Positions 1 to 64,000 of a stretch of DNA of 64,000 nucleotides are shown here, in pieces. How positions within the stretch are numbered: position 1 is the stretch's first letter; every line of letters starts with the position of its first letter. The stretch lies in NCBI GenBank assembly GCA_040222015.1, contig JAVJWO010000028.1, positions 1-64,000 of the forward strand, given 5' to 3'. The translations under genes were made by a program, and so were the position numbers. This DNA comes from Coleofasciculus chthonoplastes F2-STO-03 (lineage in GTDB: Bacteria > Cyanobacteriota > Cyanobacteriia > Cyanobacteriales > Coleofasciculaceae). A model generated the notes under the pieces. The model worked only from the letters and a program-made list of their open reading frames with translations, was not told the DNA's origin and searched no databases.

Positions 1-146
1 GCAGGGGGAGCAGGGGGAGCAGAATTACCAATGAACAATGAACAATCAGCAAATGACGAATGACAAATGACGAATGACGAATGACAAATGACGAATGACA
101 AATGACCAATGACAAATGACCAATGACAAATGACCAATGACGAATC
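1..146 (+). repeat. GCAGGGGGA 9-mer remnant followed by STRR heptamer array (AATGAC[A/C/G])n abutting the gmd start
   Basis: Visible tandem aatgaca/aatgacg/aatgacc units at ~29-146. Confidence 0.9.
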
Positions 147-1109
147 ATGAAAAAAGCACTAATATGCGGCATATCCGGTCAAGATGGCGCTTATCTAGCC
201 AAATTACTCCTCAACCAAGGGTATAGCGTCTGTGGTACATCACGGGATGCTCAAATGTCATCCTTTCAGAATCTAGTTCTCTTAGGTATCCGTGACCAAG
301 TGAAACTAGAATCTGCCGCCCTCACCGATTTTCGCAGTGTTCTGCAAGTCCTGATGAAAAATCAACCGGATGAGGTCTATAACTTGGCAGGACAAAGTTC
401 GGTGGGATTGTCGTTTGAACAACCCGTAGAAACCCTAGAAAGTATTTCTATTGGTACGTTAAATCTTTTAGAAGCGATTCGGTTTACGGGTGAACCTATT
501 AAATTTTATAATGCGGGTTCGAGTGAATGTTTTGGCGATATTGGCACAGAAGCGGCGGATGAAACGACCCCATTTCGCCCCAGAAGTCCTTATGCGGTGG
601 CAAAATCGGCGGCTTTTTGGCAAGTAGCAAACTATCGGGAAGCTTACGGGTTGTTTGCTTGTTCCGGAATTCTGTTTAATCACGAATCTCCCCTGAGACC
701 CCAACGATTTGTGACCCAAAAGATTGTTGCGGCAGTGTCTCGCATTGCCCAAGGTAGCCAAGAAAAGCTTTATCTGGGTAATGTTGACATTCAACGCGAC
801 TGGGGATGGGCACCGGAATATGTCGAGGCAATGTATAAAATATTACAACAAGAGGAACCTGATGATTATGTGATTGCCACGGGAGAGAGTTACACCTTAG
901 AAGAGTTTGTGGTAGCGGCTTTTGATTCAGTCGGCTTAAATTGGCAAGATTATGTGATCACGGATAGGAGTTTGTTCCGACCAACCGATTTAGCAATCAG
1001 TCGGGGAAATCCCGCCAAAGCCAAAGAAAAACTCGGATGGCAAGCTCAGTATAAAATGCCTGATATTGTGCGGATGATGGTTCAAGCAAAGCTTGGTTCG
1101 GCAAAATAA
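147..1109 (+). CDS. gmd: GDP-mannose 4,6-dehydratase
   Basis: GISGQDGAYLA NAD(P)-binding motif, YNLAGQSSV, SPYAVAK (YxxxK), NHESPLR, RDWGWA. Confidence 0.93.
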   Translation: MKKALICGISGQDGAYLAKLLLNQGYSVCGTSRDAQMSSFQNLVLLGIRDQVKLESAALTDFRSVLQVLMKNQPDEVYNLAGQSSVGLSFEQPVETLESISIGTLNLLEAIRFTGEPIKFYNAGSSECFGDIGTEAADETTPFRPRSPYAVAKSAAFWQVANYREAYGLFACSGILFNHESPLRPQRFVTQKIVAAVSRIAQGSQEKLYLGNVDIQRDWGWAPEYVEAMYKILQQEEPDDYVIATGESYTLEEFVVAAFDSVGLNWQDYVITDRSLFRPTDLAISRGNPAKAKEKLGWQAQYKMPDIVRMMVQAKLGSAK

Positions 1110-1155
1110 TAGCGAGGCTATACACGCCTGAAACCCTCACCAATTACCCTTACCC

Positions 1156-2373
1156 ATGAAGATTTTGATGATCTCTTCTACGTTCCCCTATCCCCCAACC
1201 CAAGGAGGGACTCAGGTAAGGACGTTTAATTTACTCAAACATCTCAGTGGACATGAGATTACCCTACTTACTCAACGCACTGACGATGTAACCGATACTG
1301 AAGTTGAAGCCTTACGAGAATGGGTGGCTGAGTTGGTCGTATTCCCTCGTCCCACTACATCCAGTCTTCCGGGAGGATGGTTCGGTAAGGTAAAGCGCTT
1401 CGGTCGATTTTTGCTCCAGGGTACTCCTCCTAGTGTCCTCTCGATTTATTCTCCACAACTACAGGATTGGGTGGATCAGTGTGTTAAGAAAAATAACGTT
1501 GATGTAATTACCTGCGAACATAGCGTTAACGAGGTTTATGTGCGTCCGGAGTTTCGCGAACAACTGCGAACTGTTGTCAATATCCACAGTTCGGTGTACG
1601 CTTCCTGTCGCAATCAGTTGCAAACGGGTACAAGTGAGAATCTCTGGCGCGATCGCTTGAATCTGCCTCTGCTTTATCGCTATGAACAGCGCTACTGTGC
1701 TAAATTCTCTCATATTGTGGTGACGACGGATGAGGATCGCCAACAGATTCAATCCTATAATCCCCCCAGTCAGATTGCTGTGATTCCCAATGGTGTAGAC
1801 TTTAACCAATTCCCTTGTCGAACCGTTGATCCCGGTGGACATCGCTTGACGTTTATTGGCGCGATGGATAATTTAGCCAATATTGATGCGGTGACGTTCT
1901 TAAGTTTAGAGGTATTTCCCGCGATTCAAGAACGGTATCCCGACACAACGTTAACCCTGGTTGGCGCACGTCCCACCTCTGAGGTATCGGCGCTGGGGAA
2001 TCGTCCCGGTATTACGGTAACGGGGCGGGTTCCTTCTATGGCAGACTACTTACATCAAGCCACGGTATGTGTCGTCTCGATGCGAACGGGGTATGGGATC
2101 AAGAACAAAACCCTGGAGGCGATGGCGGCGGGTGTACCTGTGGTGGGAAGCGATCGCGGGTTGGAAGGACTTGAGGTTGATAGTCCCAATGTACCATTGA
2201 GAGCATTTAGGGCAAACTCGGTTTCTGAGTATGTGGATGCGGTGACTCGCTTATTTGAAGAGTCTCAACTGAGACAACAATTGTCACAAAATGGACGCCA
2301 GTTTATTGAGAATAATTATATATGGGAGCGAGCCGCCCAGCTTTATGAACAAGTCATCCTCAATCCGGATTGA
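1156..2373 (+). CDS. GT4 glycosyltransferase (PEP-CTERM/exosortase-associated sugar transferase type)
   Basis: FPYPPTQGG N-terminus, IPNGVD, GIKNKTLEAMAAGVPVV GT-B motif. Confidence 0.88.
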   Translation: MKILMISSTFPYPPTQGGTQVRTFNLLKHLSGHEITLLTQRTDDVTDTEVEALREWVAELVVFPRPTTSSLPGGWFGKVKRFGRFLLQGTPPSVLSIYSPQLQDWVDQCVKKNNVDVITCEHSVNEVYVRPEFREQLRTVVNIHSSVYASCRNQLQTGTSENLWRDRLNLPLLYRYEQRYCAKFSHIVVTTDEDRQQIQSYNPPSQIAVIPNGVDFNQFPCRTVDPGGHRLTFIGAMDNLANIDAVTFLSLEVFPAIQERYPDTTLTLVGARPTSEVSALGNRPGITVTGRVPSMADYLHQATVCVVSMRTGYGIKNKTLEAMAAGVPVVGSDRGLEGLEVDSPNVPLRAFRANSVSEYVDAVTRLFEESQLRQQLSQNGRQFIENNYIWERAAQLYEQVILNPD

Positions 2374-2640
2374 CTACCTCCATTGTGGGGATGCTTAAAT
2401 TTCCCTTGAAGATAGCCGCCTCAAGGAATAGCCTGCCAATAATTTGTGATCAAAAATTAACGATAAATTATCTATATAAATAATTTATGATTGAAGTCTT
2501 AAACTGTTTATATAATAAGGTAAAACTGTTTGATGAAATAGATATCATCCATTAGCAAATTTTAATAAATGTCATCTCCATTCATCATTAATCCCGATAA
2601 AACCGAATTTATGACTATTTTGGGGGGAATTTGAAGCGTT

Positions 2641-3858
2641 ATGAAAATTCTCATCCTCTCTGCCACATTTCCTTATCCACCCACCAGCGGCGGAACTGAG
2701 GTTAGAACATTTAACTTACTCAAGGCTCTGAGTGAGCGTCATCAGATTACCCTGGTGACTCAACCCACTGATGATAGTTCCGAGACTGACGTGGAAAAGT
2801 TGCAGGAATGGGTCGAAGAACTCGTCGTTTTCCCTCAACCCAACAGCTCAGAGAACAACAGTGGATTGCGGTCAAAAATGCAGCGCTTGAGTACATTCCT
2901 GCAACAAGGAACGCCTCAAAGTGTCTTAAAATACTACTCCCCGGAGATGCAGGAGTGGGTGAATCAGGCAATAGAGTCAGGAAACTTTGACGTGATCACC
3001 TGCGAACATAGCATGAATGAAATTTATGTTCGCCCCCAATGGCGAGAGAAGTTGCGAACCGTCGTCAATATTCATAGTTCCCTCTATCGCAAGCAGCGCC
3101 ATCAGTTAGACGGCAAACCAGCGGATAAGCAGCTACGAGAGCAATTAAATTTACCCCTACTGCGCCGTTACGAAGAGCGATATTGTGGCAAATTTACCAA
3201 TATTGTCGTCGCGACTCCCACAGATCGGCGTCAGATTGAGGATTATGAACCAGAGGGTAAGATTACGTTAGTTCCCAATGGCGTTGATTTTAAGCAGTTT
3301 CCTAAGCGTGTCTCCGATCCGGGAGGACAGCGATTAGTGTTTGTGGGTGTTATGGATAGCCTGACAAACGTTGATGCGGTGCGTTTCTTTAGTTTAGAGG
3401 TATTCCCAGAGATTTTACGACGGTATCCAGAGGCAACGCTAGAAATTGTTGGCGCACGCCCTGTACCTGAGGTGTTAGAGTTGCAGGAACGTCCGGGAAT
3501 TACGGTGGCAGGGCGGGTGAGTTCAATCGTAGACTATTTGCATAAGGCAACAGTTTGTGTAATTCCCCTGCGGACTAGCTATGGGATTAAAAACAAAACC
3601 CTAGAGGCAATGGCAGCAGGAGTCCCAGTGGTAGCAAGCGATCGCGGTTTGGAAGGATTGCCTGTGGATGGTGGAGATGTCCCCCTGCGGGCATTACGGG
3701 CAAATGATACGGCTGAATACGTGTATGCCGTGAGTCGGTTATTCGAGAAACGTCAGCTTCGCAAGCAACTCTCAGAAAATGGGCGATCGATGGTTGAGAA
3801 AAAATATACCTGGAAACGGGCGGGGGAACTTTATGAGAAGGTATTGATGGGGAAGTGA
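2641..3858 (+). CDS. GT4 glycosyltransferase, tandem paralog of 1156..2373
   Basis: Same length (405 aa), collinear, same motifs (FPYPPTSGG, GIKNKTLEAMAAGVPVV). Confidence 0.88.
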   Translation: MKILILSATFPYPPTSGGTEVRTFNLLKALSERHQITLVTQPTDDSSETDVEKLQEWVEELVVFPQPNSSENNSGLRSKMQRLSTFLQQGTPQSVLKYYSPEMQEWVNQAIESGNFDVITCEHSMNEIYVRPQWREKLRTVVNIHSSLYRKQRHQLDGKPADKQLREQLNLPLLRRYEERYCGKFTNIVVATPTDRRQIEDYEPEGKITLVPNGVDFKQFPKRVSDPGGQRLVFVGVMDSLTNVDAVRFFSLEVFPEILRRYPEATLEIVGARPVPEVLELQERPGITVAGRVSSIVDYLHKATVCVIPLRTSYGIKNKTLEAMAAGVPVVASDRGLEGLPVDGGDVPLRALRANDTAEYVYAVSRLFEKRQLRKQLSENGRSMVEKKYTWKRAGELYEKVLMGK

Positions 3859-4239
3859 GTTATTTGTCATTGGTCATTGGTCATTCGTCTTTCTTTGTCT
3901 GTGGTTGTTTCATTGTGACAGAGTGCGATCGCGTCTGATTCAATGCCTCAAAGATTTGTCTTCTGTAGATATTCCCACAATCACGCTTAACCCTGATGAT
4001 ACCGCCCTGTATCAGGCGTTTATTAAATTCAGTGGGGCGGTTGAAACCGCAACTACACAAACAAAACCCGCCTTCGCGGGTGCCAAAACTCTTCATCTGT
4101 TGTTACATTTGATGAGCTTTTACATAATAAATATGTCAAATAATTAATATTATATTTTGTAGATTTTTGCGGCTTAATATTGCATAATTACTAATCAATA
4201 GTGCTATGGTTGGAGCAAGCAATTTTTGGAGTGTGAGAA

Positions 4240-5184
4240 ATGTCTATAACTATTACAACTCCAACTGAGAGTTCAACGATTCTTAGGGGAGTACCGCTCA
4301 CGTTTAAAGGAAAGGCAGAAAGTGAAATTATCAGAGTAGAACTTTTTGCAGAACAGTATTACCTTGGCGGTGATGACGTTGAGTCAGGGGATTGGGTTCT
4401 AACCTATCCTGGATTTAATAAATCAGGAGTTCGGCGGATCAAAGTCGTAGGACTTGACCACAATGGTAGCCGAATCGCTAGTCGCGAAATCTTGCTTATT
4501 GTGTCCGGTGTTTCTTCTGGCTTTGAACCTGGCATTGATGTTTCTGATTACGATCAATTAGTGAACTGGCATCAAGTTAGAAGTGCAGGTTTCACGTTTG
4601 CTTTTGCCAAAGCAACCGAGGGGAGGACATGGAGAGCTAATACCTTTCCTAGGAATTGGCGGCAGATGCAGGGGGCAGGTGTTATTCGCGGTGCTTATCA
4701 TTTCTTCAGACCTTCTGTAGATCCTCAAGAGCAAGCTCGTAACTTTCTTGACTACGTTGCCAGTGTTGAACCAATTCAACCAGAGGATTTGCCCCCTGCT
4801 CTAGATTTAGAGCATTTTCCGGACTCAGTACGACGCGAATGGGACGCTCTGAGCAAAGCGGAGCGAGTTAAGCGAGTTCGTACATGGATTGAAGTGGTTG
4901 AAAGTGAGATTAAGCGAAAGCCAATTATCTACACCAGTTTTGGTTTTTGGGATGGTTTTATGCCTGGTGTTAAGGACTTCTCTAACTATCCCTTATGGGT
5001 AGCTCACTACACAAATAAACCAAAACCTTTAATTCCAAAAGAGTGGTCAACTTGGGCTTTTTGGCAATACACTGATACTACTGAAGTGCCAGGTATCCCA
5101 ACACCTGACGAAGATGGCAATCGATTCAATGGTTCGCTCAGTGAACTGATATTAGCACTGCTTCCTTCAACGATTATCGCTTAA
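4240..5184 (+). CDS. GH25 muramidase with N-terminal Ig-like domain
   Basis: GIDVS, FAFAKATEG, GAYHFF, LDLE, PIIYTS, LWVAHY, WAFWQYT motifs. Confidence 0.88.
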   Translation: MSITITTPTESSTILRGVPLTFKGKAESEIIRVELFAEQYYLGGDDVESGDWVLTYPGFNKSGVRRIKVVGLDHNGSRIASREILLIVSGVSSGFEPGIDVSDYDQLVNWHQVRSAGFTFAFAKATEGRTWRANTFPRNWRQMQGAGVIRGAYHFFRPSVDPQEQARNFLDYVASVEPIQPEDLPPALDLEHFPDSVRREWDALSKAERVKRVRTWIEVVESEIKRKPIIYTSFGFWDGFMPGVKDFSNYPLWVAHYTNKPKPLIPKEWSTWAFWQYTDTTEVPGIPTPDEDGNRFNGSLSELILALLPSTIIA

Positions 5185-5346
5185 ATCTCTCCCAATACGG
5201 CTCGATTAAGCTTTTTTGGGAACGATGAACTGTGATATTTTCATGGTTTCCTTACTTATCTAATTTTATTGATCGAGCATGGTTGAGATATCTTATGCGT
5301 TGAGCAAAAAACTGATTGTTTAAATTGTCATTGGAGCTTAAAATAA

Positions 5347-6324
5347 ATGCGCTTACAAAATTTCTATCAAGCTAGTAATAACGCTCAAGAAAACGGTAAC
5401 TCTTTAGATTATGGAGTAGAAGCAATTGCAGCTGATCAAGAACTGGCAACTCATATTCAAGAAGTCCTCGTATGGTTACAATTTCTTGACCCGCCAGTTG
5501 ATGGTAAGTTTGGTCCAATTTCTACAGATGCATTGATTGAGTTTCAAGATACCATCAGTGAAATTCGCTCAGAAGTAGCACAAGAAAGAGGGTTTCTTGG
5601 CTTATTTACCGCTAAGGCATTGATCGAAATCAGTCCTGAGGAGGTACCTCGTCCTAACGTGAATTACTCACGTAACGATCTAGCTGCAAGACTAATGAAG
5701 TACATGGCAAAAATGAATTACCGAATTTCTGTAGGAGACAGGAGGTATAACATTGTCTATGTTGAAGGCATGAACACCAATGGTAGTTTAAATAACGATG
5801 CTCCTAATCAGTTTAATGATCGCCGTATGGTTATTGAAATTCCTGACTCTGACTTGATCCCAATTATTCAAGGCAACTGGGAGGCTACTACAGAACCCGG
5901 TACTTATTACACTAACAATCCAATGGGAAGAGGAAGACAGTATGGAGCAGCGCGAATTGCCTTTGGGCAATATAAAGCTTGGCGCGTTGGAACTCATTAC
6001 GGCAGTGGTGCCGATCCTCATGAAGCATTAGTACAAAAGACTCCTATTTCCGTGTATCGGGATAAAAACAGAGACATGATTCGGACAGGAGATTTTTTAG
6101 ACACAGGTAAATTTCACATCAACCAACATTGGGGATATGACCTACCTCGTACTAACATTGGTATGGCAGGTGCAGGATGTCTGGTTGGTCGCTTGCGGAA
6201 GAAACATAAAGATTTTATGGCATTGATTAAGCAGGATAAACGTTATCAGAGGAACAATAATTATCTGTTCCTAACAACAATCATTCCGGGAGACAAATTC
6301 GTTGAACAATTTCCGCCTAGCTAA
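5347..6324 (+). CDS. Peptidoglycan-binding-domain protein with putative His/Cys catalytic C-terminal domain
   Basis: IQEVL...VDGKFGPISTDALIEFQ resembles PG_binding_1; INQHWG...GAGCLV near the C-terminus. Confidence 0.65.
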   Translation: MRLQNFYQASNNAQENGNSLDYGVEAIAADQELATHIQEVLVWLQFLDPPVDGKFGPISTDALIEFQDTISEIRSEVAQERGFLGLFTAKALIEISPEEVPRPNVNYSRNDLAARLMKYMAKMNYRISVGDRRYNIVYVEGMNTNGSLNNDAPNQFNDRRMVIEIPDSDLIPIIQGNWEATTEPGTYYTNNPMGRGRQYGAARIAFGQYKAWRVGTHYGSGADPHEALVQKTPISVYRDKNRDMIRTGDFLDTGKFHINQHWGYDLPRTNIGMAGAGCLVGRLRKKHKDFMALIKQDKRYQRNNNYLFLTTIIPGDKFVEQFPPS

Positions 6325-6449
6325 ACTTTGGAACTAATCGAAAATACTGTATTAAACTGAAGTTCCCCCTAGCTAAAAACTCGAAACTGCCTCACCGTGC
6401 GAGGTTACTTCAATGACTTTTATCCCTGCATGTTCATGGTTCATGGTGT

Positions 6450-7844
6450 TTAACTAGAGCTTGCTAAGGATTCTGCGGGTACTGGGGGAACTTCAGGTGT
6501 TGATTTATCCTCATGCAAACGATCTAAAATCTCAATCACTTCTCGCTCAAATGATACCTGGGCGCGGTTAGTTCTCCCCCCCACATAAAAGCGATCGCCT
6601 TTTTGTAATGCCCAAATTTGGGAGTGGGAGACATAGCTCATAATTACACCCACCATCAGCAAACCAAAGCCTGTATACACAATCGGAATGCCGGGATCAG
6701 CTTTAATTTGTAAGCCTGTACTGCCGATTAATTCCTTAAGGCGCAAGTTAACCCCATTCACTTGGGTACTCATTCCAGAACGCACCGTGGAGACTAATTT
6801 CCCCTTGGCATCGTATACCAAAACCGTCCCCTGTAAATCTTTTGCCAACAGCGAAGCGCCTTCACTTAAATCCGGTTTCGTTGGTACCCATGTCCCCCAG
6901 ATGCGCCCATTCCCCTGGATATCCAGTTTCGCCATAGGTAACTGGAATATGGGACTATTATTTAACTGCACCCGCACCGCCGCGATTCCCCAGTCGGTTT
7001 GGTAGAAGGTGACACCTTGATGGCGCAGGGGTTTATTCACATAAATGGTTTCTCTGTCAATTTCTTGTTCCTGGTTATCCACTACCGATAAATCGGAATA
7101 AAACTGATCAATTCCACCTTCGGGGGTGTAGTCAATCCAGAAGCGATTAACGTGAACGCCCCAATCCTGGGGAACCTGAGATTTTGCCCAGGGACCGGCA
7201 TCAATAATATTTCTGACATGAAAGGTTGCGCCACTAGGAACCATTTCCTGTGCCATAAATCCCGTCATCGCGCCCCAAATTGACCCCGCCAGAATAATCA
7301 GCATACTGGCATGAACCACAATTGGACCAATCCGCCCCACGATTCCTTTGCGGGCGTAGAGGCTATCTCCTTCTTGAAATACCCGATAGCGCTTGGCTTG
7401 CAGCAGTTGGGATAAAGAATTCAGGGAACCTGTTTCTAGTTCAGCGCTGAGTGCCAATTTCTGAAACTGACGCGGTTCCTGATAATAGTTCCAGCGACGG
7501 GCGGCTTTGAGGGCGGGAAATTGACGAGTAAAGGTGCAAGCGGTGAGACTACTGCCAAATAGAACTAGGATTGACAAAAACCACCATGTCCGGTATACAT
7601 GATCTAATCCTAAGAATAGGAGAACTTTCCAGGTTAAGAAACCAAATAACGCTGGATTTTCGGGATAATTGGCTTGATAAAAGGCGAGAGATTGACCCTG
7701 TTCGATAATGGTGCCACTGATACTGAAAAGAGCGATCGCTAATAGGAGTGCGATCGCGAGTCGTAAATCTGCCAGAAATGATACGATATAACGCCGGAAC
7801 CAACGTCCGACAGGATTAGACACAGATTGATTATCTAACGTCAT
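6450..7844 (-). CDS. ccs1: Cytochrome c biogenesis protein Ccs1/CcsB (ResB family)
   Basis: [50 protein letters not shown]. Confidence 0.93.
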
Positions 7845-7848
7845 TTAA

Positions 7849-8589
7849 TTAAAATATTCCCCCAGGAATCCGAGACAGCAGCGAAAAGACGCCGAATCCG
7901 ACTAATAAAGCCCCACTAACGGGTGTAATCCAACTTGACCATTGGCGTACTTCTAATAACTTCTTTATTGAAGCAGTAAATGTACCTGCCACAATTAACG
8001 GGGTAACATAACCTGCCGTATAGGATAATAGCAAAGCCCCACCTAAAACCCAGTCTTGTGTACTTGCCACCCAAGCCAGTAACGTTGCCAAAACGGGTGT
8101 ACTGCAAGGAGAGGCGACTAAACCAAAGGTTAAACCAATCAGATAGGAACGTATCCCCTTGGGCAAATCCGGAGAAATCCACTCCATTCCGCCCAAAGAT
8201 GGTAATTGTAGGGGTAAGGCTTCCAGTAGGTTTAGCCCCATGATGATGGCAATCAGGCTAACAATGATGGGTAATCCGATACCCACTTGCCCATAGACTC
8301 GCCCCACCGATGCGGCTAAAATTCCCAATCCGGCTAGGGTGGTTGCCAATCCCAGGGCAAACCAAGTGGATTGAGTCGCGGCTTGCAGGCGTCCTTTGGC
8401 TTCATAGCCGCCAATGTAGCCAATTGTGATTGGCAGCATGGATAGCATACAAGGAGTGAGGCTCGTCAGCAAGCCCGCTGTAAAGATAATCCCGATGCTT
8501 AATGCACTCAGATGGGTAAGCTGATTGCCAACCAGATTATCGGCAAATTGTTCCAGTTGGTACAGTTGAGTTTGTAAGGTGTCAATCAT
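7849..8589 (-). CDS. ccdA: Cytochrome c biogenesis thiol-disulfide transporter CcdA
   Basis: TSLTPCMLSMLP and ASPCSTPVL motifs, multi-TM, immediately upstream of ccs1. Confidence 0.93.
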   Translation of the reverse strand: MIDTLQTQLYQLEQFADNLVGNQLTHLSALSIGIIFTAGLLTSLTPCMLSMLPITIGYIGGYEAKGRLQAATQSTWFALGLATTLAGLGILAASVGRVYGQVGIGLPIIVSLIAIIMGLNLLEALPLQLPSLGGMEWISPDLPKGIRSYLIGLTFGLVASPCSTPVLATLLAWVASTQDWVLGGALLLSYTAGYVTPLIVAGTFTASIKKLLEVRQWSSWITPVSGALLVGFGVFSLLSRIPGGIF

Positions 8590-8688
8590 GCGCCGAGTAA
8601 TCTACTGAATGCCTGTTCTGTGAAAATTTTAACGTATGGGACTCAAAAAGCCGTCAAAATGTCAGTTCGACTGCGTTCTAGTAAGCCA

Positions 8689-8777
8689 GTAGGGTGTGTT
8701 AACGGAACAAAGTGGAGCGTAACGCACCGATTTTTAAAGGATTGGGGTGCGTTACGCTGTCGCTAACGGCACCCTAC
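8689..8777. repeat. REPIN-like inverted pair of GTAG REPs (GTAGGGTG...TAACGCACC family); single copy at ~9655-9684
   Basis: gtagggtgtgttaac...cgtaacgcacc / ggtgcgttacg...gcaccctac. Confidence 0.75.
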
Positions 8778-8871
8778 TCACTTAACGATGAGTAACGATC
8801 ACAAATTTTTTGGATCGAAGAGGAATAATTTAGGTCTTGCACTCTCTATACTAAACGGTTTAAGACTGAAT

Positions 8872-9513
8872 CTAATCGGATTCGTGGAGAAGTTTCCGAT
8901 AACGCATTTTGAGAATGAGTCCCAGCGTGATTTGTTTCATCACCCAATACAATACTGTCAACACGATAAAAGTGACAAACATGACCAACAAGGGACGTTT
9001 AGCGGTTAAATCGTCAACGACGGTTTGGGCTAAATCCTCAGGTTGTGTAACTAAATCCCAACTATTAAATCGGAGGAATCGTCCTAAATAGATACCAACC
9101 GCGCACAAGGCATGAGTAATGAGTTCAGCCGGAAGCGTAAATTTACCCAGTCCTTGCTTTTGTAAATAGTATCCTAAGTTAATTAACGAGATAATGTAAG
9201 CTTCAAAGCCCAATAAAATAACACTGAGATGTTGCGGAATTAGCACTAACGTAATCACCCAAACGGAATAGTCACGGCGTACCGCATCAATCAGGTGGAT
9301 GATATCCGTCAACAGATAAGGCGCATTGGGTAAGAACGCCATGAAAACAATGAAACCCACCCACCATAAAAGGTTACGAGAGCCAGATGAGCGGCGAAAG
9401 AGCCAAACGCTCAAGGCTAAGGGGATAAAGGCGAGAAATAAGTTCCAAGCCATCCAACCGCTATGGCGATGCCACGCTTTCCAGGCATCCCTTAATAGAA
9501 ATCTGAAAGACAT
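8872..9513 (-). CDS. DUF1361 family membrane protein
   Basis: WNLFLAFIP, FLPNAPYLLTDIIHL, GIYLGRFLRFNSWD. Confidence 0.88.
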   Translation of the reverse strand: MSFRFLLRDAWKAWHRHSGWMAWNLFLAFIPLALSVWLFRRSSGSRNLLWWVGFIVFMAFLPNAPYLLTDIIHLIDAVRRDYSVWVITLVLIPQHLSVILLGFEAYIISLINLGYYLQKQGLGKFTLPAELITHALCAVGIYLGRFLRFNSWDLVTQPEDLAQTVVDDLTAKRPLLVMFVTFIVLTVLYWVMKQITLGLILKMRYRKLLHESD

Positions 9514-10033
9514 GTTTTTACGGGTATAAGTCTGCTAGAGCAATCGGTTATTTACCAGTATAGCTAATGGCTTCAAGACGCCGTGAGCAGTTATTAGTGA
9601 TCCCTTATCAACGAAATCTTGTCAATTTTCAGTAAGCTAAATCGTAGCCAAGTGGTAGGGTGCGTTAGTGAAGCGTAACGCACCACTTCTCAAGGGTTGG
9701 GTAGGTGACGAGAATTTGAGTTTTTGGCGGATGATAGCATTTATGGCGAAGACAGCGCTTACTACAAACGCTTAATTCAGTGACATTTTACTTAACTGTA
9801 TTGTCCAAGAACGACTGGATGTATCTGCCAGGTTTGGTGCGATCGCGCGAGGGGATGAAGGGATCGTGCGTCAAGGCTTTGAGTCGGTTCACTCCCGTTC
9901 CGATTACGATGCGTGGGTATTGAAGAACGAGTGTTAGGGGCGGGTTTAGCCACCATTGTAGGGGCGGGTTTAGCCACTAACTTAACTTGTCACCGATAAC
10001 TGATCAACAAAACCCGCCCTCCTCACCGATAAC

Positions 10034-10195
10034 TTAGCTGAGTTTCAAATAGCTGGCTTCGGCTTCTAGCTGACGAACCAAAGCATCATTGCCATTGGCT
10101 CTAGCGACTTCTATACGATGTTGCAAGTTCTTTTGCAAGCTTTGGCGATGGGTCGCAGCGGCTTCTTTTGCCTGTTTTTGGAGTTTTTTGTTCAT
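10034..10195 (-). CDS. pirA: PirA (Ssr0692)-like small protein, PII-interacting regulator of arginine synthesis, 53 aa
   Basis: Manual translation: MNKKLQKQAKEAAATHRQSLQKNLQHRIEVARANGNDALVRQLEAEASYLKLS*; resembles Ssr0692 as recalled; NtcA box upstream; below the ORF-track size cutoff. Confidence 0.82.
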   Translation of the reverse strand: MNKKLQKQAKEAAATHRQSLQKNLQHRIEVARANGNDALVRQLEAEASYLKLS

Positions 10196-10278
10196 GGTGA
10201 ACATTCCTTTGGTTGTACTTCTGGTATGGACTCTAATTTAAAAATACCACGAATAAAATCAAAAAAGATCACCATTAC

Positions 10279-10292
10279 GTAGTATTTAATAC
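10279..10292. promoter_or_regulatory. NtcA binding site upstream of pirA
   Basis: GTA-GTATTTAA-TAC is a perfect GTA-N8-TAC, ~84 bp upstream of the pirA ATG. Confidence 0.75.
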
Positions 10293-10384
10293 AGAAAATT
10301 GTGAAATGTTGAGGGGGATAACCGCAAACAGAAGGCAGTGGTTCGACAGGCTCACCAACCAGGCAGAAGGTAGGGAGCAAGGTG

Positions 10385-10981
10385 TCAACCTAACCGCTCA
10401 ATTTGGGCAACCCACTTTCCCCACCGTTGGGGGAGTTCATCAAGACAGGCTAACTCAAGCATAAAGCCTCGGTAACGACGGAGTGCGATCGCGTGAGCTT
10501 CGGGATAATCGGCGCAGCAATCAGAAATCACGGTAACCAAGAACCCCAACTGAGAGGCGGAAGCGGCGGTTAACAGAACACAAACCGATGTCACCAATCC
10601 CGCCGTCAGGATGTATTTTTTCCCCCTAGAGCGCAGATAATCCAGCAACGGAGGATGATGGAACCCATCTTGGGTTTGCTTTTCCATAACCATTTCTCCA
10701 GACTGCGCCGCCGCCACACTTAACACCTCGGCTCCCGGCGTTCCCCTGACACAAACCGCACGTCCCCGCAAACGATAGCGCGGTAACCAATCGGAACCAT
10801 CGGGATTAAAAACTTCCCGCAGATGCACCACTTCGAGTCCCTCTTGACGACAGAAGCACAGCAGACGCGCAATATTAGATTGGAATTGTGGAAACGCTTG
10901 CTCGAGTTCCGGATTCCAGAAATCCTGTTGCACATCAATTAACAGTAGGGCAAATTGCTGCCAGTCTCTATGATTCGTCAT
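10385..10981 (-). CDS. Isochorismatase-family cysteine hydrolase
   Basis: ALLLIDVQQDF, EK, GLVTSVCV, VISDCCA. Confidence 0.88.
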   Translation of the reverse strand: MTNHRDWQQFALLLIDVQQDFWNPELEQAFPQFQSNIARLLCFCRQEGLEVVHLREVFNPDGSDWLPRYRLRGRAVCVRGTPGAEVLSVAAAQSGEMVMEKQTQDGFHHPPLLDYLRSRGKKYILTAGLVTSVCVLLTAASASQLGFLVTVISDCCADYPEAHAIALRRYRGFMLELACLDELPQRWGKWVAQIERLG

Positions 10982-11104
10982 TTGTCATTTGTCATTTGTC
11001 ATTTGTCATTTGTCATTTGTCATTTGTCATTTGTCATTTGTCATTTGTCATTTGTCATTTGTCATTTGTCATTTGTCATTTGTCATTTGTCATTCGTCAT
11101 TTGT
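10973..11104 (-). repeat. STRR heptamer array (ATGACAA)n, ~18 units, running into the isochorismatase start codon
   Basis: Perfect tttgtca repeats on the + strand. Confidence 0.97.
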
Positions 11105-11213
11105 TGATAAGGATGCTTTGCTTTTTTTTGCACGGAAGGGGGAGAATTTAAAGCCTCTCTCCTTGCAGGAGAGAGGTTTGGAGAGAGGTTTTCCAGATCC
11201 CGTGAAAAGTAAG

Positions 11214-11262
11214 GACACCCGACACCCGACACCCGACACCCGACACCCTACACCCGACACCC
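11214..11262 (+). repeat. (GACACCC)n heptamer array, ~7 units, overlapping the lipoate-ligase stop
   Basis: Direct reading. Confidence 0.92.
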
Positions 11263-12054
11263 CCGCACCGCTAAAATTTCTTGCCATTCCTGATCGGATA
11301 ACGGTTGTACAACAAACTCCACACCAAAACAATCGGCGGCGGCTTGGGTTAATGCTTCGATCACCGTTTGCCTTAATTCATCCCCTCGCTGAGTCAGAGG
11401 TAAATTTACAGTGGATGGTTCACCAAACACCTGAGCAAATAACTGAGCATCTGGCTCTAAGCGCATCGAACCATGTTGTAATATAGCGTCGCCACGTCGC
11501 AACTGGGCGCTGCCAATCAGTTTGTTCCCCTCACTTGTCACCAAATCGGCACCCGTAGCTGTGGCAAAACAATTGGGATTGTGGCGATACTCTCGTCCCG
11601 CCTTACCATAGTGCAAATCGACGCCGAGCGATCGCCATCCCTGAATCAAAAATTTACAAATCTGCTGATAGGCTTCCAGGCGTTTGTTACTGAGTCCTGA
11701 AGTCACCACCATATACGTTAAATCACCTTGGTGTAGCACAGCGCGTCCTCCCGTCGGACGTCGAACTAAGGGAATCGGTTTTCCCTTCCAGGTCAGATTT
11801 TGCCAAGTCGGAGACCAACGACATTGATGGTACCCTAGGGAAATTGTGGCGGATTCCCAAGTGTAAAACCGCAGAACTGGAGAATTTTTAGCACCTGTAT
11901 ATCCAGACGTGCCATGGCACGTCTGGATATTGCCTCCCCGCTCGCCGGTACGTTGTTCTAGAAGCCATTGGTCAATTGCCATCTGAAGCTGTCCGGAGAG
12001 GCATAGGGGAGGGATTAAACGCCAAGGTGATTGGCTCGTCAGGATTGGTTTCAT
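11248..12054 (-). CDS. Lipoate-protein ligase A / octanoyltransferase family protein
   Basis: QMAIDQWLL, LRFYTW, VRRPTGGRAVLH, KLIGSAQ, LQHGS. Confidence 0.88.
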   Translation of the reverse strand: MKPILTSQSPWRLIPPLCLSGQLQMAIDQWLLEQRTGERGGNIQTCHGTSGYTGAKNSPVLRFYTWESATISLGYHQCRWSPTWQNLTWKGKPIPLVRRPTGGRAVLHQGDLTYMVVTSGLSNKRLEAYQQICKFLIQGWRSLGVDLHYGKAGREYRHNPNCFATATGADLVTSEGNKLIGSAQLRRGDAILQHGSMRLEPDAQLFAQVFGEPSTVNLPLTQRGDELRQTVIEALTQAAADCFGVEFVVQPLSDQEWQEILAVRGCRV

Positions 12055-12454
12055 CGCTTCATCGAATATTTACAATCGTTGTCATACAGTAGACAAAACT
12101 TTACATTTTAATTTTGCCACTTTCATCTCCTTTTATCCTGTTTGAGCGAAACCGTAATACGTTTTAATACGACATATTCTTAGATTTAATCCACTTGTTT
12201 TAGGTGTAAACCAATCAACTATTATTTAATCACTAAAGTAAATAAATAGATGTAATACAAAAAAATATTGTATGATGTTTTTCTTCTATTGGGAAAGAAA
12301 AAAAGTTTTTATAAAAGTCTTAGGTTTTTACCCACAACACCCTCTTTATAGTGTTATTAATTAAATAGAAATGAATCAGGAGCATTAGAAATACTGAATA
12401 GGGTTTAGCCGAGTAGTATTATATCTGTTAGTTCGTCAAAAACATGGTGTCGTC

Positions 12455-13654
12455 ATGACCGTTAAATCAATCAAACCGAATGTGTCTTTCAGCTTGTTTA
12501 CAGCATCTAAGCAAGTTCAATTTATTCAAACATTAAAACGGATTCGGTTTAGCGGTCATCTGATATTGACAAGTCCAGACGACCAAAAATGGGTGTTTTA
12601 TCTATGCCAAGGTTCTCTGATGTATGCCACAGGCGGCACTCATCCGGTGAGACAGTGGCTGAGAAATGTAGCTGCCCATAGTCCCCAGTTAAAATTAGAT
12701 CGCTTAGCCATACAGCGTGATTTAACAGGATTTAATCAAGCCAATTGTAAAACCTGTTGGCAATATCACCTGTTGAGTGTATGGGCAAAGCAACAGAAAA
12801 TCACCCATGAACAAATCACTCATCTGATTAAATCGGTGATCACGGAAGTCTTGTTTGATATCGCCCACGCCCAGCAAACCACCTACCAAATTAAACAAGA
12901 TAATACGTTATCCACCGAACTTCCGGTCATTGATGTAGAAGAAGCGATCGCAGAAGCAAATCAGTTATGGCAGGCTTGGCATCACGATGTAGTGGCGGAC
13001 TATTCTCCCAACCTGGCTCCGGTGATTAGACAACCCAAAGCCTTGGAAGCCCGGACGTCAGAGGCGGTTTACCACCTCCTAAGCAAACTTTTGGACGGGA
13101 AACATACGTTGCGGGATGTGGCGGTGCAGATGAAGCGGGATGTCTTGCAAGTGACTCGTTCTCTGTTGCCTTATATTCGCTGGGGATTAGTGGAGTTGAT
13201 TTGTATCCCTGATTTCCCGAGTCCCGTCAAGCAAGAGAGTTCAGAAAATCCACCCGCCACCACCCAATCCACCCAGCCACTGATTGCTTGTGTGGATGAC
13301 AGTCCCTTGGTTTGCAACACCATGGAAAAACTCCTCAACGCCAGTGGTTATCGATCGCTGGTTATCGACGATGGCTTGCGTGCGATCGCGCTTTTGATTT
13401 CTCGTAAACCTGACTTAATCTTTCTCGATTTGGTGATGCCGAATACCAATGGCTATGAGATTTGCGCCAAATTACGCAAATTGCAAGCATTTCGCGATAC
13501 GCCGATTATGATTTTGACCGGAAAAGATGGCATTGTTGATCGCGTTCGAGCCAAATTAGTAGGCGCATCTGATTTCTTGAATAAACCCATTGATGCGGGA
13601 ACTGTACTTAATGTTATCAGCAAGCATCTTAAGCAGAATGTTGTTGATCACTAG
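12455..13654 (+). CDS. PatA-type response regulator (PATAN + REC)
   Basis: N-terminal YATGGTHPVRQW; C-terminal REC CVDDS...FLDLVMP...LTG...KP. Confidence 0.9.
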   Translation: MTVKSIKPNVSFSLFTASKQVQFIQTLKRIRFSGHLILTSPDDQKWVFYLCQGSLMYATGGTHPVRQWLRNVAAHSPQLKLDRLAIQRDLTGFNQANCKTCWQYHLLSVWAKQQKITHEQITHLIKSVITEVLFDIAHAQQTTYQIKQDNTLSTELPVIDVEEAIAEANQLWQAWHHDVVADYSPNLAPVIRQPKALEARTSEAVYHLLSKLLDGKHTLRDVAVQMKRDVLQVTRSLLPYIRWGLVELICIPDFPSPVKQESSENPPATTQSTQPLIACVDDSPLVCNTMEKLLNASGYRSLVIDDGLRAIALLISRKPDLIFLDLVMPNTNGYEICAKLRKLQAFRDTPIMILTGKDGIVDRVRAKLVGASDFLNKPIDAGTVLNVISKHLKQNVVDH

Positions 13655-13738
13655 TCAGTGGTTTTAGGTGAAAATCACTGACTAACAACGAAAATTCAAT
13701 CAAAACCATCCATTCTTATTTTACGCGAGGTAAATATC

Positions 13739-14110
13739 ATGGGAACTGCCCTAGTTGTTGAAGATTCTGCCACCGACATGCAAATTATCATTAATTGTCT
13801 ACAGCAAGGAGGTATCAACGTATTGACTGCTGACAGTGGTGAAGCCGCCCTAGAAAAACTGAATAACCACAAACCTGATGTGATTGTTCTAGACGTTGTG
13901 CTTCCCGGACTCAGTGGGTTTGAAATCTGTCGTGATTTAAAAGCCGCTGCTAATACCCGCAAAATCCCGATTGTGATTTGCTCAACTAAAGGCGGTGAGA
14001 TGGATAAGTTTTGGGGGATGAAACAAGGTGCTGATGCCTATCTCTCTAAACCCGTTGATCAAGATGAGTTGCTGCGTACCGTCAAACAATTGACGCTGAG
14101 ATCGGCTTAA
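13739..14110 (+). CDS. CheY-like response regulator 1
   Basis: VVEDS, LDVVLPG, CST, KP; FWGMKQGADAY as in PilH/PixH-type regulators. Confidence 0.92.
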   Translation: MGTALVVEDSATDMQIIINCLQQGGINVLTADSGEAALEKLNNHKPDVIVLDVVLPGLSGFEICRDLKAAANTRKIPIVICSTKGGEMDKFWGMKQGADAYLSKPVDQDELLRTVKQLTLRSA

Positions 14111-14244
14111 TGTCCATTCGATCTAGATTGGTCATTACTGGATTGAGTGGAAGTTAACCCTGAGATATACCGAAAAATAATCCAAACCCTAATGATTAAT
14201 CTAGACTCACCAAATCCCATTCATTTTTTCATGAGGTCAAGACT

Positions 14245-14610
14245 ATGGGGACTGCTTTAGTCGTTGAAGATTGCCTGACAGATTTGCAAATTATCAAGCG
14301 CTGCTTACAGGAAGATGGGATCAAAGTTATAACGGCTGACAGTGGTGAAGAAGCACTTGCCAAACTTAGCAGCCAAAAACCTGATGTAATTGTTCTGGAT
14401 GTTGTGTTACCCGGTCGGAGTGGATTTGAAGTTTGCCGTGACATTAAAGACGCCGCTAATACCAAAAGCATCCCTGTGGTTATTTGCTCGACCAAAAGTG
14501 GCGAAATGGATAAATTTTGGGGGATGAAACAAGGTGCCGATGCCTACATTGGTAAACCGATTGATCAGGCAGAACTTTTACGTACAGTGAAACAGTTAAT
14601 TCGAGCCTGA
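14245..14610 (+). CDS. CheY-like response regulator 2 (tandem duplicate)
   Basis: Highly similar to 13739..14110 with intact LDVVLPG. Confidence 0.92.
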   Translation: MGTALVVEDCLTDLQIIKRCLQEDGIKVITADSGEEALAKLSSQKPDVIVLDVVLPGRSGFEVCRDIKDAANTKSIPVVICSTKSGEMDKFWGMKQGADAYIGKPIDQAELLRTVKQLIRA

Positions 14611-14748
14611 TCAACGAGAGAAAGTAGGAGTATCTCATTTTAGCAACAGCGGTGCATTGGCAAAACCTACGCCAAGCGTAACTATCTTTCTCGCCTAGAG
14701 AAGTCCATGAGTCAGATACTCACACTACCTAACTTGTAGAGAATATCA

Positions 14749-15324
14749 ATGTCCAACGTTTTACTCAGCTCAAATCCTTCCTTACCCACTACCCCAACCC
14801 AAGAACAATTGTCGGGTTCTCCTACCCAAGCAAATGAACAGTTTTTACGCTTTCATTTGTTACCCGATACCACCGCTTTATTACCCATTCATCAACTCAC
14901 TGAAGTATTAACCATTCCTAGAGGTCAAATTGTCCCAATTTTTCAAATGCCAGGTTGGGTGATGGGGGCTTACAATTGGCGGGGTGAAGTCTTATGGATG
15001 GTTGATTTAGGTCATTTAGTGGGACTTACACCCTGGTATCAACAGGCGGCTAATAGTTCAGCGTATACGGCAATTGTGCTGCAAGCCAAAACCAAATCGT
15101 CAACCTCCACCCAAGCCAACAGCGAAATGTTAGGACTTGTGGTCAACCGAGTTGAAGATATTGAATGGTGTAATGCTGATTGGATTCAATCTCCTCCCTC
15201 CGCTAGTGTGACTCCGGAATTAGTGCCTTTCTTGCGTGGGTATTGGTTGAAAAATAATGGTGAAATGCTCGTGATTGTTGATGGAAATGCGATTATTGCA
15301 TCAATGCCCAAGCTATCTATTTAA
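14749..15324 (+). CDS. cheW: CheW-like coupling protein
   Basis: IVPIFQMPGWVMGAYNWRGEVLWMVDL. Confidence 0.9.
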   Translation: MSNVLLSSNPSLPTTPTQEQLSGSPTQANEQFLRFHLLPDTTALLPIHQLTEVLTIPRGQIVPIFQMPGWVMGAYNWRGEVLWMVDLGHLVGLTPWYQQAANSSAYTAIVLQAKTKSSTSTQANSEMLGLVVNRVEDIEWCNADWIQSPPSASVTPELVPFLRGYWLKNNGEMLVIVDGNAIIASMPKLSI

Positions 15325-15606
15325 GGGGTGAAGGGAGTCCATTATTAGACCTAAACCTGCCCTGACCAAGTTTTAAGTTTTCCCAGTTTTCGTTCTAACT
15401 CATCAATTATGAATCAGGGTGATCTACATTTCCACGATTAACTTGTTTTTGTTTCAGTTAACTGGACTTACATGACCGATTCTTGAATAAAACTGCCTCG
15501 CATTTAGTTGCAGTTAGATTTCTACCCAAAAGCTTATACGATTCCATATCCCATTATCGTAGAACCCCCTGCCAATGGAAATAGGTTAGGAGGCAAATCG
15601 TAGGAC

Positions 15607-18540
15607 ATGGACTCGAGTAAGTCCAGTTTTGAGCAATTTGCCAACTCCTCCGTATTTTGTATTAAAGAGGTTCGATTCATGACTAGACTTTCTCCCAAAC
15701 CGGGTTCCCATCACGATACCAATGGTCGCGGTTCTTACTCAAAGAATCTGCCGATTGAGGCTCAAACCTATTCGAGTGACTATCCGCCATCGATGCCCTA
15801 TCGAACGCCTGGAACTGCTGATCAACCTCTACCCAAATTGTCTTCACTTGAGGCAATGGGAAAAGCGCCAGAACCGCGATCAAACCGTCGCGGGTTGCTG
15901 TCTAGTCTGCGAAGTAAAGCGATTGGTTTAGCCCTAGCGATTGGAACGTTACCCGTGTTAGCGGTGGGGGCGACTGCCTACTTCACAGCCAGTGGCGGGA
16001 TGTATGACCAAGTTATCAGTAACGAACAAACGAACACGATTGACTTGGAAGACAAATTAGAACTGTTCATGCAAGAGCGCTACAGTGACATTCAAGTGAT
16101 GGCTGAACTACCAGCGTTTACGAATCCGCAAGTCAGTGAGGTGATGTCGCGCGAAGAGAAGGAAACACTTCTGGATGACTATGAGAAACTCTACGCTACG
16201 TATGACAGTATCGCTGTATTTGATCTTCAGGGCAATGTTATCGCTCAATCGGAATCTGGCGGAGAAATTTTCACGAATCACTTTGACCAAGACTATTTTC
16301 AGGAAGTCTTGAAAAGCGATCGCGTCTTCATCCGGGAACCACGGGTTTCTGAGTTTAGTAAAAAGTTCAGTCTTTTTATAACAGCACCGATTAAGGATTC
16401 GGTAACGGGACAAACCATTGCTATCATTCGTTCCCGTGCCCCCATGGACACCGTGAATGGTATTTTCGGTGTGACCAAAGATCGGCAACAAGAATTTCAC
16501 TTGATTGATACGGCGGGTAACGTGGTGGCTTCAGACGATCCTAATGATATTGGTGAAACATTCGAGGAAAAGTTTCCCACGATGTATAGTAAAGTTCAAC
16601 AAAACCAGGAAAACGTCCTGACCATTGTTGAACAGCGAACTGGACGGGAAGACGTTATTACTTACTCTCCCACAGAAGAACTGGCTGAACTGTATAACCT
16701 GAACTGGGCGCTGATTATTGTCCGTCCCACTGATGTGGCGTTTGCACCGCAACGGAATATGCTCTGGACTCTGGGCTTAGGGACCGGTGGTGCCGCCTTA
16801 ATGGTTGGTGCAGTTGCGACGTTCGTGGCTGGGAACGCTACCCGACCGATTGTGGATGCAGCCGGTGCGGTGTCAAAAATTGGTCAAGGTGACTTGGATA
16901 CTCGCTTGCAGGTTAAAGGAGAGGACGAACTGGCGACTCTGGGTGCAAACATTAACGATATGGCGGGTCAGTTAGAGGTATTTATCCAAGAACAAGAACT
17001 CGCTGCCGAACAAGCCCGTTTACTGGCAGATATTACAGGTTCTCGCACCTTGAAATCCCAGGAAATCCGGGATCTCTTCCAGAAAGCGGTTGAGGAAACC
17101 CGCAAAATCCTTAAGGCTGAACGAGTGATGATCTTCCAATTTAACCCCGATGGTAGCAGCTATGTGGCGGCTGAATCAGTGGCAATGGGTTGGCCCCGTA
17201 GCCTGAATGACAAGATGGAAGAACTCACTCTGTCTGAGGAACGACGCCAGACGTATAAAGAAGCCCGTGTTGTCGCTACCAATCATGTCTTTGAAGCGGA
17301 TTTAGTACCAGAGGAACAAAAATTAATGGCACGTTTGGGTGTCAAAGCCAACTTAGAAGTGCCAATTCTCCACGAAGGTCAACCCTTCGCGTTGATCATG
17401 GCGCACCAATGTTCGGTTCCTCGTGAATGGCAAACGGCAGAAGTCAACTTCTTTAAACAGTTAGGGGGTCAGATTGGACTGGTAATCGACCGAGTAATGC
17501 TCCTAGAAACTACCGACAAACTGGCGCAAGAACAACGGGAGTTGAAAGAAGGCTTACAACAACGCGCTTTAGAACTCCTGAAGGAAGTAGACCCGATTAG
17601 TAAAGGTGACTTAACCATTCGGGCGCGAGTCACAGCGGATGAAATTGGTACAATTGCCGACTCGTACAACGCCACGGTAGGAAACTTACGCAAGATTGTC
17701 GAACAGGTGCAAGACGCCGCCACCCAGGTGGCAACAACCACAAGCAGCAACGAAGTGGCGGTTCAATCCCTATCCCAAGAAGCCTTGATGCAAGCCGAGC
17801 AAATTTCCTACGCTCTTAGCCGTGCCCAAGAAATGGCAGAAACAGTACGCATGGTTGCCGCCCACGCTGAACAAGCGGAAATTGCAGTGCAAGAAGCCTC
17901 TCAGACTGTGGCAGAAGGGGACGACAACATGAACCGGACAGTTGAAGGGATTCTAGCAATTCGTGAAACTGTAGCAGAAACAGCGAAAAAAGTCAAACAC
18001 TTGGGTGAATCATCCCAAAAGATTTCCACCGTTGTTAACCTGATTAGCACCTTTGCCGCCCAAACCAACCTGCTAGCGCTGAACGCCTCCATTGAGGCAG
18101 CCCGCGCCGGAGAAGAAGGACGAGGGTTCGCGGTGGTTGCGGACGAAGTACGTGCCTTGGCGCGGCAATCGGCAGAAGCGACAGCAGAAATTGAAAAACT
18201 GGTGGCGGCGATTCAAGGGGAAACGAATGAAGTGGTTGCGGCGATGGAAGCAGGGACAGAACAGGTGGTCACGGGTACAAAATTAGTGGACGAAACTCGT
18301 GCCTCTCTGAACAAAATTGCCACAGCTTCTAACCAGATTAACCAATTGGTTGAAGCGATTGCCAACGCCACAGTTGTTCAATCCCGAGCCTCTGAAGATG
18401 TGACCCAAACGATGACCAATGTGGCAGACATTGCTGCCCAAACCTCACAAGAAGCGGGTTTGGTTTCGTCTTCGTTTGAACAACTGCGAAAAGTGGCACA
18501 ATCTCTACAAGCTAACGTGGGTCAGTTTAAGTTGAAGTAG
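15607..18540 (+). CDS. Methyl-accepting chemotaxis protein: TM-Cache-like-TM-HAMP-GAF-HAMP-MA (start may be 15679)
   Basis: Two TM helices flanking a periplasmic domain, HAMP (DELATLG), CBCR-like [37 protein letters not shown]. Confidence 0.93.
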
Positions 18541-18589
18541 TCATCCGTCATTTGTTGATTCGTTTGATTAACCGCCTTGGTTTCAGAGT

Positions 18590-18906
18590 GTAGGGGCGAA
18601 CCGATAGCATCAATCAACAACTCCAGAAACAGGGCGGGTTTATTCACATCAAGGTGCAATCGAAAAGATAGTAGTAAAACCCGCCCCTACAGAGGATTGG
18701 ATCGCCCTTTATTTTTAGGGAATAGGAATAGGGAATAGGGAATAGGGAATAGGTAAGACAAAAGCTTACTGGCGGAACACATCCAAAATTGGGGACGAGA
18801 TTTTAGGGTTAAATCGGGCGCAAGCCTTGCGCCCCTACAGGAGACAAAGGACGAATGACAAATGACAAAGGACGAATGACAAATGACAAAGGACGAATGA
18901 CAAATG
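18590..18906. repeat. Repeat cluster: nested REP elements, (GGGAATA)5, GGGCGCAAGCCTTGCGCCCCTAC REP, STRR array ending at the cheA ATG
   Basis: Direct reading. Confidence 0.85.
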
Positions 18907-21900
18907 GCACTCAACCCCGATATTCGCGATCAAGCCTATCAATTCTTTATTGAAGAAGCACCGGAACTTCTACAAAATATTGAAGCAGGGCTGCTTAACC
19001 TGCGCCAGGATCGGAGCACGGCAAATGTCCATGGAATGATGCGAGCAGCTCATTCATTAAAAGGAGGTTCAGCGAGTGTAGAATTGGAGGCGATTAAGAC
19101 TATCGCTCATCGCCTAGAAAATATTTTTAAGGCACTCTACAACAAAACTGTTGAAATTGATACAGACTTAGAGAGTCAATTGCTGCAAGCGTATGACTGT
19201 TTGCGTCTGCCATTGATGGAGCAAATTGCCACCAATCAGTTTGATCAAGAGCAAGCCTTAGCTATTGCTGAACCGATTTTTGAACAGATTGAAGCTAGGT
19301 TAGGCGATGCTTTAACTCAGGCAGATAATTTTATCCCGAGTTCATCAGAATTAGGGGTGGATATGGCATTATCCATCTTTGAAGTGGATGTGGAACAAGG
19401 ATTGGAATTACTGTCTCAGGTGGTGGCAGATCCAGATCATCATCCGGTAGCCGGAGAATTACGGGCGCAAGCGGATGTATTTTCGGGGTTTGCCGAATTT
19501 TTAAATCTACCCGGATTTGGCGCGATCGCAAACACGGCAATTACGGCGCTAAATGCCCACCCAGACAAGGCGTTAGAGATTACTCAAGTTGCCCTGGCTG
19601 ATTTTGATGCAGGCAGACTGGCAGTGTTAAATGGCGATCGCAGCCAAGGTGGTACACCATCGCCTCAGTTAATGGCTTTAGCAGGTGTGGCTGATGAGAC
19701 CCCTCCTGCAAGGAATAGAGAAGCTGGGGAAGCTGGGGGAGCTGGGGAAGCTGGGGAAGCAGAATTTAAATTTAAAGCTTATCCGGGTAGTATTGAGACC
19801 CCTTCCCTTGCAGGGAAGGGGGCTGGGGGGTTAGGTTTTCCAGCATCCGAAGAGTCGCTGTCTACTTCTTTCTTAGATCCTGATACTGAACCGCTTTTAG
19901 CCGATTTAGAAGCGGGGGTTCCCTCGTTGGAAGATGTTTTTGGGGAGATAGAAGCCGACACCAGTCAGGAAGAAGAAGAAGAAGTAGAAGTAGAAGTAGA
20001 AGTAGAAGAAGAAGTCGTAGTAGAACCCGAACCAGAAGAGGAATTAACAGCAGCGTCGGCATCGAGTCTAAGTATACCTGCACCAGAAACCCTGGAAGAA
20101 GCGATCGCATCCATTGGGCAAGTGTATGAGGAATTGCCGGAAGTTGAAGATTTACCTGCACCTGCGGTAAATAATGACACAACTCCCACTGTTACCTCCA
20201 GTAACTTGGTTCCCTCTCAATCGGGTTCGAGTGAACTCTCTGCTACTCATCCATCTGCCCAACCCACATCCGAGAACCAAGAACCTGAATCAGTATCGCC
20301 GAAACCTTCTAAATCTAAACAAGAAGCGGCGACGCCTCACCTATCGGTACGGGTTGACTCGGAACGACTAGAACGCATGAATAATCTGGTGGGTGAGTTA
20401 GCGATTAACCGGAATGGGTTATCCCTGCAACACCAGCAACTACAACGATCTGTGCGAGAGTTATTAGAACGATTTAGCCGGGTGCAAACTATGGTGAATC
20501 ATTTGCGGGAACTCTCGGACAAGATGCTGATTTCACCTGAACGTTATAACCCCCAGATCAACATCGCCCTGCTGAATCAATTGACGGAGTTTGTCAGTCG
20601 CACCGAAGAGTTTGATTCCCTGGAATTAGATAACTATAGTATCCTCAACTCCCGACTGCAACAACTGATTGAAGATATGGTGCAGGTGGAAGAATCGGTG
20701 GATGATGTCGCCCTATTTGCCAAGCAATCGGATCAAACTCTGGAACAGCAACGGCAAATGCTGACCAGTTTACGGGATGAGTTGATGTGGGCGCGGATGT
20801 TGCCCTTGGGTGAAGTTCTCAACCGTTATCCGCGTGTGATCCGAGATTTGTCTACGCGGTATGAAAAATCGGTTAATTTGAAACTGAATGGGACGAATGT
20901 TCTGGTAGATAAAGCGGCTTTAGAAAAACTCTATGATCCGCTAATGCATTTACTTCGCAATGCTTTTGACCATGGGATTGAATTGCCAGAGGTAAGGCGT
21001 CAGCAGGGGAAACCGGAGGTTGGGCAAATTGAGATTCGCGCCTATCACCAAGGCAGTCAAACCATTATAGAGGTGAAAGATGATGGTCAAGGATTGAATA
21101 TTAAACGGATTGGTCAACAGGCGATTGACATGGGATTGGTGTCACCGGAACAACTGACGACGCTGACGCCGAATCGATTATTTGAGTTTCTGTTTGAACC
21201 TGGATTTTCCACGGCGGAACAAGTGAGTGAATTGTCGGGGCGAGGGGTAGGATTGGATGTGGTGCGATCGCAGATGCGTTCCTTAAAAGGGACGATTTCG
21301 GTTCATTCATCTCCTGGTGTGGGGACAACGTTTACCTTACGCCTACCCTTAACCCTCACTATTGGTAAATTACTCGTCTGTTTCGTTGGTTCTACGGCGT
21401 TGGCGTTACCCTCAGACAGTGTAGAAGAAATTGTTATTCCCAAAGGGAATCAAGTCAAAACCACCGGAGAACAGCGATTTCTACGCTGGCGGGGTCAAAT
21501 TGTTCCCACCTATCGGTTAACGGATTTATTGGATTATGCTTGTCCCTTACCCGAAACCTGTCCCAGTCAGGCATTAGTTTCGGTTCCATCACCAACGAAT
21601 TGGGCGTTACCGATGCTCGTGTTACGTCAAGATCAATATGTTCTCGCCCTAGAAATTGATCGCCTAGTCACAGAACAGGAGTTAGTGATTAAACCCTTCG
21701 GCAGTGCGATCGCGCCTCCTAGTTTTACTTATGGCTGTACTATCTTAGGGGATGGTAGTTTAATTCCAGTGATTGATGGCGCCGTCTTAATGGATCAGCT
21801 TTTAGGTCAAAGCAGCCAGTCAATCTCAATTACATCCAGCAACCGCACTCTTGTGAGTATTCCGGAGTCCCGTTCTGCTCACAATAATGAGACCAAAGCT

Positions 21901-22314
21901 CAAACCGCCAAAGCCCCCACCGTGTTAGTCGTGGATGACGCGGTAGCATTACGGCGAACTCTCGCCCTCACCTTAGAACGAGCCGGCTGTCGGGTATTGC
22001 AAGCACGAGATGGACGAGAAGCACTGGAACAATTGCGGCAAAGTTCTGCTGTTGATTTAGTCGTGTGTGATATTGAAATGCCCAACATGAACGGGTTTGA
22101 ATTTCTGGGTCAACGTCGCCAAGATCCGCAAATCTCAAAGGTTCCCGTGGTGATGTTAACCTCCCGCAGTAACGATAAACATCGCTGGTTAGCACGGCAT
22201 TTAGGCGCAAATGCGTATTTCACCAAACCCTATCTGGAACAAGAATTTTTGGGTGCGATCGAACAAATTTTGATTCAGGATAAGTCACAACAGCCGCAAT
22301 TACAACCCTCTTGA
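18904..22314 (+). CDS. cheA: Hybrid CheA-like histidine kinase (Hpt-linker-HATPase-CheW-REC)
   Basis: RAAHSLKG, HLLRNAFDHG, DDGQG, SGRGVGLDVV, C-terminal REC CDIEMP. Confidence 0.95.
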   Translation: MALNPDIRDQAYQFFIEEAPELLQNIEAGLLNLRQDRSTANVHGMMRAAHSLKGGSASVELEAIKTIAHRLENIFKALYNKTVEIDTDLESQLLQAYDCLRLPLMEQIATNQFDQEQALAIAEPIFEQIEARLGDALTQADNFIPSSSELGVDMALSIFEVDVEQGLELLSQVVADPDHHPVAGELRAQADVFSGFAEFLNLPGFGAIANTAITALNAHPDKALEITQVALADFDAGRLAVLNGDRSQGGTPSPQLMALAGVADETPPARNREAGEAGGAGEAGEAEFKFKAYPGSIETPSLAGKGAGGLGFPASEESLSTSFLDPDTEPLLADLEAGVPSLEDVFGEIEADTSQEEEEEVEVEVEVEEEVVVEPEPEEELTAASASSLSIPAPETLEEAIASIGQVYEELPEVEDLPAPAVNNDTTPTVTSSNLVPSQSGSSELSATHPSAQPTSENQEPESVSPKPSKSKQEAATPHLSVRVDSERLERMNNLVGELAINRNGLSLQHQQLQRSVRELLERFSRVQTMVNHLRELSDKMLISPERYNPQINIALLNQLTEFVSRTEEFDSLELDNYSILNSRLQQLIEDMVQVEESVDDVALFAKQSDQTLEQQRQMLTSLRDELMWARMLPLGEVLNRYPRVIRDLSTRYEKSVNLKLNGTNVLVDKAALEKLYDPLMHLLRNAFDHGIELPEVRRQQGKPEVGQIEIRAYHQGSQTIIEVKDDGQGLNIKRIGQQAIDMGLVSPEQLTTLTPNRLFEFLFEPGFSTAEQVSELSGRGVGLDVVRSQMRSLKGTISVHSSPGVGTTFTLRLPLTLTIGKLLVCFVGSTALALPSDSVEEIVIPKGNQVKTTGEQRFLRWRGQIVPTYRLTDLLDYACPLPETCPSQALVSVPSPTNWALPMLVLRQDQYVLALEIDRLVTEQELVIKPFGSAIAPPSFTYGCTILGDGSLIPVIDGAVLMDQLLGQSSQSISITSSNRTLVSIPESRSAHNNETKAQTAKAPTVLVVDDAVALRRTLALTLERAGCRVLQARDGREALEQLRQSSAVDLVVCDIEMPNMNGFEFLGQRRQDPQISKVPVVMLTSRSNDKHRWLARHLGANAYFTKPYLEQEFLGAIEQILIQDKSQQPQLQPS

Positions 22315-22437
22315 TGGGGTGAGGGGGATGGGGAAGCCAATTCTCAGTGTAATCAGTGTAACTAACCTCTCACTTCCCTACCCCACTCTCTGCAATAAAT
22401 CCGTGAAATCAGTGTTTTGACAAAGGACAAATGACAA

Positions 22438-22968
22438 ATGACAACATTAGTTACTCAATTTCAACCCAACGATACTGATTTATCCCAATCTAGACAGGTT
22501 ATTCCCTCTCTAAAATTCATTGTCTTCAGCATGGGGAATCTGCATCTAGCCTTACGCATTGAGTCAATTTATAAAGTCGTGGATCACACGCCAATCTACA
22601 GTAGTGGGCTGAATCATGTCGGCGTTGCTCATTTAGGCGATCGCGAGGTGACGGTTGTAGACTTGTATTGGCGATTTTTCAAGCAAAGCCCGATTCAGGA
22701 ATCCAGCACGGGCGGGTATTTGATTGTCGTTAGAAACACGACAGGGGACTTATATGGAATTCCGGTAACTGACACACCCATTTTAATGGAAATACCCTTA
22801 TCAGCCATTCGCTTACTTCCTGAATCCTATCGGCGAGCCGATACTCTAGAAGTTGCCAGTCATGTAGCGGTTATTCCCCAGGATAAAGAATCGGTTACTG
22901 TATTTTTACTGGATGTCGATTTACTAATGCCAATCTTCCAGGAAATTGGCACGTTAACGAACGTATGA
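22438..22968 (+). CDS. Second CheW-like protein
   Basis: FIVFSMGNLHLALRIESIYKVV, GVAHLGDREVTVVDL; position after cheA. Confidence 0.8.
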   Translation: MTTLVTQFQPNDTDLSQSRQVIPSLKFIVFSMGNLHLALRIESIYKVVDHTPIYSSGLNHVGVAHLGDREVTVVDLYWRFFKQSPIQESSTGGYLIVVRNTTGDLYGIPVTDTPILMEIPLSAIRLLPESYRRADTLEVASHVAVIPQDKESVTVFLLDVDLLMPIFQEIGTLTNV

Positions 22969-23174
22969 AAAAACGAATGTTGATGAACCGCCCACAGTTT
23001 CAGGTGAAGACGTGTTACCTGGCTTTATCCTCGATTTAACCATCATCCTGAATCCTTAAATTTATCGGAATTGAGTAAAGGGCGACCCGATCAAATTGAA
23101 TGGACAGAGTTATTGTTTTGTGGAAGCGGATCGCCCCTACCCTAAGAATGCGTAACTTTATTAATTAACAATAT

Positions 23175-23249
23175 GGTTCAAAAATCCAATCTTTCACTGG
23201 TGCTGGTTGGAAGCGTTTACGGTTCCGTTCATTCCATTGATGCACCTGA
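23175..23249 (-). pseudogene. 3' remnant of a second darG
   Basis: 23205-23249 matches darG 23888-23932 at 41/45 nt; translates QVHQWNERNRKRFQP. Confidence 0.75.
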
Positions 23250-23602
23250 GTGCGATCGCACGATTTTCTGGTATACTTTTTACTATGGGAAAATGTGTCC
23301 GCCTATAACCTCTTCATCAAACCTTTCCGACCCAGACAATAGACGACGCGATCGCCTAATTTGCCTGTTAATTTTATTCCCTCTAGATTTGACAATTAAA
23401 CCCAAATATGAGTTAACCCGTAGGGGCGGGTTTTACCGTTATCTGTGGCGAGAAACTTCTCAATTCAATAAACCCGCCCTGATCCCAACCGTTGACGTGT
23501 ATAATCCAGTTGGTGTGTGTTCTAGGTAAGTTGGTCTAGTTCCGTTAAGTCTCTTCGACGTAATTTGTTTAGGGCTAAAGTTCCCTTACTACGAACTAAC
23601 TC

Positions 23603-23827
23603 TCACCAAAGAGAGCTTAAATTCAGGATGAATCCGGGTAAAACATCGTCTCCGGAAAGGGTAGCTGGAGCCTCTAAAATCTCAACAGCTTCCTGAGGAC
23701 GATAAATTTCCACTCGTCTCATTCCTGGCGCAATTAACCAACCCAAACGAGCGCCATTTTTGATATATTCCTTCATTTTATCCTGGGTGTCTTTTAATGT
23801 ATCCGAAGGAGACATAAATTCTACCAT
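23603..23827 (-). pseudogene. Uma2-family endonuclease C-terminal fragment, copy 1
   Basis: VEFMSPSD...KMKEYIKNGARLGWLI...LSGDDVLPGF; N-terminal half absent. Confidence 0.85.
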
Positions 23828-24864
23828 TTACGAATCTTCAACCAATTTTGGTCATGAAGACGTTGCCAAGCTTTGCGAAGATGTTCGGGTTGGAAGCGTT
23901 TGCGCTTCCGTTCACTCCATTGATACACCTGATCAATCATCACATCAACATCCGTAGCGGCTTCAGGATTCTCTTGAGTAACCCAGTGAATTGTCGCTAG
24001 CATTTCTAATCCATAAGGCGTTTCAAACCCTTGAATTAAATTACCCACTCGCTGGAGACAGTCATTCGCCTCCGGGTCTTGTGCTAAAAAAGTATGAGCG
24101 GCTTCTTTCCCCCTAGGCAATACCTGAATTTGAGCATTATTACTGCGATCGCCATAACCCCGAATAAAATGCCCTTCAATCCGTTGCAAAACATGATTCA
24201 GATTATTGGCGTAGGGACCATAGTGATGTTTAACATACCGCAGTTTCAAGGGTTCGCCCGCTACTTGTAAGAAATAGGCAAGTTTCTGGATTTCCAGTTT
24301 CGTGAGTTGATAACCCGGAATACTATAGAGTTCCAGTAAGCGAATAAATAAAGCACGGGCGCGAGTCATTTTAGGTATCGATGTAGCCACTGGCATTGTA
24401 TTGGCTATTGGTGCGCCTTGCGGCTCAAAGATAACCACCTGCACGTCTGGCAATTCAGCTAAGGCTGATTCAATCAGTGGCTTAACATTGTGCCAATCTA
24501 ATCCGCCATTCCCACATCCAAGAGGTGGAATTGCAATAGAATGAATATTTAACCGCTTAATCTCAGCCACTAACGCTTTCAGTCCAGCTTGAATATCCTC
24601 TAGTTTTGATTGTCCTTTCCAATGACGTTTAGTGGGAAAATTAATAATATATCGGGGAAACAATTGATCGGTGGGTACAGTAAACATTCGTCCTGGCTTT
24701 ACTTCCTGGGCATTGCAAGCCTTTTTGTAAGCACGGAAGTTGTCGGGAAATGCTTGTTTAAATTGCAAGGCTATCCCTTTACCCATGACACCGACACAGT
24801 TGACGGTGTTGACGAGGGCTTCCGTGTTCTCTTCGAGTAGGTTGCCTTGCTTAAACTCAATCAC
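23821..24864 (-). CDS. darG: DarG antitoxin (macrodomain DNA ADP-ribosyl glycohydrolase + C-terminal domain)
   Basis: ALVNTVNCVGVMGKGIALQFK, IINFPTKRHW, IPPLGCGNGGL, IQKLAYFLQ, YGPY, GLEMLATIHW. Confidence 0.93.
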   Translation of the reverse strand: MIEFKQGNLLEENTEALVNTVNCVGVMGKGIALQFKQAFPDNFRAYKKACNAQEVKPGRMFTVPTDQLFPRYIINFPTKRHWKGQSKLEDIQAGLKALVAEIKRLNIHSIAIPPLGCGNGGLDWHNVKPLIESALAELPDVQVVIFEPQGAPIANTMPVATSIPKMTRARALFIRLLELYSIPGYQLTKLEIQKLAYFLQVAGEPLKLRYVKHHYGPYANNLNHVLQRIEGHFIRGYGDRSNNAQIQVLPRGKEAAHTFLAQDPEANDCLQRVGNLIQGFETPYGLEMLATIHWVTQENPEAATDVDVMIDQVYQWSERKRKRFQPEHLRKAWQRLHDQNWLKIRKW

Positions 24865-24911
24865 ATTTCTAAATTGATGACTTGAATCTGAGTTGTACTA
24901 TTATTTTAACG

Positions 24912-25571
24912 TTAATAGTACCAATCACGGTAAACATTAACGGGAGGCTGAGGGTTAAACTTTTGTAATCGTTTCCGTACCTGTACTTGGATTGTAAAAT
25001 CGAACACGCCAATCTCTTCAATGAGCCTCCACGGACAAAATTGAGGTACCAAAAACTCAGCTTGTCGTCTGCGCTTTCTATCTCCATCGTCTGGCGTATC
25101 TGCCCAGTAGTTCTCTTTCATAATCTGCCAATCGATCCGATTTAAATAAGCCAGATCATCATAAAAGTCTGAGTACGCCATAATCCCATGACCATCGGTA
25201 AAGACAAACCCTGGTATGTTTGTCGAGATCGCCTCGACAGAGGAAACCAAATAAAGGACGCTACGTTGTCCTTGAGTATAACCGGGTACATTCCCTCTGT
25301 GAATCGTGTAGAGCATCGGGGAACGGGGGGCAAAGTAAAATGGCACATAATCATGTAATACGCCACCAGCGCCACAGGGAACCGTAGTAGTGGCGCGGCG
25401 ATCTTGGATAGTTTGATAAGCAATATTAATGTAATTGATGTTATCTTGGCGCAGCCGATTATAAGCGCATAATCTAGCCCGTTCCAATATAGACGTTAAA
25501 TTTTTGATGTCGGTAATATGATAAATAGGGATTGGCACTGGTGTTTTTAAGTCGAGTTTACGTCTACTCAA
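24912..25571 (-). CDS. darT: DarT toxin (DUF4433 ssDNA ADP-ribosyltransferase)
   Basis: IYHITDIKNL, LHDYVPFYFAPRSPMLY, FTDGH, RRRQAEFLV with catalytic Glu; upstream of darG. Confidence 0.93.
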   Translation of the reverse strand: MSRRKLDLKTPVPIPIYHITDIKNLTSILERARLCAYNRLRQDNINYINIAYQTIQDRRATTTVPCGAGGVLHDYVPFYFAPRSPMLYTIHRGNVPGYTQGQRSVLYLVSSVEAISTNIPGFVFTDGHGIMAYSDFYDDLAYLNRIDWQIMKENYWADTPDDGDRKRRRQAEFLVPQFCPWRLIEEIGVFDFTIQVQVRKRLQKFNPQPPVNVYRDWYY

Positions 25572-25766
25572 TTGTCCAGTCTTTCTGCTGCTGAATGCCC
25601 AATTCTAAGAAACCTTTAATACCAATCCTACCCCAATGACGGTAAAGTGCGATCGCGCGATTTTCTGTCAGCCTATCGCCGGAAACGGTTGATGGATAAA
25701 CGATTGGGATACAGGAAATATACATCAGGGCACGATGATATCGTACCCCTACCCAACCGTTAACTC

Positions 25767-26018
25767 TCACCAAATAGAGCTTAAATTCAGGATGAATCCG
25801 GGTAAAACATCGTCTCCGGAAAGAGTAGCTGGAGCCTCTAAAACCTCAACAGCTTGCTGAGGACGATAAATTTCCACTCGTCTCATTCCTGGCGCAATTA
25901 ACCAACCCAAACGAGCGCCATTATTAATATATTCCTTCATTTTATCCTGGATGTCTTTTAATCTATCCGAAGGAGACATCAATTCCACTACAAAATCAGG
26001 GCAAATGGGCGGGAATTG
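25767..26018 (-). pseudogene. Uma2-family endonuclease C-terminal fragment, copy 2
   Basis: FPPICPDFVVELMSPSD...NGARLGWLI; ~228-bp direct repeat of 23597-23824. Confidence 0.85.
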
Positions 26019-26292
26019 TTTTATGCATTTCCTTTCTCTCTCTCAAAGATATAGCAATCTTAACGGTAAAGTGCGATCGCATAATTTTCTGGTATATTTT
26101 TCATCTATGAAAATGTGCCTGCCTATAACCTTTCGATTAAGTATTTCAGACACAAATAGTAGACAAGGCGATCGCACGTTTGTCTGTTAGCCGATCGCCT
26201 AAAACCATTGATCAGCGATTTGGATACAGGAGATCTAAATCAGGGCATGATGGTATCGTGTTCCTGCCCGATCAAATTTTCCGTAGGTGTAC

Positions 26293-26600
26293 GGCATTGC
26301 CCATTGGTATCAACTTAAGCTCAACCCCTCTCCCCGGCGTGGGAGAGGGGCTGGGGGAGAGGGGTTGGGAGCATCCCAATTTGGCACGTTGGCTCTTTGA
26401 ATGGGGCTGAAACCCTTGTAATTGCGTTAATTTCGGTAATACTTTGTCCAAAACGGGATGCTCCCATCCGGTTCCCCTTCTCCCCACGGTGGGAGAAGGG
26501 GTTAGGGGATGAGGGGGAAATTGTAAGCAGTAGATAGACATGGCTAAAAACCTTGCCAGCATTGGTTTTCGACCTTAAGTTGACACTAATGGGCATTGCC
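26293..26600. mobile_element. MITE with 18-bp TIRs and 9-bp direct repeats, carrying nested elements
   Basis: GGCATTGCC-CATTGGTATCAACTTAAG (26302-26319)...CTTAAGTTGACACTAATG (26574-26591)-GGCATTGCC; TIRs match at 16/18. Confidence 0.75.
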
Positions 26601-26951
26601 ATACCCTTGGTTTAAGGCTAAAACGCTTCCCTCCAAATCCCGTCGAATGCCTCAACATTGAATCTGTGCGATCGCGTCTTGGTGAGAAAATGGAAGAATA
26701 AGGTGTCCGCGATCGCTCTCATTAGCCTCTACGCTTGATTGAGAAGACTAAAGAGTGATGTTATAGCACTACGCAGACACGTCCTTGACAAATGAAGGTG
26801 CTGAAACCTTTACCAATCAATCTTTTCCCTTCTGCCTTCTGCCTCCTGCCTTCTGCCTTCTTGCACTAGGCCATCCTAACCAACCTTTCATGCCAATCCT
26901 GCCCGGATTGCGGTAAAGTCATGAGTGTTGCTTGCCTATCCAAGACTGTTC

Positions 26952-29672
26952 ATGAGCGGACATCCCAACGCATCTACTCCCGAATCCAACGGTGCTACCG
27001 ACATTCGCGCTACCGAGAAGGCGAAGCAGGTGGCGGCGGAAAATATGGATCATCGGACGGTGAACCGCCAACAGCTAACGCCGATGATGCAGCATTTTGC
27101 GGAACTCAAAGACCAGTATCCGAATGCGGTACTGCTGTATCGAGTCGGCGATTTCTATGAAACGTTCTTCCAAGATGCGCGGCGAGTGGCTGAAGAATTG
27201 GAATTAGTCCTCACCAGTAAGGAGGCGGGGAAGGGTGTGGGACGAGTTCCGATGACGGGAGTCCCCCATCACTCGATTGAACGCCATGCGACTCAGTTAG
27301 TGGAAAAAGGCTATGCGATTGTTATTTGTGATCAAGTAGAAGATGCATCCATCGCCGCTAAAGAAGGGCGTCAGGTGAAACGGGAAGTCACTCGCATTCT
27401 CACCCCCGGTACGTTAACCGAAGCGGGGATGCTAAATGCTAAACGTAATAACTTCCTGGCGGCGGTGGTGATGGCGGGGAATCATTGGGGATTAGCCTAT
27501 GCGGATATTTCTACGGGGGAATTTTTCACCACTCAAGCCACGGATTTAGAGTTACTGGTACAGGAACTGTTGCGCTTGCACCCCTCAGAAGTGTTGATTC
27601 CTACCAATGCGCCGGATTTGGGGAGTATGCTGCGTCCAGGGGAAAAATCGGAGTCGTTACCTGATTGGTTACCCAACTCCTTTTGCTATAGCCTGCGTTC
27701 CCAAACCCCTTTCCGTTCCTCAGAAGCAAGAATACGACTCCTAGAACGATTTAAAGTGCGATCGCTAGAAGGGATGGGATGTGAACATTTACCTCTGGGA
27801 GTGCGGGCGGCGGGGGGATTATTGGAATATTTGGAAGACACGCAAAAAGAAAATTATGTCGCCCTGCAACATTTACGTACTTACACGTTAGCTGATTATC
27901 TAATTCTCGATCACCAAAGCCGCCGCAATTTAGAAATTACCACCACGGTGCGGGATAATACGTTTCATGGTTCCCTACTCTGGGCATTGGATCAAACCAG
28001 TACCTCCATGGGCGGACGGGCATTACGCCGTTGGTTATTGCAACCATTATTAGATAGTAAAGGAATTCGGGCGCGACAGGATACGATTCAGGAGTTGACA
28101 GAAAATACCGGACTGCGGGAGGATTTACGTCAGTTATTACGGGGAATTTATGATTTAGAGCGATTAACTGGACGGGCTAGTTCCGGAACGGCAAATGCAC
28201 GGGATTTGGTGGCGTTAGCGGATTCACTATTAAAATTACCCGATTTAGCCGAACTTGCCGCCTATGGGGGTTCTCCCTATCTGAAAGCATTGCAAACGTT
28301 TCCCCCAGAATTAGAACAGTTAGGACAAAGCATTCGCGCCCATTTAGTGGAATCGCCGCCGTTACAGATAAAGGAAGGCAATTTAATTCGTCCTGGGGTG
28401 AATGACCAACTGGATGAAATGCGTCGCATGGTGGAGGCGGATCAGCAGTGGATTGCTAACTTAGAGGTCACCGAACGCGATCGCACGGGTATTACCAATC
28501 TAAAAGTAGGATACAACAAAACCTTCGGCTATTACATCAGTATCGCTCGCTCAAAAGCTGATCAGGTTCCCGACGAGTACATCCGCAAACAAACCCTAAC
28601 CAACGAAGAACGCTACATTACTCCCGACTTAAAAGAACGCGAAACCCGGATTCTCACCGCACGGGATGATTTAAACCGCTTAGAATACGAGATTTTTGTC
28701 GGATTACGCACCCAAGTGGGGAATTATGCCCAGTTAATTCGCCATCTGTCCCGCGCTGTGGCGGCGATTGATGTTTTGTCGGGTTTAGCAGAAATTGCTG
28801 TACGCCAGGGCTATTGTCGTCCCACCGTGGTAGAGGGGCGGGAGATTACGATTATTGATGGACGCCATCCTGTAGTAGAAAAGTCTCTGCCAATCGGGTT
28901 TTTTGTCCCTAATTCGGCGTATTTGGGATGGGAGGAGTCAACGTCATCATCTGCGGAAAAGACAAAGACAGAGAATCAGCAACGTCCCGATTTAATTATC
29001 CTCACTGGACCCAATGCCAGTGGCAAAAGTTGCTATTTACGCCAAGTGGGATTAATTCAAATTATGGCGCAGACGGGGAGTTTTGTGCCAGCGACATCGG
29101 CGACATTGGGAATCTGCGATCGCATTTTTACTCGTGTCGGCGCGGTTGATGATTTAGCCACAGGTCAATCCACGTTTATGGTGGAGATGAATGAAACCGC
29201 AAATATCTTGAATCATGCCACGAATAAGTCCCTGGTGCTATTAGATGAAATTGGCAGAGGAACCGCCACATTTGATGGGTTATCTATTGCTTGGGCGGTG
29301 GCAGAATATCTATCCCTGGAAATTCAGGCACGGACGATTTTTGCTACGCATTACCATGAATTAAACGAATTGGCGTCTATTTTAGAGAATGTTGCCAATT
29401 ATCAGGTTACTGTGAAAGAATTGCCCGATGAAATTATCTTTTTACACCAAGTTCAACCGGGCGGGGCGGATAAGTCGTATGGGATTGAAGCAGGGCGTCT
29501 GGCGGGTTTGCCCCCGGCGGTGATTCAACGGGCAAAGCAGGTGATGGGGCAAATTGAAAAGCACAGTAAAATTGCTATGGGATTGCGGAAAGGTATTGGC
29601 AAGAAAGCCAAAGATACTGAAACGATTACGCCAGACACATCGGTACAGCAGTTAGATATTTTTGCCGAATGA
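26952..29672 (+). CDS. mutS: DNA mismatch repair protein MutS
   Basis: [60 protein letters not shown]. Confidence 0.97.
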
Positions 29673-29965
29673 CGTGCGCTTCGCGCAGGGTGTAGGAGCT
29701 AGGCTTATAGAAAACTCCTACTTTCGATAGAAGGTTATGCCCTTCCCTAGGCAGATGAAACGGTCAATAGAAGCGGTTAAATTGTTAGGTGGACAACGAA
29801 AATCAGAGGCAACTCGGTTCTGGCGCGAACAGTATTCGTATACCTTAAGCTGTTACGGATCTATTACGGATCGTAAAATAGTCTTGCCTGATAATTCAAC
29901 TAAGTAATTAAATTTAGTTTGGGTGGCAAAACTATCGTCCATAGATAATTTTAAAAGAGGTTTTC

Positions 29966-30595
29966 ATGAAAAAAGAACATCAGAGTAAGCTAAAAAATAC
30001 CGGACTATTAGGAGCGATAGTTGGCGGCATCCTGATTAGTCTGCCAGCAACGATTCTAGAAGCATCAGCCGTACCGATTTCCACGTTAGCTCAAGTTAAT
30101 CCTTGTCCGGGAATCTACTACGAAGAACCTTACAATAGTACACGCATGGTTCCACCAGGATGTCCGCAGAATGCAGCAGCACAGAGGGGTAGAGGCGGTC
30201 AAATGCTTAATAGACAAATGACGCCTACAACGCCTACAAGTGTGTCTCAACCCCCTCTACCTGAAGTACGCAGTGATGCAGTTGCCCGAATTCAACCCAC
30301 AAATGGTACTGTTGATGTGCGACTGAAAAATAACACCAACGCTGTTGTTTCTTATCAAGCTGTCGGACATACTGATCGTCGATATTTGTCAGGTGGAGAA
30401 GAAATTCTCCTGCAAAACTTGCCCACGCCGATTACGATAACCGCCGTTCGTCAGGATGATGGCTTAATTCAGATGATGCCCATGTCTGCTGATGAAACTG
30501 GGCAATTGGAGGTTACTTTTGAAGAAAAAACAACCTTAGACAGTAACCAAGGGGTTCTGAGAATTCAAGAAGATGGTCAAGTCTTTGTGAATTAG
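29966..30595 (+). CDS. Hypothetical exported protein
   Basis: Signal-peptide-like N-terminus, Cys pair (NPCPG...PGCP), AAGAGG SD upstream. Confidence 0.7.
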   Translation: MKKEHQSKLKNTGLLGAIVGGILISLPATILEASAVPISTLAQVNPCPGIYYEEPYNSTRMVPPGCPQNAAAQRGRGGQMLNRQMTPTTPTSVSQPPLPEVRSDAVARIQPTNGTVDVRLKNNTNAVVSYQAVGHTDRRYLSGGEEILLQNLPTPITITAVRQDDGLIQMMPMSADETGQLEVTFEEKTTLDSNQGVLRIQEDGQVFVN

Positions 30596-30923
30596 AGACG
30601 TTGACGTTATGGCAATTGTCGTAGAGACGTTCTCCCAGAACGTCTCTCTTGTTTGGCTCTAAAAGCTTACCAAGAAAAGTTAAGGTGGATCGGACGCGAT
30701 CGCACCAAGTTTCCTATTAACCTGAATATCGCCAAGCTATGCGTTTATAGCACTAAAGTGCTAACTACGAACCTGTGTTATACTAGCGTCGAGTCTTGAG
30801 TTTATTTATAACCTTTACACTATAAATTTTTGTGTCAATATTTGAACCAAAAAACGCTCAAAACTTAAACTAACTTAACTAAAAAATGCCTTTAGCAAGC
30901 ACTTCAAGAAAAGGAGTCAAGCG

Positions 30924-33317
30924 GTGAAGCGCATGAATAAACCGTGGAGTCGGGTTTGCCGGATTGTAGCCGCAACCTGTCCCATGGTATCGTTAATGGT
31001 GATTACCCCGAATGTAGCGTGGTCGAGCATGGTGCAACTCGATACCCATCCCCAGGATACAACCATTACTACTGTTGCCCAGAATACATCTGGGACTGGG
31101 AGTTTGGACTATACCCGACAATTTAACCAAGAACTTCAACAAATTGGACAGATATCCCCGCAAGCCTTTCAGCAGCGATACGCCAGTCAAGCTGAGTATT
31201 TGCCTCAAATTAGTTGGGATGTGACGACGGCGAAGTTTTGGGATGAATTTAATTTATCACCAGAGGATATTTCTCGGCGGTATCGGGATCAGATAATTCC
31301 CATTCAACCTCGTGATGACTTTCGCCTGAATGCGGAAGAATTAGCGATTTTTCAACGTAATGGCTTTGTCGTCAGTGAACGGATGAGCGCTCCTAGCTTT
31401 GCCGCTATATTTTATAACATTTATAGTCGGGATTTGCCTGTGTTTGTCTCTAGTGATGCGTTACTTCATGCATGGCATCGGTCTTATGATGCTATGTTGG
31501 AGGAATTAGAAGCCGAGTATTTGGCGCGATCGCTGGATGAAATCTTAGCGGGTATGGCGCAGAGGCTGCCTCAATTACGGCAGGAATATGGTACTGGTGT
31601 ATTAGAGGAGAGTATCCTTGATGCCGATTATTTTATCGCCGTGGCGCGATCGCTACTTTCCGGGAATCGAGTCAGAACCTATTTTAACCAGAATAGTCGC
31701 GTCGCTGAAACCCTTGATGCTATTGAATCTGGGCAGCTTCAGGAGTTTAACTTATTTGGACGCGATCGCAGCGTTGATTTTTCCCAGTTTAAACCCCGTG
31801 GGCATTATGAAAAATCAGAGGCGCTGAAACAGTATTTTCGGGCAATGATCTGGTGTGGCAGAATTGATCTGCGGATTGCCGGGAATCTAGAGGAAGCTTC
31901 ACCACGGGAATTGGGTATTGCGATTATCCTGAATCATCTCCTCAACCAATCCGGTAAATTCTCCCAATGGCAACAGTTTGACCAAATGTTGCAAACCTTT
32001 GTCGGTCAAACGGATTCCATGACGTTTGCCGAATTGAATGATTTCTTGGCACAAAATACGATTAAATCCCCCACAGATATCAAGACATTATCCACCCTGG
32101 AACAACTGCAAGCTGATATTTTAGCCACGCCATTAGGGTTGCAAAGCATTCGGGGAGATTCCTATCAATCACCTCCAGGTTCCCAGCAAATTCAACTTCC
32201 CCGCAGCTTTACCCTTCTTGGTCAAAAATTCGTCTTAGATAGCTGGGTATTGAGTAAGGTGGTTTATGATGACATTCTCTGGGATGGAGAGAAAGTACCA
32301 CGTCGTATTCCCAGTAGTTTAGATGTGGCGTTTGCCGCGTTAGGTAATAATCAGATTGTCCCCGAATTAGTGGATCGGATGACGAATAGAGGAGGGCGTC
32401 AATTTAGAGATGGACTCAATTATCAACATCACTTAGCTGCTGTCAAAACCGTTGTGGATCAGCAAAATTCCACCATCTGGGAACAAAACATCTACCTAAA
32501 TTGGTTAGCCACATTACGGGAACTTTCAACACCAACCACCGAAGCGAAATACCCCGAAGCAATGCGGACAAAAGCCTGGGCAATGAAAACCCTAAATACC
32601 CAATTAGCCTCTTGGACGCAGTTACGCCACGACACGATTTTATATGCCAAACAATCCTACACCGGTGGAACTCGTTGCTTTTACCCCGCCGGATTTGTTG
32701 AACCCAGACCAGAATTTTGGGAACGGTTTGAGAGGATGGTACAGTTATCCGCCAAACAGATTAATCAAACCAGTTTTCCCGGTTCATCTCGCCAGATTCA
32801 GGAACAACAAGTCGAATTTTTAGAGAACTTTGCGGAAAAATTAGCCATCCTGAAAGGCATTGCCACCAAGGAATTGGCACAGCAGGAACTTAGCCAAGCT
32901 GAGACTCAATTCCTCAGAAATATTGTGGAAATCGATGGCGGTTCAGGAGGTCCTTATTACAGGGGTTGGTATCCGTCTTTATTCTACGAAGAACCAAAGG
33001 ATTCTAATAGTTGGGATGCCATTGTTGCCGATGTACATACGGATGTTCCCGATCCCGTTTTTGGTGATCCGGGGGCGGTACTGCACCAAGGAGTAGGGAA
33101 TGTAGATTTGCTGATGATTGCGGTGGATAATGGTGAAGACAAAATGGTGTATGCTGGACCCGTGTTAAGCTATTATGAATTTCAAATGCCGGGAGTTGTT
33201 CGCAAATCGGATAGTGAATGGCAGAATGATATTAAGGAGGGAAATGTTCCTCCGCGTCCCGAGTGGACGGAGGGTTATCTGGTGCCAGGGAAAGAGGAAA
33301 GACAATCTCGGTTTTAA
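30924..33317 (+). CDS. DUF3160 domain exported protein
   Basis: PVFVSSDALLH, DFSQFKPRGHY, LASWTQLRHDTILYAKQSY, GFVEP, VADVHTD, GPVLSYYEF. Confidence 0.88.
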   Translation: MKRMNKPWSRVCRIVAATCPMVSLMVITPNVAWSSMVQLDTHPQDTTITTVAQNTSGTGSLDYTRQFNQELQQIGQISPQAFQQRYASQAEYLPQISWDVTTAKFWDEFNLSPEDISRRYRDQIIPIQPRDDFRLNAEELAIFQRNGFVVSERMSAPSFAAIFYNIYSRDLPVFVSSDALLHAWHRSYDAMLEELEAEYLARSLDEILAGMAQRLPQLRQEYGTGVLEESILDADYFIAVARSLLSGNRVRTYFNQNSRVAETLDAIESGQLQEFNLFGRDRSVDFSQFKPRGHYEKSEALKQYFRAMIWCGRIDLRIAGNLEEASPRELGIAIILNHLLNQSGKFSQWQQFDQMLQTFVGQTDSMTFAELNDFLAQNTIKSPTDIKTLSTLEQLQADILATPLGLQSIRGDSYQSPPGSQQIQLPRSFTLLGQKFVLDSWVLSKVVYDDILWDGEKVPRRIPSSLDVAFAALGNNQIVPELVDRMTNRGGRQFRDGLNYQHHLAAVKTVVDQQNSTIWEQNIYLNWLATLRELSTPTTEAKYPEAMRTKAWAMKTLNTQLASWTQLRHDTILYAKQSYTGGTRCFYPAGFVEPRPEFWERFERMVQLSAKQINQTSFPGSSRQIQEQQVEFLENFAEKLAILKGIATKELAQQELSQAETQFLRNIVEIDGGSGGPYYRGWYPSLFYEEPKDSNSWDAIVADVHTDVPDPVFGDPGAVLHQGVGNVDLLMIAVDNGEDKMVYAGPVLSYYEFQMPGVVRKSDSEWQNDIKEGNVPPRPEWTEGYLVPGKEERQSRF

Positions 33318-33574
33318 CGGGTTTGTAGTAAGGGCTTTAGCCCTAAATTTTGGGGGCGCAAGCCTTGCGCCCCTACCTGCCTTTTGCCATGTCAATAAAA
33401 CCGACTTAGACAATTTTCATCAATCAAAACGATTACATTTATTGACATAGGATGTGATCGTGTTTAGCGCCCCGACAAAAATCAGTCAACATTAGCCGTG
33501 TAGGGGCGACCCGCCTGCATTAATCAAAAACACCAATCTATTCAAGTTAGTCGGGTTGTCCTCCACTACAATTT

Positions 33575-33744
33575 GGTGGGTTACGGCGGATAGTTCATTT
33601 ATAGCAACCGCCATAGCGGTTAGGACACATCATTTATGTAGAGACGTTGCATGCAACGTCTCTACAATGGTGCCGAACGTCCTAATCGATGTGTCTACTG
33701 CTATAACGGCTACGTACCATCATTTAGTTCCCGCCTAACCCACC
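33575..33744. mobile_element. Nested REPIN > TATAGCA-ended MITE (33600-33705) > 28-bp palindromic REP (33638-33665)
   Basis: ggtgggttacggcgg...ccgcctaacccacc arms; tatagca...tgctata; gtagagacgttgcatgcaacgtctctac (identical copies at 49537 and 58072). Confidence 0.7.
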
Positions 33745-33961
33745 CGACAAAGACTGGTAATTCCATCAAATTAATTGGCTTGGTGTAAGATAACCATTTT
33801 CACGTTTAGCCATCTCCCCTCGGTGCGTTTGCAGTCAAAGCATCCGGTTCGCGATCGCTTTCGCTGGGAACTGTATAGGAGAACCTATTGTGCTTTCCGA
33901 TATCATGGTATCCCTAACCCCCAGCATTTACCCCCAGGTAATCCTACCCAACACCACTCCC

Positions 33962-36457
33962 ATGGCTAGTGAACCCCTCGACTACTCCTTTCTCTTACTC
34001 ACCCATCTAGTCTGTGCCGATCGCCAAATTCATCGGGAAGAGTCGAAACTCTTGCATGAATTGGCAGATCAAACTCAGGTGGGACAACAGACTATCCAAG
34101 AAATGGAGAAAATTCTCGCCCAAGAGAAAACCATCCTCCCTGTCGAGAACATCGCCCAGCAAATCCCCCCCGAACAGCAACAGGAAGCGATGCAGCAACT
34201 CCTGGCGCTGGCTTATGTAGATGGACTCTTTTCCCCCTTAGAACGGCAAATGATCGCACAGGTGGCACAGATTTGGCACTGGGATGCGACAGAGGTGGAA
34301 CAGATGGTGACTCAAGCCCAAACCCTGCAAGCCAACCGGAAAAAAGATAGGGATTCTCACACCGAGAAACTCTCACTCAGCGCGATTTTACTCATGGGTG
34401 CAGAGTCTATCTTATCCCGAACTTTAATCGCTAAACTTGCCACCTTCGCCCCCGAAACTCTGGGACGCCGCATTGTTCAATTGCAACGGCAAATCCTTTT
34501 AGCCGGACCCGACTACGAAGAAGCGGTACAACAAAATAGCATTATCGCCAGGGAAGATTATCGCTTCACTGAAACCGCACTCACGGATACTGAGTCCACG
34601 TTAATCGGCTTAAATCAAACCCTAAAACTCACCCTAGAAAACCTCCAGAAAACCATTCATCAGCAGCCGACGAACCCAACCACGCAAGAACTGATCAATC
34701 AATTCAACCAAACCCAACAAACCCTAGCCGCCGAAATTGGAGAAGAACTGGACATTGTACGTGAATCCCTCTGGGCAAAACAACGCGCCTTACACCATTT
34801 TAGTCTGGCGGTTATGGGAAAAACCAAAGTCGGCAAAAGTACCCTCCATGCAATTATTATTGGTGAAGGCTGGGAAGCGATTGGTAGTGGGGGACAACGC
34901 ACGACTCGCTTTAATCGAGTGTATGATTGGAAAAATATTCGCATTATCGATACCCCCGGAATTGGCGCACCAGGGGGGAAAACGGAAGAGGAAATTCTCG
35001 AAAGTGTGATTGAAGAATCCGATCTCATTTGTTATATCGTCACCAATGACAGCATCCAAGAAACCGAGTTTCAATTCTTGCAGCAGTTAAAAGCCAAGGC
35101 AAAACCCTTAATTATTCTGCTCAACCTGAAATATAATCTGCGTGATCCGCGTCGCTTAGACTATTTCTTAAAAAATCCCGATAAACTCTTTACCCTAGAA
35201 GGAAGTAGTGGGATTGGCGGACATATCGATCGCATCCGTCGTTATGCCCAAAACCATTATGCCAACGACTATTTTGATATTATTCCCGTCATGCTGCTGG
35301 CGGCGCAAATGGCAAGCGAACCAGAACACCAACCTAATCAGGATAAACTACTCAAAGCCAGTCGCATTCAGGACTTTTTAGACTCCATCCGCGAATCCCT
35401 AGTTAAGCATGGCGCGATTCGGCGATCGCAAACGCTTCTGGGTTCGACTGTGGGTACGGTTGAACGCCCCTACCACTGGATGAGTCAGAAACGTCAAAGC
35501 TATCAACAATTGAGTGCTACTCTCACCCGTCAACGGGAAACCTTGCAGGCGCAAATCAAAACGGCGGGTAAGGATCATCTGGAATTCCTCCAGTATCAAA
35601 TTGGCAGCATTTTTCAAGATATTTTCAATAGTTTACCGGATTTTGCTGAATCCAATTGGAACTTCAGTCAGGAAAGCTTAAGACAAAATTGGGACTATAA
35701 ACTGCAAGCGCTGCAAATTGATGATCGCCTGCAATATGCCTATCAAACGACGGTGCAAAACTTCAATCGTGATGTAGAAATTGCTTTATCTGAACTGGGA
35801 ACCGATTTACAATTAATGGCTCATAGTGGTGGGCATGATTTCCAATTTTTTCCGAATCCTGCTGATCTGTACAGTGATAATGCCGCACAAATTGGCGGGA
35901 TTTTCTTGAGACTCTCCCAAACCCCGGTGACTCATTTTAGTCCCCCGGTGAACAAAACGGTGATGATGGGAGCAGTTGTGCTGAATAGCATTTTAGGTAT
36001 TTTTACAACCCGCGAACAAAAACGCAATTTTGCCGTTCAACGGTTGTCTAAGTTATTAGCCCCTCAAATCAGAGCCAGTCAGCGCCAAATTGAGGAACAA
36101 GTAGCTAATAATTTCCGCGAGTATTATCGCCATGCAGCGGGGAGCATTATGCGGTATATCGAGGGGCTGATTCAAGAGTTTGAGCTAATTTCTCAGCAGT
36201 TTAATCAGCCGCAGCAACAACTCAACCAGACGATTAATTTGCTTAATCGGGCGTATAGCAAGCGGATTGTTGATTGGTGTCAAAGCCACTATGAACCCTT
36301 AACTGAAGCCGGAATTAATAAAACAGTTACCCAAGTGAAACGGGAGTTTGGTAAACAGATTGATATTCAAACTAAATTTCAAGTCCGATATCATCTAGAC
36401 AGCCAGGAAATTAATCGAATTTTGCAAGAAGATGTGTTGATGCATCGGCTTCAGTAG
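33962..36457 (+). CDS. TerB-like domain fused to dynamin-like/MMR_HSR1 GTPase and helical stalk (ORF extends upstream to 33890)
   Basis: TerB motifs LVCADRQIHREE and LAYVDGLFSPLER; G1 GKTKVGKST, G2 RTT, G3 DTPG, G4-like NLK; long coiled coil. Confidence 0.8.
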   Translation: MASEPLDYSFLLLTHLVCADRQIHREESKLLHELADQTQVGQQTIQEMEKILAQEKTILPVENIAQQIPPEQQQEAMQQLLALAYVDGLFSPLERQMIAQVAQIWHWDATEVEQMVTQAQTLQANRKKDRDSHTEKLSLSAILLMGAESILSRTLIAKLATFAPETLGRRIVQLQRQILLAGPDYEEAVQQNSIIAREDYRFTETALTDTESTLIGLNQTLKLTLENLQKTIHQQPTNPTTQELINQFNQTQQTLAAEIGEELDIVRESLWAKQRALHHFSLAVMGKTKVGKSTLHAIIIGEGWEAIGSGGQRTTRFNRVYDWKNIRIIDTPGIGAPGGKTEEEILESVIEESDLICYIVTNDSIQETEFQFLQQLKAKAKPLIILLNLKYNLRDPRRLDYFLKNPDKLFTLEGSSGIGGHIDRIRRYAQNHYANDYFDIIPVMLLAAQMASEPEHQPNQDKLLKASRIQDFLDSIRESLVKHGAIRRSQTLLGSTVGTVERPYHWMSQKRQSYQQLSATLTRQRETLQAQIKTAGKDHLEFLQYQIGSIFQDIFNSLPDFAESNWNFSQESLRQNWDYKLQALQIDDRLQYAYQTTVQNFNRDVEIALSELGTDLQLMAHSGGHDFQFFPNPADLYSDNAAQIGGIFLRLSQTPVTHFSPPVNKTVMMGAVVLNSILGIFTTREQKRNFAVQRLSKLLAPQIRASQRQIEEQVANNFREYYRHAAGSIMRYIEGLIQEFELISQQFNQPQQQLNQTINLLNRAYSKRIVDWCQSHYEPLTEAGINKTVTQVKREFGKQIDIQTKFQVRYHLDSQEINRILQEDVLMHRLQ

Positions 36458-36653
36458 ATCAGGGAGCAATGTAGAGACGTAGCATGCTACGTCTGGGAGC
36501 AGGGGAAGCCATGTTCCAAGACGAGCCATGGAGCGTCTGTGTGTAGGGGCGGGTTTAGGGACTAATATTGATTGTTATCCCTAGCTTGGCTGCAAAACCC
36601 GCCCCAACCAAATGACATAAGACATAAGACATAAGACATAAGACGAATGACAA

Positions 36654-38327
36654 ATGACAAATCAATTTAAATCAGCGGTTGTCGCATCTAAGTTAACGAC
36701 AGCTTGTATGAAATTTGACAAATACCTGGTGAAAATAAATCGAACGCCTCTAACTAAAATTCGTCAAAAACTACGCCAGGAACTTAATACCTATCGCCAT
36801 CAGGGAATGCTGAGTGTTGTCGTAGTTGGACAATATGGGGCGGGAAAATCTACCCTGATTTCGGCGTTGACAGGGCGACGAGATATTGCTATTCATTCCG
36901 ATATTACAACGGATCAGATCAGCCGTTATAATTGGCAGGGAATTGAGGTCATTGATACACCTGGACTGTTTACAGAACGGCAGGATCATGATCAAATAAC
37001 CTATAGCGCGATCGCGAAAGCGGATTTGGTGATTTTCTGTCTCACCTCGATGCTGTTTGACGCGATAACGGTGGAAAATTTTAAGCAGTTAGCCTACCAT
37101 CAGGGCTATCGCTGGAAAATGATGCTGGTGATTAATAAAATGTCCGAGGAAGCGGGTGAGGATAGTGAAAAAATGGTGAACTACCGCCGCAGTTTAGCTG
37201 AAGCTTTACATCCCTATAATCTGGATGAATTTCCGATCTGTTTTATCGATGCCAAAGACTACTGTGAAGGAATCGATTCTGGGGATAAATTTCTCAGAGA
37301 CGTGAGTCGTTTTTCCACATTCATTCAGACATTGGATACCTGGGTCGAACAGCGAGGGTATTTGACTCGCTTTGATACCCCGATTCGCATCGCTTTAAGC
37401 TGTGTAGATGACGCGCAATTTGATATCAGTCGTACCACTCCCCAAGACTCCGTATTCTTAGAACTACTCACCCGCCTAACTCGTAGTCTACACCAAGAAC
37501 GCGATCGCCTGCGGACTAAAATTCAGGGGATAATTCTGCACCTATCTGCTGCGATTACTAAAGAAGGCGATACCCTGCAAGTAGCCTTGGGTAGTCAACT
37601 GAACTTTGAACAATTGACTCAGCGGACTGAACTAAATATCCAAAACCATTATGAACAAGCCTGCGAAAAAATAACCAATACTCTAAACCAGGCGATGATA
37701 TCCCTACACCAAACTATCGTAACACTACTAAAAGGAACTCTGGTGCAACTATTACTGGAATCGTGGGAACAGGCTAAACAGGATAATCACAATTCAGGCA
37801 ATTCTAAAAAGGCACAACGCATCCATCGTCAATTGTATTGGCTGAAAACCTTTAGGGATACCGTTGAGGCAATGTCAGAAAACTATCCCCAAAATTTAGC
37901 TGAGTTTCAAGTTAAACCTTGGCAGTCGGTAGAAGCGATGACTCCAATTATCCATATTTCCCACTTCTTAAGTTCGGCAACGATCATTTTCTCAGAGAAA
38001 CCTGAACCGGATACTGGGGAATTCCCAGCGGATAGAGAAAAGCAAATGAACGATATTATCCGTTATATTACCAGTCAATTTCAGGCAATTGCTAAACATC
38101 TAGAGAATCAAATTAATGCTCAACTCTGGACTGTAGAACAACAAACCTATCGAAAACTTGAGCAACAGATTAGTGTCAGACGTCAGCAGGAACTAGACGC
38201 GATCGCGGGTTCTAATAAAGACGTAAAACAATTAGCTGAAATTCGTCGTGACTTTGAGCGAATTTTGCAGTATATTAGCAAGGCGACAGTCAAGTCCTCG
38301 GCTTTCCCAGGAACGGGTGACGGCTGA
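36654..38327 (+). CDS. Dynamin-like GTPase, LeoA-like
   Basis: G1 GQYGAGKST, ITTD, G3 DTPG, G4 INKM, helical C-terminus; size and tandem position like LeoA. Confidence 0.72.
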   Translation: MTNQFKSAVVASKLTTACMKFDKYLVKINRTPLTKIRQKLRQELNTYRHQGMLSVVVVGQYGAGKSTLISALTGRRDIAIHSDITTDQISRYNWQGIEVIDTPGLFTERQDHDQITYSAIAKADLVIFCLTSMLFDAITVENFKQLAYHQGYRWKMMLVINKMSEEAGEDSEKMVNYRRSLAEALHPYNLDEFPICFIDAKDYCEGIDSGDKFLRDVSRFSTFIQTLDTWVEQRGYLTRFDTPIRIALSCVDDAQFDISRTTPQDSVFLELLTRLTRSLHQERDRLRTKIQGIILHLSAAITKEGDTLQVALGSQLNFEQLTQRTELNIQNHYEQACEKITNTLNQAMISLHQTIVTLLKGTLVQLLLESWEQAKQDNHNSGNSKKAQRIHRQLYWLKTFRDTVEAMSENYPQNLAEFQVKPWQSVEAMTPIIHISHFLSSATIIFSEKPEPDTGEFPADREKQMNDIIRYITSQFQAIAKHLENQINAQLWTVEQQTYRKLEQQISVRRQQELDAIAGSNKDVKQLAEIRRDFERILQYISKATVKSSAFPGTGDG

Positions 38328-38527
38328 TAGGTGTAACGTTGAATTAATTTTTATACAATAATTTACCTCATTTTTACGTAGATAAATTGGGGCAATTATC
38401 GCGGTTGGTTGTAGGGGCGAGTCGCTGCTCATCGTAGGCGGTGTTAGAATTAACCTGTCTCGACTCGCCCTTGTCTAAATGTAGGCGGTTAAGTTTAATT
38501 TTGTCGGATTAGTTCTGAATTGCTACT

Positions 38528-39136
38528 ATGGCATACAGCGATTTTTCATTGAATCAGGTAAAAAAGGTCTTTGGACTAACAGAACAAACTGTTCAGCTTT
38601 TCAGTAATGTTGCTACCTTAGAACCAAGTAACTGGCTACAGGAAACCCTTAGCTATAGCCTTAAGTTAGCCCTGGCTTCGTCCAGTGAAAAAGCAAGATC
38701 AGAATTTATTATTGCCCCAATTTTAATTGAGCTAGAGCGACGAAATCCGAATAAACTATCTATCTATTCTGGCGAAAATCTCGATGTAGACGAGGAGCAG
38801 GGGTTGAAAGGAGAATGTGATTTTATCTTGGCTAAAAGTCCAATTTCTTTGACCATGCAGGCTCCGATTATTTCTTTGGTAGAAGCGAAGAAAAGCGATA
38901 TCAAAGGGGGTTTAGGTCAGTGCATTGCTCAAATGTTGGGAGCGCAACGCTTTAACGAGCTAGAAGATAACTCAATTTCTGGGATTTACGGCTGTGTGAC
39001 CACGGGAGAAGACTGGCAATTTTTGAAGTTAAAGAACAATTGTATTTTTATGGATAACCAGCGATATTACATCAATGAACTGGAAAAACTGCTTGGCATT
39101 TTCCAATTTATTGTGGATAGTTACGAAACATCTTGA
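38528..39136 (+). CDS. Cyanobacterial PD-(D/E)XK-like (HsdR N-terminal-like) protein
   Basis: SEKARSEFII, ECDFIL...VEAKK, QCIAQM, YGCVTTGEDWQF. Confidence 0.65.
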   Translation: MAYSDFSLNQVKKVFGLTEQTVQLFSNVATLEPSNWLQETLSYSLKLALASSSEKARSEFIIAPILIELERRNPNKLSIYSGENLDVDEEQGLKGECDFILAKSPISLTMQAPIISLVEAKKSDIKGGLGQCIAQMLGAQRFNELEDNSISGIYGCVTTGEDWQFLKLKNNCIFMDNQRYYINELEKLLGIFQFIVDSYETS

Positions 39137-39419
39137 CAACCGTAGGGGCGGGTTTAGGGAATCAATTTAGCTAGTCAGAACTAACTGAATAACGAAACCC
39201 GCCCTGCCTCACCAATAATACCAAATAATACCCAATCCGCGTTTATAACCCGCTTTTGCCACGGCGATTAAAGCGGAATGTGGGTTACCACAGAATAAAC
39301 GGTTTTGACCTTTATGCTCACAAAAGCGAGATTGCTGACCGATTTGTCAGGCAACATCCGGTGATAAATGTTAATGTCGCATGGTTGATATGTAAAAATG
39401 TCATTTGTGTGCGGATTAT

Positions 39420-39461
39420 GTATCCTAAGTAACGAGATGAATTGGGTAGTCCCCATAGATT
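39420..39461 (+). promoter_or_regulatory. Possible NtcA-activated promoter upstream of cobA
   Basis: GTA-TCCTAAGT-AAC (variant box), 22 nt, then TAGATT (TA-N3-T). Confidence 0.35.
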
Positions 39462-39480
39462 ATAGGGATGAAGGATGAGA

Positions 39481-39622
39481 TAAGTAGGTCGGCACAATAA
39501 AAGGCGGGCGGTGGAGAACTCGCGTTCGCTCCAAGCAAGCTACGTCATTCGTCCTTTGTCAGGGGAAAGAGGTCTATTTACATCACTTAACATAGTTGAG
39601 TTTATTTCCACCAACCTACTTA
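39481..39622. mobile_element. MITE-like element with TAAGTAGGT termini
   Basis: taagtaggtcggcacaataaa ... tttatttccaccaacctactta imperfect TIRs. Confidence 0.6.
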
Positions 39623-39682
39623 TGAGATCCTTAAGCCTGGAACATGAGCGCATATATTAATTGAAATGAATGGTTTTATTGA

Positions 39683-40462
39683 ATGGTCATGAATCAACCT
39701 AACTATCTCGGTAAAGTCTATTTAGTCGGCGCGGGTCCTGGAGATCCTGGATTATTTACCCTGAAAGGTAAAACCTTGTTAGAATATGCTGATGTGGTAA
39801 TCTACGACGCTTTAGTCAGTGCGCCTATTTTGGCAATGATTAACCCAAATGCGGAAAAAATTAATGGCGGAAAACGGCGCGGGCGTCATTCCTTACCCCA
39901 GGAACAAACCACACAGTTGCTGATTGAAAAAGCCAAAACCCATGCCGTTGTGGTGCGCCTTAAGGGGGGTGATCCCTTTGTCTTTGGGCGCGGCGGGGAG
40001 GAAATGGAGGATTTAATCCAGGCGGGTGTATCGGTGGAAGTGGTTCCCGGTATTACCTCTGGGATTGCAGCACCTGCATACATAGGAATTCCCCTGACCC
40101 ATAGACAGTATAGTTCATCCGTGACCTTTGTCACCGGACACGAAGCGGTGGGTAAGTATCGCCCTGAAGTTAATTGGCAGGCGATCGCTCAGGGAAGTGA
40201 AACGATTGTAATCTATATGGGGGTGCATAATCTGGGCAATATCGTGGCGCACGTTATCGCGGCGGGACGTTCTCCAGACACCCCCGTGGCTTTAATTCGC
40301 TGGGGAACTACACCGCAGCAAGACTACTTAGTCGGAACCCTGGAAACTATTGTGCAGCAAGTGGACGCCACTGGATTTGAAGCCCCTGCGATCGCGGTTA
40401 TTGGTGATGTGGTTAATCTACAGCAAATTTTGAGCCAATGCCAACCTATAATTCTTAGTTAG
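39683..40462 (+). CDS. cobA: Uroporphyrinogen-III C-methyltransferase
   Basis: VYLVGAGPGDPGL, VVRLKGGDPFVFGRGGEE, VPGITS, FVTGH. Confidence 0.95.
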   Translation: MVMNQPNYLGKVYLVGAGPGDPGLFTLKGKTLLEYADVVIYDALVSAPILAMINPNAEKINGGKRRGRHSLPQEQTTQLLIEKAKTHAVVVRLKGGDPFVFGRGGEEMEDLIQAGVSVEVVPGITSGIAAPAYIGIPLTHRQYSSSVTFVTGHEAVGKYRPEVNWQAIAQGSETIVIYMGVHNLGNIVAHVIAAGRSPDTPVALIRWGTTPQQDYLVGTLETIVQQVDATGFEAPAIAVIGDVVNLQQILSQCQPIILS

Positions 40463-40484
40463 GATCACTGCATCGTGGAAATAG

Positions 40485-41627
40485 ATGGTCAATTCCGGGT
40501 CATCCACACCCAAAAACAGATTAATGCGCTGGTGGGAGTCCTTAACTCTCCCATCACGGTTATTGGTAATCGCCTTGGCTGCACCCTTGACGGTGTTGAA
40601 TGCCTGGGCATTTTCGGAAATTTTCGCCTATTTTCAATCCCTACTGGTCACGGTGTTAGCGGCTTCCCTGTTAGCGTTCCTATTAAACTATCCGGTAAGC
40701 TGGTTAGAAACCCTGGGAATTAAGCGAGGATTAGCCGCGTTATTCGTGTTTTTAGTGGCGCTATTGCTGTTGTTTGCGATTGGCGTGACGCTGTTTCCCT
40801 TGGTGATTACTCAAGCCCAACAATTGGTGAGTCGTTTACCCGAATGGTTCGATTCCGGGCGGCGTCAGTTGATAATGTTGGATCACAGGTTGGAAGATTT
40901 AAACTTACCGATTAGCCTGGATGGTTTAATTATTCAAATCAATGACCGCTTGAAGGGACAACTGCAAGTTATTGCCTCTCAAACCTTGAACATAACTCTA
41001 AATTTAGCGGTGTTTACGGCAACTAAGGTTTTGGATGTGTTATTAACGATTATTTCCACATTCTATTTACTCCAGCATGGTCGTGAAGTCTGGCGTAGTT
41101 TAATTGAATGGTTACCCAAGAACGTCCAGGAATCGGCGTCAAATACCCTACGGTTAAGCTTCCAAAACTATTTTATCGGGCAGATTATTATTGCTACTTG
41201 TATGGCGTCGGGGTTAATTTCGCTATTTGTCTTGCTTAAAGTTCCATTTGGGTTGTTATTTGGCTTTACGATTGGAGTTATGGCACTGGTTCCCTTTGGC
41301 GGTTCGGTGGGGATAGCTTTAGTGACGCTACTTGTGGCTTTGCGAGATATTGGTTTGGGGGTTCAAGTATTAGCAGTGGCGGTGGTTTTTCAGCAACTTG
41401 TGGAAAATTTATTAGCGCCGAGAATTTTTGGCCGTGTTACGGGATTAAATCCGTTTTGGGTGTTTATTTCTCTGTTAATTGGGGTAAGAGTGGGGGGATT
41501 GTTGGGGGTGATTGTGGCGGTACCCACGGCTGTTGTGGTGAAGGAGGCGTTGATTGAGGTAAGAAAGGCGAGAAAGGATCGGAATATGGAGGTGACTCCA
41601 GCGGCTGAGTTGGTTCAAGATGTGTAG
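40485..41627 (+). CDS. AI-2E family transporter
   Basis: LAFLLNYPV, YFIGQ, LVPFGG, ENLLAPRIFG, GVIVAVP. Confidence 0.88.
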   Translation: MVNSGSSTPKNRLMRWWESLTLPSRLLVIALAAPLTVLNAWAFSEIFAYFQSLLVTVLAASLLAFLLNYPVSWLETLGIKRGLAALFVFLVALLLLFAIGVTLFPLVITQAQQLVSRLPEWFDSGRRQLIMLDHRLEDLNLPISLDGLIIQINDRLKGQLQVIASQTLNITLNLAVFTATKVLDVLLTIISTFYLLQHGREVWRSLIEWLPKNVQESASNTLRLSFQNYFIGQIIIATCMASGLISLFVLLKVPFGLLFGFTIGVMALVPFGGSVGIALVTLLVALRDIGLGVQVLAVAVVFQQLVENLLAPRIFGRVTGLNPFWVFISLLIGVRVGGLLGVIVAVPTAVVVKEALIEVRKARKDRNMEVTPAAELVQDV

Positions 41628-41814
41628 GGGTGCAAGGCTTGCGCCCAGAAAGGCTGTAGGCTCAAATCTGTTAGTCACTATATTTTTTTAACGCAGAGAA
41701 CGCAGAGGTTTACGCAGAGAACGCAGAGGGGGTTAGTGGTGTATGGCAATCGGTTGTAAGTTTAAGGCTAAGGTTCCCTGACTACGAACGTAAGGTAAGA
41801 TTTGATCAGAGTTT

Positions 41815-43500
41815 ATGGGTTTTGCTGTGTCCTCTGAAATGCCATGTGCGATCGCATCGCCTAAACGATCGCTGATTCGGTTTATTCTGTTGGTTATTAT
41901 GGGCTTGGCTTTGGGGTTGGGGCTGGCGAATTGTGATACTCTTTCTAGCCAAACTAGCGAGAGTTCCGCGATTCCGGCTGATACGCTGGTTTATGGTTCT
42001 GGTGGACAACCGGTGAACCTGGAACCGGGAAATATTACTGATGGCAATTCGATTGTTGTGCAGCATCAAATCTACAATACGCTGCTGAGTATTAAACCGG
42101 GAACGACTGAGTTGGAACCGGGGTTGGCGACGGAGTGGACAGTATCTGAGGATGGGAAGACGTGGACGTTTAAGCTACGCGAGGATGTTAAATTTCACGA
42201 TGGTAGCGATTTTAATGCTGAAGCGGTAAGGTTTAATGTAGAGCGTTGGTGGAATCCCGACAGTGAGTTTGGCTATCGGGATGCGGGGAAAAATTATGAG
42301 ATTTGGGCGAATTTGTTTGGCGGATATCAGGGAAGTCCGGATTCAATTTTGCAAGATATTGTGGTTGTGGATGATAATACGATTGAGTTTATCCTTCAGC
42401 AACCGTTTGCCGCATTTGGCGCGGCGATAGCTTCGGGTTATTTTGGGATTGCCAGTCCCGATGCGATTAAACAAGCTGGGGCAGATTATGGTACTCCGGC
42501 ATCCTTGGCAGTGGGGACGGGACCGTTTATGTTTAAAGAATGGCAGACTGGCGATCGCATTGTTCTGGAAAAGAATCCGAATTATTGGAAACTGGATTTA
42601 CCGAAGTCTGATCAGGTGGTGATTCGCTTTATTACTGATCCGTCGGCACGGTTGGCACAATTACGGGCGGGTACGATTAATTTTACGGTAGATTTATCCC
42701 CCGATCAACTCCCAGAAATTGAAAATGATGCCAATTTAGACGCCGTATTTCGTTCCTCATTTAATGTCGGCTATCTGGCGCTAAATCCCAGCTATGAACC
42801 CCTTTCTAAGGTAGAGGTGCGTCGTGCGATCGCGCAAGCTATTAACACCTCAGAAATTGTCCCCGCCTTCTGGGGAGAATTGGGTGAACATGATAATCAT
42901 TTTACCCCATCGTCTCTCTCGGAGTATCAGTCTGAGCAAATTATCAATTATTCTTACAATCCCCAACAAGCCCAACAACTGATCGCTGATGCCGGGTATC
43001 CTGATGGCTTTGACCTAGATTTGTGGTATATGCCCGTCAGTCGTCCCTATTTTCCCACACCCAAACCCATCGCTGAAGCGATAGCCGCCGAATTAAGTGC
43101 GATCGGCATTAACGTCAACTTACAAACTAAAGATTGGGCAGCCTATTTAGAGGATCGGCGAAAATCACCAGGATTTCAGGCTTTTATGTTGGGATGGACA
43201 GGGGATTATGGTGATCCTGATAACTTTTACTATGCCCATTTTGGTCCCGGCGCAACCGAGGATTTAGGCGGCTGGAAAAATGAGGACGTTCTCCAGCTTT
43301 TAGAACAGGGAAGGGCGACAACTGAGCAAGGCAAACGGACTCAAATTTATGCCCAAGTGGATGAAATTTTAGCCCAAGAAGCTGTCCGATTACCCATCGT
43401 TCACTCCCAACCTTTATTGGCAAAACGCAAAACGGTTACTGGGTGGACACCCAGTCCCTTAGGTTCAGAACCCTTTGAGACAATAAGCCAAGGTTTTTAG
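41815..43500 (+). CDS. dppA: ABC peptide transporter substrate-binding protein (family 5)
   Basis: PGLATEW, FKLREDVKFHDG, GTGPF, WYMPVSRPY, GWTGDYGDPDNF. Confidence 0.9.
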   Translation: MGFAVSSEMPCAIASPKRSLIRFILLVIMGLALGLGLANCDTLSSQTSESSAIPADTLVYGSGGQPVNLEPGNITDGNSIVVQHQIYNTLLSIKPGTTELEPGLATEWTVSEDGKTWTFKLREDVKFHDGSDFNAEAVRFNVERWWNPDSEFGYRDAGKNYEIWANLFGGYQGSPDSILQDIVVVDDNTIEFILQQPFAAFGAAIASGYFGIASPDAIKQAGADYGTPASLAVGTGPFMFKEWQTGDRIVLEKNPNYWKLDLPKSDQVVIRFITDPSARLAQLRAGTINFTVDLSPDQLPEIENDANLDAVFRSSFNVGYLALNPSYEPLSKVEVRRAIAQAINTSEIVPAFWGELGEHDNHFTPSSLSEYQSEQIINYSYNPQQAQQLIADAGYPDGFDLDLWYMPVSRPYFPTPKPIAEAIAAELSAIGINVNLQTKDWAAYLEDRRKSPGFQAFMLGWTGDYGDPDNFYYAHFGPGATEDLGGWKNEDVLQLLEQGRATTEQGKRTQIYAQVDEILAQEAVRLPIVHSQPLLAKRKTVTGWTPSPLGSEPFETISQGF

Positions 43501-44177
43501 TTGCGCTTGTAGTTGCGCTTGTAGTTGCGCTGTCTTCGCCATTAAAAGTATAGCGTTGACCACAAACCCTTAATTCACTCAATCCCTATTACTCTTGTAG
43601 ATTGACTTGAACGAAAAAGATGATTAAATTTTTGAGGAAATTATTGAATTCTCTGTGTCAATCTGTGTCTCTCACTATTCAGGCTTCTGTCTGCATCATC
43701 CCTTCTGTGTCATCTGTGTTTTTGTCAATACTCAGTCATAATTTTTATCTAAAGTTAAAAAAAATACATGCATCCAACGAGACATGGGGGGTGAGGCGAA
43801 AACTATGAATTATACAAAGTTTTACGAATATTCAAGGGATTTAGCTGTGTCAAAATTAATTTTGCCCACAAAAAACCCACCATAGATAGTATACATGAAA
43901 ACCGCACAAGCCTCTCACAATCGCTGTAACCCCTGAAACTTCGTAGCGTTTTCCCAAAAAGAGGTAAAAAACGAGCAATTATGACGTTTTGTTGAGACGA
44001 GACTCTGATTGAAAAAAATAAACCGTTCTGGGGGAAAGAATAGTTTAACTTATTAGAAGTTGACAAATTGAGGTGGAACGATATTGAGTCAAGGGGAAGG
44101 AAATGTCAGTAGCGAAGGAGAAAGAAATAGCCAAGTGGTATCTAGTGAATAGTGGGTATCAAAAGAAGGCAAGAGCA

Positions 44178-44669
44178 ATGGTTAGTCGATACAGTATCGT
44201 TCAATACGTTCCCAATCCGATTGCTGATGAGCGGATCAATATTGGTGTGCTTGCCTTTGATGATGATCGGGTGCGTGTTCGGTTTTTAAGCCATTGGGAA
44301 CGGGTAAAACGCTTTGGAATGGAAGATATTCATTTCCTCAAAGATTTCGCTAGTCGCATGGAGGATGCGGCTGCTGATGGATTATTGTTTCCGGGGGATT
44401 CGCCGAATGAGACTCCCAAGCAGGAACGTTTAATCAGAGTCGCTCAGAATTGGTTTAATAGCATTCAGTTGACTGAACCGCGTGGTTCTCTAGACGATGT
44501 AGACAGCCTTTTAGCTGATATTGCTGATACCTGTTTACTTGAGCCACCGGAGAAGCCAAAGCCGCGCGATCGCGCTTTTGCTGTTCAAATGACTAGGAGG
44601 AAAATTAGAAATATTCTTGGAGATCGAGCAAAAGATCTAGTAAAAAAAAATATTCAAGGATCACCTTAA
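44178..44669 (+). pseudogene. DUF3037-domain protein, apparently C-terminally truncated (ORF extends upstream to 44103)
   Basis: SRYSIVQYVPNPIADERINIGVL and NSIQLTEPRG motifs; stops shortly after an A9 run. Confidence 0.65.
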
Positions 44670-44751
44670 GCCTATAGACACTACAACGATGGAGTTTATT
44701 TGAGAAAATAAAAGGATGCTTCGTTTTTTGGCTACGGAAGGAGGAGAATTC

Positions 44752-44868
44752 ATACCAAGTTGCAGTCAAAGAGGTAATCTGTCATGCTGAGCGTAACGGA
44801 GTGTAGCGAAGCATCTATCCAGATTCTTCGCTTCGCTCAGAATGACATAATAGAACACAACTCGGTAT
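44752..44868. mobile_element. MITE-like element (ATACCAAGTTG...CAACTCGGTAT) enclosing a TGTCATGCTGAGCG...CGCTCAGAATGACA hairpin
   Basis: Termini match at 10/11; inner inverted repeat ~44780-44847. Confidence 0.6.
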
Positions 44869-45036
44869 TATCGGTGCTGGGAAAGTCTCGAAGGCGCGTA
44901 ACGGGGAAGATTCCCATTACCGAATTTATCGGTTAAGGTGGTAGAGGTGGAAAGCTGCGAGAGACTAGCTTGAATTGTGCCAAGTTAAGAGATGCCATAA
45001 TCCTTTTCGGGTGGCTTTGAGTGAGGACGAGATAGA

Positions 45037-48000
45037 ATGACGGATAGAGCAGAATTACTCGATATTATTGATAAGGCAGCCCGTGAAGGAGTAACAAGGC
45101 TGGATTTGTCGGGTAAAGGTATTACAGAGATACCGGACTGTATCGGTCAATTAACTAAGCTTCAAAAGCTGGATTTAGGGGAAAATCAAATAACAGAGAT
45201 ACCGGACTGTATCGGTCAATTAACTAACCTTCAACAGCTAATTTTAGGGGAAAATCAAATAACAGAGATACCGGACTGTATCGGTCAATTAACTAACCTT
45301 CAAGAGCTGAATTTAAGGGAAAATCAAATAACAGAGATACCGGACTGTATCGGTCAATTAACTAACCTTCAAGAGCTAATTTTAGGGAAAAATCAAATAA
45401 CAGAGATACCGGACTGTATCGGTCAATTAACTAACCTTCAAGAGCTAATTTTAGGGGAAAATATAATAGCAGAGATACCGGAATATATTGGTCAATTAAC
45501 TAACCTTCAAGAGCTGAATTTAAGGGAAAATCAAATAACAGAGATACCGGACTGTATCGGTCAATTAACTAACCTTCAAGAGCTAATTTTAGGGGAAAAT
45601 CAAATAACAGAGATACCGGAATGTATCGGTCAATTAACTAACCTTCAACAGCTGAGTTTTGGAAAAAATCAAATAACAGAGATACCGGAATGTATCGGTC
45701 AATTAACTAACCTTCAATGGCTGATTCTTGGAAAAAATCAAATAACAGAGATACCGGAATGTATCGGTCAATTAACTAACCTTGACTTACTGAATTTAGC
45801 GAATAACAAAATAACAGACATACCGGAATGCATCGCTCAATTAACTAATCTTCAAAAGCTGGATTTAGACAATAATCCTCTTACCCCTATTCTAAAAAGT
45901 GCCTATCAAAGCGGACTAGACGAACTCAAAGCCTATTTAAGAAGTATACAAGAACCCGACCAACGCGAAGAATTTTACGAAGCAAAATTAGTCTTAGTTG
46001 GTGAAGGGGGAGTAGGCAAAACAACCCTGCTTAAAGCACTAACGGGTAAAGACCCTCAAACCAATGAACCCACCACTCATGGAGTTGATATTGCCATTCA
46101 AGCGCTCCATCTACCCCATCCCCAAAAAGAAAACGTTGAAATTAAACTGAATTCCTGGGACTTTGGCGGTCAGGAAGTCTATCGCGTCACTCATCAATTT
46201 TTCTTCAGTAAACGTTCCGTCTACTTACTCGTTTGGGAACCACGCCGAGGTGTGCAGCAATGCCAAGTAGAAGACTGGCTAAAATTGCTACAGATGCGAG
46301 TTGGCGATGAAGCGCGTGTAATTATCGTTTCGACCTATTGCCAATCCGGTCAACATATTGCACGCATCGATAAACCTGTCCTAAAACGTGATTTTGGTGA
46401 CATGATTGTTGGCTTTCATGAGGTGGATAGTTTAGTCGATGACCCCGCTACTGGGGAAAAAGTGGGTATTGCACAACTCAAACAAATCATTGCTGAAACC
46501 GCTCAATCGTTTGACCAAATGGGAGTGGTGCTAAATACAGCATGGCGAGAGTCACGGGATGAACTCTTGGCAATCGATAAACCTCGGATTTCTTACACAA
46601 AATTTACCACAGTTTGCTCGGCTCATGGTCTAAATGATATTGCCACAAAAACCCTGGCTGACCTAATGCATGATTTAGGGTATATCGTTTACTACAGTGA
46701 GGATGAACGGTTGCAGGATGATGTGGTATTACAGCCAGAATGGTTAACTAAAGCCATTGGTTTTGTTCTAGAAGACCGCACCACTCAAAACATGGATGGT
46801 ATCTTATCGGATAATCGCTTACTAGAGGTATGGTGGAACCATCCAGCCGATGGGAAAACTCGCTACCCGTCAGAGTTGTATCCCTTCTTCCTGCGACTGA
46901 TGGAAAAATACGATGTCTCCTACCGTTTGGAAGATGGAACCGCCAGTTTAGTCGCGCAACACGTACCCCAAATTCGTCCCAATCTCCCCTGGCTACCGGA
47001 GGAAGAACCCGCGAACAATCGGCGTCGCATTGCTACCGTTTGTGTGATGGAAGAATCGCCACCGGGACTAATTCCCTGGATGATTGTTCGCACCCATGAC
47101 TATATCTATCAGCGCCATGAACCAGATGGGAAAACCCATCGATTACACTGGCAAAAGGGGATGTTCCTGCGGAATAAAACCCATGGTGAGGCGATGCTGG
47201 AATTGCGAGACAGAGAACTTCATCTGTATACTGAGGCGGTGTGGCCCGAATACTTTACCAATATCCTTCAGCAAACCCTACAAAAGCTGATTTCTGACAC
47301 TTGGCCCGGATTAGCCGGACGGTATTATTTTGCCGTTCCTTGTCCCACCAAAAACCAAGGAAAAGCCTGTATGGGACGATTTGAAATTGGTGCATTACGC
47401 CAGTTTCTGGAGGAAGGGGATACTCACTATCCCTGTCAGTTTTGTCGCACCCGCCACAAAATAGTTGATTTACTCTTCGGTTTAGAAGAGGAAGACACCA
47501 GAGAACAATTAAGTCGCATTGAAGTTAAAGTTGAGCGCGGCTTTACTGAAATCCAGCAGAATCTCCAGGAATTTGAAAGCCGCATCGCCAACTATGTGAT
47601 GGGGATTATGCAAGCCGTCGCCAGCGAATCCAAACGGGGACCGCGACTATTCACCCTGGAACCGAGGGAGGGAAACTGGCGACGGTTGACGAGTAAAAAG
47701 TATCGGCTACATTTATGGTGTGAGGAACCGAGTTGTCAGCATCCTGTCCATGATATCGATAAAGGCGTTTATGAGTTTAAAGCGTCTCGTGAGTGGGTGG
47801 AAAAAGTTGCTCCCTACGCTAATTTGATTGCGGGGGTGTTGAAAACCTTAACCCCAATTACTGCACCCGCCGCGAATATGTTTTTTGGCGAAGAGTTTAT
47901 GAAAGTCAGTAATCTTCAATCTCAATTGGAGATAATGAAGGAGTTAACCAATACGATTCTCAGCGATAACAAACTCCTGATGGATGGAACCGCCGGGATG

Positions 48001-48183
48001 CGCGATGGCTTAGTCAGTCAAGCGGAACGTTCGGGAATTTTGGCGTTACATTCTTTCTTAGATGAGGAAGACTCCCATCATGAAAGATTGGGACTTAAGC
48101 GACTGCCCACCTATACCGGGGACTATCTTTGGTTATGTGAAAAACACTATCAGAATCGTCAGTCGAAAATGCCGCAGTTCTAG
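45037..48183 (+). CDS. Roco protein: LRR-Roc GTPase-COR with Cys-rich/coiled-coil C-terminal region
   Basis: ~12 LRRs of 23 aa; GEGGVGKTT, TTHG, WDFGGQEVY, THQFF; COR motifs LMHDLG, PEWLTKAI, HWQKG. Confidence 0.92.
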   Translation: MTDRAELLDIIDKAAREGVTRLDLSGKGITEIPDCIGQLTKLQKLDLGENQITEIPDCIGQLTNLQQLILGENQITEIPDCIGQLTNLQELNLRENQITEIPDCIGQLTNLQELILGKNQITEIPDCIGQLTNLQELILGENIIAEIPEYIGQLTNLQELNLRENQITEIPDCIGQLTNLQELILGENQITEIPECIGQLTNLQQLSFGKNQITEIPECIGQLTNLQWLILGKNQITEIPECIGQLTNLDLLNLANNKITDIPECIAQLTNLQKLDLDNNPLTPILKSAYQSGLDELKAYLRSIQEPDQREEFYEAKLVLVGEGGVGKTTLLKALTGKDPQTNEPTTHGVDIAIQALHLPHPQKENVEIKLNSWDFGGQEVYRVTHQFFFSKRSVYLLVWEPRRGVQQCQVEDWLKLLQMRVGDEARVIIVSTYCQSGQHIARIDKPVLKRDFGDMIVGFHEVDSLVDDPATGEKVGIAQLKQIIAETAQSFDQMGVVLNTAWRESRDELLAIDKPRISYTKFTTVCSAHGLNDIATKTLADLMHDLGYIVYYSEDERLQDDVVLQPEWLTKAIGFVLEDRTTQNMDGILSDNRLLEVWWNHPADGKTRYPSELYPFFLRLMEKYDVSYRLEDGTASLVAQHVPQIRPNLPWLPEEEPANNRRRIATVCVMEESPPGLIPWMIVRTHDYIYQRHEPDGKTHRLHWQKGMFLRNKTHGEAMLELRDRELHLYTEAVWPEYFTNILQQTLQKLISDTWPGLAGRYYFAVPCPTKNQGKACMGRFEIGALRQFLEEGDTHYPCQFCRTRHKIVDLLFGLEEEDTREQLSRIEVKVERGFTEIQQNLQEFESRIANYVMGIMQAVASESKRGPRLFTLEPREGNWRRLTSKKYRLHLWCEEPSCQHPVHDIDKGVYEFKASREWVEKVAPYANLIAGVLKTLTPITAPAANMFFGEEFMKVSNLQSQLEIMKELTNTILSDNKLLMDGTAGMRDGLVSQAERSGILALHSFLDEEDSHHERLGLKRLPTYTGDYLWLCEKHYQNRQSKMPQF
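45121..45870 (+). repeat. 69-bp near-identical coding tandem repeats (LRR units)
   Basis: Recurring acagagataccgga[c/a]tgtatcggtcaattaactaacctt. Confidence 0.95.
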
Positions 48184-48505
48184 CTAACTTTTTACGCCAT
48201 CTAGAAAAATTGATATCAAATCGAATCCCAAGGGTACTGACGTCACAGTGTGTAGTCAGCGATGCGAGCGCTTATGGCACTAAAGTGCCTACTACAAAAC
48301 CAGCTTAAGTCAGCGACATTCGACTTAAGGCTGGTGGGCAGTGCCCACCCTACTTTTTTGGCACGGAAGGGGGAGAATTCAAAGCCTCTCTTCTTATAAA
48401 GGATGTAGTGGCGTGACCCAGCTTATTTGGTGGGTTGTGTACCCATTTTAACCGTAAAAACCATTATAGGATAAAGAATTGAGGTGAAAAAGTTTAAACC
48501 CGAAG

Positions 48506-49516
48506 ATGACTCACTATATCATCAAGCGTCTACTCAACTTGTTACCTGTTCTCCTCGGTATTACCCTGTTAGTCTTCCTCTTCCTGCACCTAATCCCCGG
48601 TGACCCCGCAACGGTTCTGCTAGGAGAACGGGCGACTCCCGAACAGGTAGAAGCCTTACGGGAACAACTGGGTTTAAATCAACCCCTACCCCTGCAATAC
48701 CTCACCTTTCTCAACAATCTACTCCATCTCGACTTCGGCACCAGTATTATCAGCGGTATTCCGATTATCGATGAAATTAAAACCCGCTTTCCCGCCACGT
48801 TTGAATTATCCTTAGCCGCCATGATAGTCGCCGTCATTCTGGGAATCCCGGCTGGCGTTTTAGCGGCGGTTTACAAGAATCGTCCCGCCGATAACCTAAC
48901 TATGATTGGCTCATTACTGGGAGTTTCCATGCCTGTATATTGGCTAGGATTGCTCTTAATTTACCTGTTTGCCATTACCTTGAACTGGTTTCCCCCCAGT
49001 GGACGAATTAGTATTGAAGCAGGATTAACCTTTCAACCGATTACCGGATTTTACATCTTAGATGCGATTCTAAAACTTGATATCAACATCTTGCAAGATG
49101 TTCTATCTCACCTGATTTTACCTGCTTTAACCCTCGGCACAATTCCTTTAGCCATTTTAGCGCGGATTACTCGTTCTTCTCTGTTAGAGGTTCTATCCCA
49201 GGACTATATTCGCACCGCTAGGGCGAAAGGCATTCCCGAACATTGGGTGATTCTTCGCCATGGATTAAAAAATGCTCTATTGCCAGTGGTAACGATAATT
49301 GGTTTACAGTTTGGTACACTTTTAGGTGGTGCTATTTTAACCGAAACCATCTTCTCGTGGCCCGGAATTGGCTCCTGGATTTATGAAGGAATTTTGGCAC
49401 GAGACTATCCTGTTGTACAAGGTGGCGTTGTTGTTGTCTCGATTATCTTTGTCTTGGTTAATCTTATTGTTGATATTTCCTATGCGCTAGTTGACCCGCG
49501 AATTAAGTATAAATAG
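48506..49516 (+). CDS. dppB: ABC peptide transporter permease
   Basis: LIPGDPA, RFPATFEL, DYIRTARAKG, LRHGLKNALLP, RDYPVVQG. Confidence 0.92.
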   Translation: MTHYIIKRLLNLLPVLLGITLLVFLFLHLIPGDPATVLLGERATPEQVEALREQLGLNQPLPLQYLTFLNNLLHLDFGTSIISGIPIIDEIKTRFPATFELSLAAMIVAVILGIPAGVLAAVYKNRPADNLTMIGSLLGVSMPVYWLGLLLIYLFAITLNWFPPSGRISIEAGLTFQPITGFYILDAILKLDINILQDVLSHLILPALTLGTIPLAILARITRSSLLEVLSQDYIRTARAKGIPEHWVILRHGLKNALLPVVTIIGLQFGTLLGGAILTETIFSWPGIGSWIYEGILARDYPVVQGGVVVVSIIFVLVNLIVDISYALVDPRIKYK

Positions 49517-49735
49517 CGAGTGGCGCAACGTCAGTTGTAGAGACGTTGCATGCAACGTCTCTACAACTATCTTTTCGGTTGCAACCTGATGTAACTAAAC
49601 CCGCCCAGACGCGCCATGGCGCGTCTCTACAATAGTTTTTAGACTTCCCGTGAAAAGTCAGATAAATTATCAGGCATCAGAGGAGATATTTTGTATCTAT
49701 ATGTTACCTTTTTTGAAAAAAATTCCCTATTCCTT

Positions 49736-49793
49736 GACAAAGGACGAATGACAAAGGACAAATGACAAAGGACGAATGACAAAGGACAAAGAA
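49736..49793 (+). repeat. STRR variant array (GACAAAG/GACGAAT/GACAAAT) forming the start region of the next gene
   Basis: Direct reading. Confidence 0.9.
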
Positions 49794-50798
49794 ATGAAAG
49801 CCGTAGTCATGACTACTCCGGGTAACCCAGAGGTGCTGCAATTGCAGGACGTACCCGAACCGAAACTGCAAACCGATAGAGACATATTAGTGCGACTCCA
49901 AGCCGCAGGCGTTAACCCCATCGACACCAAACTGCGAAGCCGTGGCACATTCTATCCCGACGAAATGCCTGCCATTTTAGGTTGTGATGGCGCGGGTGTC
50001 GTGGAAGCCGTGGGTTCTGCTGTCAGCCGATTTCAGGTTGGCGATGAGGTGTATTTCTGTGCGGGCGGATTAGGAAAATCGGGTACGGGGAATTATGCCG
50101 AACTCACGGTTGTGGATGAACGTTGGGTCGCCCGAAAACCCAAATCCTTATCCTTTACAGAAGCCGCCGCCGCGCCATTAGTGCTAATTACCGCCTGGGA
50201 AGCCTTATATGACCGAGGGCGCTTAGCAGCCGGACAAACAGCGCTGATTCATGGCGGTGCGGGTGGTGTGGGACATGTTGCCATTCAGCTTGCCAAAATC
50301 AAAGGGGCTAATGTTTGTACAACAGTAAGTTCTCAAGAAAAAGCCCGATTAGTGCGTCAATTAGGTGCAGACGAACCGATTCTTTACAAACAAACCGACT
50401 TTGCCCAAGCTGGATTAGATTGGACAGAGGGAAAAGGTGTAGATGTCGCCTTTGATACTGTGGGGGGTCAAACCTTTTACGACACCGTTCCCGCCGTGAA
50501 AGTCTACGGGGATTTGGTCACCATTCTCGAACCTGACTATAATATCGGGAAATTGAAAACAGCGCGATCGCGAAATCTGCGGATTAGCTTAGAACTCATG
50601 CTAACGCCGACACTCCAAGGATTAGTAGCAGCGCAGGAACACCACACCCAGATTCTCGAACAATGCGCCCAATGGATAGATGAAGGCAAACTAAATATTC
50701 ACCTCGGTCAAACTTTCCTCCTCCCCGACGCCGTTAGCGCTCATCAAGCTATAGAATCAGGATCAACCACTGGAAAAATCGCCTTGCAGATTGCATAA
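49794..50798 (+). CDS. MDR-family NADPH:quinone oxidoreductase / alcohol dehydrogenase-like protein
   Basis: AAGVNPID, LGCDGAGVV, IHGGAGGVGHVAIQLAK, GKIAL. Confidence 0.9.
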   Translation: MKAVVMTTPGNPEVLQLQDVPEPKLQTDRDILVRLQAAGVNPIDTKLRSRGTFYPDEMPAILGCDGAGVVEAVGSAVSRFQVGDEVYFCAGGLGKSGTGNYAELTVVDERWVARKPKSLSFTEAAAAPLVLITAWEALYDRGRLAAGQTALIHGGAGGVGHVAIQLAKIKGANVCTTVSSQEKARLVRQLGADEPILYKQTDFAQAGLDWTEGKGVDVAFDTVGGQTFYDTVPAVKVYGDLVTILEPDYNIGKLKTARSRNLRISLELMLTPTLQGLVAAQEHHTQILEQCAQWIDEGKLNIHLGQTFLLPDAVSAHQAIESGSTTGKIALQIA

Positions 50799-50927
50799 AA
50801 AATAGTAGCTCGGCACACCTAATTTGATGGATTAGCATCTCTTGCTCCCCTCTCCCAAGCTTGGGAGAGGGGTTGGGGGTGAGGGCTGTAGCCTAAGTTG
50901 ACACCAAGACACCAATCATCAGTAAAA

Positions 50928-51707
50928 ATGGACAAAGAGAACCAACTGCTTCAGCAATATAGCCAAAATCAACGCAACTTTTCGGGGATTAACTTACAGA
51001 GTGCAACACTCATTGCTGAAAGACTCCAAGAGGCGAACTTTAGCCATGCTGACTTGAGCAACACACTTTTATTTGGCTCAAACTTAAATCAAACCCTATT
51101 CCTGAATACTAACCTCAGTGGCGCTATCTTAGTCGCCACCAATTTAACCGATGCTATCCTGATAGAAGCCAACTTAATTAACGCCAATCTCAGCGGGGCA
51201 AAACTCATCGGCGCTCAATTAATCGGCGCTCAATTAACTGGCATTACAATAGTCGGAGCGAATCTGAGCAATGCCAACTTAATTAACGCAGATTTGAGTC
51301 AGACCAATTTATATAAAGCCAACCTCAGTTGGAGTGAATTGAGCCTGACAAATTTAAGCTCGGCGAATTTGAGTGAAGCAGACTTAAGTCATGCGCGTTT
51401 AGTCGGCACTAATTTAAGTGGAGCAGATATGAATGGTGCTAATTTACAGGAGGCTAATTTCATTGGTGCTAACCTGAGTGCAGTTAACCTCAAAGATACG
51501 ACATTAAACTTAAATTCGCCAGAATTATTAGCAGGAATTTTACGACAAGCGGCTGGAGACGACAAAGACAAACAAAATCTTGCTGAATTACTGCTCATGT
51601 ATCGCCAAGGATGGGACTATTTAGCCACCCTAAATCACCCCTTAGCCGAATGGGGAATCGAGACAATTAAAGCCCTAGCCTCATCCGAGCAAAAATTTCC
51701 TAAATAG
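50928..51707 (+). CDS. Pentapeptide repeat protein
   Basis: Long A(N/D)LxX array after QRNFSGINL. Confidence 0.9.
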   Translation: MDKENQLLQQYSQNQRNFSGINLQSATLIAERLQEANFSHADLSNTLLFGSNLNQTLFLNTNLSGAILVATNLTDAILIEANLINANLSGAKLIGAQLIGAQLTGITIVGANLSNANLINADLSQTNLYKANLSWSELSLTNLSSANLSEADLSHARLVGTNLSGADMNGANLQEANFIGANLSAVNLKDTTLNLNSPELLAGILRQAAGDDKDKQNLAELLLMYRQGWDYLATLNHPLAEWGIETIKALASSEQKFPK

Positions 51708-52046
51708 ACCTGTTTGTAGTAGGCACTTTAGTGCCTTAAAATGCTTGATTGTCAACCCCTAAAATCATTCCTATTGTAGGTTTCTATACTATCGTGTTCT
51801 CCTACATCTTGCGGGTTGTCTGATACTACCCGATATACTATCATGCCCTTCTACCTTGCATCCTTACCTGATATCATGTCCTAACGATTGCCCATAATTG
51901 CAATGCTGCAATAACAGGGATTTCATGCGTTTTTATTAGGGGTGTTTGACCGGACATGATATGACGTTTCACGAGAGATCGCGATCGCTCTATTGTAAAG
52001 ACAAATTTACGATAAGTTACAAAAAGCAATAGTAAATCTGTATAAA

Positions 52047-52144
52047 GTAGGTTGGGTGGAGCGACAGCGATACCCAACATTCTATTGAGGGATATGACTC
52101 ATAACGTTTGTAGATGTTGGGTTTCCTTCGTCAACCCAACCTAC
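52047..52144. repeat. REPIN left of RAYT (GTAGGTTGGG family)
   Basis: gtaggttgggtggagcg...acccaaca / tgttgggtttcc...acccaacctac. Confidence 0.85.
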
Positions 52145-52216
52145 GGGCTAAGATAGAGGCATATTGAACAGACATATTCTGGATACGAATATCTTGTAGG
52201 TGTTATTGAACTTTGA

Positions 52217-52759
52217 ATGCAATATCGACGAGCGAAAACACCAGGAGCAACGTATTTTTTTACAGTGGTGACGTATCAGCGACAGACAATCTTTGACGAT
52301 GGGGAGATGGTGGAGTTGTTGCGGCAATGTTTTCGGGTGGTGAAGCAAAGGCATCCGTTTGTGATTGAGGCAATGGTAGTGCTGCGCGAGCATTTGCATT
52401 GCATTTGGACATTGCCAGATAATGATGCAAATTTTTCGATGCGATGGCGGTTGATTAAGACTGAATTTAGTCGTCGTTGTCGGGATAGTTACAAACGGCC
52501 ACAGGAGGCTTCACGGGTGAGGAAGGGAGAACAACCAGTTTGGCAACGGCGGTTTTGGGAACATCAAATTCGGGATGAGCGGGACTTTCAACACCATGTA
52601 GATTACATACATTTCAACCCGGTACATCATGGATTAGTGACAGCACCGAAGGATTGGGACTATTCCAGTTTTCACCGTTATGTGCGGGATGGGTGTTATC
52701 CGATAGATTGGGGTGCAGATGGCGATATTAAATTGCCTCCCAATGTTGGCAGCGAATAA
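52217..52759 (+). mobile_element. REP-associated tyrosine transposase (RAYT, Y1 HUH)
   Basis: YFFTVVT, EHLHCIW (HUH), WQRRFWEHQIRD, YIHFNPV, WDYSS; flanked by REPINs. Confidence 0.92.
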
Positions 52760-52761
52760 AA

Positions 52762-52871
52762 GTAGGTTGGGTTTCGACTTCGCTCAACCCAACGAAACCC
52801 GGGTTTATGCAGATTTTTGTAAAGGTTGATATAGATTGTGATGTTGGGTTTCGTTCCTCAACCCAACCTAC
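52762..52871. repeat. REPIN right of RAYT (GTAGGTTGGG family)
   Basis: gtaggttgggtttcg...aacccaacg / tgttgggtttcg...acccaacctac. Confidence 0.85.
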
Positions 52872-53234
52872 TGGCTCACGAGAGGAACAAGTCAGTTTAG
52901 ACCCCCAGTCTTTCCAAGTTAGTGCCAATGATTCTTTGGAATTTTATATGACTTTTCCCAAAATAACAGATCAACCTGCCTTTGGAGAGTCTGTGGGGGT
53001 TGTATTACAGTTGCAGGTAGGTGAGGTTTGCCTAGAAGCGACGTCTCCTATAAAGTTAGTACGGCGATGGAGACGGTAAATTAAAACGTCAAATCGGAGA
53101 AAAGGTATAAGGGGAAGCCGTGCGACACCGTTAGGAATTTGTCCGGGAAAGCCCCATTTAACGTGATGGATTGGAATTGTCGGGGCGCACAGATGTGCAC
53201 CCTCTTACCACACTGATATGTTACTGATATGTTA

Positions 53235-54461
53235 CTAAGTCGTTTCTCGCATTTCGCTTGTCCGTACTGATAAAGTTTTCGTCTGGTTCCCCCGCACTAC
53301 TTTGACTTGAAGAACTTGATTCACACCACTATTCTCAACCAAACGTTGTAACTGTTGTGCACTCGTCACCGATTGTCCATTAATGGCTGTGACGACATCC
53401 CCACGACGCATACCCCCTGATGCGGCTGGTGAATCGGGCACAACTTGCACGACTAAAACCCCATTCACTTCCGGTACCATAAACGAGGAATTGGGATCGC
53501 GATTATTTTCTTGCGCCAGTTGCGGGGTTAGGGTAGTCATGCGAATACCGATAAACGGGTGGACAACTTTTTCACCCCGCATCAACTTAGCCGTAATTTC
53601 TTTAGCTTTATTGATCGGAATGGCAAACCCAATCCCCATTGCATCCGGACGAATGGCGGTATTAATGCCAATGACTTGTCCCTGTTGGTTTAAGAGTGGA
53701 CCCCCAGAGTTACCGGGGTTAATTGCGGCATCGGTTTGAATAAAGTCGAGTCGTTTTTCGGGAATCCCGGCTTCTGCACTGGATCGCTGAAGGGTACTAA
53801 TAATTCCTAACGTCACTGTATTATCTAGCCCCAAAGGATTACCCACCGCGATCGCCCAATCCCCGACTTGGAGTTTACCAGAGTCTCCCAATGTGACAAC
53901 GGGCAAATTGTTGCCATCAATTTTGACCACCGCTAAATCGGTGATTTCATCGACACCCTGCACATTTCCTTCAAACTGGCGTCCATCTTTGAGAATCACC
54001 GTTACCTTATCTGCCCGATCTACCACATGGGCATTGGTGACAACCACACCACTCGAATCAATAATAAACCCAGATCCTTGACCCCGCAGACGTCGTTCTT
54101 GGGGCATTTGGGGAAACGCATCCTCCCCGAAAAACCGCCGGAAGAAGGGATCATCAAAAAATGGATCGAGGCGGCGTGTCACTGTGCGTTCCGTGTCAAT
54201 TCGTACCACAGCCGGTCCCACTTGATTCACCGCCGCTGTAACAAAACTGCCGCCGATGTCGGTAACGGGTTGGCGTTGGGCGAGAACTATTGGGGATTCG
54301 GGTTCATTTGTCAAGAGCGGTTCAGCGTGAGAGGGTGAGACATTATAAAACCCCACTGTCAACAGAACACCTGTCGCGATCGCAATCAGATAAGCGCTGA
54401 TTTGGCGTAATCGAGGGAACAACGTTGTCAATCGCATAGCCTTAGTCTTGAGTTCAGTCAT
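53235..54461 (-). CDS. HtrA/Deg serine protease with PDZ (HhoA-like); start may be 54437
   Basis: GQGSGFII, TNAHVV, DLAVVKI, IQTDAAINPGNSGGPL, C-terminal PDZ. Confidence 0.95.
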   Translation of the reverse strand: MTELKTKAMRLTTLFPRLRQISAYLIAIATGVLLTVGFYNVSPSHAEPLLTNEPESPIVLAQRQPVTDIGGSFVTAAVNQVGPAVVRIDTERTVTRRLDPFFDDPFFRRFFGEDAFPQMPQERRLRGQGSGFIIDSSGVVVTNAHVVDRADKVTVILKDGRQFEGNVQGVDEITDLAVVKIDGNNLPVVTLGDSGKLQVGDWAIAVGNPLGLDNTVTLGIISTLQRSSAEAGIPEKRLDFIQTDAAINPGNSGGPLLNQQGQVIGINTAIRPDAMGIGFAIPINKAKEITAKLMRGEKVVHPFIGIRMTTLTPQLAQENNRDPNSSFMVPEVNGVLVVQVVPDSPAASGGMRRGDVVTAINGQSVTSAQQLQRLVENSGVNQVLQVKVVRGNQTKTLSVRTSEMRETT

Positions 54462-54679
54462 GATATATCTATGATCATCTATCAAAATTATTGTCAAAAT
54501 GGCTTAACATTGGCGGATGGCTCTAGGACGTGTTTCCTCCCAAGTCTGTTTCGGTGATTAGCCCTATCTGAGGGAGTTGACGTAGAAAACCTTGCTCCCA
54601 AAAATCTCGACTCTGAATTAGGATGAACAAAAGAACCAATCCATGAATCGTTACCCATCCCGACACTGGAGTTAAGCCA

Positions 54680-55063
54680 TTGATTAATGAAACCTATACT
54701 CGGTCAGCGTCAGACCCAGATGCCCTAAATCAATCCTTCCACACCAGTCATGGTGAGCATGAGCATGATCATGCTGGATCAACCCACACCCATGTTCACG
54801 ATGAGGAGTCTCTGCGGCGAATTGTCAATCGGCTTTCTCGAATTGAGGGGCATATCCGAGGGATTAAGACAATGGTACAGGAAAGTCGCCCTTGTCCCGA
54901 TGTGTTGGTGCAAGTTGCGGCTGTGCGAGGCGCATTAAATCGAGTTGCCCGGATTATTCTAGATGAGCATTTAAGTGAGTGTATTGGTCGGGCGGCGGAG
55001 GAAGGTAACATGGAAGCGGAAATTGAACAATTAAAGACAGCGTTAGATCGATTTTTGCCATAG
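54680..55063 (+). CDS. inrS: CsoR/RcnR-family metal sensor, InrS-like
   Basis: His-rich N-terminus, NRLSRIEGHIRGI, RPCPDVL, HLSEC, ALDRFL. Confidence 0.82.
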   Translation: MINETYTRSASDPDALNQSFHTSHGEHEHDHAGSTHTHVHDEESLRRIVNRLSRIEGHIRGIKTMVQESRPCPDVLVQVAAVRGALNRVARIILDEHLSECIGRAAEEGNMEAEIEQLKTALDRFLP

Positions 55064-55101
55064 TTCTCTTGGTAGGTGGGGAGGTGGAGTTTTGAGTTTG
55101 T

Positions 55102-55224
55102 GTAGGGGCGGGTTTCACGACTATGGTTTCTGACTTCACCCAGATGGAATTAAACCCGCCTGTGTGTAGGGGCGGGTTTGACTACTATCGTTTGGGACCT
55201 CACCCAGATGGAATTAAACCCGCC
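55102..55224 (+). repeat. Two tandem GTAGGGGCGGGTTT-loop-AAACCCGCC REP elements
   Basis: Direct reading; family has ~11 copies in the window. Confidence 0.85.
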
Positions 55225-55396
55225 CGTGTGTAGCGGTGCAGGGAGAAAATCTGGACGGGTGGATACATTAAGAAAGTTTGATCCATTGCGATCGCGATTC
55301 TCTCGCATAATGAAGAAAGGATAAAACTCTCTGACCATAAGTTCCTGCTGAATATTGTTCTCAGCACAAGGTTGAAAATTAGAGTGCGATCGCCTT

Positions 55397-56893
55397 ATGG
55401 CTAATTTTTACTGGAAACGTCCCTATACCGCCCTTGCCGCGTTATTGGTGGGGGTAACTGGCTGTTCCTTGAATTCACCTCCCGATACGGCTGAAAGTCA
55501 GCATTCCCCATCCCAAGCTGACTCCCCGGCTGAATCAATTCTCGCGGTGGAAAATGCCCCATCCTGTCCGTCTCAAGTTGATCCCTTTACCAAAGCGATT
55601 GACAAAGCGATGGGGGCGGCAAATCTTGCCCAATCTGCCCAATCCCCCCAAGATTGGGATTTGGTTGTCTTAGGCTGGATTCAAGCGATTGAAGCGATGC
55701 AGTCGGTGCCACCGGATAGTCCGAAACGAGCATTTGCTCAGAAAAAGGTGGCAGAATATCTGAACAACTTAGATGTTGCCCAACAAAAAGCGACGACAAA
55801 AACGTCTCCTCTACCCTTTGCCAGCTTTAATAACCCCATCTTTGAAGAACAACTCCTGCTGTATCTGTCTTACGTCGCCGCCGTTGGTCCGCCAGATGTC
55901 CTGATTGTAGGCAGTTCACGGGCATTAGTTGGTGTTGATCCCCAACAACTGCAACAAGTTCTGGCGCGTTACGGTAAAGGGGGGTTAAAAATTTTCAACT
56001 TTGGCGTGAATGGGGCGACGGCTCAAGTGGTTGATTTTCAACTGCGGCAACTTTTAACGCCAGAACAACTCCCGCGCTTGGTGATTTGGGCAGATGGTGT
56101 GCGGGCGTTTAATAGTGGGCGAACGGATAAAACTTATAATAGTTTGGCAACATCGGCGGGATATCAACAGGTAATGGCAGGGAATCGCCCCAAACTACCG
56201 GAATCGACGACCAAAACCCCAAATACTTGTGAAGAGATTCCGGCATCGATTACCCAGAGTCCCGACTCAGAGAAATCCACACAACCGGGAAATACTATAC
56301 CTGCTAATGATACGGCTGAACGCTGGCGATTAACCCGCGTTTCCTTTGAAACCAGTAGTAATCCTGTCTCCACCCCAGAGACTCGGTTACTTTTAACTCA
56401 GTTAGGGGGAAGCCAACCGCAACGACTAGCATTGGCACGTAATACTACAGGGTACAGTGCGATCGCGATGGATGCCAATGGCTTTTTGCCCATGGATAGT
56501 AAATTTGACCCGAAAACGTACTATCAGAAAAATCCGCGTGTGGCGGGGCGTTATGATGCGGATTATCAACCGTTTAGCTTTGCCGGTTCGCAGGCGGTGG
56601 CGTTGAATTCGATTCAGGCGTTTTTAGCCCAGCAGCAGATTCCTTTAGTGATTGTGAATTTGCCTGTAAGTGATGATTATTTAGATTCGGTGCGTTTAAC
56701 TCGTGAACGGCAATTCCGCAAGCGAATGCAGCAGAAGGCGGCTCGCAATGAGTTTGTTTTTGTGGATTTAGGAGAACAATGGAAAAATCAGAATCAGTAT
56801 TTTGCTGATCCGAGTCATCTTAATCGGTATGGCGCGGCGGCGGTGGCGAGTCTCTTAGCTGATAAGTCTGAGATTCCTTGGTCTCAACGTTGA
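55397..56893 (+). CDS. Putative lipoprotein with SGNH-like (DUF1574-like) domain
   Basis: VTGC lipobox-like; VGSSR, NFGVNGA, FADPSHLN. Confidence 0.65.
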   Translation: MANFYWKRPYTALAALLVGVTGCSLNSPPDTAESQHSPSQADSPAESILAVENAPSCPSQVDPFTKAIDKAMGAANLAQSAQSPQDWDLVVLGWIQAIEAMQSVPPDSPKRAFAQKKVAEYLNNLDVAQQKATTKTSPLPFASFNNPIFEEQLLLYLSYVAAVGPPDVLIVGSSRALVGVDPQQLQQVLARYGKGGLKIFNFGVNGATAQVVDFQLRQLLTPEQLPRLVIWADGVRAFNSGRTDKTYNSLATSAGYQQVMAGNRPKLPESTTKTPNTCEEIPASITQSPDSEKSTQPGNTIPANDTAERWRLTRVSFETSSNPVSTPETRLLLTQLGGSQPQRLALARNTTGYSAIAMDANGFLPMDSKFDPKTYYQKNPRVAGRYDADYQPFSFAGSQAVALNSIQAFLAQQQIPLVIVNLPVSDDYLDSVRLTRERQFRKRMQQKAARNEFVFVDLGEQWKNQNQYFADPSHLNRYGAAAVASLLADKSEIPWSQR

Positions 56894-56987
56894 GAGGAGA
56901 TGAGGGTAGGAAAAGGTCAGCGAAAGCACGTAAAATTCAAGTCGGTTGGCTAGAGCAAAAAATTAGGACAATTATCAGTCTCCTAAC

Positions 56988-57896
56988 TTATTCCGCCGAT
57001 GTATCTTGTTCCAGCCAACTCGACAAATCTTCCAGGCTATTAAAGCTTAAAATTGTCTGGACTAAACGTTCTAAATCTTCCCTAGACAAGCCTTCGATTT
57101 TCCGGCTAATGTTTTTAGGAATTTCGCCAAAACGCTGCTGGAGTAAAGCTATTACTACTCCGAGCTTTCCCTGTAAAATTCCTTCATCTTTAGCTTGAAT
57201 GATTCGCCCTGTTTCATCTTGTAACATTATTGCTCGCCGCTCCAATTCCTCCAATTCTTCTACGGTGAGATTCGCTTGATTCGCGATATTTAGGGCTTTC
57301 TCTATTGCAGATACTTCCGCTAAGGAGGCGGGAATGCTTTCCCAGGTTGCTGCTTCTTTAATGAAATAAATCCACTTGTCCGTCAAACTGTTTAACTCAG
57401 ACAAGGTTTTATTGAATTTCGGTAATTCTATGAAAATGAGTTGTAATTCTACGGCTTTATACCTAAATGACTCTTCCTCTTCTTTGAAAATAAACTTTGT
57501 CACAACTTTAGGGGTTTCTTTAAACATGATAAAATCAGCAATATTTATAGCAATTACTGGATTTAACAGCCAGTAACCTTCGCCAACGCCTAACTGATTT
57601 GCGTAAGTTTTAGCGAGGTTGTAAGCGACCCGTTTATCAAAAGCTTTTGTGCTGGATACTTGCATTTCAATAATAACAGTCGAGCCGTCATACAAAATGG
57701 CTCTCACGTCCAAATAGCTCTCCTTTAACTCTCGAACTTTACCAGGATTGTATGGATTGAGAATAGTTAAAGAACGAATAACGTTTTTGTTACTATAAAT
57801 AATGGCATTGAGAAAGCTAATTAGTATTTCTTGGCTTTGGTCAGAACCAAATATTTTTTTAAACGCATAATCTACTTTAGGACTGATAAATTTCAT
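56988..57896 (-). CDS. Rpn family recombination-promoting nuclease (PD-(D/E)XK) with DUF4351-like tail
   Basis: PKVDYAFKKIFG, LDVRA, IIEMQ, FIELPKF, LLQQRFGEI. Confidence 0.9.
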   Translation of the reverse strand: MKFISPKVDYAFKKIFGSDQSQEILISFLNAIIYSNKNVIRSLTILNPYNPGKVRELKESYLDVRAILYDGSTVIIEMQVSSTKAFDKRVAYNLAKTYANQLGVGEGYWLLNPVIAINIADFIMFKETPKVVTKFIFKEEEESFRYKAVELQLIFIELPKFNKTLSELNSLTDKWIYFIKEAATWESIPASLAEVSAIEKALNIANQANLTVEELEELERRAIMLQDETGRIIQAKDEGILQGKLGVVIALLQQRFGEIPKNISRKIEGLSREDLERLVQTILSFNSLEDLSSWLEQDTSAE

Positions 57897-58128
57897 GGTT
57901 TTTTCTCATCGATGAGTAGGATAAAATTAAATTTAACGAGATAGGGCTATGGGAAATAAAAACGGGAGCCTGTCGCCTTTTGTATTTGTGTAGGGGCGAC
58001 CCGTTGGCAAAAATCAACAACTTTATCCCCTCAATTTGCTCGGGTCGCCCTTTATTTAACCCCCTGTGTTAGTAGAGACGTTGCATGCAACGTCTCTACA
58101 TTTCCTCTTGAGCAGGCAATTCCCTTAA

Positions 58129-59508
58129 TTAAATGATTTGAATCATATCTGTATATTCCGTCAACAATTCATCATAAGTTAGGCTATCGTCTTGACTCTG
58201 AGGACTCCAAAGCAGTTCCACGGTCATTAAATACTCAGGTCGCACTGACGCGACTTTCTTTAATGCCTGATTCAGGGTTTCTGCTGAACGAATGTCATCA
58301 AATAACGGGTGATCATCTGCTGTTCCCACTAACAGCGTCACGACAATATAAGCCGCTGGGTCTTCTTGAGCATCAGGCATTACCGGAACCTTTTGCCGCA
58401 CTCTTCCGCCAACATTGCTGAGGGTTTCGGCACTAAATTTGCTGCGTTCTGCTACCGAAAGTTGGGTAAATAGTGTTTTTGCTTCCTCGATATCAACGCT
58501 TTGCGAACTGCTGGAAACATGACTCCAGGTATCTGAATGACGTAGCAAAACTAACGACGATTCTTGTAGCAGTTCGAGTAAGCCTTCGGGAGTCGTTGTA
58601 TCGACAGTTAAGGCGAGTTCCGATAACTCTGATTGCAAGTTTGGGGTGTGAGCAAATAAGGCTACTTGTAATTTACTCACTGTGACAATATCATTGTCTA
58701 GTTCATTGGTGGCGGCTTTTCGGCGTTTGAGGAGAGACAAAATTAACCGGATTAGCAGATAAACAACCAGGAAAATCCCGACACCAAAAAATAGTAAAGC
58801 GATCACGACGGGTAACGGGTTCGCTGATTTCGTGGAGTTCACCGCTTGAGTTGGATTCGTTGCTGGCGCGGTAGCTGGCGGTGGAGTTGTACTATTAGTT
58901 GCTCCCGGATTGATCCGGCTTTGATTGAGTTGGGCGGCGGGTGCTGAATCCGTTGTCGCTGCATCCGGAAGGGTTTGATTTGGGGGAGGCGGTGCTGAAG
59001 TTGTCCCTGGATAGGATGTTGAGGGATAATCCTGGAAATCGTTATCGTCATTTTCGATTTCAATTTCCACTGAACTATGTCCATATCCATAAGACGGGTG
59101 AGAGGTACGCCTGGGATAGGTTGATGAGGGACTCGGTTGATTCGGCTTGGTTTGAGTCGGAGTTGGAGATGTGGGTTTGTTTAATGTCCCGCCACTAGCT
59201 CGTCCCCCGGTTGTTCCCCTATGGGTAGGATTAGATTGAGATGGAGATGTTCTCGACGATGATGGAGGCGAGGATGAACGGCTAGGGGAAGATGAACGGC
59301 TAGGGGAACCCGAACGTGAGGATGAACCGCGACTAAAGGAACCGCCACCGCTGCGTCCCCCACTGCTTCTAGCGTAGGCGTCGGGATGCATATCAATCGA
59401 TGCGCTGATGCGATCGCGCGATACCTCTAGGTCTACACTGTTAATTAGGCTCAAACATAGAGCGGTAGCCAATAACGTCTTAAAGTTCATCCGTGGTAGC
59501 CGATTCAT
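58129..59508 (-). CDS. DUF1517 protein (FLAP1-like)
   Basis: SGGRSGGGSF, VSKLQVAL, ERSKFSAETLSNV, YIVVTLLVG, ELLWSPQ. Confidence 0.85.
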   Translation of the reverse strand: MNRLPRMNFKTLLATALCLSLINSVDLEVSRDRISASIDMHPDAYARSSGGRSGGGSFSRGSSSRSGSPSRSSSPSRSSSPPSSSRTSPSQSNPTHRGTTGGRASGGTLNKPTSPTPTQTKPNQPSPSSTYPRRTSHPSYGYGHSSVEIEIENDDNDFQDYPSTSYPGTTSAPPPPNQTLPDAATTDSAPAAQLNQSRINPGATNSTTPPPATAPATNPTQAVNSTKSANPLPVVIALLFFGVGIFLVVYLLIRLILSLLKRRKAATNELDNDIVTVSKLQVALFAHTPNLQSELSELALTVDTTTPEGLLELLQESSLVLLRHSDTWSHVSSSSQSVDIEEAKTLFTQLSVAERSKFSAETLSNVGGRVRQKVPVMPDAQEDPAAYIVVTLLVGTADDHPLFDDIRSAETLNQALKKVASVRPEYLMTVELLWSPQSQDDSLTYDELLTEYTDMIQII

Positions 59509-59802
59509 GAAGTTCTCCCGATGCTACTCCCTTAGCTACAATTCTAGCTTTTTGGTGAAAATCATTCATCATTTCATCCCAATCATGGTAGAGAAGGGCG
59601 GGTTTAGTTACATTATCGGTTGATTCCCAAATGTTATCGGTAAAACCCGCCCCTACAGCTTGGCTACCAGACGTAGGTTAACCGGAAACTTTACCAAAAC
59701 TTGATAATTTAGGGGTAGGCATTAGCACCTAAATCGGACATAAATTAAAGAAGGGATAAAATAACCTAACTCAGCAAACTCCTATTCTTTCCCAGTATAT
59801 TC

Positions 59803-60942
59803 ATGAACCCCTTACCCCCAGAAACCATTCCCTTTGTTGATCTAACGCTGCAACACCAGCCGATTCAAGCGGACATTGAACAAGCGATTCAGACGGTTAT
59901 CCAGCGCGGCGATTTCGTTTTAGGTCAAGCCTTAGCCGAGTTGGAAGCAGCATTTGCGGCGGCGTCTGGTGCAGAGTATGGTGTCGGTGTCGCTTCCGGG
60001 ACAGATGCGATCGCGCTAGGATTACAAGCAAATGGGATTGGTGTCGGTGATGAAGTGATTGTTCCTGCCAATACGTTCATCGCCACTCTCATTGGTGTGC
60101 TTGAGGCAAAGGCGACGCCCGTCTTAGCCGATTGTGACCCCAACACCGCCCTGATTGACTTGAATGCAGCGCAAAAAGCCATCACTCCCAAAACCAAGGC
60201 AATTATACCCGTTCACCTCTATGGTCAGATGGTATCACCGCCGCAATCACTCAACTTTGCCCATAGCCATAACCTGTTACTCTTTGAAGACGCCGCCCAA
60301 GCCCATTTAGCCCAACGGGATGGGTATCGGGCGGGTTCGGTGGGTAAAGCCGCCGGCTTTAGCTTTTATCCCAGTAAGAATTTAGGCGCGTTTGGCGATG
60401 GCGGAATCGCCCTGACGAGTGATCCCGATGCCTATCAAACCTTGCGATCGCTGCGGAATTATGGCGCACCCCGTAAATATTATCACTCAGAACTGGGCAA
60501 AAACAGTCGCTTAGATTCCATCCAAGCGGCGGTTCTCAATGCCAAGTTACCCCATTTGTCCCAATGGAATCAGTCTCGCAATGCCGCCGCCCAGTATTAT
60601 GACGAATTATTAGCACCGCTAGCCGACAAAGGGATTATCCCCATCCAAAACCAAAGCGGTACCGGTCATGTGTATCATCTGTACGTGATTCGGATTACCG
60701 CCGCCTGTTCCCTGACTCGTGAAATGGTGCAAGAGAAACTCAATACCGCTGGGATTCAAACAGGTATCCATTATCCCCTCCCTTGCCATCTACAACCTGC
60801 TTATCACTATTTGGGCTATCAAAAGGGTGATTTCCCCCATGCCGAAACTCTGTGCCAGGAAATTTTATCATTGCCTATGTATCCTGGAATAAGTAACGCT
60901 CAAATTGAGCGAGTGGTTGATTGCTTAAATAGCCTGTTGTAA
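59803..60942 (+). CDS. DegT/DnrJ/EryC1/StrS aminotransferase
   Basis: SGTDAI, PVHLYG, EDAAQAH, FSFYPSKNLGAFGDGG, NSRLD. Confidence 0.93.
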   Translation: MNPLPPETIPFVDLTLQHQPIQADIEQAIQTVIQRGDFVLGQALAELEAAFAAASGAEYGVGVASGTDAIALGLQANGIGVGDEVIVPANTFIATLIGVLEAKATPVLADCDPNTALIDLNAAQKAITPKTKAIIPVHLYGQMVSPPQSLNFAHSHNLLLFEDAAQAHLAQRDGYRAGSVGKAAGFSFYPSKNLGAFGDGGIALTSDPDAYQTLRSLRNYGAPRKYYHSELGKNSRLDSIQAAVLNAKLPHLSQWNQSRNAAAQYYDELLAPLADKGIIPIQNQSGTGHVYHLYVIRITAACSLTREMVQEKLNTAGIQTGIHYPLPCHLQPAYHYLGYQKGDFPHAETLCQEILSLPMYPGISNAQIERVVDCLNSLL

Positions 60943-60976
60943 CCGCATCCGGCGGCTGTAATTTCGGGGTAAGATC

Positions 60977-61870
60977 ATGCAACTTGGACAAAAGATTCCC
61001 ATTGCCATTGACCGTCACCTGTGGGATGGTGCGATCGCGGCTTTACTGATTATCCTTTATGCGCCCCTACTCATCCACTGGTATGATGGCTGGCTAAATA
61101 AAAGTATTAGCATTGAACATGAATACTTTAGCCATGGTTTAATTGGACTGCCTTTTGCCGCCTACATCGCCTGGACTAACCGCCAGCAGTGGCAAGCAAT
61201 CCCGGATAAATCGAATTATGTCGGGTTAGGATTACTGGCAGTTGGTGGCGTCTTTTATCTGTCGGGTCAATCGGAACTGGTTAATATTTCCTTTCCCACG
61301 GTTTTAGCCGGACTTTGTTTGTGGTTTAAAGGGATTCCGGGTTTACGCTTACAAAGCTTTCCCCTACTTTTGGTAATTTTAGCAACACCAACGGCCTTTC
61401 CTTACTTAATCGAACCCTACGCCTTACCCCTACAGCGCTTTATTGCCGGAGTTGCGGGATTTATTTTGATTCAGTTTGGCATTGATGTTAATGTTGTCGG
61501 CATTAACTTATTTGTCGGCGGACGAATTGTGGAAGTAGCCCCTCACTGCGCTGGATTAAAGATGCTGTTTACCAGTTTATATGTGAGTTTAATGCTGCTT
61601 TACTGGAGTGGGGCGTGGGCATCACGACAGAAGACCACATTATTGCTAATTGGTGCGGTGTTGGTTAGCGTGATTGGTAATATTATCCGCAATACCCTAC
61701 TCACATTCTTCCATGGCACTGGGATGGACGGAGCGTTCCATTGGCTGCATGAAAGTTGGGGCGGGGATCTGTATTCGGCGGGAATGTTAGGAATTCTGGT
61801 GGTTTTGCTGAAAGTCATTGAGCGTTATCGTGACACCGAACCTCAAACTCCTGATTCTGTATCTGAGTGA
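60977..61870 (+). CDS. Cyanoexosortase B
   Basis: HEYFSHG, VEVAPHCAGLKM (catalytic Cys), NIIRN, WLHESWGG. Confidence 0.88.
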   Translation: MQLGQKIPIAIDRHLWDGAIAALLIILYAPLLIHWYDGWLNKSISIEHEYFSHGLIGLPFAAYIAWTNRQQWQAIPDKSNYVGLGLLAVGGVFYLSGQSELVNISFPTVLAGLCLWFKGIPGLRLQSFPLLLVILATPTAFPYLIEPYALPLQRFIAGVAGFILIQFGIDVNVVGINLFVGGRIVEVAPHCAGLKMLFTSLYVSLMLLYWSGAWASRQKTTLLLIGAVLVSVIGNIIRNTLLTFFHGTGMDGAFHWLHESWGGDLYSAGMLGILVVLLKVIERYRDTEPQTPDSVSE

Positions 61871-62014
61871 GATTAAAAAACGTTTGTATTTAGTCAGGGC
61901 GGGTTTTGTAAAAACGTTACCATCAATAGCCAAGCCTAAAATCCCTAAACCCGCCCCTACACAAAATTAAAGACGCGCCATGACACGTCCGGAACACTCA
62001 AAACTCTTGCGCCC

Positions 62015-62752
62015 ATGAAGGCAAATCTGATGAAATCCTCAAGACTGCGCCAGGTGATTAAACGCCTGCGATTCAACCGCGCGATCGTGTTACTGTTGTT
62101 GTTGGTCATTGTCGCGATCGGGGCATTACCGAGTTATTTTACAGGTAACTGGTCGTGGATTGAGCCACCCAGATTTGCTAATTTCAGTAGCATCAAAGTG
62201 GTGCAAATTGAGGGGTTAGAGATTCCGGGCTGGGAAACCCTAGAGCAACGAACTGTAACCTTAGGGGGGCATAAATGGTCGTATCAGGAAATTAAGGGCG
62301 ACTTAGATAAACCTGTATTGTTATTATTACGTCCTCCTAATGGTCCGATTGATCAACCTCAGGTGGAATGGATGGATATTAATGGTGTCTTTCAATGGAA
62401 GACAGATTCCCATCAACGCTTAAACTTTACCGTTGAAACCCAATCCCAGCAGGCGCAAGTAAATGCCCGTCTCTTTCGCGCTTGGACTCAACAGCAAACC
62501 TTCGCCGTTGTTCAATGGTACGCTTGGGCGACAGGGGGTCATCCTGCTACCCGACAATGGTTTTGGGTTGACCAAATTGCCCAGTTAAAGCGTCAGCGAG
62601 TACCATGGGTGGCGGTTTCTCTCCAGATTCCGATGGAACCTTTAGGGGATTTGGCAGACGCCAAACCTATCGCTGAATCTCTCAGTAAAACTGTGCAAGC
62701 TACATTGATGGCAGAACCTTTGAGTGTAGAGACGCGCCATGGCGCGTCTTAA
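62015..62752 (+). CDS. Cyanoexosortase B system-associated protein
   Basis: Follows the exosortase; QPQVEWMDI, FAVVQWYAW, WFWVDQ, RVPWVAVS. Confidence 0.82.
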   Translation: MKANLMKSSRLRQVIKRLRFNRAIVLLLLLVIVAIGALPSYFTGNWSWIEPPRFANFSSIKVVQIEGLEIPGWETLEQRTVTLGGHKWSYQEIKGDLDKPVLLLLRPPNGPIDQPQVEWMDINGVFQWKTDSHQRLNFTVETQSQQAQVNARLFRAWTQQQTFAVVQWYAWATGGHPATRQWFWVDQIAQLKRQRVPWVAVSLQIPMEPLGDLADAKPIAESLSKTVQATLMAEPLSVETRHGAS

Positions 62753-62880
62753 CCCAAGGCGCTTGCTAGTCGGGCAGTCAGTCGGGCATAGCGCTCGTGT
62801 AGGGGCGGGTTTCACTATTATCGTTTCTTCCCTAACCCAGATGTGACTGAACCCGCCCCGACCAAGGGTTAACATGAACA

Positions 62881-63142
62881 AGGGCAGGTTTTTTTGAGCC
62901 ATTATTTCGGTGGGAAGGGCGGGTTTTGTTGTTCCGTTATCGGTGAAGAGGGCGGGTTCTGTTGTTCCGTTATCGGTGAGGAGGGCGGGTTTTGTTGTTC
63001 CGTTATCGGTGAGTTATTGGTGAGGAGGGCGGGTTTTGTTGTTCCGTTATCGGTGGGGAGGGCGGGTTTTGTTGTTCCATTATTGGTGGATATTTGAATT
63101 GAGTCCCTAAACCCGCCCCTACAATTGTGGCTAAACCCGTCC
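62881..63142 (+). repeat. 33-bp tandem array (5 units) derived from a REP arm
   Basis: agggcgggttttgttgttccgttatcggtg at 62916, 62949, 62982, 63026, 63059, closed by aaacccgcccctac. Confidence 0.9.
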
Positions 63143-63172
63143 TGATAATTGAGTGATGTGGAGGGAATAATT

Positions 63173-64000
63173 TTGACTAAAGTTAATTGGTATGCTGTCG
63201 GCACATTAATCGCAATTGGCTGGTTAGGGCAAATTAATTCAATTGCTTGGGCAACATCTCAGAGAATGACAAAACCCTCAGTACCAACTGCCCAAAGAGA
63301 ACAGGCTCAAATCCCCACCTTGCCACCTCCACAAGACATTAATAGCCCGACAGAGGGAGTCAATATTAATGTTCCTAATCCCTTTGCGCCACCGCCACCC
63401 CTGGGTTACCCAGAAGAATCGCCTCAAAGAGTCCCGGATACTCAATTTAATGAATATGTTCTCGGTATTGGCGATTCCATCGCAGTTACGGTAGAACGTT
63501 TTCCTGACCTTAATTTTTCCGGCACAATTGATTTACAAGGGAATATATTAGTTCCCTTAGTCGGTAAAATTAACGTCCTCGGACTCACTCCCGACCAAGT
63601 TGAAGATAGATTAGCCACCGCCTTTAGTGAATTTGTGGTTGACCCAGATGTTACCGTGGTTCTAGCCGGATTGCGTTCCGCTACAGTCACCATTGCAGGT
63701 GAAGTAACTCGACCCGGTTATTATTCCCTAGCGCCCGGTTCCCAGCTTACAGCGGCTCTGCAAGCGGCTGGCGGAACCACGAATCTGGCTGACTTGCGTA
63801 CTGTCATCGTGCGTCGGCGTTCTCCTGCGAATAATTCGATTATTGAACAACAGATTGATTTATTTACACCGCTGCAAAATGCGACATCCTTACCGGATGT
63901 GCGTCTCCGAGATGGGGATTCTGTCGTCGTATTGGAATTAGAAACGGGTACAACGACGGATTATGACCGCAGTCTCGCCTCTCGCTCGACGCTAGCGACA
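63173..64000 (+). CDS. Polysaccharide export protein (Wza-like, Poly_export + SLBB), runs off the window
   Basis: Manual translation from TTG after a GGAGGG SD: signal peptide, EYVLGIGDSIAVTV, GNILVPLVG, GEVTRPG, ALQAAGG; absent from the ORF track. Confidence 0.88.
   Translation, partial: MTKVNWYAVGTLIAIGWLGQINSIAWATSQRMTKPSVPTAQREQAQIPTLPPPQDINSPTEGVNINVPNPFAPPPPLGYPEESPQRVPDTQFNEYVLGIGDSIAVTVERFPDLNFSGTIDLQGNILVPLVGKINVLGLTPDQVEDRLATAFSEFVVDPDVTVVLAGLRSATVTIAGEVTRPGYYSLAPGSQLTAALQAAGGTTNLADLRTVIVRRRSPANNSIIEQQIDLFTPLQNATSLPDVRLRDGDSVVVLELETGTTTDYDRSLASRSTLAT

Follow-up and report, generated by a model that had tools for sequence, protein, structure and literature searches.

A TerB-fused Eleos pair of dynamin-like GTPases with eroded membrane paddles in Coleofasciculus

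Eleos is known from a tested pair of dynamin-like GTPases that, according to the available part of the describing paper, protects against the jumbo phages AR9 and PBS1 only and requires both P-loops (10.1101/2022.05.11.491447). The same partial text reports 60% co-localization of Eleos with defense, names Cyanobacteria among its hosts (Millman et al. 2022), describes the mechanism of jumbo-phage detection and blocking by Eleos as unknown, and offers its likeness to animal Mx proteins as speculation. The available portions of work on other dynamin-like proteins (DLPs) describe a glycine-rich paddle in LeoA of ETEC, which on its own showed no binding of lipid or nucleotide and had a link to vesicle secretion (PMC4159319), a 119-residue N-terminal assembly domain in Campylobacter DLP1 and DLP pairs whose subunits are inactive apart (PMC6104087), and membrane repair by bacterial DLPs such as DynA (PMC5827413). 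A TerB gene is required in Dionysus, which, in the accessible part of its report, acts on jumbo phages by blocking their early-infection vesicle (10.1101/2025.09.30.679545).

The window analyzed here is a 64,000-nt stretch of DNA from Coleofasciculus chthonoplastes F2-STO-03. An ORF check confirmed the three plus-strand genes of a preliminary description: TerB-LeoBC, the first Eleos subunit, an 831-aa dynamin-like GTPase counted from its ATG (33962..36457; the open frame begins at GTG 33890), LeoA, the second subunit, a 557-aa dynamin-like GTPase that follows after a gap of ~200 bp (36654..38327), and a 202-aa PD-(D/E)XK-family gene (38528..39136). Protein 1 matches the PADLOC LeoBC model PDLC03841 over residues 215-822 (E 3.7e-94, profile positions 19-592 of 601) and protein 2 the LeoA model PDLC03839 over residues 3-543 (E 1.5e-95, profile positions 6-556 of 559), with scores within the range of Bacillus-type Eleos members (341-371 bits versus 315). 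Pfam assigns MMR_HSR1 to protein 1 (residues 282-388) and both MMR_HSR1 and Dynamin_N to protein 2, which scored 64.7 bits against NCBIfam NF041922 (LeoA/HP0731 subfamily), below the curated cut-off of 325. The AlphaFold model of protein 1 (pLDDT 75; <50 at residues 648-681) has a dynamin G domain, neck and trunk, and its best Foldseek matches are BDLP, IniA, LeoA and mitofusin; Fzo1 matched with Z 16.4 and an rmsd of 4.2 over 309 residues, and whole-chain TM-scores of 0.18-0.29 are the low values that hinged proteins are expected to give. The top match of protein 2 is ETEC LeoA (4aur, E 4.7e-9). PDB sequence searches with the pair returned generic GTPases only, with no match for the TerB part. 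The LeoBC-LeoA pair is an Eleos system, in agreement with the Eleos-type pairing and dynamin-like folds first proposed for it; calling it an undescribed system was an overstatement, since both proteins are full PADLOC Eleos members and the TerB fusion is common.

The TerB-like domain suspected at the N-terminus of the first GTPase is borne out by a PF05099 match to residues 12-114 (33995..34303, plus strand; E 1.8e-8) at 35.1 bits, against a gathering cut-off of 24.4. Among 95 diverse homologues the residues of its two acidic motifs are kept in 83 (D20), 82 (E27), 89 (D87) and 90 (E94) sequences, and they have a putative metal-binding role. We infer, as did the preliminary description, that TerB acts as a sensor or adaptor. 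In the LeoBC GTPase domain (34790..35404, plus strand), the G1 (GKTKVGKS, residues 286-293) and G3 (DTPG, residues 330-333) motifs are invariant across 94 aligned homologues, and dN/dS is 0.066 (7 Coleofasciculus copies). The G4-like motif N388-x-K390, earlier called atypical (NLK), is indeed present but is not unusual in the family, where N388 is kept in 94/94 and K390 in 85/94 aligned homologues; being the family norm, it was discarded as a sign of decay. The LeoA motifs GQYGAGKS and DTPG are likewise invariant, in 82 homologues.

Pairing is obligate: LeoA lies immediately after LeoBC in 49/50 cyanobacterial TerB-LeoBC loci, the 50th of which runs off its contig, and in all 56 metagenomic loci with room for it, and three natural single-chain fusions (L035, L042 and L043) place the LeoBC portion first. 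The N-terminal slot is swappable: besides TerB it can hold TPR (L043) or a further GTPase (L045), or it can be empty (L086, L090-92), and LeoA adjoins in every case. The TerB profile is matched by 112/125 long representatives at 50% identity, and an ESM Atlas search with the whole of protein 1 returned TerB-GTPase clusters with Cyanobacteriota as the commonest phylum. The TerB fusion is a widespread subtype, not confined to the F2-STO-03 genome; the literature searched holds no mention of it, although earlier Ter-system or Eleos surveys may describe it.

LeoBC ends in a small alpha/beta domain (residues 774-831; 36281..36454, plus strand; H-E-E-H-E in the model) that is likely a remnant of the first NusA-like KH domain, without the GxxG loop, which is present in 37/56 Bacillus-type tails. 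By hhalign, P is 3.6e-4 (37% probability) for its alignment to the first KH domain of Bacillus-type LeoBC tails and 0.49 and 0.55 for the reversed controls; the Bacillus-type tails match NusA KH1-KH2 with 99.5% probability, and direct comparison of the tail with 26 NusA sequences was not significant (P 0.19); an ESM Atlas search with the tail gave no usable match. Bacillus-type LeoBC terminates in NusA-like tandem KH domains that were never found together with TerB: a second KH domain occurs in 52 of the 108 proteins found by a Bacillus-type query, none of them carrying TerB. That KH-tailed and TerB-type LeoBC are mutually exclusive in the sequences examined is a new observation.

Also new is a clade-specific erosion of glycine-rich membrane paddles, which are still present, in both Eleos subunits. 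The LeoBC paddle or tip (residues 625-683; 35834..36010, plus strand) reaches a maximum Kyte-Doolittle value of 1.51 in a 19-residue window and holds 4 glycines, where the medians of 94 homologues are 2.2 and 7; that of LeoA (residues 400-466; 37851..38051, plus strand) has 67 aa and 1 glycine, versus medians of 98 aa and 13 in 82 homologues, which leaves it almost glycine-free and ~30 residues below the usual length. The weak hydrophobicity noticed at the outset is thus real, and it is lineage-specific: erosion of both paddles marks a 12-member Coleofasciculaceae clade, is common to five genera and is fixed in 9/9 Coleofasciculus genomes. This clade remains under purifying selection, with dN/dS in Coleofasciculus copies of 0.153 and 0.202 for the two subunits and 0.17 and 0.25 for the paddle tips. 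With both paddles worn, we predict weak direct insertion into the bilayer; TerB or a protein target would then provide the targeting.

We hypothesize, with confidence slightly better than even, that the pair is a TerB-capped Eleos variant, a GTP-driven hetero-oligomer that TerB aims at the membrane compartments of large phages. By analogy with Campylobacter DLP1/2, LeoBC and LeoA would co-assemble and activate each other. TerB, which pairing does not need, would occupy the swappable slot as a membrane-surveillance module gated by a ligand or a metal; it likely senses or targets phage-altered membrane, and could direct the oligomer there, the most likely destination being a large phage's early vesicle or compartment. 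The activated oligomer might then remodel or cage that compartment, with no need for a separate toxin. The literature searched reports no phenotype for a TerB-type pair.

The main rival, which we regard as possible but doubtful, is that in filamentous cyanobacteria the Eleos-derived pair has been domesticated: it would now be resident and serve membrane maintenance or the response to ion, metal or osmotic stress, TerB would read out the status of metals or ions, and action against phage would no longer be its main role. The pair is present in 9/9 Coleofasciculus genomes with open frames (one cut by a contig end), and among the congeneric loci listed mutS lies upstream in 5/6 and cobA downstream in 4/6; beyond the genus, however, it is patchy, occurring in 19/52 family and 74/401 order genomes with distant forms counted. 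Descent is mostly vertical (18 family changes on the tree versus a shuffled mean of 28.4), and fixation between mutS and cobA together with such descent is unusual for defense genes, but broken copies exist in several genomes (L040 and L047 among them) and the pair's dN/dS of 0.15-0.20 is two to three times the mutS and cobA values. The membrane repair described for DLPs such as DynA (PMC5827413, in part) fits a resident role, yet the eroded paddles speak against bilayer repair in the same lineage, as they also weaken a membrane-remodeling model for the Coleofasciculaceae. The neighborhood shows no defense enrichment: cyanobacterial TerB-type pairs lie among housekeeping genes, not defense islands, and PADLOC matches near them (14/148 neighbors at 28 loci, mostly multicopy nucleases, a kinase and an ABC ATPase) are no more frequent than among the other genes of the window (3/39). 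This setting, unlike the 60% co-localization reported for Eleos, counts against a defense role.

Context elsewhere speaks for the defense reading. At distant, noncyanobacterial TerB-type loci, a WYL regulator lies no more than 3 genes away in 9/18 nonredundant loci and 19/99 neighbors match PADLOC, both counts being uncorrected for genome background. The neighbor families there include DUF4421, DUF6140, WG repeat, MobC_2 and DUF3945, which are typical of Bacteroidota; these loci are Bacteroidota-like as judged from neighbor families and one Atlas row only. A TerB-type pair on a Pseudanabaena plasmid has Tn3 transposase, methyltransferase and helicase genes as neighbors. A search for phage carriage of the pair in 50,697 phage records and two viral-contig scans gave no match.

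The 4 HIP1 sites in 5.2 kb (0 in the nuclease gene) fit the long residence first read from them, but their density of 0.77 per kb equals the genome mean (0.78 per kb) and was set aside as a special signal; presence throughout the genus is better evidence. Promoter and terminator scans of the locus gave chance-level results only. Eight metatranscriptome runs contain about one-fifth of the sequence words. In four runs, contigs of a related strain cover intergenic repeats just as they cover the pair, mutS and cobA, so that the coverage may reflect DNA carry-over and is not counted as expression.

More tentatively, at odds we consider low, Eleos may comprise at least two deep subtypes that differ in their sensing module: RNA-binding, NusA-like tandem KH domains in one and TerB, surveying membrane or ions, in the other. 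The Coleofasciculaceae TerB pair would then be a near paddle-less, Mx-like soluble dynamin aimed by TerB at jumbo-phage compartments. Were this so, comparing worn with intact orthologues would offer a natural test of whether Eleos depends on membrane insertion.

It is improbable that TerB senses nothing and instead has a structural role in assembly, in which it captures the N-terminus of LeoA in the manner of the N-terminal domain in Campylobacter DLP1. The position and size of TerB equal those of the DLP1 assembly domain (available part of PMC6104087) and LeoA has a conserved F5/A8 motif at its N-terminus, but LeoA is kept by pairs without TerB (L086, L090-92, L055 and L056), in the natural fusions LeoA is joined at the C-terminal rather than the N-terminal end of LeoBC, and the acidic TerB residues are kept across the 95 homologues. 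Very unlikely, too, is a decaying relic whose lost paddles mark an outgoing system: neither subunit has an intact paddle and the LeoA of the window lacks the DLP_helical Pfam match present in most relatives, but frames are open in all nine genus genomes (allowing for the contig end), the dN/dS values of subunits and tips are low, and five genera share the eroded state.

The nuclease-fold gene, initially counted as a possible component, matches PADLOC PD_DExK (E 1.7e-51) with no Pfam match at E 0.1, has a GC content of 0.39 versus 0.454 for the genome, and is likely an unrelated multicopy passenger outside the system. We give almost no credence to a three-gene system with this nuclease as an effector triggered by the GTPase pair: the gene is co-oriented 200 bp downstream, and a copy 90-95% identical follows the pair in L095 and L002, but the genome holds 34 matches to the family (27 at E<1e-20), the gene takes that position in 2/7 congeners with room and 0/43 other TerB-LeoBC loci, close copies lie elsewhere in G320 and G316, and PD_DExK has 0 matches among the 99 neighbors of distant loci. 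Its multicopy family and nonconserved position led us to reject it as a third component. L059 has a distant member of this family upstream of the pair, as expected when a family is so common.

Natural variants in this family separate several questions, with TerB present or absent, the KH pair present or absent, paddles intact or worn, and chains separate or fused. If the TerB-capped Eleos reading is right, one protein would join the TerB theme of Dionysus to the dynamin theme of Eleos, both directed against jumbo phages and independent of each other; if the pair has been domesticated, a defense system has turned resident in mat-building cyanobacteria.

Among known systems, the "HSR1" cyanobacterial DLP clade of Jilly et al. 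2018 (PMC5827413), likened here by description, also has a DLP adjoining an HSR1-type GTPase gene, and TerB has 0 occurrences in the available part of that text. ETEC LeoABC (PDB 4aur; PMC4159319) has the same gene order and supplies the top fold match for protein 2, but its first gene is split, and its glycine-rich paddle is largely lost in our pair. Campylobacter DLP1/DLP2 (PDB 5owv/5oxf), which gave no sequence-level match in the PDB search, is, in the accessible account (PMC6104087), likewise a heterotypic pair whose first subunit carries an additional N-terminal domain, whereas the extra domain here is TerB and dispensable for pairing; B. subtilis DynA, as partially described, is a head-to-tail fusion like the natural LeoBC-LeoA fusions. 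Dionysus, Bunzi and Shango place TerB in a defense setting, as here, and Dionysus and Eleos both act on jumbo phages; in the available accounts of these three systems no dynamin-like GTPase was found, and the Dionysus effector is pore-forming. The comparison with Eleos ("Dynamins") itself draws on PADLOC models and Bacillus-type members, not the tested Bacillus vietnamensis sequence, for which the available text likewise describes a LeoBC gene followed directly by a LeoA gene, both dynamin-like. Our pair matches both models over nearly their full length with both P-loops intact, and differs from the known system in its N-terminal TerB, its lack of a second KH domain, its housekeeping context and its eroded paddles.

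The three genes lie where the preliminary description had placed them: two large GTPase genes encoding protein 1 (33962-36457, +; 831 aa) and protein 2 (36654-38327, +; 557 aa), and a PD-(D/E)XK family nuclease gene (38528-39136, +). Protein 1 does carry an N-terminal TerB domain (residues 12-114) together with one GTPase domain, and PADLOC profiles identify it as LeoBC (residues 215-822, E 3.7e-94) and protein 2, a GTPase with Dynamin_N, as LeoA (E 1.5e-95), the gene pair named Eleos in 10.1101/2022.12.12.520048. AlphaFold models of the two proteins (pLDDT 75 and 72, respectively) match BDLP, IniA, ETEC LeoA, mitofusins, and the Campylobacter pair, with Fzo1 matched at Z 16.4. The proposal of two dynamin-like GTPases stands on Eleos profiles and folds but not on the NCBIfam LeoA/HP0731 subfamily, for which protein 2 scores far under the cut-off; protein 2 also lacks the DLP_helical match of most relatives, and both departures count against strict membership. 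The G4 of protein 1 (NLK), thought atypical, is the family norm, and the G1 and G3 motifs are invariant in the family. The nearest relatives are Coleofasciculus proteins and contigs (89-97% identity), which places the host in this genus of filamentous cyanobacteria that form mats.

The nuclease gene, 200 bp downstream, had been offered as part of the system, and we reject that reading; the gene is most likely a passenger. It belongs to a multicopy family (34 matches in the source genome) and seldom accompanies the pair elsewhere. Of the 7 congeners with room behind the pair, 2 have a close copy there; a further 43 TerB-LeoBC loci have none. In genome G315 the copy lies 8 kb off, and in G320 it is on a different contig. 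A second copy is present in G316, while short matches are all that three congeners show. In other congeners the slot behind LeoA holds an NAD-kinase-like gene, whole or partial. This gene comes after LeoA in several congeners (L001 4413-5225; L002 12275-13087; L003 12289-13101), with broken or partial forms in L004, L005, and L007, and the window lacks it. Every gene of the locus is bordered by short palindromic, REP-like repeats (33636-33661, 36469-36494, 36543-36561, 39142-39160); one 19-mer stands in identical form ahead of LeoA and behind the nuclease gene. Remains of an IS200-like transposase are found at 52217-52759.

Comparison across genomes indicates that the TerB-LeoBC fusion is a subtype and not a one-off. 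The best 120 of 1167 matches are full-length relatives, those with organism names being cyanobacterial, and at E 1e-30 matches occur in 23/301 phylum, 74/401 order, and 19/52 family genomes, counts that take in distant forms and, for the family, the unpublished genome G305, on which no other result rests. Among long proteins (50%-identity representatives), a cyanobacterial TerB profile matches 97 of 117 and a broader profile, partly built from the same representatives, 112 of 125; the four acidic residues of TerB persist in 82-90 of the 95 diverse members compared. Homologues co-occur as a pair, with LeoA immediately after TerB-LeoBC in 49 of 50 loci picked on protein 1 alone. The metagenome set gives the same picture: 75 of its 80 loci were analysed, a complete LeoBC is present in 73, and LeoA comes directly next in all 56 with room. 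In three loci the two form a head-to-tail single chain (L035 7458-11705, -; L042 8060-12256; L043 7520-12655), and genome G074 has two such fusions, one with N-terminal TerB and the other with TPR repeats. In place of TerB, the N-terminal slot of LeoBC carries TPR repeats in L043, an additional GTPase in L045, and unassigned domains in L050 and L087-89, and it is empty in L086 and L090-92; since it varies among paired loci, TerB is dispensable for pairing. TerB-LeoBC also occurs with an extra C-terminal YbjN domain (L082 2171-5068, -), and the same TerB type is found fused to GUN4 (L093 1330-4026, -) and as a stand-alone protein (L094 8450-8839, -). Broken copies are seen in G101 (L047 4083-5213, -; internal duplication across the LeoBC-LeoA junction) and G170 (L040 8208-10616; LeoBC split).

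Bacillus-type LeoBC (L056 7758-9926; L055 8001-10097; P0241-P0360) ends in a NusA-like KH1-KH2 (hhalign probability 99.5%), with a GxxG loop in 37 of 56 tails, and this tandem KH is a candidate RNA sensor for Eleos. None of 233 proteins combines TerB with a second KH, and the two sets fall on opposite sides of one long branch, a separation partly built in because two different queries gave the two sets. The tail of protein 1 (58 residues) shows a weak alignment that is confined to the first KH (P 3.6e-4, with controls at 0.49 and 0.55).

The weakly hydrophobic paddles first seen in the window are real in both subunits and common to a clade of 12 among the 56 complete pairs compared (the window, seven congeners, and L057-L060). 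The eroded LeoBC tips have a peak hydropathy of 1.26-1.56 and 1-4 Gly, versus 1.76-2.71 and 5-12 Gly in the remaining 32 TerB pairs; the eroded LeoA tips span 59-78 aa with 0-7 Gly, versus 95-100 aa and 9-15 Gly typically. LeoA tips of L038, L041, and L042 are also short but retain a glycine-rich hydrophobic helix. In trees built after the tip regions were taken out, the twelve form one clade (SH-aLRT 100 in a quick IQ-TREE tree; FastTree 0.999) and erosion is one change, which makes it a single event rather than a repeated correlation. Substitution rates over seven copies show that the pair genes are still under constraint (dN/dS 0.153 and 0.202; mutS 0.066, cobA 0.084).

Genomic context points both ways, to defence and to a resident role. 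Across 28 cyanobacterial loci, 14 of 148 neighbours of the pair match PADLOC at 1e-8 (a set that leaves out 16 neighbours of three loci), and only about three loci are defence-like in appearance. In the control set of 39 other window genes, 3 match, two of them the DarTG pair. This DarT-DarG toxin-antitoxin anti-phage pair (23821-25571, -; E 3e-73 and 2e-141) lies ~8 kb upstream of the GTPase genes. The window also encodes a 1048-aa LRR-Roc-COR (Roco) protein (45037-48183, +) and a DUF3037 gene (44103-44669, +); the usual partner of DUF3037 is a HipA-like kinase, for which no ORF of at least 80 aa was seen just upstream. Descent of the pair is largely vertical: the tree, thinned to 38 rows, needs 18 family changes, where the minimum is 15 and 200 shuffled controls gave a mean of 28.4 and a lowest value of 25. 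The main rival to defence is domestication to a membrane or stress role. Fixation of the pair in the genus and its housekeeping gene context favour this role, which we regard as possible but less likely. Among distant TerB-type loci termed Bacteroidota-like from neighbouring gene families and one Atlas row, 19 of 99 neighbours match PADLOC (a figure without genome-background control), and a WYL regulator lies at most three genes off in 9 of 18 non-redundant loci, likewise without background control. A family of helical proteins without annotation, each with a hydrophobic stretch at the C terminus, occurs in 15 of 75 distant TerB-type loci (L125 7388-7999; L129 5140-5895; L136 7147-8004; 12 more loci), immediately upstream of LeoBC in all nine examined, and had no match in the cyanobacterial set; it is a possible membrane-anchored third component.

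By analogy with published systems, we lean towards a GTP-driven action on phage: LeoBC and LeoA would form a hetero-oligomer, TerB would direct it to a phage-altered membrane compartment, and GTP hydrolysis would let it remodel or cage that compartment. The Eleos pair put to the test in 10.1101/2022.05.11.491447 blocked jumbo phages only and required both P-loops, Campylobacter DLP1/2 are activated by assembly (PMC6104087), and LeoA by itself is inert (PMC4159319). Dionysus is reported to require its TerB gene for abolishing the jumbo-phage early-infection vesicle (10.1101/2025.09.30.679545), and TerB has been proposed as a cytoplasm/membrane switch.

In the openly accessible text of the Eleos, TerB, and dynamin literature compared (Millman, Cury, Michie, Liu, Jilly, Dionysus, ParA and landscape preprints, PMC10952713), we found no description of TerB fused to LeoBC, of KH domains in LeoBC, or of paddle loss. 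The architecture, at first not recognised as characterised, is new to that literature in its TerB fusion, but the pair itself is known: it is a variant within the Eleos kind.
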